This document shows positions 1 through 43,004 of a DNA stretch of 43,004 nucleotides, one piece after another. This DNA is from an uncultured Nitrososphaerales archaeon (GTDB taxonomy: Archaea > Thermoproteota > Nitrososphaeria > Nitrososphaerales > Nitrososphaeraceae): the NCBI GenBank assembly GCA_963709405.1, contig CAVPXM010000040.1, positions 1-43,004 of the forward strand, in the 5' to 3' direction. The translations under genes were made by a program, and so were the position numbers. The notes beneath the pieces were generated by a model. That model was not told where the DNA came from. It did not search any database and saw only the letters and a program-made list of their open reading frames with translations. The first letter of the stretch is position 1. The number at the start of each line of letters is the position of its first letter.

Positions 1-625
1 TTATCGCAGGCCTTTGGCTATCCCATCTTTGTAGAATCCTGACAACTTGTCCACATTTCGAATTAATTGTCCCTGGAATCCTAACCAAACATGAATTTAT
101 AGTTGGGTGACGTTGAGGATTTCTTCTTTTTTATTCGTTAGAAAGTCTTCTGCAAATTGCATGAATTTACTGGTGTGATCTTTTCCATTAGGATCTAAAA
201 TTTTGCGATGTCTTCCTCTTCCAAAGATAAAGCCATCCATTGGTTGGTAAATATGATAGCCATTGCCGGTCCATAATACAGTAGGATGGCCATGCATAAT
301 AGTTTCGATTCTCTTTAAGAAATCTCTATTCATAGCTCTAACAAGTTTATCTTTCGATGCAAAGTCTTTAAGATTTATATCTATCATTAGAAAACTTGGC
401 GCAGTTCTATTAATACCATCATATTTGGTAAATGAAGGATATGCGTTAATCCTGCAATCTTCATAGTTTGATGCCCTAAAGTATTCAAGGACTTCCTGTA
501 TGTTGAACGCTACCTTTCTAGATTCAAGAGCTTTGGTCATTATATTCCTTGGGAAATGGGCTCTTGGAAGTGTGATAGTATGAAGTTTAGATTCTGGTCT
601 ACCTCATTTAATTTCTGACTACTAA
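1..625 (-). pseudogene. Archaeo-eukaryotic primase (AEP/prim-pol) family gene, frameshifted, runs off the window's left edge
   Basis: ORF 97..540 has MIDIN and PTVLWTGNGYHIYQP (AEP motifs I/II). Shifted frames supply an N-terminus (DQNLNFILSHFQEPI..PRNIMTK) and a C-terminal motif (SCLVRIPGTINSK at about 50-100). Start is approximate. Confidence 0.75.
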
Positions 626-715
626 GGGGGTAAATTTCTTTCTGTGAGGAGGTGAAAGAAATAATCTGTTAGAATGCTACCCAAAGATGCACGTGCATTA
701 TTTTCGGTGTTTTCT

Positions 716-1115
716 ACTTAGGAGTAGAGTTGGAGGATGGCATAGAAGCCTTTCATTAGTCTTAATTGCTTCTCTCCATCCATGACAAATGAAGAGTATT
801 TTCTCTCTCACTCAATAAGCTTGTCCACTACTTGATTTCGAATATCTCCGAACTCTAACCATAGCGGGTCTCCTTTCAAAAATGGTGTGTGAAATTGAAA
901 ACCTATCTTATTCGCCCTACCCTTCCATTCGTTTGTTTAATCTTCAATAATGGAGTAATTTAAGGCATTAATAGTCATTGTAATCCCGATATCTTTCCAC
1001 AATGGTTTGCCATTACGCTCCGGGGCCCGATGACATATAGTTTAAGATATTATGTTTGGTTGTTGAATAGGATCTCTTCCTCCAATCTTATCGTGTGTCT
1101 CTTCAGTACCATTTA
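716..1115 (-). pseudogene. Degenerate C-terminal part of a radical-SAM-like protein
   Basis: Manual translation with internal stops: GTEETHDKIGG..ITMTINALNYSIIED*..KIGFQFHTPFLKGDPLWLEFGDIRNQVVDKLIE*. No CxxxCxxC motif remains. Confidence 0.45.
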
Positions 1116-2334
1116 ACACGTGTTAACAATTTATTTTTAAATGAGTCCTAGAAATAGAGTTATTGACTAGTTTACTTGTAGTTGTTGTTTTGTTGTTGGC
1201 CTCAAGTTTTGTTCTGTCCAACTTGCGATACTAGTAATCTGATCCCTGTATTTGAGGTTTTATGGATAAACGCTAAACAAAGGTTTGGATTCATTCCAAA
1301 TACGGGCTCTGTAAAGTTAAGATAACAAATTATTGTTATGATGACTAACAAATAGATCCAACCATTTTTGTATGTGTTGCAATTTACACTTACTTTTTCT
1401 ACAAGGAATATAATCATCGAAATATTTTGTTCTATCTTTGATGTATTGTACCGTCCTTTCTCTCCAAATACGTCATGGACAAATACTTACGTTTCTTTCT
1501 GACTTGCTGAAATATTGCAAGAGAGTCTTCATCAATAGGTCTTTTGAAGATGTCATCGTGTATTAATGAGTTCTTATCTATAATATATGGCACTTGGCGC
1601 TCACCTCATGATAGAAATGAGCACATAAATTTTTTATCATCATTTTCTATGTATACCAAAGATGTATACCAAAGGTTTCAGTCTATACATCATGCCTATT
1701 GATTTCGAAAATATTTATAATCCGGCGCGCGGCACATCTGTATTAGAAGACACGCTTTTCCGACTTTATTCTAGATCTGATGAAATATCCGATATAATCT
1801 GATTTGGATTACGAGAGCCCATTATTCCTATGATTTAGCCAAGAGATTGTACAAGTATGGGTTTTCTGTCTTTAACTTTTCCAAACTTATCAGTAAATAT
1901 CCATTCTTCCTGGCAGAATTGATATTGTATTTGATGATGTAGTTAGGACTAACATCTAATCTTCTTACCTGGCTGCATTTATCTAACCAATTTCTGATTG
2001 TGTTATTGCCCCATCAGCAGAACATTTTTTGACGTTAATAAGGTAAGGAGATAAGATGCGTCACACAGCAGAGGAGTATATTCCGATAAAGATGAGTAGT
2101 GATGAAAGTGCAACATATGGAATTCCAACTATTCCAAATGGCGGATATGTTAGATTAGTGATGTTGATCAAATGATTGGAAGTAAATAATAGGATATATC
2201 CACAGCCTGTTGTGTGTTGATGTCTTTCCACCAATCAGCGATAGATCACATACACTAGTGCATTGCATCTTTGGTGCAGAGCAGAGCTGTCTTCGGAAGG
2301 CTAATTCTGTGATTGGTGCCCTCTAGCCTACTCA

Positions 2335-2649
2335 TCACTTGAGTCCGTCGCGCCAGGCTATAGCTTCGAGTTCTACTCTGACAGCGTCCTCGACGGCAAT
2401 CACGGGTCGAGCCTGAAATTCAAAGGCTGGGAAGGTCGAGCATACCTTGTGAACGGTCAACGGATCGTCGCAGTCAACTAGCATATGGCCACCCCACTCG
2501 CCTACTCGCACTACGAATGATTCGATCTTGAAATTTGCGGGCGCCTTCCAGTTACTGAATACCTCAAGTATCCGCTTCTGGGCATTCTCGTACTCCGCAG
2601 GCGAGCCTTGCGAGCGTTCGAACCAGCTGATCATGTACTTCATTGGCAT
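2335..2649 (-). CDS. DUF3303-like protein
   Basis: MKYMISW..GEWGGHMLVDCDDP..FPAFEFQARPVI pattern; visibly GC-richer than its flanks. Confidence 0.7.
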   Translation of the reverse strand: MPMKYMISWFERSQGSPAEYENAQKRILEVFSNWKAPANFKIESFVVRVGEWGGHMLVDCDDPLTVHKVCSTFPAFEFQARPVIAVEDAVRVELEAIAWRDGLK

Positions 2650-2754
2650 GTTCCTCTATTGTCAACGTGTTTCATTCTAACATCTCCTCTTGTATTGTCT
2701 AATAAGGGTTATCTTCAGTGCCATTAGTCATTATATGCAATATGTGCACGCAAC

Positions 2755-2913
2755 ATGAGTAATAAATCAGCCATAGATGGAAGAAGACAAAAGCTATTTG
2801 CTCTTTTGACTAGGGGAATGAAGGGCTATGAGATAGCTAAAGAATTGGGAGTTGATTCTGCTACTGTATCAAGAGATATTAAATATCTCGCTTTGATTAT
2901 GAAAAGAAATTGA
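2755..2913 (+). pseudogene. Short or truncated HTH protein (52 aa), not in the ORF track
   Basis: MSNKSAIDGRRQKLFALLTRGMKGYEIAKELGVDSATVSRDIKYLALIMKRN*, a clear HTH signature. Confidence 0.65.
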
Positions 2914-3134
2914 CGAGCCCTCTCTCAATTTTGTCTCAAATTGTTCACCTATATGTATATGCATACCATTAGAGTGCAGCTTAGCTTTAAGATTAACTCA
3001 AAGTCTATATGCTAACTGTCTGGTGATAAACCGCTTTTCTGCTATATGAACAAATAAAAAATTGTCAAAGAAGAAATAAAGGGATAATCATATTCCGTAA
3101 TTCTTTTTATAAGACACAATAATTCACTTCTTAT

Positions 3135-3524
3135 ATGAGTTACGAGGAAACAATTAAGGATATTGAAAAAACATTCGGTACCGTTCCAGGCTTTATGAAA
3201 GAAACGCCAAAAGATATACTTTCGCAGGTGTGGCCCTTGTTTAGGAAATATCAGTTAGGGGAATCTATTATACCACAAAAATATCGAGAAATGATGATGT
3301 TGGCCGCTACTGCAGCCGCGAAGTGTCCTTACTGCCAAACATATCATAAAGAGGTTTCAAAGATGTGGGGTGCAACTGATGATGAACTGAAGGAATTGGC
3401 AGCCGTAGTCGCATTGACTGCCTTCTGGAGTAATGTCTTACACACACAGAACTACGAATATGACACATTTGTAAAAGAACTAAAGCAGATGGGCGAGTAC
3501 ATGACAAAGAACAAGAACCAATAG
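3135..3524 (+). CDS. Carboxymuconolactone decarboxylase / AhpD family protein
   Basis: FGTVPGF and KYREMMMLAATAAAKCPYCQTYH (CxxC..H). Confidence 0.88.
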   Translation: MSYEETIKDIEKTFGTVPGFMKETPKDILSQVWPLFRKYQLGESIIPQKYREMMMLAATAAAKCPYCQTYHKEVSKMWGATDDELKELAAVVALTAFWSNVLHTQNYEYDTFVKELKQMGEYMTKNKNQ

Positions 3525-3681
3525 TTCTTATTTCTTGGTACTATCTTTTTATGAAAATAGTCTTCTCCTTATCTATCCTTCCCTCGAGTTCCAGAACCGT
3601 TTAGAAATACAACTACAAGATGACCGAGGCCGCAGTATCTTAGATAAGGACTATTTGGAGTTAAGATGACATCCTCGGTGT

Positions 3682-5883
3682 TTATTCTTTGTCTATGAAT
3701 TCATCTGGGGTCGGGGGCTCTGGATTTAAACCCTTTCTTTTTCTTATCTCCAATATCAAATTCTTGAATATTGATTGTGGAACAGGCTGCCATGTCTTAA
3801 AAAATGTATTCCACATAGCTTTACCTGCAGTTCCTCCTCGCATAACCTCTGAAAGATCAAATGTTTCAGATGCTGGAACTTCGCCTTGAATAATTGAAAT
3901 GACTCCCTTTTGTTCCACGTTCAAGAGCTTGCCTCTTTTACCTGATAATATGCCAGCTACAGTACCAATTTGCTCCTGCGGGCATTTGATCTCAATACCA
4001 AGCAAGGGTTCAAGCAATACTGGATCTGCAATTAACATAGATCCTAGCATAGCTCTTCTAGTCGCAGGCATTAATTGCGCTAGACCTCTGTGAGCTGGAT
4101 CCTCGTGTGGCACAAAGTGATGTAACACAAATTTGACACCCCTTACCGACTCGTGAGCGATGGGGCCAGAATGAAGTACATCATCGAAACCAGATTTGAT
4201 AGAATCCATAGATTCTTGGATAAACTGTACACCTTTAGTTTCATCAATTAGTATGTTCCCACTTACATCCAACGCTGCAACACTCCTAGCCTCGTCTGCG
4301 CTCCAACCCTTTTCTCTAAGGATCTTTGCCATTTCTTTCCTATCCATGTCCTCCTTTACATGTCCAGATCTAATCAAATCGACTATATTTTCATCAAGCG
4401 GCTCTACTCGCATGAAAATCTTATTATGCTTATTAGGCGATTTGCTCATTATCGGTCCAGCTTTGGAACGTATTGTTTCGCGATAATTTATCAACGGTTG
4501 AGTGGTTGTTATGTCAAGGCCTGCTTCTTGTAGCAACGAAGTAGCGATCTCAAGGTGTAATACTCCCATTCCAGCCATCAAGGTTTCGCCAGTTTCTTCG
4601 TTAATCTTAACTATCAAATTTGGATCCTCCACAGTGATCCTGCGCAAGGCTTCGACCAATTTAGGCAGATCTTTTGGATGTTTTGGTTCCACTGCAATAG
4701 TAACCACTGGTTCTGAAACATATTTGATTGATTCGAATGCTGGAATACTTTTTACGCTAGAAATGGTCTCACCAGCAACTGCGTAATCGAGTCCAAGTAG
4801 TGCAGGGATATTCCCTGCGGGTAACATATTTACGACTTCCCTAGTATTACCCATGTATATGTTCACAGACTGAACTTTTCCTAGTCTCTTAGCGTCAATC
4901 AGACGTACCTCGTCGCCATCCTTAATCGTACCGGAGAAAAGTCGTCCAGTCGCCACTCTTCCAGCCTGTGGATCTACGTTTATCGTTGTTACCATCATAG
5001 TAACTGGGCCGTTTTCATCGCATGTAAGGAGAGACCTTCCAATTTCTGAGTCTAGATCACCTGGCCAAATCTTAGGTATTCTATATTTTTGAGCTACGTG
5101 TGGCGGAGGATGATGTTGTACAACCATTCCCAAAATTGCTTCATGCAATGGAGCACTTTCTGCCAGTGTTTTTATTGCATCTGGATTATCAGATGTATAT
5201 GCATCATAAACATCTTTGAAACCGATCCCTTTTTTCTGAGCAATCTTATAGTTAAATCCCCATCTATCCTTTGCTGAACCGAATGCAACACTATTTCCTT
5301 GTATACTAACCTTCCATATTTCTTTAAGTTCAGGCTCTGCATAAATGTCAATTAGTCTATTGAATTCGGCAATTATGTTCGAAAGCCATCTCTGCATTTC
5401 AGCTGGATTTAATCTTAATTCCTTTACCAATCTGTCAATTTTATTTATGTATAAAACTGGCCTTACTCTTTCCTCAAGCGCCTGCCTTGTTACAGTCTCA
5501 GTCTGAGTCATAATTCCTTCAACAGAATCTGATACGACTACCACGCCGTCAATTGCTCGAAGTGCTCGCGTAACTCTTCCTGTAAAATCAATATGGCCAG
5601 GAGTGTCGATCATATTGATCACATATTCTTTTCCCTCACTTTCGTAAAATAATGTAACATTTGCACCACGAATTGTCATCTGTCTATTCTGTTCAAGTTT
5701 CATTGAATCTAATGCTAGTGCTTGTCCTGCAACTGAAGGAGAAATGATACCAGATGCTGCTAAGAGACTATCGCTCATCGTAGTCTTACCATGATCAACG
5801 TGTGCAATAACACCAAAATTACGAATTTGGTCTTTATTACCAACAATTCTAATGATATCCTGTGTCGATTTAAATTTAGGCAT
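3682..5883 (-). CDS. fusA: Archaeal translation elongation factor 2 (aEF-2)
   Basis: AHVDHGKTT, RQMTI, DTPGH and NKID GTPase motifs; HEDPAHRG diphthamide loop; 733 aa. Confidence 0.98.
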   Translation of the reverse strand: MPKFKSTQDIIRIVGNKDQIRNFGVIAHVDHGKTTMSDSLLAASGIISPSVAGQALALDSMKLEQNRQMTIRGANVTLFYESEGKEYVINMIDTPGHIDFTGRVTRALRAIDGVVVVSDSVEGIMTQTETVTRQALEERVRPVLYINKIDRLVKELRLNPAEMQRWLSNIIAEFNRLIDIYAEPELKEIWKVSIQGNSVAFGSAKDRWGFNYKIAQKKGIGFKDVYDAYTSDNPDAIKTLAESAPLHEAILGMVVQHHPPPHVAQKYRIPKIWPGDLDSEIGRSLLTCDENGPVTMMVTTINVDPQAGRVATGRLFSGTIKDGDEVRLIDAKRLGKVQSVNIYMGNTREVVNMLPAGNIPALLGLDYAVAGETISSVKSIPAFESIKYVSEPVVTIAVEPKHPKDLPKLVEALRRITVEDPNLIVKINEETGETLMAGMGVLHLEIATSLLQEAGLDITTTQPLINYRETIRSKAGPIMSKSPNKHNKIFMRVEPLDENIVDLIRSGHVKEDMDRKEMAKILREKGWSADEARSVAALDVSGNILIDETKGVQFIQESMDSIKSGFDDVLHSGPIAHESVRGVKFVLHHFVPHEDPAHRGLAQLMPATRRAMLGSMLIADPVLLEPLLGIEIKCPQEQIGTVAGILSGKRGKLLNVEQKGVISIIQGEVPASETFDLSEVMRGGTAGKAMWNTFFKTWQPVPQSIFKNLILEIRKRKGLNPEPPTPDEFIDKE

Positions 5884-5910
5884 TCAACCGGGAAAATTTT
5901 CGTTGGAGGA

Positions 5911-5918
5911 TTATTAAA
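5911..5918 (-). promoter_or_regulatory. Putative TATA box for EF-2
   Basis: TTTAATAA on the minus strand about 28-35 nt upstream of the ATG. Confidence 0.4.
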
Positions 5919-6087
5919 CGTTCCTTATTAAGAAGAAAAGCGTGGTTTTATCTGTACTACAATAAACTCATACAAATATGACTATTACTCGATAATAGCA
6001 TTAAATAGACAAGGGGATTTTGCAACTTGTTCCATCTATCACGATAAGATTAGATAATTCTAAGCAAAATTTTTTCTTGGTCGATAA

Positions 6088-6363
6088 TTAACCAGAACTG
6101 AACGTTGGTGTTGATAGTGTTTTTGTTGATGGTGAGTTATCCTTGATACATACAACTCCTGAAACCAAGTGATATCCAGAAGGACATCCTCCACCCGGGA
6201 GTGGGTGTACCACTATTGGCAAATTTGATGTCGTTTTGCCTGCATCTTCAGTATTATTTGTCTGTGATGATGGTGTTTTAGTAGGTTCATCCTTCTCACA
6301 GATACTACTACCGCCTGAGTCGGTGATTAAATCCCATCCAAGTTGACAAGTGCCACCTACCAT
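6088..6363 (-). CDS. Small Cys- and Thr/Ser-rich hypothetical protein, possibly 5'-truncated
   Basis: Two C-x-x-G-[WY]..C modules (CQLGW..IC, CPSGY..VC) separated by T/S/P-rich linkers. Confidence 0.5.
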   Translation of the reverse strand: MVGGTCQLGWDLITDSGGSSICEKDEPTKTPSSQTNNTEDAGKTTSNLPIVVHPLPGGGCPSGYHLVSGVVCIKDNSPSTKTLSTPTFSSG

Positions 6364-7012
6364 TACAAACCATATTATGTTCGTAGAAACTTAAACAAAA
6401 TAACATCAGTTCTTTTCTGTCGAGGCCTCACAGACAACAAACTAAGAAGTAAACATTACTATCTGTTTTTGATTATTTTTGATTACGTAATTTTTCTTCT
6501 ATATCTGTTACTAGGTAATTAGTTGGTATAAAGTGGTTTATATCAAATTAAAGCATTGCTGCTGAAAACTTGAGTCATTGAGCAAACCAAATTTGGGCTC
6601 GAGCCCAATGGCGACGGAAGTATCTCCACATATTTGATTGTGTAATATTCTATTAATAAATCCATGGTGTAATACCAAAGGTTTGTTTAAACTCGGCTAC
6701 AAATACTGCCATCGGTGGTAGTCGCAAAGCAAACACTTGTTGCAATAGGATAACCCAACAATCGTATACAGATATTCTGGGAGAATATAATATTTTTGCA
6801 ATATTCTATATAATTATATAAAATATGGGTTAACTAAAGTGGGACATTTTTTCTTAAGAATCCTCTCTAGATTAAATAATGACTAGGTTATTCGCGGGTG
6901 TTAGAAGGTACAAGGTTCAATTCTATAGATAAGATCTTGAAATCGTACCAAACTTTAATTTCTATACTAATCTATAACTACTCCACCTATCTTTGATTAA
7001 ATGTTGTACTTT

Positions 7013-7759
7013 TTAACAACTAGTTATCTTTCGGAATTTACAACTTCTTTCTCTATAGATCCATCTCTTATGTAAATAGATCTGTCTGTTCTTGCCAAGA
7101 TCAGGATTGTGTGTTACCATAATTATCGTCCTTCTAAATTTATTTGAAAGCATTGTAAGTAATCTAAATACGTCTTCTCCAGTTTTTGTATCCAAATTAC
7201 CTGTTGGCTCATCAGCAAGAATTATTTTTGGATTATTCATCAGTGCCCTTGCTATAGCTACTCTTTGCTGTTGACCGCCACTCAAATTAATTGGTTTGTA
7301 TCTAGCCTTGTCTAGCATTCCTAGGAAACGCAATAATTTTAATGCGCGCCTTTTTCTGTCACTATCAGTCATACCACCTGTGATGCCAGGAAATTCTACG
7401 TTTTTTAGTACAGTACTTCTATTAATCAAATTATAAGATTGAAAGATAAAGCCTATTGTGTCATTTCTCAAGGTCGAGAGTTGAGAATCATTTAGCGAAA
7501 ATATATCAAGTCCATTAATGAATACTTTACCCGAATTTGGTCTATCTAACGCTCCTATCATATTAAGTAATGTGCTTTTTCCGCTGCCTGAAGGACCGAT
7601 AATGGAGACTAACTCACCTTTACCTGCTGAGAAGCTAACATTTCTTAGAGATATTACACTTCCCATCGAAGAAGTATAGATCTTGGTTAGGTTCTCCACT
7701 CTTAGAGTTTCAGGCGTGTAATCTAAGGTTATATTTTTCTTAAAATCGATATCAGACAT
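7013..7759 (-). CDS. ABC transporter ATP-binding protein (LolD/MacB/SalX type), frameshift near the 3' end
   Basis: GPSGSGKST, LSGGQQQR, LADEPTGNLD, MVTH. The expected tail (TDRSIYIRDGSIEKEVV*) is in another frame after about 7095. Confidence 0.92.
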   Translation of the reverse strand: MSDIDFKKNITLDYTPETLRVENLTKIYTSSMGSVISLRNVSFSAGKGELVSIIGPSGSGKSTLLNMIGALDRPNSGKVFINGLDIFSLNDSQLSTLRNDTIGFIFQSYNLINRSTVLKNVEFPGITGGMTDSDRKRRALKLLRFLGMLDKARYKPINLSGGQQQRVAIARALMNNPKIILADEPTGNLDTKTGEDVFRLLTMLSNKFRRTIIMVTHNPDLGKNRQIYLHKRWIYRERSCKFRKITSC

Positions 7760-7809
7760 TTTTTAGCATTAGATAGTAGGTATTAGTGATCATTATTGCC
7801 CAGATAAAA

Positions 7810-8402
7810 TTAAACTACGGCTAATCTCCCACAGAATCCCATTACTGCTCCGAAGGCTAGGTGCAAAGCTAAAGATCCATATATTATGGTGTTTGAGAGC
7901 TTTAGAAGGTGATTTGCTAATGAGTAGACTGCACTATTGGGACCTTGAGTGTTTACAATATTCTGAAGGTCGGGTTGGATGACCAAAGCATTTATTGGTA
8001 TGAAAAGAACCCTCCGGACAATAATTCCCGCGAGTATGCCAGTACCTAAACCTTTGGGTACAGAAGTAATGTGTAATTTCTTCACATTGTTGGAAATAGA
8101 ACTATATATTATTCCAATGATTGCAGCAGTTACCATGTAAAGGAAAAATCCCGCATCCATAGCATAAACCGAACTTGTGTCAAAAGCTAGTCCAATCATT
8201 TGATAGAATGTACCTGGTGGAAGGTGTGGTCAGAATCAATTGCCAAAAATATTCCAAATATAGTCCAGGCTGCAACTATGCCGGCAATCAGTCCTGAAGG
8301 TCGTTTCCAACTTGTCGTCGACTTAACAACTTGGTAGAATCGGCTTAGAATTGAATTCATGTTAATTGTACATACATACACAGTTATAATATTTAGATTC
8401 AT
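7810..8402 (-). CDS. Multi-pass membrane protein split by a frameshift (ORFs 8196..8402 and 7810..8199)
   Basis: Overlapping hydrophobic ORFs directly upstream of the ABC ATPase on the same strand. Confidence 0.6.
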
Positions 8403-8928
8403 CCTGTCATAATCATATTGATGATCAATGTTTCCTATGATAGCATAAGATTATTACTGAATATAATGAATTCTATTATATATTTTGTATTTGCTATTGG
8501 ATTGATGATCCCTATACTACACCCTATTACACATCATATCGAAGTATTTCATCTAAAAAAGGATACGTGAGCTAAGATAAGCAATTGGAGACAGCCAAAT
8601 CACGTGTACTAATAGCACATGCATAATGAATGCAAATAGCTGATACATATTACATATTTTTAGGGTTTAGTGCACGAACAATCTGTCTGTGTTCTCGTAT
8701 CTGGATTTTTACTATCAAGGATGGTTATTTTAACATCCCAGTGATTTTAAGAGGATTAAAGAACGGAACGCTCGATTACTGATATAGTGTCTATCATTCA
8801 GACTAGTAACCCGGTTTATGAGAATCAGACCAAATATGCTATGACCTACTGAATAAGACAGAAGTAGATTAAGTCGTACCATATTTTGAATGCTTAATAC
8901 ATTATGAACTCACATGTTCTGCTATTAA

Positions 8929-8944
8929 TAACCTATCCGAAAAG
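8929..8944 (+). repeat. Solitary IS5-type terminal motif
   Basis: TAA|TAACCTATCCGAAAAG versus TAA|GAACCTATCCGAGAG at 9169-9186: shared AACCTATCCGA and the same preceding TAA. Confidence 0.6.
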
Positions 8945-8952
8945 TAGTTGAG

Positions 8953-9171
8953 GTTGTAATTTGACTAATATGGGATTGAAACAATGACTAGGCGGTGTAT
9001 CATCGTCTCCGCCTAGATGGTTGTAATTTGACTAATATAGGATTGAAACACCCCTGACGATCTCCTTAGTAACGTCAAATCTGTGCAGTTGTAATTTGAC
9101 TAATATAGGATTGAAACATCATGAAAGAACTAATGTTAGATATCGAGGGTGAACCGTTGTAATTTGACTAA
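8953..9171 (+). CRISPR. CRISPR mini-array: 3 full repeats, 1 truncated repeat, 3 spacers
   Basis: Repeat GTTGTAATTTGACTAATATAGGATTGAAAC (30 bp) at 8953-8982 (one A>G), 9020-9049 and 9088-9117; partial copy at 9156-9171. Unique spacers of 37, 38 and 38 bp. The 3' ATTGAAAC end is typical of Cas6-processed class 1 repeats. Confidence 0.95.
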
Positions 9172-9995
9172 GAACCTATCCGAGAGTTCCTGCTCTTCTG
9201 TAAGTGATCCAAGCACAAGTAAAATGTAACATCGCAATATGGTTCTCTACCTATTTCTCCCATCTAATTAACAAACGTCTAAACCGGTTCATCCAAGAAT
9301 GAGTCCTTTCAAAGACGCATCGTCTAGCTCTATATTTAGGTAATTTTTCTCTTTTTATGTTGCTTGTTTCTTCTCCTCTTAATCGGATGTGAATTGTATA
9401 ACCATACTCTTCTTCTAGTATTTCGTATACTTCAGGAAAGTCATAACCCTTGTCAAGGCACATGTGCTGCTTTGATCTGATTGTTGGTTCAGGTCTATAG
9501 ATTACTACTATACTCTGAAGTGTTGCTTTACTCATTTTCATATCATCTCTGTCTGTTAGCACCATCTACGTATACACCAATAGGAACTCCTTTACCATCT
9601 ACCACCAATATACTACGCTTTGTACCTGATTTACTTCTGTCTGTCTGTGTGAGGGATTTGGTCCTGTACTTTTTTCCCCAAGAGGTACTTTTGTAATAAC
9701 ACCACCATCCATAGCCTGCCATTTCCAATCTATTCTATTATTTTAATCATATACTGACAATCCATCGATCCACATGCGTTTGAATACACCTTCTTTCCTC
9801 CACTCTTGGAATCTATCTATCATGTACTGTACTTAAAGTGTTAAGACTTCTTGGTAGAGCATTCCATTGACATCCAGTTCTTAAGATGTAGAAAATAGCA
9901 CTCATGGCCGTCCTGTCATTCATTCTTGGACGACCAGTCTTTTTTCTATTCCAATGTATTGATGATGGTGACGGTAGCAATGCAATGATTCTGTC
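9172..9995 (-). mobile_element. IS5-family element, degenerate, left end missing
   Basis: Fragments GRPRMNDRTAMSAIFYILRTGCQWNALP, GTKRSILVVDGKGVPIG, LDKGYD, FERTHSWMNRFRRLLIRWEK*. The final stop (9176-9178) lies within the terminal repeat GAACCTATCCGA. Several frameshifts and stops. Confidence 0.9.
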
Positions 9996-10015
9996 TGCCC
10001 CTTACAATATCAGGT

Positions 10016-10145
10016 ATGCAGTACGATGAACCAAAAATTAGTAGATACTATTCAATATTACTCAATACAATGGCGACAATAGCACATAATTTTGGGGCAA
10101 AAATAATCAACAATGCAGGAGATGGGTTGATATATTATTTTCCAT
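10016..10145 (+). pseudogene. Class III adenylate/guanylate cyclase fragment
   Basis: YYSILLNTMATIAHNFGAKIINNAGDGLIYYFP resembles the cyclase GD motif region; both ends are absent. Confidence 0.6.
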
Positions 10146-10159
10146 TTTCGTCTGTTATG

Positions 10160-10915
10160 CTGGTAAAGTTGACCCACTATTGCTTATTAGCGGTAGTGGA
10201 CTTGTCATGGATGCATGGGAGCCTTCTATTTTAAAAGATCTATCCACAACACACAGTAATTGTATTTGATAACCGCGGAGTCGGAAATACGACATCTGGA
10301 ATCAAACCATTTTCAATTCAGCAATTTGCAGATGATACAGCAGCTTTGCTAGATGCTTTAAAAGTACAAAAAGCAGATGTTCTTGGATTTTCTATGGGTT
10401 CGTTTATAGCTCAAGAGCTTGCGCTCTCAAATCCTGAAAAAGTTAACAAGCTTATACTTTATGGGGCAACATGTGGTGGTAAGGACGGTATACCGCAGAA
10501 CCCAGAAGTTGTAAGAATTTTATCTGATTTTGTAAACAACCAAGTGCAAAATATAGATAAAATCCTGTCCGTCACGTTTCCGCCTGAATGGCTTAAATCT
10601 CATCCAAATGTAAGCCTTCCTCAATCTAAAGAAATTATTAGCACTGATACCTTAAAGCAACAGTTCCATGTTGTAGAAGATTGGTTTGCGGCCAATTGGA
10701 GTGGTATATGTTTTCAATTGTCAAAAATATCTGTACCCACATTAGTCATAACTGGAACTGAAGACGTTTCTGTACCCGCGGCTAATTCATTAATTATAAC
10801 GCAAAAAATACCAGGAGCGTGGCTTGTGCAGATAAATGGAGCTGGACATGGACTAATGTATCAGTATCCAAAACAATTCACCGAAATTGTAAAGACCTTT
10901 TTGGAAAATAGTTGA
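10160..10915 (+). pseudogene. Alpha/beta hydrolase, 5'-truncated and frameshifted
   Basis: PLLLISGSG..DAWEP, a frameshift near 10250, then VFDNRGVG, GFSMG nucleophile elbow, GTEDVSVP, GAGHG. Confidence 0.85.
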
Positions 10916-11030
10916 TCTGCCACGGAGTAGTATAGATCGGAGTATGGAATAGTTTAGAACGTTTGATCAAAAATTAGCTTCTGATCAGACAGCTCCCAGG
11001 TCATCTGCTTTTATCCGAACAGGCTATTCG

Positions 11031-11551
11031 CATAGGAAACGTAGCTGTCACTCCATATTTTTCTGGGGGGATCAGAGGAGATAGAAAATGCAGTAGGATC
11101 GTTAATCAACAAGGCCAAAAAAGCGAGAATCATGGCCATGCTGATCAGTTACTCCGGAATTCTCCAAGCTTTGAGCAAATTCAAACCGGAGAACAAAGAC
11201 ATCGAAGACGTACTCGATCCCCATGAGATGAAACAGGTAATGAATCCACCTCGAGGCAAGTCGAAAATCCCTGCTGCATTGTTCTGGTTTGCCAGAGAAG
11301 ATAAGCGATTCGTTGCAGCTCTCTCCCATGCATACAGCGAATATGACAACAATGATTTCATGCACAATAAAGTAATGATCATAGATGACAGGATCGTTAT
11401 TACTGGCAGCTATAACTTCTCGGGAAACGCTGAAAGCAATGATGAGAACATGTTGATTCTAGAATCGGGCGCGGTTGCTGCTTACACAGCATATTTTGAC
11501 GTCCTTTTTGAACAGTACCAAAAACATGATGCCCCGTTGCCTCCTAAGTAG
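11031..11551 (+). CDS. Phospholipase D / Nuc-like HKD-domain protein; 5' part frameshifted in a G-run
   Basis: MHNKVMIIDD..TGSYNFS..NDEN. The upstream VTPYFS(G)..EIENAVGSLINKAKK is joined through a G7 tract at about 11064-11070. Confidence 0.8.
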
Positions 11552-11722
11552 TGGCATGTAAATTGCTTTTAGACTTAATGGCTACCCTGTAATGCGTGAA
11601 ATAAATTAATTAAACTGGCCCAGACTCTGAAAAAAGGACATGTGGGTAGTTAATGTAACGAACGAACACCAGAAAATTTCAGAATCAATCTCTTTATAAA
11701 CTAATATAACGTAGGAAAGCTG

Positions 11723-12154
11723 ATGCTCGTTCAGGTTCAAGAACAGAAACAGAAAGTAAAACTTTCACAAATACTGAAAAATGCCACGGAAGAACAATGT
11801 TTTGGACACTTTATGAAAATTTCCGAAATTACGGACAGAGATGAAAATTATCAAACCACATCAGCAACAAAATCTATGGTCAAGGTATGTGTTAACGGCT
11901 TGTTAATGTCAAAGGCTGGAATTGGAGATGAATCATCAACGACCTTATCTGTATACGAGTACGTAGCTGATGATGAAGATATTTTGCAAGCATACAGAAC
12001 TTTAGGAATTGATCCATATTATAGAATTAAATGCAATAAATGCAATCTGCTTGGCGATGGATATCATCTTTCCCGTGTCCTTGAACATATGAATGACTAT
12101 CATCGGGCTTCATTTAAAGAAATAGGATCATACCTTGAAACATTAGGACTTTAA
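11723..12154 (+). CDS. Hypothetical protein with putative C2H2-like zinc site
   Basis: CNKC..HMNDYH; 143-aa ORF with an upstream TTTATAAA. Confidence 0.65.
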   Translation: MLVQVQEQKQKVKLSQILKNATEEQCFGHFMKISEITDRDENYQTTSATKSMVKVCVNGLLMSKAGIGDESSTTLSVYEYVADDEDILQAYRTLGIDPYYRIKCNKCNLLGDGYHLSRVLEHMNDYHRASFKEIGSYLETLGL

Positions 12155-12607
12155 ATAAGCAGTAGCAATCAGAGGATCTACCGCTAATAAAAAAATGAAA
12201 TCCCGAGCACCAAGTATTTTTGGACAGTTTTATTAACAAGAAAATTTTACCATGCTTTCAGGTATTATGGATACTTAATCGACATGTCATTAGTTAGAAG
12301 TAATGATTACGAGCAGAAGGCATATTAACTTTCATAGATAGGCCATTGCAACGATCGTGAGCAGCTTGCATCAATGGTGCAATTGAACGAATAATTGAGT
12401 GTGTTGTTAGAAGGTGAGCTCTAACCAACCTTGAGCGTCTTTCGATGGTAAGAAGATATTAGCTTCCTGAAAATTGTATGCAAGTCTTAGCTTCGTACGC
12501 AATCTAGTACTAAATAATGATCTATTATTAGTCATATTTACTATTCTTGTTTTTCATATTGTATTGATTTGTGCCGGAGATAGTTATCATTAAAAATTTG
12601 AATAGCA

Positions 12608-12811
12608 TTATTCGTTGCAGAATGGTTCGCTATCTCTTATTTGTCGAATTTCAGATATTACTTCATCTACATAGTTCTTGATATCAATCTCTGAGGAGGA
12701 AGACTCGATGCCTGTTTCTCCCCCTAAAACCTCTTCGTATTTTCTTAATATATCTTCAATCTCTTCAGGTAAATCATGATTAATCGGTATTGCCATTAGA
12801 CTACAATACAA
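12608..12811 (-). CDS. Small acidic hypothetical protein
   Basis: Protein-like helical composition; the start is probably MAIPIN. Confidence 0.5.
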   Translation of the reverse strand: MYCSLMAIPINHDLPEEIEDILRKYEEVLGGETGIESSSSEIDIKNYVDEVISEIRQIRDSEPFCNE

Positions 12812-12967
12812 TGCAATGCTATTTATGAATTTATAAGAACCTATATTAATTTATTATTATTGTCGCTTATTACGGTTTTGACATAAGATACCAATGCCAC
12901 ACACTCCTATACAAAACCCATAAATAATAACTGGGTTATACTTAATCTTAGACATATAGAGAATAAC

Positions 12968-13360
12968 ATGCCCGGCTCACCAATTTCTACAATTACTCGT
13001 CTGAATTCTACAGCAAAAGATCTATTCATATACCTTTATGATCTATCTCCCTTAGATGCGGATCTATTTTTCATATTAATGAAAAGTAAAAAGCCTGTGA
13101 TTTTAGAGGATCTCGCCAAGAAAATAAACAGAGATAAGAGTAATGTCTTTAGGTCTGTACAAAAATTAGTGAGTTCTGGGATTTGCATTAAGGAATCAAG
13201 AACTATAAAGGGTGGGGGATACTACCATGTGTATAGTGCTGTAGATACTAAAACATTCAAAATGGAAACTGAGAAAAGAGTGAAAGAACTCCAAGTAAGT
13301 TTTGACAGGATATTAAGGAAATTTGAAGAAGATATAGAAAATATGGTAAGCAGTTTTTAG
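12968..13360 (+). CDS. Archaeal winged-HTH transcriptional regulator (TrmB-like)
   Basis: LEDLAKKINRDKSNVFRSVQKLVSSG..GGYYHVYSA. Confidence 0.85.
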   Translation: MPGSPISTITRLNSTAKDLFIYLYDLSPLDADLFFILMKSKKPVILEDLAKKINRDKSNVFRSVQKLVSSGICIKESRTIKGGGYYHVYSAVDTKTFKMETEKRVKELQVSFDRILRKFEEDIENMVSSF

Positions 13361-13746
13361 GCACTTTTAACTCAAGAAATCACCTTTCTTTATTGTGATA
13401 ATCAATAACCAGCAAATAGGTTTCAAATGCTAGCAATGTATTTTAGTTTATATTTCCTTTCATTACAAGGAAAATAGTCGTCAAAATTCTATATTCTACC
13501 TCTTTAATGTATACTGCAGCTTGCTCAGTGTCTACAATTCCTACTCCTGAATTCCACTGGGACATGGTCCTGAGGGTAATGAGCATAAAGTTAGCTAGAA
13601 CCTTATATCGCAATAAATTATCAAATGCAAAATATTATGTTACTCTAATATCCAACCTCTTCTTTATTTGCGATAATGTTAAAAGCACAAAGGTCAATGG
13701 AAAGTCTTTTAATAACAACAATATTATAAATTCCAATATATTATAA

Positions 13747-14376
13747 ATGAAGATATTAATAGCCGAGGATGAGCCCGAAATTTGGAGGCCATACAAAGTT
13801 GCCTTAGAGGCAAGAGGCCACAAGGTTGTGATTTCTGAGGATGGCGAAGAGTGTCTGAGGAAGTATAATACTGAATTGTTAAAGCAAAAGAAAGTAAAAA
13901 CAAAATCGTCATCAACGGCAACAGCATCGTCATTAAAAAAAGAAACAGTCACATCATCATCAAATCAACAGAAGCAAGATAAAAAGGCTGGTAGCAAGCT
14001 CAATTCCTCACCATCGCTATTACCACCACCATTTGACGCTGTCATCTTAGACTATAGAATGCCTAGGAAGGACGGATTGGAAGTTGCAAAAGAGATATTA
14101 GAATTAAATCCTAGACAGAGAATTATTTTTGCTTCTGCATATGTTAAAGAAACTCTCGAAGACTCAGTAAAACAATTAAAACAAGTTGTAGAATTAATGC
14201 AAAAACCATTTGAAGCAGATACACTTGTTGATACGATCGAAGACAAAGTGGCCTATGAAGTATTAAAGACTTTAATTGTAAACATTAAAGAATTCGACCT
14301 TGAAAACCCTACAAAAGAACAGATAAGTAGTCTTTTTGAAGGTTTAAGAAAAATTCAGAAAGGTAGAACCTTTTAG
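13747..14376 (+). CDS. Response regulator (REC) with low-complexity insert and short C-terminal domain
   Basis: MKILIAEDE, VILDYRMPRKDG, IIFASAY, QKPF. Confidence 0.92.
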   Translation: MKILIAEDEPEIWRPYKVALEARGHKVVISEDGEECLRKYNTELLKQKKVKTKSSSTATASSLKKETVTSSSNQQKQDKKAGSKLNSSPSLLPPPFDAVILDYRMPRKDGLEVAKEILELNPRQRIIFASAYVKETLEDSVKQLKQVVELMQKPFEADTLVDTIEDKVAYEVLKTLIVNIKEFDLENPTKEQISSLFEGLRKIQKGRTF

Positions 14377-14409
14377 TTCAGATACAATAATTACTATTAT
14401 TATCATCAT

Positions 14410-16200
14410 TCACTTTTGCAAACTTTTGTTGTTACTATATATTGGTAGTACAATAATAAATGTAGCCCCACCTCTATCATTATTAAACGCTCTAATCTGC
14501 CCATTGTGTGCAGTTACAATCGCCTTGGTTATGAAAAGGCCTAGACCGGTACCATGTTGACTTGTTTTTCTACCAACACTTTTTGTTACAAATTTACCAA
14601 ATAACCTTGGAAGAATATCTTTTGGTATCCCACAACCAGTATCACTAACCCTGATTTCTATTTTGTTTTTATCTATATAAACATGATTTTCGACCTTTAT
14701 GATCCCTTTATCCGTAAACTTTATTGCGTTATCAATAATATTAGATAGCGCCTCAGTAATACGATCTTTGTCTGCATCAATTTCTAGATTATCATTCGCT
14801 CTATCTAACTCCGTTTTGATAGACGGCCCTAGTACTTTTTTGGCTAATTGATGATGTTTTCCTTTCGCAGTAGTAATAGCAATACTATTTATCACATCCA
14901 AAATTGTATCGTTAATTTTGATTTTTTGCATTTTATAGGTGAGGTTACCACTTTCAATTCTGCTCGCTTCCAAAAGATCAGTAGCTAATTTCTGAAGCCT
15001 ACGGGCTTGTCTATCTATGACCGTCATAGCTACGTCTTTATCTATCTTATTCTTTAAAGCGAGCGCATTATAACTTATTATAGGTTGTAACGGTGTTCTC
15101 AATTCATGCGCTGCTATATCAATAAACTCCTTTTCCATTCTCTCGTGTTCTTTTAATTGTTCATACAATTCAGTTTGAATCCAAAGAGCTTCAAATATTG
15201 AAACATAGGATAAGACTGTTGATTCGCTATTTGAATATGTTGCAAATCCCATTGCTTGATCAGAAGCCTTTTTTGTATCATCTTTTACTTCTACAGCTAG
15301 TGAGAATCTTTTGTCTACTAGTAAGATAGCGACTCTTGTTTGTAAACCTGGCTCAATAAAGCGAGTCTGAATCTTTGGACTAATGGATTTCTGTACAGCC
15401 TCTCTAATACTATCTTCCGCAGGTGTTAAGATTCTAATCTGTATACCGCTGATTCCTCTTCCTTTTTCTGCTAGTTTATTTAATAACCTTAATGTTCCTG
15501 CTCGCTCTTGACGACGGAATGCATTAGCTGTTGGAAATATTATCAATATTTCGCTCTTCGCAGATTCAAATAAACCAAGGCTACGTCTTTGTATCTTTTT
15601 AGGATCTCTGATTGCTTCAATTATGTCAGGCACTATCCCTTCTTCAATTTCTTTAATTTTCTCTATAGCAGGAATTGCTTTTTGCCATACCATATCGAAA
15701 AAATATTGCTGTTGTTCTACAACCTCTTTAGCGTTGCTATAGATAACTTGTGTCAATGGTTTTGCCTCTTGCAAAATTGTAGTTGCCATATATTCTTTTT
15801 CACTTACTGCTAGTCCGCCTTTAACTCCATCCAAGTGACGAAGCTCGTCAACTAATTTCATCAACTTTTTACAGTATTGAATATTGTCTTTTGTAATTTC
15901 AGTAAAGGCTCTTATTTTTCCTCCTCTCTTTCTTATGTCAAGATATCCGTTCCTGTATTCACCAACCTCAACTACTATAGAGGGAGCTCTGTGATCAAAA
16001 CAAATATCCATTCTTTTTTTTACATTAGCCATAAAGTATACTCCTCTTCCTACTGCATTTTCTATTCCATATAATATCTCAGATGTCTTTCCTGAGCTAG
16101 AGGGTGGAACAGACTGAATAGTAGTATTCAATAAACTGATTTTTAGTAGATAATATCTTGATAATAAAGTTTTTTTACAATCAAAACTGCATTGAACCAT
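14410..16200 (-). CDS. Cytoplasmic sensor histidine kinase
   Basis: AAHELRTPL (H-box), NIIDNAIKF, DTGCG, GTGLGL; no transmembrane segments. The true start is probably downstream of the ORF start. Confidence 0.95.
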   Translation of the reverse strand: MVQCSFDCKKTLLSRYYLLKISLLNTTIQSVPPSSSGKTSEILYGIENAVGRGVYFMANVKKRMDICFDHRAPSIVVEVGEYRNGYLDIRKRGGKIRAFTEITKDNIQYCKKLMKLVDELRHLDGVKGGLAVSEKEYMATTILQEAKPLTQVIYSNAKEVVEQQQYFFDMVWQKAIPAIEKIKEIEEGIVPDIIEAIRDPKKIQRRSLGLFESAKSEILIIFPTANAFRRQERAGTLRLLNKLAEKGRGISGIQIRILTPAEDSIREAVQKSISPKIQTRFIEPGLQTRVAILLVDKRFSLAVEVKDDTKKASDQAMGFATYSNSESTVLSYVSIFEALWIQTELYEQLKEHERMEKEFIDIAAHELRTPLQPIISYNALALKNKIDKDVAMTVIDRQARRLQKLATDLLEASRIESGNLTYKMQKIKINDTILDVINSIAITTAKGKHHQLAKKVLGPSIKTELDRANDNLEIDADKDRITEALSNIIDNAIKFTDKGIIKVENHVYIDKNKIEIRVSDTGCGIPKDILPRLFGKFVTKSVGRKTSQHGTGLGLFITKAIVTAHNGQIRAFNNDRGGATFIIVLPIYSNNKSLQK

Positions 16201-16366
16201 GAGAAATTAGCTACATAAGTGATTAGGAGTACAATTTTGATAAACTAAATATTTGACTATGGGATAGCTATGCCCAGTAGCCTTAGTCAATAATCAGCAG
16301 CAACATTCACAACTCGAAACAGCTTTTTACAAAGATTTATGTGGTATTGTATAGTATTGTATTCTA

Positions 16367-16552
16367 ATGGCAATACCAGAACCTGAGCATAAACAGTTTA
16401 CAACAGAGGAGTTGAATGTTATATACGATGCTTTGATTTTTACGCTGAATTGTTTAGACCGTGACAGAGAACAGGGTCAACTATATAGCAATATGGAATT
16501 CGTCTTGACAAAGGTAGCAAGTCTACTGAAGCAGGTTGAAACTACAATATAG
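16367..16552 (+). CDS. Small hypothetical protein
   Basis: 61-aa ATG ORF with helical composition. Confidence 0.45.
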   Translation: MAIPEPEHKQFTTEELNVIYDALIFTLNCLDRDREQGQLYSNMEFVLTKVASLLKQVETTI

Positions 16553-16756
16553 TAGAGTCATAAAGTAATATGCTAGTTTAGCACATGTACACAATGCATG
16601 ATACCGAGGTTTCGTGTGCGGTATTATGCGCTGCAGCAGGCGATATAGTTATAAAAAACATTATCAAAATAAATGATATTATATAACATTATCGATTGTT
16701 TGTGCATCACTGATGAATTATTTTTTTTAGGTATTCTGAAAATCATAACAATTCTT

Positions 16757-17752
16757 CTACAATGTTAAACCCTTACTATTCTGCCGACAAAGGGAATGAT
16801 GCCATAATGAGAGCAGCCAGTGGTTTATGTCGTTTGAGTTTGTAATACTTAAGATCGTATCAAGCAACTTTCTCAGCTCATTTGAACCGAATCCGATATT
16901 TGCCAGTTCGTTGTACAGAGACAGATTTTCTGAATGTAAATCGATTTCATGTCGCAAGAAAGAGTCATCCTGACCAAGTTTTGCAACTCTCTCTTGCATT
17001 TCTTCTGTTGCTATCTTTAGCGCTTGCCTTTTACGAGCTAGAAATTGAATATCATTAAATTCTGCAAGTACCTTCTTGGGATCGTATGCATATTCTGCTA
17101 TGCAATTAACAGTTTTAGCAAATTTGGGAAGATCTTCATTCATAGATATTTTATGTCTATCCAATACTTGCTTTGTATCAGAATATGACCTCATCTCCAA
17201 ATCCGCCATTCTTTTTTGCTGTAATGCCAAGTCACGCAGGTTTTCGATTTCTGACTTTTGCATTTTTAGAGTCGATATCTCATCCTTTAACTCTTCGAGT
17301 TCTTTCTGCAGTTCTTTCTTTTTGGCTATCTTTTCGTCTAGATATTCTTCAATTTTATGTAATGGAATGTGGTGATCATCTGAAACCTTGATAAGTTCTT
17401 CAATATAGGTGACTAATTTACTTGGTGTGACTCCAAAATTTGCATCTCTCGTATGTATCTCCGATAAAGTGTGCGGAGCTTCTGCGTCTATGCCCTGCTC
17501 ACTTAACAATTCCATAGTTCTAAAACCAATCCCACATTGAGCCGGAGTAAGACCAACAATTTTCAGTGATCTTGCCAACTCCCTGAGCGCATCCTCTTCA
17601 GGTTTTCCAAGTGCAATACTCCATTCGTTAGTTATGTTACTAATTGCTCCTGTGCTGATGTTATTGTCTTGTGCTATTATATCTCTGCTAAGGCCTTGAA
17701 GCCATTGGCTTATAACTCGCGATTTTATTATTTCAGGAATAGCGGCTGGCAT
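16757..17752 (-). CDS. N-terminal HTH plus long coiled-coil protein
   Basis: WLQGLSRDIIAQDNNISTGAISNI (HTH) and heptad-rich KKKELQKELEELKDEISTLK. The C-terminus looks truncated. Confidence 0.75.
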   Translation of the reverse strand: MPAAIPEIIKSRVISQWLQGLSRDIIAQDNNISTGAISNITNEWSIALGKPEEDALRELARSLKIVGLTPAQCGIGFRTMELLSEQGIDAEAPHTLSEIHTRDANFGVTPSKLVTYIEELIKVSDDHHIPLHKIEEYLDEKIAKKKELQKELEELKDEISTLKMQKSEIENLRDLALQQKRMADLEMRSYSDTKQVLDRHKISMNEDLPKFAKTVNCIAEYAYDPKKVLAEFNDIQFLARKRQALKIATEEMQERVAKLGQDDSFLRHEIDLHSENLSLYNELANIGFGSNELRKLLDTILSITNSNDINHWLLSLWHHSLCRQNSKGLTL

Positions 17753-17814
17753 ATTTTTTATTTACTACTTAAGAAAATGCGAATAACAATATATAGCTCA
17801 TTCATTTGATTCGG

Positions 17815-17865
17815 GTCAAATAGTCAGTCAAGTAGGTCAAATAGGCCGTCAAATAGGCCCGTCAG
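17815..17865 (+). repeat. Cluster of GTCAAATAG 9-mers
   Basis: Copies at 17815, 17827 (GTCAAGTAG), 17836 and 17848, plus a partial GTCAG at 17861. Confidence 0.8.
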
Positions 17866-18269
17866 CTTTATTAGTATCACTCATAGGCGCGCCTCAGATG
17901 CCACATTCTATAGAAAAGAATTATTTTATAGTATACAAATATGCGTCACAATAAGGTAGAAATAATGACATCACAATATTAACTAAATTTAATCTGCATT
18001 AAGCTGTAGATGCTATGTCTTCGTGTTTCTTATTGTTCAGTGCAAAGCATTGCAGAATTATTTATTGACCAAATTGCTCGTTGAAGTAGGAGTAACGTGA
18101 ATTTATCAGTTATAAAAATCATCATCTTATGACAGATATTAATTAAATTGATAATAATATGGATAGATTGAGTACACACCGTATAAGTCGCCAGACAGGT
18201 CTAAAAGGTCATGCAATGCAAGGTTGAGGTGCAACGGATTATTTCAACTGGATATGAAGGTGTAGATGG

Positions 18270-18380
18270 TGATGCCGCATTTTCTTTAGCAAAAGAGCGC
18301 TATTCAATCAACTAGGTTTGCTTACTAATGCTACTCTTGTAGATGATGCTATTAGGTTTGTATTAGAGAAATCCTGTAAT
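18270..18380 (+). pseudogene. Gene fragment, possibly the C-terminus of a small HTH protein family
   Basis: AFSLAKERYSI, a frameshift, then LGLLTNATLVDDAIRFV; family recalled from memory only. Confidence 0.4.
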
Positions 18381-18580
18381 TCAAAGCAAATATCTCGTCG
18401 TTCCCTTCAATGGTAAGAGGAAGTGATAATCTAATTCTTTTTATACTGTAAAACATAGATTGGATTAGGGGCCAGACCAGTTCAACTAATTCCGACAATA
18501 TCACTTATCTGAACATAAGACCAATATTAAAACACAGTCTACACTATATATATTAATAAAGACATATAGATACATTTAAG

Positions 18581-19534
18581 ATGAAATTCGGTTTACAGCA
18601 TCCTAATTTTAGTTTCGATTATAGAAACCAAGATACCTACCAGATAATAGATTCTCTAAAAACCCTCATCTCGAAAGCAGAGAATGCAGACTTTGACTCT
18701 TTTTGGGTAATGGATCATTTTCATCAGATAAGGTTTGTGGGAAATCCTGAAGAACCTATGCTCGAGAGTTGGACAACTATCTCTGCTCTTGCAGGCATGA
18801 CAACAAGAATAAAACTTGGAACTTTGGTATCGGGCATTGTATATAGACATCCTTCAATTTTAGCAAAGATAGGCGCTACCTTGGATGTCCTCAGCAAAGG
18901 CAGATTATTTATGGGAATAGGAGCAGCATGGAATCAGGAGGAATCTTTTGCATACGGTATCCCTTTTCCTTCAACAATGGAGAGATTATTAAGGCTAGAA
19001 GAAGTCATTCAAATTCTGCGTAAGATGTGGACTCAATCTACTACTACATTCAATGGTAGATATTACCAGATCAAAGATGCTTACTGTAATCCTCACCCAT
19101 TACAGAAACCTCACCCTCCTATAATGGTAGGTGGAGGTGGCGAACGTAACACATTAAAGATCGTAGCAAAGTATGCAGATGCGTGCAATCTGTTCGGATC
19201 TATTGAGACGATAAGAAGAAAATTGAACATATTAAATGAACACTGTAAAAGTGTTAGGAGGGACTACGATTCAATTTTGAAAACCAAATTGGGCATAGTA
19301 CTAATTGATAATGACCACGAGGCACTAACCAAAAAAGTAAATGAGATGTTTAGAGGAATGCCAAAAGAGCAGATTAGAGAATTCGTTATTTATGGTACTG
19401 AAGAAGATGTCCTTAGAGAAATAATATCACTTGAAGATGCCGGAATCCAGTATTTCATAGTCGATCTAGATCCATCCAGAGAACTTGAACAATTAGAACT
19501 ATTTGCAAATAAAATCATGAAGCATACCTCTTGA
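18581..19534 (+). CDS. LLM-class F420-dependent oxidoreductase
   Basis: FDSFWVMDHF, LATLDVLS-like GATLDVLSKGR, PPIMVGGGGE, AKYADACN. Confidence 0.93.
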   Translation: MKFGLQHPNFSFDYRNQDTYQIIDSLKTLISKAENADFDSFWVMDHFHQIRFVGNPEEPMLESWTTISALAGMTTRIKLGTLVSGIVYRHPSILAKIGATLDVLSKGRLFMGIGAAWNQEESFAYGIPFPSTMERLLRLEEVIQILRKMWTQSTTTFNGRYYQIKDAYCNPHPLQKPHPPIMVGGGGERNTLKIVAKYADACNLFGSIETIRRKLNILNEHCKSVRRDYDSILKTKLGIVLIDNDHEALTKKVNEMFRGMPKEQIREFVIYGTEEDVLREIISLEDAGIQYFIVDLDPSRELEQLELFANKIMKHTS

Positions 19535-20126
19535 TCTATAATTCAAACACGGCAAGAAGCTTTCCATATTATAGCATACTATACAAATTGTGGTATTTGT
19601 CACTTGATATTGACTAGATATGATGACTTTTCTCCATTGGTAGGATTATTTCAGATTAATATCTGACAATTAGATCCTCAATTGAATTGCAAATGTTGGT
19701 CAGGTTAGCTGGTCGAAAATGGCTATCAGATGTGCATAAGACAAATTCCCTAGATGACATCATAATTGAAAATGAGATATTCTACCTAATTTGTGAGCTT
19801 GCCAAATTACATAGTCTAATCAACGGATTGCAATATCTCACTACGGGCAGAACTCTGGCTTTCTGTACAGACAGGTATATTCAATACAATCATTTTTTAT
19901 ATAGTTCATATATCTCAACTAGAGATCATATCATGTTGTTAATTTATTTTGAATAGCCATATATTCCTATATTCCATAGGCAAATCTACTGCCGTTCCAC
20001 AGTGTGAGGTTGGCTGGAAACCCCGGTAGCACATTTGTCCAGTATTGATGACATGTGTTCATCCATGCAAATTGCTTTGGGGCCACACCATCAACCAACG
20101 TGTTATTTTTTTATTATGATATTGGC

Positions 20127-20203
20127 ATTTGATTTGATTTGATTTGATTTGATTTGATTTGATTTGATTTGATTTGATTTGATTTGATTTGATTTGATTT
20201 GAT
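20127..20203 (+). repeat. Pentanucleotide microsatellite (GATTT)14 with partial flanking units
   Basis: Perfect GATTT x14 at 20131-20200. Confidence 0.97.
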
Positions 20204-20279
20204 ATAGATTTCTCAATTTGAATGGGTGCATCTCACTCTTCTGCTTTTTTGATCTCATTATATGAGTTGTTAGTAGTTT

Positions 20280-20525
20280 TTAGAAAGTAAGTTTAGCAAT
20301 TAACTCTTTAATCATTTTCTCTTGCTCTAGTATTGGTACAATAAATAATGATTCTGTGGTAAACGGTTCACCTTTATCGGTTATTGCATTAGTATATTTA
20401 TTGCAATCTTCTAACATTTCCATAAACAATTCTCTATCTTCTGCACATAACGCAAAAGCAAAGCCATTTTTCCATGATTCTATTTCTTTTGTGAAACTAT
20501 TGTTCTCATCTGGAGTCACCTTCAT
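20280..20525 (-). CDS. Small helical protein resembling the PolB2-associated small protein family
   Basis: ESWKNGFAFAL..EDRELFMEML..PFTTESLFIVPILEQEKMI pattern, similar to the ORF at 27665. Confidence 0.55.
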   Translation of the reverse strand: MKVTPDENNSFTKEIESWKNGFAFALCAEDRELFMEMLEDCNKYTNAITDKGEPFTTESLFIVPILEQEKMIKELIAKLTF

Positions 20526-20994
20526 AATTGGTATTTTTTATCGTTATTATTATAGACTAGAATACTTTACCGGGAGGGAACTGTTTGCTTGTTAGCTTGT
20601 TAGCTTGCTAGTTCTTACCCTTTGACATAATCTTCACATTTCCCAGACACACTTACAAGTCCAAATGCAGCTGTTGTTTGATCACTTGTCAACCCTTTAC
20701 CACCTTTTATGACAATAGGGACCGGATAGTCACTAGACTCTAATTTCTGAAATGAATATGAGCACACGCCATTATTCTCCTTATGGTTACAAACAAATTG
20801 CAATTTCAAATTCCCTTGCCATCTTATGTTGCAGAGTGTGATCTCTTGTCCAAAGTGCTCGCATTTTATAAATAGATGGTTGCATTCATGGTAGTGACAT
20901 GATTACATCGAAATAGAATCTATTCTATAAGCAATTGGTCGCAGTATTTTGAAACTTATATAAACGGAGATACTTCAACAATATTACGGCTACA

Positions 20995-21394
20995 ATGCTA
21001 GGAGAAATCTTCGAGGAAGGAGATGGAAAGATAACAGATATGCGTGTTCTTGAGGATAAGAGAATAGAAGTATCGTTCAATGAGAGCGGAAGATAATCGG
21101 AATGGAACTTTCAGGCACCGCAACAATGTTAACAATTGGAAATCCTGACGGATCCATTTCTGGCGAAGGACAAGCAGTATTAACTAAACCTCGAATGGAG
21201 GAGATATTGTGACATAGAGAGAAATTGCAGTTGGTAATTCAGAAAGTAAAGCCTTGGCTATTAGCTGGGGTGATGCTAAAACCTATCAAACATCCTCTGA
21301 AAGACTTACAAGGCTTAACGGCACACCACTTGTTTTCGAAGCTGAAGCGGATTAAAGCGGAGAAGAGTGGCGCAAACGTTGGGAATGGAAGTAA
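20995..21394 (+). pseudogene. Frameshifted hypothetical protein
   Basis: MLGEIFEEGDGKITDMRVL..PDGSISGEGQAV..WEWK*, broken by several shifts. Confidence 0.55.
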
Positions 21395-21420
21395 ATGAAT
21401 GACATTGTTAAAGTATATCA

Positions 21421-21693
21421 ATGATTGGTGGTATTAGAAAAACAATGCCTGCTGAAGCAATAAAGAAATGCATAGTATGTAGACAGGATATCTCTTCTAC
21501 TCTTGCACATTACAAGAGTGGATACTGCTATAGACATTATCAGATCCTCGACTCACTTAAAAACGAGTTTGCTGCTGGGCTCTCATCTACCAGCAATGAT
21601 GAGCCGACCTGGAGAGAGTTTCTTCTGCAAAAGAAACAAGACAACCTAGACCCAGATTTACAGAGTGTCATCGAAGCGGAACTAGCCCGTTAG
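21421..21693 (+). CDS. Small protein with CxxC..CxxH zinc motif
   Basis: CIVC..YCYRH. Confidence 0.6.
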   Translation: MIGGIRKTMPAEAIKKCIVCRQDISSTLAHYKSGYCYRHYQILDSLKNEFAAGLSSTSNDEPTWREFLLQKKQDNLDPDLQSVIEAELAR

Positions 21694-21910
21694 TTAAAAT
21701 TGGTCTTACCGCTGTTGGTTTGAAGATTTCTGTTTTCTGTATATTCAATGAATTATCTTTTCATCCTGTGATTTAAGAATGATCGGTATGAGTTGCATAA
21801 AAATGTGATGTAAAAATCTTAGTTGGCCTCAAGTTAAAAGTTCACACATCTTATATTCTGTAGCAAATAAGCAGGCTGACTGTCCGCCTAATGATTGCAT
21901 CTGTACTGAT

Positions 21911-23311
21911 TTATTCTCTACTGATTTGATCGAAACCATTCTGATCATTGTTATTGAATATGATGTTGCAAATGGTAATCACAGGCTCCGGTCTGCAGAT
22001 AGCAAGTAGGTGGAAAGATGCAGCAGTCGTTTTTAATCTTTCATTTTTTTGAATTGCTATGTTTCGATTTGATTTTGACTGGTCAGGAGCTTTTTGAAAC
22101 GTCGCATCTGACCAATCAAATATGCGTTGATTTGATAATGCTGGTGCACCACATTGGCAGTGTTCGTCTGCACTCTCTTCCGTAGTAAATAAAATGTATT
22201 TCTTTGGACATGTTAGTGTGTCAAAAAGCTTCTCTGGTTGTCCGGGGAATGAATCACCATTTTCGGCTTCAAGAACTAGTGTCGGACATTTAATATTGCC
22301 TGCAATGTTTTTCATAGTATAATTTTTCGACACTTGTATTAAATCAAATGGTGTACTAATACCTGCAGTCCACATACCATGTTTTATGTTGAACCTTATA
22401 TTTGGATCGAACTCCATCAAAATGTCAATTACCATGTTAACACTCTTCGAATCGCCATTGTCGAGTGCAGTTAGTAATGATTTAGGAAAGCTTGAAGCAA
22501 GAGCATCGTATCCGTCAAAAAAGCCATCATTCAATATGCATGCTGCTATGCGATTTTCAAACGCAGCAGCCTTTGCAGCTAAATATCTCCCCATGCTTAT
22601 CCCCATGAGTGCTATACGTGTTAATGCGTAGTCCACTACTGATGTTACTACCTTTTCGCAATCATGTCTAAATGGAATCTTTTGTTCATGTATTACGCCA
22701 CCCTGACCCTGACCTTCAAAGGTCAAGCAGTTGTAGTTTCGTTCTAAGGCAGGTGCTGCCCCCCCGAGGCATAAAGATCCTCTAGAGTGGAATCAAAACC
22801 GCCATGAACCAGTAGTGTAGGTCTCGGGCCGGATACATCAGTGACATTGCTCGCATTTCTTGCTGTTCTCAATTCCAGGTACACGATAAAAATATCCAGG
22901 TAACATGGTACCCTCGTATTGTATTTCTATTGATTCAAACTACGGTGAAAATAGCCTAGCGGCGTTCCCAAAACATACTTTGCTACTTCTCCAAGTAGTT
23001 TGAATTCTTGCATCTTCTGGATCCATAAGAAGAAATTCGGCTGCTCTATAATAATTTGACGCACGAAGATAAGCATCCCGCGCTCTTATTTTGTGTCCAG
23101 CGGCAAGACTGTTGTCAGCCTATTTGTGAACTCTTTTTGCTGTCTTTAACCATTCTTGGTGCCAACTCTCAAAGTCACCTTCCTTGATGCGATACGCGGT
23201 AGAAAGACATTCCCCGATAGCTGCTCCTTTGTAATAGGTCTCATTCAGGGCTCTTAGCAATTGAAGAGAGAAGGTTGGATCTTGAAAAACAATCTTCATA
23301 ATGTGATTCAC
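21911..23311 (-). pseudogene. Alpha/beta hydrolase (FrsA-like), disrupted
   Basis: N-terminal ORF ends at a premature TAG (23120-23122). It continues AYLRASNYYRAAEFF, LPGYFY, LLVHGGFDST, FEGQGQG, GISMG, EHCQ with frameshifts. Confidence 0.85.
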
Positions 23312-23784
23312 TACAAGTGAATAATATTTAAGTGGTAGGTATGGCCTCAGATTCGTATCTAAAGTTGAGTTCAGTTTTAGTAGTGCGTAGTAATTCCTTA
23401 ACTTTGTTATCTCTAAAAGAAGGGAGTTATGACATGAACTAGTTGGTTCGGCATACTATTCAAGAGCGGTGTCCACTATATAATATAAATAAATAAATTT
23501 AATTTCATGATATTACTTCAATAATGAGCCAAATTATTGATCTAAACCATGTGCTGGTATGAATAAAAAGATAACAATGGAACTCACGGTTCACATTTGA
23601 TTCCAATTTTAGACACATAGAGGAATTAAGCGGATATTCCAAATTATCTCTAGGCATGACAAGTAACTTAAAAGCTAAGCTTCGTTGCCAATAAAACACT
23701 ATGATGCCAAAATCTAGCTATCCATCTATCTTCATACTTGTCAGGCCTTATGATTCAGGTAGCTAAACCTATTTCTTGTAATTA

Positions 23785-24225
23785 TCAATCCGAGAAGTTG
23801 GGTGGTAGGTAATTTGATACCGGTGAACCATGATGATGGATTAGTAACCATTCGTTTTTATTATTATTATTATTATTATGCTCGAATATATTAGTAGCAA
23901 TAACACCAAACCTCGGCCTTGTGGTTTGCAAACTAAGTGAAGTTTCTATATTCTCCAAGCACACAACCACAGCTATATTATCAAAGATTTTTATCTTTGC
24001 GTTTGTAATAATAAATTTTATCATCTCTGTATTATGAAATATTGTTAGCCAACTCTCGCGTATTGCAAACCAACCGGTAAATAAATCCCAACCTGGGTGT
24101 ATGCAAACAATATCGTCATCATGTTTCCATAATGTTTCCATCTTCTCGATTGATAGATTCTCAAATGCACGATAGAATTCAGAGTTAATATTCAATACTT
24201 TGAGTTCATCTTTGTTTTCATTCAT
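23785..24225 (-). CDS. NTF2/SnoaL-like domain protein
   Basis: EFYRAFE, CIHPGW, ATNIFE, WLLIHHHGSP; poly-Asn from (TTA)7 at 23858-23878. Confidence 0.88.
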   Translation of the reverse strand: MNENKDELKVLNINSEFYRAFENLSIEKMETLWKHDDDIVCIHPGWDLFTGWFAIRESWLTIFHNTEMIKFIITNAKIKIFDNIAVVVCLENIETSLSLQTTRPRFGVIATNIFEHNNNNNNKNEWLLIHHHGSPVSNYLPPNFSD

Positions 24226-24567
24226 TTTGTTATGATATTATATTCAACGCTACCTTTAACTAGTTTCTAAACGCTCCATATTCCCTAATAACGCCTAAAT
24301 ACCATGCTTATCAAGGTTTAGGGTGGAAAGAATTATCCTTACAATCAGAGTAATCTCATTATTTTCTTAATTCGATTGGGTCCGTCAATCCTTAATTAAT
24401 AGCTGCTGACGAAGATTTTCCTAAATGTAGATTCCTTAATCTGCCTTTCGATAACATATCGCATATGCGATTATTGTGGTAAATACAAAAAGACAACCGT
24501 ACTCAATCAGCCATATGTAAGATTATTTCAAGAAATAAAAACCGCAGTTTTTATACTATTGTAATGA

Positions 24568-24753
24568 CTACATATCGATTCCTAAAACTCCAGCATTTCC
24601 CCAGTTTTCTTTTGAAACTTCATAAATCAAGATCCTTATTTTTTCCTCTTGTGTCTTCATAATCCTTGCTGTCTCTTTTGTTAATATCTTAACAAGTTCC
24701 CGCTTTTGCTCTACAGATCTGCCTTGGCTTATTGTTATTTGTATTACAGGCAT
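24568..24753 (-). CDS. 4-oxalocrotonate tautomerase family protein
   Basis: N-terminal Pro (MPVIQI), GRSVEQKREL, ENWGNAG; 61 aa. Confidence 0.92.
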   Translation of the reverse strand: MPVIQITISQGRSVEQKRELVKILTKETARIMKTQEEKIRILIYEVSKENWGNAGVLGIDM

Positions 24754-25163
24754 AGTTTCTTTACCGGGTTTCTATCTTATTTATGATCATGTAAGGAATA
24801 TCTTTTAATCGTTGATATCGACTTTAATATATTGTCCATCACCGAGCCATGCAGATTATTCATTAGCTTATAAACATAAACTTGAATAAATGGTAAATCA
24901 CACTAAATGATATGAATACTGAACAAATACAGATACAAACAGAGATGAAGAGTCCGGGTTGGTCTGACTCTTAAAAGCTAATGAACGGTTATTTGATTTT
25001 AACAATGGGTCATTTCTTGACATCTGTTCAAATAACATCATCTAAAATTATTTGCTCAGCGACCGAATTCAATACAACTTTGATATTAGAATCATCAAAC
25101 GATACACTTATGTAAGATATCTAAAATTAAGTATATCTAAATATAAAATGTGAATTGAAAAGA

Positions 25164-26822
25164 CTATCCATTTAACTTTTTAAAATCAATTCCCAAATCA
25201 CCTAGGATAACCTGTGCGGCGTTTCTACCGGGTGCCATTGAAACACCTGGTCCAGGATGATTTCCTGATCCACAAAGATATACATTCTGAAGGGAAGGAA
25301 CTCTATAATTGCTTAATTGAGGTATCGGACGCATCGACCCTGACTGATATGGCAAAACAGCTCCACACGAAAGTGTTCCCTTGATGCAAGTGGTGGGCTT
25401 GTTTTCGTAGTCTACTGGAGAGTATGACACTTTCTTTGAGACTATAGATTTTAGATTTGGAATATAATCGTGCGTAATCATATCGATAATTTGATCGCTG
25501 TACTGCTCCTTGATATCCGACCAATCTATTTTCATGGCCCTTTCATTATTACCTATATCATAACTTTTTATGTCATACGGTACGCTGAGTATAAGAAATT
25601 TTATAAGCTGATTTGTGCCCTCGGCTTGAGGTGGCACTCTACTAGGATCTATTATTGAATCGTTACTCATTATTGAGAGAGGATTATTTGGAATCATTCC
25701 ACTTCTACATTCGTAAAAAATTTTTGAAAAATACTCTAGTGTTGGTGGAGAAAGGTGAATTTGAGATGACCTACTGACCTCTTGGTCTGATCTATATTCT
25801 AACCTTCCATCCAAAGCTAAATAAATACCAAAAATAGAATCTCCCCATTCAATCCTCTTAATACTATTTATTATAGTTGAGTCAACATAGTCCTCTCCAA
25901 TAAGCTTAAGGATCAAAGTGGAAGGGTCAGTGCTTGAAGCCACTAATTTTTTTGCCGTAATGCTCTTCCCGTTAGCCAAAATAACACCCATAGCTTTGCC
26001 GTTCTCAATAATGATTTTGGTAACACTCGCATTGGTCATTATGGCTCCATTTCTGGATTCAATGAATTTTGCAAGGGCTTTAGGAAGGTTAACAAAGCCA
26101 CCCCTTACTACATTGTTACCTTTATCCTGTATAATACTTGCGAACAAATGGCATAGCTCTCCTCCTCCCGCATCATCTGGAGAAAGACCTACAAATGCCG
26201 CGAAGGTTCCGAAGACAACTTTAGCTTCGTCTGACTCAAAATTTTCGTCACACCAAGAGCGCATAGATTGTAGCTGTTTACGGTACTCTTCGGCCAGAGT
26301 GTACCCTTGTCTATATTCCAGTTGCTCTATTTTTTCTGTAGGTATTCTTAAATCGGCTGGAGGTGAGTTTATAGAAGAAATTATTTTCTCTCGATCTGAC
26401 AGATATGTGTTAAACATATTATGCCATGTTCGAGCATCTCTCACTGAAAATTTCTCAATGCTTTTTATTGTCTTGTCTAGAGATTTGTACATAGAAATAT
26501 ATCTGCCATTTGGAAAAATATGCGAAAATGATATTTCAGGATATATTAGCTCGAAACCAAATTTGTCAAGGTCTAACTCATTGGGAACTGGAGACACATT
26601 TGCAAGCTGATAACCAAACGCATGTATATCAGATTTAAATCCAGGAAGAGTAATATCTTCAGTTATTGTCATGCCTCCTATAGAATGATATTCTTCTAAA
26701 ATCAATACCCTAAGGCCCGCTTTTGCGAGATAACATCCACAAGTTAAGCCATTATGGCCTGCGCCTACTATGATGGCATCATATTCTAAAGAGGATTGCA
26801 AGAAACTTGAGTGTGATAACAT
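25164..26822 (-). CDS. Phytoene-dehydrogenase-like FAD/NAD(P)-dependent oxidoreductase
   Basis: IVGAGHNGL, GGMTITE, YLCGSGNHPGPGVSMAPGRNAA. Confidence 0.9.
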   Translation of the reverse strand: MLSHSSFLQSSLEYDAIIVGAGHNGLTCGCYLAKAGLRVLILEEYHSIGGMTITEDITLPGFKSDIHAFGYQLANVSPVPNELDLDKFGFELIYPEISFSHIFPNGRYISMYKSLDKTIKSIEKFSVRDARTWHNMFNTYLSDREKIISSINSPPADLRIPTEKIEQLEYRQGYTLAEEYRKQLQSMRSWCDENFESDEAKVVFGTFAAFVGLSPDDAGGGELCHLFASIIQDKGNNVVRGGFVNLPKALAKFIESRNGAIMTNASVTKIIIENGKAMGVILANGKSITAKKLVASSTDPSTLILKLIGEDYVDSTIINSIKRIEWGDSIFGIYLALDGRLEYRSDQEVSRSSQIHLSPPTLEYFSKIFYECRSGMIPNNPLSIMSNDSIIDPSRVPPQAEGTNQLIKFLILSVPYDIKSYDIGNNERAMKIDWSDIKEQYSDQIIDMITHDYIPNLKSIVSKKVSYSPVDYENKPTTCIKGTLSCGAVLPYQSGSMRPIPQLSNYRVPSLQNVYLCGSGNHPGPGVSMAPGRNAAQVILGDLGIDFKKLNG

Positions 26823-27141
26823 TTTAATGGGTAGAGGACATCATCATAGATAAACCTGACTTGTTTTCAGTGAAGTGATAAGAATTTAGTGCAAATGATT
26901 ACTGATCCCATCACATCTCATCGCTACTTAACAAATTTGAAAATCTAAAGTGTTCGCTACCAAAGACTCCATAACCTGAATTTATGAGAATCTTTAAAGC
27001 ATACATTATGGCCCTAGAGTTATCGTGATTCACAAATCCCGACTGAAGACAAGAAGACATATCGTCTAGACGAGGGCTCAAATTAGATAGCTTATATCAA
27101 CTGCCATACATGTTTAAGAATAATATCGTTCTATAATAGAT

Positions 27142-27354
27142 ATGCAAGAATACAATCGTTGTTATAAATGTGGACTGCCTATTAATGAATCACAGCCTAC
27201 TATTATTACCGATGGGAAGATGTATCATAAATCGTGTACAATAACGTTGCAATGTTATGAATGTCGTAAAGTTATTGGGTATCAAGTAAGAGGTGACAGC
27301 AGTTCAGATAGAATAATTTATTGTGTAGAATGTGCAAGTCACAAGAAGGAGTAA
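27142..27354 (+). CDS. Double zinc-finger microprotein (LIM-like spacing)
   Basis: C-x2-C-x18-H-x2-C-x5-C-x2-C-x19-C-x2-C. Confidence 0.7.
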   Translation: MQEYNRCYKCGLPINESQPTIITDGKMYHKSCTITLQCYECRKVIGYQVRGDSSSDRIIYCVECASHKKE

Positions 27355-27454
27355 TAACTGTAGTTATATACACGCGGCCTTTACTGACTTAATCAGCCTC
27401 CCCCTCTCTGATAAGTATTACATTTTATAATAATCATGATATCGAAATCTGGTT

Positions 27455-27661
27455 ATGATGAAGAAGAACCCATTACTGCAAGTTCAATCTGATCCGTTTA
27501 AGGTGCAGGAAGCAAGAGAGATCAAACCAAATACTGAACTAAAGGAGATAGACCACGAAATAGAATGTCCTCGCTGCCATGACGTAATGATATTATCATT
27601 CGAATTTGATAGACTAGGCTACTCGTGCGAAAAGTGTAGTTTCTTATTATATTTGGTGTAA
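27455..27661 (+). CDS. Zinc-ribbon microprotein
   Basis: CPRC..CEKC. Confidence 0.7.
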   Translation: MMKKNPLLQVQSDPFKVQEAREIKPNTELKEIDHEIECPRCHDVMILSFEFDRLGYSCEKCSFLLYLV

Positions 27662-27664
27662 GAA

Positions 27665-27904
27665 ATGGGTAGGACAATTCCATCATTTAGATGAGCAACA
27701 TCAGGCGAAGAAAATGAATGGAAGGAATTTCGTAAGCAACTTGATAAATTTGATAGGAAGGTCTTTGACAGAATGTTTTCTATTGAACGTATGTACAATT
27801 CAGTATGTTCTTACGCTGCTAATCCTCCAAAAATACAGCCAATATTCCTGTCGATTCTCTTCCATCATTACAAAACGCTAAAAAACATAACTGAAGAAAT
27901 ATAA
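27665..27904 (+). pseudogene. MGRTxPSFR-type small protein (PolB2-operon-associated family) with in-frame TGA
   Basis: MGRTIPSFR*ATSGEENEWKEFRKQLDKFDRKVFDRMF..QPIFLSILFHHYKTL; TGA at 27692-27694. Confidence 0.65.
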
Positions 27905-27980
27905 CGCTTAGGGGAATTCCAAAATGGAAATAAATGAGACCTGAATATCTATAAGATAAGTTGGAAACGAAAGCATCAAG

Positions 27981-28151
27981 ATGAATATCCTTAAAATAAG
28001 TGCTATCGGTATGCTTGGGTTTGTCACAATTCTTAGTTTTGTATTAGCTCTATTTGGCAGTGGTCTTGGCATGGTTATTGGGCCTATTGCATTTTTTATT
28101 TTAGTGGTTATGCTGATACAAGAGAAGCGGCAAAAGGCAAAGGCTTGGTGA
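27981..28151 (+). CDS. 56-aa two-helix membrane protein, not in the ORF track
   Basis: MNILKISAIGMLGFVTILSFVLALFGSGLGMVIGPIAFFILVVMLIQEKRQKAKAW*. Confidence 0.6.
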   Translation: MNILKISAIGMLGFVTILSFVLALFGSGLGMVIGPIAFFILVVMLIQEKRQKAKAW

Positions 28152-28442
28152 TGTACATGAAAATTGGAGATTTTATACCCTGTTGGCCTATTGGGTTTAG
28201 GCTGGTTTTATATTCTGACAGTGGTACTAATCTGGGCTCGTATTGTACAGTACCAACATCTGATTCTAGAGGGTTTTGACATGTCCCGTTTTCAAATAGT
28301 GAAGTCAAAGATATGGGTGATTATGTCCAAACTAACTTTCCAAGCGTATTCTCTCTACTCTCCAATAGAAACAGTAATAAACTATAAGACTCAGACATTT
28401 CTGATTAAATGCGTCGTTATTTCAGTACTTATCTAAGGTATA

Positions 28443-28640
28443 TCAAAAAATGGGCTTTTTCATCTTTGAGCCACACTTATTGCATTCTACAATACCTTTC
28501 ATCTCTGAGCCGCAAGAAATACAAATGTATCTCATCTTCGTCGAATTATCACTGAACCAGTTAAGTCCTGTGCTATATGCCTTCCCATCAGAGCCAAGAG
28601 ATCTTTGTTCCATAATCTGCTTTCTCCTAAGGTAGAACAA
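28443..28640 (-). CDS. Zinc-ribbon microprotein
   Basis: YICISCG..CNKCGSKMKK. Confidence 0.6.
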   Translation of the reverse strand: MFYLRRKQIMEQRSLGSDGKAYSTGLNWFSDNSTKMRYICISCGSEMKGIVECNKCGSKMKKPIF

Positions 28641-28878
28641 GATTCCTATAAATAGTGCAGTATTTGCAACGAGCCCAAGTAAAAAGCCAAAGTAGTAACT
28701 AACTAACTAACAAAATAAAGCGCAAGACTTCCTCCTATAAACAATAATTGTCTTTTTATTATTAGTTTAAGAGAGTTATTCATGTTATCTTTGCTTCGCC
28801 ATTGTCAATATAGCAAACTTTGTATATCAATGTATTTCCAAATTAATACCAAATTAAGCTACAAAAAGAGGTATAGCA

Positions 28879-29188
28879 AGAAGGTATTATAATTCCATAT
28901 AGCCTTTGGTTAGAACCAACTATCTTTAACAAAGCAATATTTTGCCAGTTTTCTATTACTGTTGATAGGATAGAATTGATGGGTTTACTTTACAATGAAT
29001 ATAGAGATCAAACGAAAAAGATGAGAGTCCATAAATAGAAGGTATTATAATTCCATATAGCCTTTGGTTAGAACCAACTATCTTTAACAAAGCAATATTT
29101 TGCCAGTTTTCTATTACTGTTGATAGGATAGAATTGATGGGTTTACTTTACAATGAATATAGAGATCAAACGAAAAAGATGAGAGTCC
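28879..29188 (+). repeat. 152-bp direct tandem duplication
   Basis: 28879-29030 matches 29037-29188, separated by ATAAAT. Confidence 0.92.
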
Positions 29189-29295
29189 GGTATCAGCAAA
29201 ATTGAGATCATGAGCTTACAGATGCACTTTTCATGACAGTTTGAGTTGTTGTATCATTTCGAAGATAGCACCAATTCTTATAATCATATCAATTC

Positions 29296-30182
29296 CTAAT
29301 AACCAGTGAATTCCTCGAGCATCATTCTTTCTTTTGGAATATGCAATTCAGCTTCTAATAGTTTTTGCATGGCTTTCAACATGCCTGGAGGGCCGCAGAT
29401 ATAAAATATTGAATTTTCTAGTTCAGATTTTTTAAGATGTCTTGTTAGCATCGCCTTATTTATGAAGCCTCGTTCTCCCCTCCAGTCAGTATCATCTAGA
29501 ATGTTAGGATTAGATTGAGGCTGATATTGGGATGAGGATGGCTGTGCGATCTTCGTTTCTCCGGCTTCTCCACCTGCGAGTGTATAAATAATTTTTAAAT
29601 TTTTATTTGTATTTGCCCATTCATCAAATTCTTCCTTATAAAGTATGTTATTCTGATTTCTGTTAGAATCAAATATAGTTATATTTACTGGTACTTGTCT
29701 ATCTGTAGCATATTTTACCATGCTGCTGAATGGAGTAACTCCTATACCTCCAGATAAAAATACAGCAGGTTTTGAATGATCTGAATGTAAAATAAATTTG
29801 CCTATGGGTGCTATTACATTCACGACGTGTCCAACTCCTAAGCTTCAAGTTTCTTTTTGAATGGTGTATCTCTTATTCTAGTACTAATTAGAATGAAATC
29901 ATCTTCTGTTGGAGAAGAGGCTAAAGTAAAGGATCGTACTGGTCCCTCTGGATCCTCTTTTGTTCCAAGATCAACAATAGCATACTGTCCTGCTTTGTAG
30001 TTCAGATGATAATTCTGTGATTGACTACTATTATCATTTCGGGAAAATTTGAATGACATAATATCTGTTCTTTCATACGATATCTTGTCAAGTAGTTTTA
30101 GCTGTCGTTTCGACGGCCTCGTCGGTACATTCTCTGTACTCGTGTCTTGGTATGGCATATTACTTTTCTCATCACTAACCAT
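29296..30182 (-). CDS. FNR-family FAD/NAD(P)H oxidoreductase split by a 1-nt frameshift
   Basis: YKAGQY, RSFTLASSP, SGGIGVTPF, YICGPPGM, EEFTGY. Adding one T at about 29840 gives KKLEALGVGHVVNVIAP. Confidence 0.88.
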
Positions 30183-30194
30183 AAATTGGTATCA

Positions 30195-30515
30195 CTAACC
30201 TGTATCCACAGAGATCTGTCCACTACCTTCGTCGATTATAACAGGATATGATTTCAGATCGGTAACCCAATTTGTTTCGGTAGACGCTTTTGCTGTACGT
30301 ATATCAAATATACCTTGGTGCCAAGGACAAGTTAGGGTATAGTCTTCCAAGGTCCCCTCCTCTAGAGGGCCACCTTCATGCGAGCAGATTGAATCCATAG
30401 CATAGAACTTATCTTTTATTTTTGTAAATACTATGGATTTGCCATCAACGTCTTCTCTCAATAGCTTGCCTTCTTGTAGATCATTTTTACTTAATGAAGT
30501 TTTTGAGATAGGCAT
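30195..30515 (-). CDS. Rieske-type [2Fe-2S] ferredoxin
   Basis: CSH..CPWH. Confidence 0.93.
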   Translation of the reverse strand: MPISKTSLSKNDLQEGKLLREDVDGKSIVFTKIKDKFYAMDSICSHEGGPLEEGTLEDYTLTCPWHQGIFDIRTAKASTETNWVTDLKSYPVIIDEGSGQISVDTG

Positions 30516-30849
30516 TATCTATTGTTTGTATGGACTATTTATATTATAAATCATCCTCATCAAATTTAGCCGTCTGATATGAAAGGATAAGTCATATCAA
30601 TTTACTAAACCCCACATTTTGTTTTTTTACACTCATCTGCAACGCGAGATGAGGTAGCTCTTCAATCACGCCAGATTTGGATTATGATGTACTGAAAAGT
30701 TTTGTAAAAGTAGTACCGTCAAGCAGATAAGAAGACATGCTGACATAAATCGCAGAAGGGAGTATGCTGAGGCTGGAAGGTACGATGTTATGCTATTGAA
30801 CGATCAGATTGCAGAGGATACGGAAGTGAAAAGTACGAATCCTTCATCA

Positions 30850-31746
30850 TCAAATATAGTCTTCTGAAAATTCTAGGTTGTTATCTAAGAGACTGTTAAG
30901 AAATGCTGGCAAATGATTAAAGTCAATGTGATGTTTACAGTCCAACTGCGGTTTCAATCTGTTGTCGGAATGTATGCCTACTGATACACCTGCCTTTCTG
31001 AATGCTGGATTGTCATTCTCTGAGTCTCCCAAGTACATTATATTTTGTAAGTTATCTGCCATATCAGGGATTCCTGAGACTATATGATCAAATGCAATAC
31101 CCTTATTGCATCGGATTACGTAGACATCAATGAATGGATGTGTAGTATATGTTTGTACATACAGTTCAGATTCCTTAGAGTGCATCATCTGTTTATCATG
31201 TATTATTTTATTTAATAATGGTTCGGAATCTAGTTTGAAAGACTTCCAGTCTTTCATATGCCTCCAGTCGATTGTAATGCCTGCTAAATAACCTTTGTTA
31301 GTAACAGTAAACTTTTTTTCAATATTCACCTCTTGAAATTTTGACCCTACTTCATCGGCTAATTGGTTTATTATCAGTGAATTCTTTTTCAATAAATTAC
31401 TATTAACTATGTGTCCACCTTTAACACAACTCAAATCGCTGCAATCTAAGGCATATGGTATGATAGAATCAAGTAATTTTGTCTGGTCTGTACCTATCTG
31501 TAAGCTATGTCTTTTCATAATTAGGGTTTCGATCCCTAAAATACATGAGATGACACTACTAAACTTCGTTCTACTATGTAAGAAGCTAAAATCCTTGCTT
31601 GATACAATGCAAATTGGTATCCTGTCCGAAATTTTCCACAGAACAGCATTTAGATGATCTGGGATAAAATTTCGCTCCTCTTCCATTATAGAGGCTGTTC
31701 GACAAAGAGTGCCATCATAATCTGAGAATATAGCAGCTATTTGCAT
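30850..31746 (-). CDS. HAD-superfamily (IIB-like) hydrolase
   Basis: FSDYDGTL, NKGIA, YLGDSENDNPAF. Confidence 0.85.
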   Translation of the reverse strand: MQIAAIFSDYDGTLCRTASIMEEERNFIPDHLNAVLWKISDRIPICIVSSKDFSFLHSRTKFSSVISCILGIETLIMKRHSLQIGTDQTKLLDSIIPYALDCSDLSCVKGGHIVNSNLLKKNSLIINQLADEVGSKFQEVNIEKKFTVTNKGYLAGITIDWRHMKDWKSFKLDSEPLLNKIIHDKQMMHSKESELYVQTYTTHPFIDVYVIRCNKGIAFDHIVSGIPDMADNLQNIMYLGDSENDNPAFRKAGVSVGIHSDNRLKPQLDCKHHIDFNHLPAFLNSLLDNNLEFSEDYI

Positions 31747-31988
31747 AGGAGTGCTTGCACAGATATCTAATTCAATTAATATTATAAATTGAGCGGTTTC
31801 TTGAATTTATTTATCATATAAATACTCACGATGAATTCCTTGTTGCGTAACCTATCAAGTGAGTAAGTACTCTATATCAATTAACACATAGAGCACATCA
31901 TACAGCTTGTGCACTTGACTTGATTGGGTAGAGATCTGGATCTAATTTGGAAAAATCTATTTAAAATGAACACGACTACATATGCACT

Positions 31989-32255
31989 ATGAATCTTCGA
32001 TCCGTAGCTTTACAATTGTGTACGTGTACGTGGATTGAAATAATGACCGGAGTTGGAGTCTCTTTGTATCTTCTATATCTTCACAGCTACATGCTTGCAG
32101 CTATAACATTGGCTGTATTCACACCACTCATAGCATTCCATTTTATAATGACAAAAATGTCACAATCAGATGATTATTGTTGTAATGGTCAGAAATGGAG
32201 CAGAAATAGGTGGTCGTTTAAAAACAAGATTGCTAAACAGGTTAACACAAAATGA
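31989..32255 (+). CDS. Small membrane protein
   Basis: Two hydrophobic segments and a basic tail. Confidence 0.45.
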   Translation: MNLRSVALQLCTCTWIEIMTGVGVSLYLLYLHSYMLAAITLAVFTPLIAFHFIMTKMSQSDDYCCNGQKWSRNRWSFKNKIAKQVNTK

Positions 32256-32676
32256 CAATAAGTGTAGTATGGGCTAGACGATAGAGATTGCTGTTCATAG
32301 TGAATAAAAAGGTATTTTTATTGTAGTTATAGCAATAGCTGCCAATCATGATACCAGTTAGTATATACACGTCCGACCTCATCCGGACTAACCAATTACT
32401 AGTAACAATACAACATAGTTGCATACAAATAGCAAACGCCCAAAATTCTTCGCGATCCCCTTCAGTTTCAGGCATGGAACAGTCAATGGCAGTAACAGGC
32501 AAGTGAATTGTCGGTCATGGGAGTGCCCTGGGAAATCCACACATTGATTCTGCATTATGATCGAAAAAGAGTATTCGCCGGCTCGAATCGTGTGATCTGT
32601 ATGATCAATATTGAAAGCAATATTGTGGTCAGAGACAGGAGTTGAGCTTTTTTCTGTTCAGATTGATCTCTACGAA

Positions 32677-32763
32677 CCGGTAACGGCCATCAAGTCCATT
32701 CCTAACGACTCCAAAATTGTGTCAGGATCTTTTGGTCATACTATTAAAAATTGGGATCTGTGA
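32677..32763 (+). pseudogene. Terminal WD40 repeat remnant
   Basis: PVTAIKSIPNDSKIVSGSFGHTIKNWDL*. Confidence 0.6.
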
Positions 32764-32962
32764 TTTTACTCTCCTCATACAGGTTTTGCCAGGCTTTTAT
32801 TAACTAGGTTAATGTCTTTAATAGTTCTATGATTGAGTTATCTGAAGTTGCAAGAATTATTAGTTAGATAAGATTCTAACTAAAATGAATGCGGAAGGAA
32901 TTGACTTAATACTACTTTTTGTGAAGATAGATCATACCTTATAGCTCCTGATACAAGACAAT

Positions 32963-34013
32963 AGATCTCTTGCGTAATTAGCAGTTATGATCTATTAATG
33001 CTGCCTATTTTGACTGTATTCTTAGATTGAAATCCTGTTAGACTGCATCACTCTGAAGTTCAGTATACCGGATGCAATATCAGATATGTTATTGTACCTT
33101 CTTAGTTTGTTTCTGAACTTAGTACCCATTATTCCAAACTTCTTGATCTTGCATATGGTGTGCTCTACTATGATCCTGAGTCTTGAGTGATTCTTGTTGT
33201 ATCTCATATCGTCATTTGAAAGCAAGGTATTCTTTTTCTTTCTAATGGGAAGTACAGACTTTACTGTGGGAAAGTCCTTTTCGATACCAAGATAACCAAG
33301 ATCAACTATGTTGTCAACTTGTGATGGAGTTAATAGGATGATTGTGTTTGTAAATGTCATAATCATGTTTTCTTCCATTACTGTGACCTGTCTTATGCAG
33401 GATCAAACCTTCAGTATTAACCATCAATTGTGTCTTGACAGTATGTTTCCTCTTTCTACCTGAATAGTAACTCTTTCTCTTTCTCTTGTTCTTAGGTCTT
33501 GGAATTTCCTGTTCTGTAGAGTCTATGAAAGCCTTGAATCCAGGGAAGTACTGTTCAACTTCATCTATAGTTCTTAATCTCTTAGTACGTTTGTATATCT
33601 TCTTTGGCAATGGAATACACTCCTTTAGCAAAGATTCTAGGATACTCAAATCTCTAAATACATTGCTCTGGTCAAGATCAAATAGAAATCCCGATAATGC
33701 ATATGTAATGTACAATCGATAATAAATAAACCAAAAGCATTAGAAGTCTTTCTCTTGGTTTCAGTTTAAACGGTCTACCGGCACCAACATCTCTTTTCCT
33801 CTTCCTTTTAGAAAGACGTCTTCTTTCATATTCCTCATATTTCGATCCTATCTCACTGCTTATTTGATCAAATTCTGGTACAGTTAGTCCAGTAAGTGAC
33901 CTGAATAACAAAGGCTTTTTGCATAATCTTCTATATGACATCAAAGAGATATCAGATAAATATCATATATGACGTCGAATATAGCTGTAAGCTTCTAATT
34001 ACGCAAGAGATCT
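32963..34013 (-). mobile_element. IS5-family (ISL2-like) element with intact ends and frameshifted transposase
   Basis: Perfect 19-bp terminal inverted repeats AGATCTCTTGCGTAATTAG / CTAATTACGCAAGAGATCT, with AAT on both sides (32960-62 and 34014-16). Transposase fragments FRSLTGLT, IDSTEQ, YYSGRKRKHTVK, DLGYLG, RIIVEHTI at 33022-33944. Confidence 0.93.
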
Positions 34014-34171
34014 AATCTATATATTAAGCTGGAAGTGATGCCTTAAGATAAGCTAAAGGAATTATTGCAGCATAGATACTATTAATAGCTTCGTTTACAC
34101 CATTATTGTCATCTTAGAGCTGATCTGAATAAGTTCAAGCGTGTAAGTGTACTGGTTTTCTGTTTACGTTA

Positions 34172-34549
34172 TTATGTTAGATCTTTATTATTATCGTCCC
34201 TAACAAATATTCTCTCTTGAAAGTTCTCCTTTAGTATCACATCTAAGTCTTCATCTGTCGTATCTGTAAACTTAGATCCATAAAGTCCATACAGAAATTC
34301 AAACGCTTGTTCTTCAGTACATGGTAATATCTTACTCTCTTCATCATCATGCTTAGACCAATAGAGAAGGAAAAAGTTCCGCCCATTGTTTCCTTTAAAC
34401 AGAGTGACTCCTCTTATCGATGCATAATAAGGAAAATTATCGCCTTTGCGTGCCAATTTAATTGCATTTATTGTATTGAATAAATCAACAGTATCGTTTA
34501 TCCTTGATGTTGATTTCATTTGCACACCTAACGGCAAATAAATTCTCAA
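34172..34549 (-). CDS. Hypothetical protein
   Basis: 125-aa ORF with protein-like composition. Confidence 0.55.
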   Translation of the reverse strand: MRIYLPLGVQMKSTSRINDTVDLFNTINAIKLARKGDNFPYYASIRGVTLFKGNNGRNFFLLYWSKHDDEESKILPCTEEQAFEFLYGLYGSKFTDTTDEDLDVILKENFQERIFVRDDNNKDLT

Positions 34550-35306
34550 CTATTAGATATAATAGTGTATTTTTATTTAGTTGTTAATTAACTCTAAAGA
34601 CGAATCAACAGCATATCACTAATTCCTACTGAATTCATGGTAACTCCACTCTAACGTTTTCAGCTATGAGCCTTTTTACTATGTTTCTTTAATCTATCCT
34701 TGTCTTCAAACTCCATATCGCAATGTTTGCATTTATATGCCTTAGTCTCTCCTTTTTCTTTTTTTCTGAACAAATCCGGCCTGCTGAACATAATTAATAA
34801 ATACTTTACTTCTTTAAAAGATTTATGGAAAATTTTATTTTCATAAAATAGTTATACTACATATATGTAATTCAGATAATTTTCTTATCTAATATTCATA
34901 TTTCTTGCATATTATACATCGAAATTAAATTGTCAACGTGATTAGCTTGTTAAAAAAAGGATCCTAATACTGTCCATATCCAAGTATATGAGACTTTACG
35001 ATAGAAGCAATCTGATTGAGCAATTCCATTTGCATCCTGAAGCTACTTTTTCAGTAAATCTGACAATGTCTGATTTTAGACTAATCTTGTATTTCTAATA
35101 CTATGTGCAGCATATCATAATCATTTTCTAAAATGAGACATCCTGTGTATAGACTAAGGGTTCACATACATAGAATTGTTCAGATCGTTTCTTAGATGGA
35201 TCTTGTCACTAGAGTGCATAAAAGTACCGTCATTAAAACCTTAATTATAGGTTCAATATGATTAATGGCATCATAAATCGGATAGAACAAAAGGCATACG
35301 CTGTCT

Positions 35307-35745
35307 TTGAGATTATTATTAATATGTATACTTGTGTTATCTTGCTTGGTTGCTATTATATTTAAAGAACAACAGACTGCACTAGCTCAACCATTTATCC
35401 AGACGATAAAATATAGAAATCTAGTAATAGACTTAGGGAATGGAGTAAAGACTAAAGCCCAGCTGACATTTCCTGCTATTGGAAAAGGACCTTTCCCTGC
35501 TGTATTACTTGTTCATAGTTCGGGGACACAGGACATGAATGAGACTTTAGCAAAGAATGCTAACCATTTTGGCAAATAGCCCAATATCTGGCAAAAAGGG
35601 GATTCGTTGTTCTCAGATACGATAAGAGAGGTATAGATGCAGATGGTATTATTTTGAACACAAATGTATGGGGAAATGCAACAGTTAATGATCTAATTCA
35701 GGACAGTAAGAAAGCTTTGGATGTTCTCATACAACAACCCATTCG
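35307..35745 (+). pseudogene. Secreted alpha/beta hydrolase, N-terminal fragment
   Basis: Signal peptide, GPFPAVLLVHSSG, a frameshift, then QIAQYLAKRGFVVLRYDKRG; truncated before the nucleophile. Confidence 0.75.
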
Positions 35746-36230
35746 TTGATAACTTATCCCAATCTGCGACATGCATTCTATCCATCGTCTCAGTGGTTTA
35801 CCAGCGTTGGACCAGTTCCGCAGTATCTTTTAGCAGATCGTTATGCATGGCTCGAAGCTCATTCTGGACTCACATTCCTATGTTAATACTACTGCTGCCA
35901 TCCAATATAGGAGCAAATACGAGTTCATTGAATACAAGTACGACTTCTCCTTCAAGTTCTTCTAGATGATATTAAAGAAATTCATGCTCAAATCTCTATT
36001 GATATTAACTGGAAACCTGACAAGAATATTGAGGGGCGCATCTTAATTTCCCCAGTACTTAGCCTTTCAGCTATACATATAACGTAAGACTACCACACTA
36101 TAGAAATAAAATCTCATCAATCTTGTAAAAGAGGCTGAAAATACTGCTTTGATTCTTATTGCTTTTAGAGATGTTGATTTGGTCTATCAATCCATTTATA
36201 CTTGCATAAGTATAGATTGTAAATAACACC

Positions 36231-36668
36231 ATGAAATGGATAACAAGAGAACATGCAAAAGTTGACAGAATCGCATGTCCTTGGTTGATTAAAAATTTTG
36301 TTGATATTAATGCCCAATTCATTTTTGCTCCTGCACACAAAGTAATTCAAATAGCTAAAGAACAAGAAGTAATACCATTCGATATGCCCGATGTGGAGTT
36401 AGAGCACCATGGAGAAGAGTGTTCTTTTGACGCCATTATCAAAAAATATGGATTGAATAATAAGTATCCTGCAATTCTTCAATTAGCAAAAATTGTAAGG
36501 GGAGCAGATACACCTATTAGGAGTTTAACTCCTTATTCTGAAGGCCTAGCTGCATTGGCAAGTGGTTTCAGTATCATTTCGAAAGATGGTTATGATAATA
36601 TGGCAAAACAATTCTATGTATATGATGCACTTTATGCATTTTGTAAATCAAATAACAAAGAAAAATAG
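36231..36668 (+). CDS. Chromate-resistance ChrB C-terminal-domain protein
   Basis: MKWITRE..DRIACPWLIKNFVD, CSFDAII, IVRGAD, YDALY. Confidence 0.88.
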   Translation: MKWITREHAKVDRIACPWLIKNFVDINAQFIFAPAHKVIQIAKEQEVIPFDMPDVELEHHGEECSFDAIIKKYGLNNKYPAILQLAKIVRGADTPIRSLTPYSEGLAALASGFSIISKDGYDNMAKQFYVYDALYAFCKSNNKEK

Positions 36669-37243
36669 TTGACTTCTAGACATTAGTATTCATGAAAATG
36701 GTGTGTTGAATATAATACTATTACTAATCTACTGATGCAGGTGTCTGATGGCCTTCCTGACCGTGATTCATTCTCTCATATGAATTTGATGTTTCTACAT
36801 TTATCGAAAATTCTAACACATAAATTACAGCGATATTCTTTGGCAGAACGTTTGAATATTCGCAATCTGCACACCTAATCTGCATGAACGACATTGAACA
36901 ATACAGATACCTCTAAACGTGTTTTTGAAAGACATCCCATCTATATCAGGCGGTTATTTTACTATTTATATATTACCAAAATAATCTTTATGATTGATTG
37001 ATTGATTTCGTTTCTGTAATATCTGCAAAACCTACAACAGACGATATTTCTAACTAAAGAAATAGAGGACCCGTATAGAAAGATGATAATAAAGTATTAG
37101 TTCATTAGCTCAGCAAAAGCAAAGGCCTGACAGAATATATTTTCATTTTATCATCATCTTGTTGTGAGCAATATATTTATCAGAATTTTATTCAGATTTA
37201 AAGACTGCTAGATCCTCACCTGAACGAGATAGAATATGTATAA

Positions 37244-37408
37244 TCATTTTGAATCTGTACCTATAATACCGTACATTTGTAGCAAGAATTTTACAAAAGC
37301 ACCCACATCGGTATTAACATCTAGATCTCCATCCTTAACATACTGATCTCTCGTATCTGTCAGTTCCTTAAACTGCTCATCTGTTACCTCAAATTCAACA
37401 TTAGTCAA
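37244..37408 (-). CDS. 54-aa hypothetical protein, possibly RHH-like; not in the ORF track
   Basis: TTG start; MTNVEFEVTDEQFKELTDTRDQYVKDGDLDVNTDVGAFVKFLLQMY. Confidence 0.4.
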   Translation of the reverse strand: MTNVEFEVTDEQFKELTDTRDQYVKDGDLDVNTDVGAFVKFLLQMYGIIGTDSK

Positions 37409-37893
37409 TCGAATAGTTCCCTTTGTTAATTTCGCTAGTTATATGTTTTGTTACAACAATTAATTAACCTTAATACTCATCAAGTTATTGCATGATGCAT
37501 ACGATGGTTTAGCGGACTCTACTGACTAATCTGGAGGAGTCAATCATACCAGTAATACCAACCTTAATGTTCTGTCTACTGATAGTGAAAAGAGAGTCCA
37601 TATTGACAAATAATAGATTTGCTCAGACCATCAATTCAACGGTGATCTTTTGGGTTGAAAAACCATTACATACTCCGATAGAGGATCACAGGAAGTTTGC
37701 AGTGTAGCGTATCTTCTGATACATTGTAGAATTGGCTTTGTAGATGCACTCAGCTAAGTGATTCATACAATAGAATAATTAAGCAGGTAATGGGGTCAAA
37801 GTAAGATATTTTTTAATAGGTCTGGTAAGGAGGATAATCATATTTCTATAACATAATATCATTCAATTAAAGTTTTTTTTATGTATTACATTC

Positions 37894-38412
37894 TTACTTC
37901 AATAACCATATAGGATCTGTTTTTTTCATGACTGACAGCCAATCCATATCTGGCGGTTGGATATCCATTTGCCAAAGAATTGCTATTATTTCTCCCCTAT
38001 GATGCAATTCTTCAGTTATAACATGAGTTAGCACGTCTTTAACTTTTGTACTTCTTCTTATTCCATCATTATTAAGTCTTGAAACTGGTTTGCAAAGATC
38101 ATCTGGCTTAAGCAAAGACAAATAGTTGTTGACTTTTAAAGTAGAATTAAAGTTATAGTCATCAATCGCACTCCATGACTTGTGATTAGAATAAGGAAAT
38201 GGTCTATTAGGATCTTCCTGACCATGAATAGAATAATTAATCCACGAGTCTTCAACCCATATTATATGCAGTAAAGTATCTTTCAATGATAACCATCCAG
38301 TTTCGTGATTTTTGACCATGTCTTCCCATGATAATTTTTTAAATGCATCGACATAATTTTGTCTTACCATATGATTATAGGTAAAAAGTTCTTTGAAGTC
38401 AGATGTTTCCAT
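37894..38412 (-). CDS. DinB/YfiT family protein
   Basis: LFTYNHM, TLLHIIWVEDSW, HVITEELHHRGE. The likely start is METSDF (38412). Confidence 0.88.
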   Translation of the reverse strand: METSDFKELFTYNHMVRQNYVDAFKKLSWEDMVKNHETGWLSLKDTLLHIIWVEDSWINYSIHGQEDPNRPFPYSNHKSWSAIDDYNFNSTLKVNNYLSLLKPDDLCKPVSRLNNDGIRRSTKVKDVLTHVITEELHHRGEIIAILWQMDIQPPDMDWLSVMKKTDPIWLLK

Positions 38413-38489
38413 TGTAGTATTCTTAATCGTATTACAAGCACAGACTAAAATAGATTCTCTCTTCTTTCTTTTTCGAATCTTACATAGAA

Positions 38490-38870
38490 AAAATGTATCT
38501 ATCCATATAATCAAAAATGACTATCTTTATAAACTGTTCACCAACTAGCATACTTCTCTCTATAGAGAGGCAACTACCTAGATTCCTTATTTCTTGGCTC
38601 AATCGCAAGTAATAATCACACATAGTCACTAATTGCTTTAATCAATGTCTCATCAATTATGCACTCAGATATTGTCCTTCTAGTCTGAAATTTCCTCTTT
38701 GGCTTGTATCCTCAAATCCAACTCCAAAAAGACATGATTTCTTTTGATATGTACAGCAGATAATCTTTCAGACGTTTTCCTGATTGATAGCCATGAAAAG
38801 CATATCTGCAGTGCGTAATAAACATACTTTGAATCGGTCATACTCCTTAGGATATAACCATTGCCTGGAT
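38490..38870 (-). mobile_element. IS6-family transposase relic
   Basis: YYALQM..IRKTSERL, YKPKRKFQTRRTISECIIDETLIK, LAIEPRNKE, SIERSMLVGEQFIK; many shifts. Confidence 0.6.
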
Positions 38871-39921
38871 ATAGGATGTATTTAGCTATAGGTCTATCAA
38901 TTATCCGAACAGTGACAGTATGATAACGTCCATCTTCTTATAAATATACGTCCAACTAATAGGCAACTTCAATTCTTTATTCATACTATATCCTATATTA
39001 TTTAGTCCGATATTAATTAGTTTTCATTGAAAGCTATAAAGGCTCGTCACATATTATCAAAGAGTATTCATCAATTAATATTTCATCTTAACTGTATTCC
39101 CTCGTGTTTGTTAGGCTCTTTACGGCAAACCATCCCTTAGAGGATTTATTGATTCATTAATACGTAACACCATGGCATAAAATCAATAATCAAAGGCTTG
39201 GTCATAGTCGATACCTGAACAACTTCTGGGAAACATTCGTTCTTGTTAGAGATATCCATTGTTCTGAGTACAGTGTTCCTCTGGAAAGCGCTACACCTAT
39301 GCGCAAGGGCGTTTGAAATCACTTTCCTGGCCTGTTTTATCATTAGGAATTATTTGTATTTCGAAAGATTAAAGCTCGACTCAGTCTCGTCTTTAACAAA
39401 TCATAGGCATAGGATACTAAACAGCTCTGTTAATGATACGAATAGCTAGATTTTTGTAACATGAGCTTAAGTTTTAAACTTCCTTGAAGTCGCATCCGAA
39501 AATTCCAGGTTCAGAGAGAACTTCCAAGAAATAGAAATAGATGAAGCTTGGATATTCATAATTTTGATGGTACAGTACATTAGAATTTAGTCCTCTTGCT
39601 GCGGTTTCTTTTATCTTTATCTTCAATAGTTTGGTGGACCGCGGGCTATATCCTCCACTAGCAAATCGCGTGTGTTGAACTTATTGTTGGTTAGTTGCTA
39701 TAAAAAGCAACAGTAAGCTGATTTGATATTAAATCATAATCTATTTAGACTAAAGTTAGTATACAAACGAAGATAATGATGTACAATCCATGTCTAAACG
39801 TTTGATACATACGTTGATAGGTTTAGCTGCTACCTATCTGGGATTAGAGGCAGAATGGCACTTTACCGGGTACTACGATTGTGACTATAGATACTTATGA
39901 TATAAGCAGGTTATCAAGGCA

Positions 39922-40334
39922 ATGTTTGGAGACAATAATGATATGAGTATGAACAGAATTCTGATCCTTGATGATGATATGAAAACCGGTAATGGATACG
40001 ATACGTATCTAACACTAAAGACGGTTCTTGAAAATAACGGATTCAAAGTTGATTCTTACAACGATCCAATTAAGGCGTTACAGAAACTTGCTGATGGATT
40101 ATATGATTTGCTATTAGTAGACATAAAAATGTCTTGAACGATTTTGATCTGTATCGGAAGATAATTAAAATGAATAATCGCCTTAAGGTGTATCTTCTCA
40201 GTTCTGGCATAATACATAATGAATTGATTAGAAACGAACTATCTCATGAAGAAGAGAGGAAATATTGTAGCATTCTGAGAAAACCAATTGAAAACGAAGA
40301 TTTGATAGGATTGCTGAATACTATAGTGAATTAA
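39922..40334 (+). pseudogene. Stand-alone response regulator split by a frameshift
   Basis: ILILDDD and LLLVDIKM in one frame; NDFDLY..LRKPI in the next. Confidence 0.8.
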
Positions 40335-41394
40335 CTTTTTGACGAAACTCAAATGCGTAGCATAGGTAACGGAATAAATGTGTTCATGTTGGTAATAATA
40401 ATATCTACCCATCTCAGTTAAGATGAAGACTGAGACTGAGCCTCAGGAAAGTTCCTATTACATACCTTTTCTAATGTTAACACTATATGGCCTTGACAGA
40501 GCGAGGAGATATGTACAAATAGCCTCTGATCTTCATTAACACAGACATTTTATGCTGACACCTTGTCAAACAAGGCATAGCACTATAATACCAATGTCGG
40601 CCTTATTTGTCATTTTTATCATAATGGGTATTCCATTGGATGATGGTCGACATGCATATCACCAATCTTTCAAACCCCTCTTCACTACTGTTGAACAAGT
40701 ATGGAATCTATGCGGGGAGTTGACCTAGTAGATACTCATACTTCACCTTCAACTATAAAGGCTCACAGCATATTTGAAATAATTTCAGCTGTGGTTAATA
40801 ATTCACCAAGTATAATTACGTTTAGTGCTGGAGTGTGCGACTCGCCTTTGTCTGCACAATTATCAAAAATGTAGTAAAACATAGACAGAGATATCTTACA
40901 TCATCTCCCTCATTCAAATTGAAACCAGGAGAACACGTTTCAATAGCTGGTCCAAGTTCCAGAACAATATATCAAGCATTTACAGCTCGACAAAAATAGC
41001 AAGTGTGACTCTTCATTACAGAACAGAGAATTGCCCGGCTGCTCAACGTCACAAAACCATTGGTATTCACAATGAGTTCTTAGCCCTAAAATGATCCTAA
41101 TCCTTCCAAGATATTACCCCACCTTACTGCTATTTGTTAAAGCATGCAACAAGGCTAGAGAACATGCGGGAAAGGTCTCACTCATGATGATTGTACCAAT
41201 ATCAGTTACATCCAATACACATACGAGATAGAATCAGCGAGATGCAACTCGTGTAAGTAACATAAATTAATGAAAAATGTAATTTATCTGTTAATCTAAC
41301 AATTAGCAAAACATGTTTTATAGAGATTATGATGCTTCGAATTCTTGTTGAAAAACTACCTCGAATCGTAGGTAATGAATTATGAAATGAATGA

Positions 41395-41823
41395 ATGAGT
41401 TTAGACCATCCACATTCATATTCAATATTTACCGCAATACAAATAAGGCATAATGAAACTACTTACCATACTTTGAATACTGTATTAATAATAACAATAT
41501 CGATATTAGCATCTAGTGTCTTTTCATATTTGCAACAACAAAGTGCATATTCTGATTCTTTTATAGAAAATCTTGCCAATTCTTTTTTCAACCACAATAA
41601 TAGCGTTAGTACTATGAATAATAACAATAATAATGCTAATTTGAGTAAATTTGCCACTAATGATGTTACTAATTCGTCAAATGTATCCTCATTATTATCG
41701 CCGCCTCAGTCTCAACAATTATCAATGGAACAGATTTGTCTTAATTCATCGACCGTGACAGACGAATTTGCCAAGCAACAATGTGATGCTACCATGTACA
41801 ATAAATTCCTGAAATCAAAATAA
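41395..41823 (+). CDS. Putative secreted Asn/Ser-rich protein
   Basis: Hydrophobic signal-like segment ending SAYS and a low-complexity tail; the start is uncertain. Confidence 0.5.
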   Translation: MSLDHPHSYSIFTAIQIRHNETTYHTLNTVLIITISILASSVFSYLQQQSAYSDSFIENLANSFFNHNNSVSTMNNNNNNANLSKFATNDVTNSSNVSSLLSPPQSQQLSMEQICLNSSTVTDEFAKQQCDATMYNKFLKSK

Positions 41824-42653
41824 TAATTTGAGGTTTTATGAACAGAGCTTTTCATTATTGGTGTACTTTTTCTAGTTATGGAATATCTTTGCAGAAGACT
41901 TGGACGTAATTAAAAAGATCAGATCGACTTTTTGACCATCTATAAAAGATACCTGTCTAAACTGCGATTATCCTTCAGGCTATTCCTACTTTCCTGCCTT
42001 TTTACATTTATACCACCTTTTCTGTCTATCTCTGTTGCTCGTTTTATCATGTTTAAAGTGCTGGAATCATGAGTATGCGATAGATATAAGACTATTGTTC
42101 ATTTTCATTGTGATATGGTACGTGCTAGTGAAAAAGAACACATTTCGAACTTTACAATAATGGTATTAATGCTTATGATGTGCTTGAAGGAAAGATGCAA
42201 TTATCTCACAGGAACACTGGGTAGTGCTCGCCACTTCCTGAGACTTGAATTATGTCCACAATTCTGCCGCATATAGTCAACAGCGAACTTGAAGCTTTAG
42301 GCGTACAGATAGGCAAAAAAACAGTCATCGGTGTTAGGATAATCTCTTAATTCTCGTGTATCTTGATCGATTTTATGGCACCGTGAAACAGTAGAAAATA
42401 CCCGATCGATATTCTACTCGCCACCAACAGAGGTGTTGGGAAATTTGCTTCTGATTGAAGGCAATTACACAAGCAAATTTGACAACTGATGCGACGTCAA
42501 TGTGAACCGGCCCGCCGGTTCACGATACCGAAAAGGTACTTCCTCAGCAATTATCATCTGTCATGCAAGACACGCAAATGAATATGATCCTTCCTAGTCC
42601 AATCGACACAGCGTGCTTAAGTCGTCGGGACCGATCTGAACGAGTCGGGGCCC

Positions 42654-42767
42654 TTACCGCAACCCGTCTGAGCTAGTCGAGGTGTGACGGCACCAGGTCC
42701 AGTTTTGACAGCATAACGTTACCGCAACCCGTCTGAGCTAGTCGAGGTGTGACGGCACCAGGTCCAG
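42654..42767 (+). repeat. 49-bp GC-rich direct repeat
   Basis: TTACCGCAACCCGTCTGAGCTAGTCGAGGTGTGACGGCACCAGGTCCAG at 42654-42702 and 42719-42767, with a 16-bp spacer. Confidence 0.93.
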
Positions 42768-43004
42768 CTTCAGTATCACAGGAGTTTCAATTAAGCTCCC
42801 AAACTACGTTTAATACCATCTAATTCGCAGACAATGGGCATTAATATAATGCGATGTATACTAAACATGCTGTATATCTAAACCTAATTACTTGGCGTCT
42901 GAAACTGGAACAGGTCCGTCGATTATTAATACGATCTCTATTCACAATTTAAGAAGAAGTATTATGAAAGGAACTGTGTGATTCTTGATGGGGGGAATGA
43001 ATAC

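Follow-up and report, generated by a model that had tools for sequence, protein, structure and literature searches.

The CRISPR-type mini-array studied here lies in a 43,004-nucleotide stretch of archaeal DNA (the window), which is contig C40 of genome assembly G000. It looks like transposon cargo that has been copied round the genome, rather than immune memory built in place, since about 15 scattered copies of the array have spacers in common and are joined to ends of an IS5-family insertion sequence (IS). The locus is probably a decayed, non-autonomous composite transposon, with the array lying between an IS end and an IS, which was moved by a transposase acting in trans and has since lost its outer IS end. 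Among the possibilities raised by an earlier, sequence-only reading of the window was that the array is IS5 cargo moved via the outer end, and this is the one that the evidence favours.

The assembly consists of 4.83 Mb in 100 contigs, was built from short-read metagenomic data, and is 91% complete, with 3.7% contamination and 37% G+C. It contains the archaeal amoA gene, and the source organism is a soil ammonia-oxidising archaeon. Loci are given below as contig and position. The element in the window is composed of the following parts:

8926-8928, plus strand: TAA target triplet, the outer (left) boundary of the element
8929-8952, plus strand: L, a 24-nt copy of the IRL (the transposase-proximal terminal inverted repeat, TIR) of an IS5-family element, outer tip leftward
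8953-8982, plus strand: repeat 1, CRISPR-type, 30 nt, with the 3' end ATTGAAAC
8983-9019, plus strand: spacer module B, a hairpin, CTAGGCGG-loop-CCGCCTAG
9020-9049, plus strand: repeat 2, from the window sequence, the repeat finder and the genome repeat scan
9050-9087, plus strand: spacer module C, also at C63:192434 (36/38) and C63:258349 (34/38)
9088-9117, plus strand: repeat 3, from the same three sources as repeat 2
9118-9155, plus strand: spacer module E, also at C21:92571, C21:283514, C55:151307 and C63:86505, with 94-97% identity
9156-9171, plus strand: truncated terminal repeat, GTTGTAATTTGAC plus TAA, where the TAA doubles as IS target triplet
9172-10034, minus strand: remnant of an IS5-family element of subfamily 2, IS positions 988 to 119, with the IRR adjoining the array

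Both the sequence and the repeat finder bear out the three repeats and the truncated fourth that had been read from the letters. The full repeats have the sequence GTTGTAATTTGACTAATATRGGATTGAAAC (30 nt, n=3), with start-to-start periods of 67 and 68 nt and spacers of 37, 38 and 38 nt, and the match of the fourth repeat is confined to 16 nt. This is the geometry of a CRISPR array, with repeats in the range of 23-50 nt, regular spacing and spacers of similar length; the spacers themselves are not unique and singly acquired, and recur at 2-11 other loci of the genome. Repeat 1 has no stable fold, and Rfam CRISPR-DR matches are below threshold. The segments TAATAACCTATCCGA (8926-8940) and TAAGAACCTATCCGA (9169-9183) are direct copies of each other with 14/15 identical positions, and the two IS5-family tips, in the same orientation, are indeed located where they had been noticed. 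A box TATTAATA, also noticed upstream of repeat 1, is present at 8923-8930. It is pieced together from local flank, the target triplet and the tip of the IS; the other copies of the array lack it, and for that reason it was dropped as a candidate leader promoter. The minus strand of the IS remnant encodes the Pfam domains DUF4096 (9813-9980) and DDE_Tnp_1_2 (9251-9565) in a transposase frame that is broken into three pieces, and the remnant is missing the IRL end together with the first 118 nt of the element. The idea that the transposase stop codon lies inside the IS end holds for intact copies; the window copy stops early, at 9251. Pfam scans of 33 window ORFs (30 of at least 100 aa plus three shorter ones, in sets of 15 and 18) gave no match to Cas families, in agreement with the initial impression that the window has no cas gene.

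The array had at first been taken for a single orphan, and it is instead one of 15 dispersed copies with common spacers. With at most three mismatches allowed, the repeat occurs 36 times in G000, against 0 occurrences of a reversed control pattern, which is more than expected by chance. At up to seven mismatches there are 42 matches in 16 clusters, comprising 15 mini-arrays of the window repeat, with 1-4 full copies each, and one different array on C46. A k-mer periodicity scan of the genome found only these two CRISPR repeat types, that of the mini-arrays and that of C46; the remaining candidates of the scan were inspected and proved to be tandem repeats. The "spacers" of the 15 mini-arrays come from a limited repertoire of modules (A to F, and recombinants between them) that are reused in varying orders: the window has B-C-E, C50 and C97 have A-B-F, C30 has A-B-B-F, and C21:283350 has B-D-E. 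BLAST matches of the six modules in G000 are confined to the mini-arrays, and for module C the same search finds no copy in this genome other than the window and the two loci on C63. The same truncation of the terminal repeat closes 11 of the arrays.

The segment L occupies the position where a leader would be expected. A comparison of 8929-8952 with IS ends, which had been proposed as a check, identifies it as the transposase-proximal end: 22-23 of its 24 positions match the IRL of subfamily-2 copies (C97:3965 and C21:91528). L is not an ordinary leader. L is joined to repeat 1 at the identical base in 11 of the 15 mini-arrays (10 detected by the first search, and a further, diverged case at C63:86629). 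Nine of these 11 loci have T(A/T)A as the outer triplet, with TAG at C63:86605 and an ambiguous reading at C63:192330. It was therefore a transposase that made the left-hand boundary of the array element, L being the end of an IS with the target triplet beyond it. The inner junction, between L and repeat 1, is of single origin and was copied thereafter. The origin of this fusion falls outside what the composite-transposon model accounts for. Two other suggestions of the sequence-only reading, that the array was seeded inside an IS end or that L is what remains, on the leader side, of a spacer derived from the IS, are unsupported, as L is the terminal 24 nt of the IS, with its outer tip away from the array and T(A/T)A outside, and no spacer matches the IS. 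Profiles of Cas1, Cas2 and RAMP proteins have no match in the assembly (91% complete), and the lack of a Cas1 or Cas2 match also speaks against both suggestions. The four mini-arrays without L are located at C13, C21:92572, C50 and C97, and at the latter two a unique flank passes straight into repeat 1. These loci fit the composite model only via later rearrangement or assembly error.

Alignment of 13 IS copies with their flanks defines an element of 942-988 bp, with the tip GA(A/G)CC(T/C)AT(C/G)CGA at each end and, in full copies, T(A/T)A on either side. Its protein belongs to the IS5 family (NCBIfam NF033580, with E-values of 4e-40 and 5e-32 for the two ORFs of C25:61400-62340), and the element has the DDE transposase, TIRs and short target duplication of that family, the window copy being without one end. 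The transposase-distal end, which we take to be the IRR by the usual convention, is the one that faces the array in the window. There are three subfamilies. Subfamily 1 is 942 bp long and has eight full copies, none of which adjoins an array. Subfamily 2 is 988 bp long and has six copies (full at C21, C55 and C97; truncated at C50, C30 and in the window), and all six adjoin the truncated repeat of an array via the IRR. Subfamily 3 has two copies (C63:38307 and C59:11078), which are 97.4% identical to each other and 91-94% identical to subfamily 1, and both adjoin the truncated repeat of an array via the IRL. Within subfamily 2, the relatedness of the IS copies follows the last spacer of the array: the IS of C97 and C50, both with A-B-F arrays, are 98.2% identical, and the IS of C55, C21 and the window, where the arrays all close with spacer E, are about 96% identical. 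Every copy of subfamily 2 has three or more frame breaks, and some of these are common to several copies, so that the gene was evidently dead before the copying took place. In subfamily 1, the C58 copy has an uninterrupted transposase ORF of 282 aa and two copies have an ORF1+ORF2 layout; such intact copies are a plausible source of transposase in trans.

From these observations we infer that the unit was transposed as a whole, that it was mobilised in trans, and that the IS was sometimes excised. The proposed unit would consist of L, followed by a type I-B-like mini-array that is closed by the truncated repeat plus TAA, and then by an IS with a broken transposase. Since L and the far IS end form an inverted pair, transposase from intact sister copies could cut at both and insert the unit as a whole at T(A/T)A sites, with duplication of 3 bp. 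Recombination between repeats would then shuffle, duplicate and delete spacer modules. The inner IS retains both ends of its own and could therefore excise, leaving a solo L-array behind. In the window copy, a deletion would have removed the outer IS end, and this loss would have made it immobile.

Inverted IS ends round the cargo, with one target duplication, are found at two loci, the only units that are complete at both ends. At C55:150266-151581, the sole complete unit of subfamily 2 (1316 bp), TAA stands outside L and again outside the far IS end; at C63:38134-39263, a complete unit of subfamily 3, the two triplets are likewise TAA and TAA. The window taken alone does not have this arrangement. 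The IS-free array at C21:283350 has TTA outside L and, past the truncated repeat, reads GAC-TAT-TTA-GTCAAC. This right end is one base off GAC-TAA-TTA, the sequence that would be expected if the unit had been inserted at CTGAC-TTA-GTCAAC and the IS had later made its exit. The outer triplets match in all three testable cases (C55, C63:38134 and C21:283350), which is weak evidence, as the target triplet is nearly invariant and each match has a chance of about 1 in 2. Two further ends, at C63:192330 (GAC-TAG-C-TTA) and at a loose end of metagenome run X12 (GACTAAG-TTAAAATG), resemble the excision-type end and are ambiguous.

Other classes of mobile DNA describe the element less well. A MITE is a short element flanked by inverted repeats; in the solo L-array only the left side is an IS end, the right end is GTTGTAATTTGAC, and there is no inverted tip within 4 kb of the IS-free copies. 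A CRISPR-associated transposon contains Tn7-like genes and a Cas effector; the only gene in the present element is of IS5 type, Tn7 families have no Pfam match among the 33 window ORFs, and the cas genes of this genome are on another contig.

The window stretch was found in soil and peat metagenome runs from 12 studies. Contigs from three of the studies bridge the flank, L and repeat 1 (X12, 8300-8959; X5, 8464-8959; X1, 8637-8955), and other flanks joined to L are also present among the metagenome contigs, which indicates that the L junction is not an assembly artefact. A repeat-induced misassembly, once considered as a way to discount the arrangement, is therefore unlikely for the left junction, whereas the spacer order is not independently confirmed, as no contig spans the whole array. 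In X1, a soil-metagenome contig matches the window as far as 8928 and then continues into sequence absent from G000. This contig is a candidate empty site, and the sole hint of one; movement as a single unit is otherwise suggested by the exclusive linkage and by the co-phylogeny of IS and array. A search with positions 6500-12500 in six genomes of the same genus found no syntenic empty site, only paralogues and IS copies. A joint in run X5 links 8527 to 10032, and some loose ends of the metagenome contigs are absent from G000; we have no explanation for either.

The exact repeat type is present in one of 60 relatives, G006, with one different spacer. Scans of species-representative genomes gave 0 matches at first and one with a looser pattern. 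A metagenome contig, L043, holds a two-spacer array with unique spacers and the same truncated terminal repeat, with no L and no IS. Repeats of related sequence occur in long arrays elsewhere in the family: 42 of the 150 genomes searched have matches at E up to 0.05, with the strongest on the repeat parts of the query.

Several other explanations of the locus have to be weighed against a composite transposon. The L-array might be an independent dispersed repeat, spread, for example, by ectopic recombination, whose GAC-TAA end is merely preferred by the IS. We think this unlikely. On its side, AC precedes T(A/T)A at 9 of 13 IRL tips, which makes the GAC-TAA supplied by the truncated repeat a favoured site, and a simple preference of the IS for AC-T(A/T)A may be at work. 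Two IS lineages are found at the same TAA in opposite orientations, so at least two independent insertions are needed. IS-free arrays with the same truncated end exist at C21:283552 and C63:192472, on L043 and at the loose end in X12, and the C50 and C97 arrays have no L; the truncation may even predate the link to the IS, given that the L043 array ends alike without L or IS. A free-living IS, however, would not be expected to occur only beside arrays, as all eight copies of subfamilies 2 and 3 do, nor would its phylogeny be expected to follow the last spacer. Moreover, all 36 full repeats are free of IS insertions, though each holds the same GAC-TAA, and the boundary at L, an IS end with the triplet outside, was made by a transposase. 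Insertion of an IS into a full repeat was considered separately and rejected, as no 3' half-repeat lies beside any IS tip in G000.

It is very improbable that a few long arrays were split by IS insertion and IS-IS recombination and that the pieces were then misjoined in assembly. The fragmented, metagenomic nature of G000, with its 100 contigs, would allow this, repeat-plus-spacer modules that are common over at least 67 nt could mislead an assembler, and Logan contigs do end inside the array; but 11 distinct unique flanks meet the same junction of L and repeat 1, the junction in the window is reproduced in three outside assemblies, and the copies differ by 2-7% in step with the IS, which is not expected from a collapsed assembly. 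Fragmentation also cannot by itself put one spacer in up to 12 places. We give hardly any credence to an ordinary orphan array with spacers gained in place by Cas proteins encoded elsewhere, because all three window spacers recur at other loci, the leader position is taken by an IS end, and Cas1 and Cas2 were not found in the 91% complete assembly; what speaks for it is the repeat length, the spacing and the ATTGAAAC end, all typical of CRISPR, the type I-B effector locus on C46, and the related repeats in long arrays of relatives. The opposite proposal, that the array is not derived from CRISPR at all and is a tandem repeat internal to the transposon with a CRISPR-like look, draws on the recurrence of the spacers within the genome, on the hairpin form of one of them, and on the Rfam matches below threshold. 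It is just as far-fetched, given that the last 14 nt of the repeat match the cas-linked C46 repeat at 13 positions, that in G006 and L043 this repeat stands beside unique spacers, and that close relatives of the repeat build long arrays in other members of the family.

On the usual view, CRISPR arrays travel with cas loci, plasmids, viruses and large integrative elements, and lengthen through adaptation. The present array seems instead to be multiplied within one genome by the 1-kb IS that carries it, with its spacers copied and not acquired. If true, orphan arrays would have a new route of origin, and past infections should be read from spacers only with caution; the element would also offer a natural setting in which to study whether a simple transposon benefits from guide RNAs or repeat decoys. 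No report of an amplified mini-array borne by an IS was found in the literature searched, subscription journals lying mostly outside its scope.

The closest well-known design is that of composite transposons, such as Tn5 and Tn10, in which two inverted IS ends flank the cargo. The proposed element resembles them in its inverted outer IS ends (L and the far end), its 3-bp target duplication, its multi-copy state, and in that only the tip of the outer left arm would be needed; it differs in that the left arm is only 24 nt, the cargo is a CRISPR mini-array and not a protein gene, and the IS is defective and would depend on a sister subfamily. Insertion sequences are also reported to inactivate CRISPR-Cas systems by insertion into cas genes (PMC10359306). 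That case, too, involves IS in CRISPR-Cas loci, whereas here the internal repeats are intact and the array is copied instead of being destroyed. Medvedeva et al. (PMC6858448) are said to have described mini-CRISPR arrays on viruses and mobile elements. According to a review of mini-arrays (PMC11656645), both mini-arrays and single repeat units ride viruses and other mobile elements; the term "insertion sequence" occurs 0 times in it. The likeness consists in a cas-less array of 1-4 spacers with host-like repeats on a mobile element, and the difference is that here the carrier is an IS and not a virus or plasmid, about 15 copies are present in one genome, the repeat is 7 of 30 positions off the cas-linked repeat of the host, and no spacer target was found.

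Krupovic et al. 2019 (PMC6563490) describe integrated elements in Thaumarchaeota that carry stand-alone arrays of 69-96 spacers. These arrays are found in the same archaeal lineage, have repeats of the same type I-B class, are cas-less, and are likewise carried on mobile DNA; they reside on large conjugative elements and are still acquiring spacers, whereas the present ones, of 1-4 repeats each, are static and bound to a 1-kb IS. CRISPR arrays also serve as targets for Tn7-like transposons (Chacon Machado and Peters 2025, PMC11837452). The parallel lies in the physical linkage of transposon and array and in the array as a safe landing place; Tn7-family elements, together with CRISPR-associated transposons, rely on fixed insertion in spacers or on guidance by Cas effectors, whereas here an IS5-family DDE element inserts at T(A/T)A, shows no sign of being guided by RNA, and takes the array along with it.

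The Cas machinery that might serve the mini-arrays is encoded on C46, where a type I-B effector locus has the order: end of an ABC-transporter gene, C-terminal domain of Cas6 (the only part of Cas6 recognised), five-repeat array, cas8b, cas7, cas5, cas3, and genes of unknown families. The repeat of the C46 array is GTTTAAATCGAACTATTATAGGATTGAAAG. It differs from the mini-array repeat at 7/30 positions, and the last 14 nt match at 13/14; this match, together with the long arrays in other Nitrososphaeraceae, assigns the mini-array repeat to a family of Cas-associated repeats. A cas locus with exactly the mini-array repeat was not found in G000. If the mini-arrays are transcribed and their RNA is processed by Cas6, the 8-nt 5' handle would be AUUGAAAC. 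In an oligo-dT soil RNA run, X19, there are contigs on the array and the IS and none on 8501-8902, a distribution that says nothing about transcription, given the multi-copy state of the array and possible DNA carry-over. No protospacers were found in G000 outside the arrays, in IMG/VR (searched with five spacer cores) or in phage and plasmid records, where exact-match scans can miss diverged targets, and in the 150 family genomes there were none beyond the repeat parts of the query. Spacers that match related mobile elements, as in a mini-array directed against rivals, were thus not seen.

Copies of the repeat differ pairwise by 0.084, those of module A by 0.098 and those of module D by 0.045, compared with 2-7% for the IS. 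The repeats and these two modules vary about as much as the IS parts, which gives no sign of selection. The array might nonetheless be working cargo of the IS5-family element, with the 15 or so copies feeding the type I-B effector with crRNAs of the transposon's choice or with decoy repeat RNAs; we regard this as distinctly doubtful. Were it true, the transposon, and not the host, would programme or blunt immunity, and spacer B, with its fixed stems and fast loop, would be the functional, diversifying part. Module B is present in 12 copies in G000, all within mini-arrays, in which the 8-bp stems are invariant and the loop has 10 variants, with a per-site pairwise difference of up to 0.7. This hypervariable loop is an exception to the general pattern, for which we have no explanation. 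The predicted fold of the module has a free energy of -19.4 kcal/mol, with a z-score of -2.84.

The hairpin module B, a spacer found in several of the mini-arrays (the small CRISPR arrays of one 30-nt repeat), is present at the following places in the window and on other contigs (C-numbers) of the same genome, G000:

window 8983-9019, module B
C21:283384, module B
C30:63790 and 63857, module B
C49:18111, module B
C50:68614, module B
C55:151456, module B
C59:10960, module B
C63:38192, 192364 and 258412, module B
C97:2868, module B

The 8-bp stems of the hairpin are the same, without any difference, in 12 of 12 copies; the 13-nt loop comes in 10 variants among these copies, and its diversity greatly exceeds that of the adjoining sequence. 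Additional loop variants are seen in metagenome contigs matching the window.

The tips of the IS element are not confined to one element type. Motifs resembling CCTATCCGAAAAGTAG head at least three further types in G000, with different interiors, so that several related IS5-family lineages have these ends in common:

C13:87772, tip motif
C21:278583, tip motif
C37:26558 and 45883, tip motif
C65:8914, tip motif
C87:14400, tip motif
C96:4384, tip motif

In a genome of the same genus (G006:C190, 1501-1610), the second repeat of a one-spacer mini-array ends at GATTGAC-TAG and is followed by TAACGTATCCATAA; because this resembles the IS tip TAACCTATCCGA, the adjacency of IS ends to the mini-array repeat may recur within the genus. 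At C63:192250-192500, TTGTAATTTGCCTAGCTTA is found about 25 nt upstream of L, the 24-nt IS5-family end fused to repeat 1, and agrees at 18 of 19 positions with TTGTAATTTGACTAGCTTA, the sequence at this element's right junction. None of the proposed models accounts for this near-duplication.

At 10034 the IS remnant of the window breaks off sharply, and an alpha/beta-hydrolase gene, lying within 10035-10915 and with paralogues elsewhere in G000, adjoins it. This gene looks 5'-truncated or frameshifted, since the match of its main ORF (10346-10915) to Pfam Abhydrolase_1 starts only at profile position 63; perhaps the deletion that took away the IS end also damaged the gene. One metagenome contig of run X5 links window position 8527 to 10032, omitting 1504 nt (flank, array and IS), and may represent another arrangement in a related strain.

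A possibly broken gene (cas6) and a broken one are also seen at two other places:

C46:1-7570, type I-B effector locus, five-repeat array between cas6 and cas8b
window 33022-33715, minus strand, second broken transposase gene (Pfam DDE_Tnp_4), unrelated to the IS5-type one

No cas1, cas2 or cas4 was found beside the effector locus (C46:1-7570). Its cas6 may be frameshifted, because the recognisable part of Cas6 is limited to its C-terminal domain (910-1347) and a 186-aa ORF with no family assigned (420-980) overlaps this part in a different frame. The DDE_Tnp_4 gene is divided between two overlapping ORFs.
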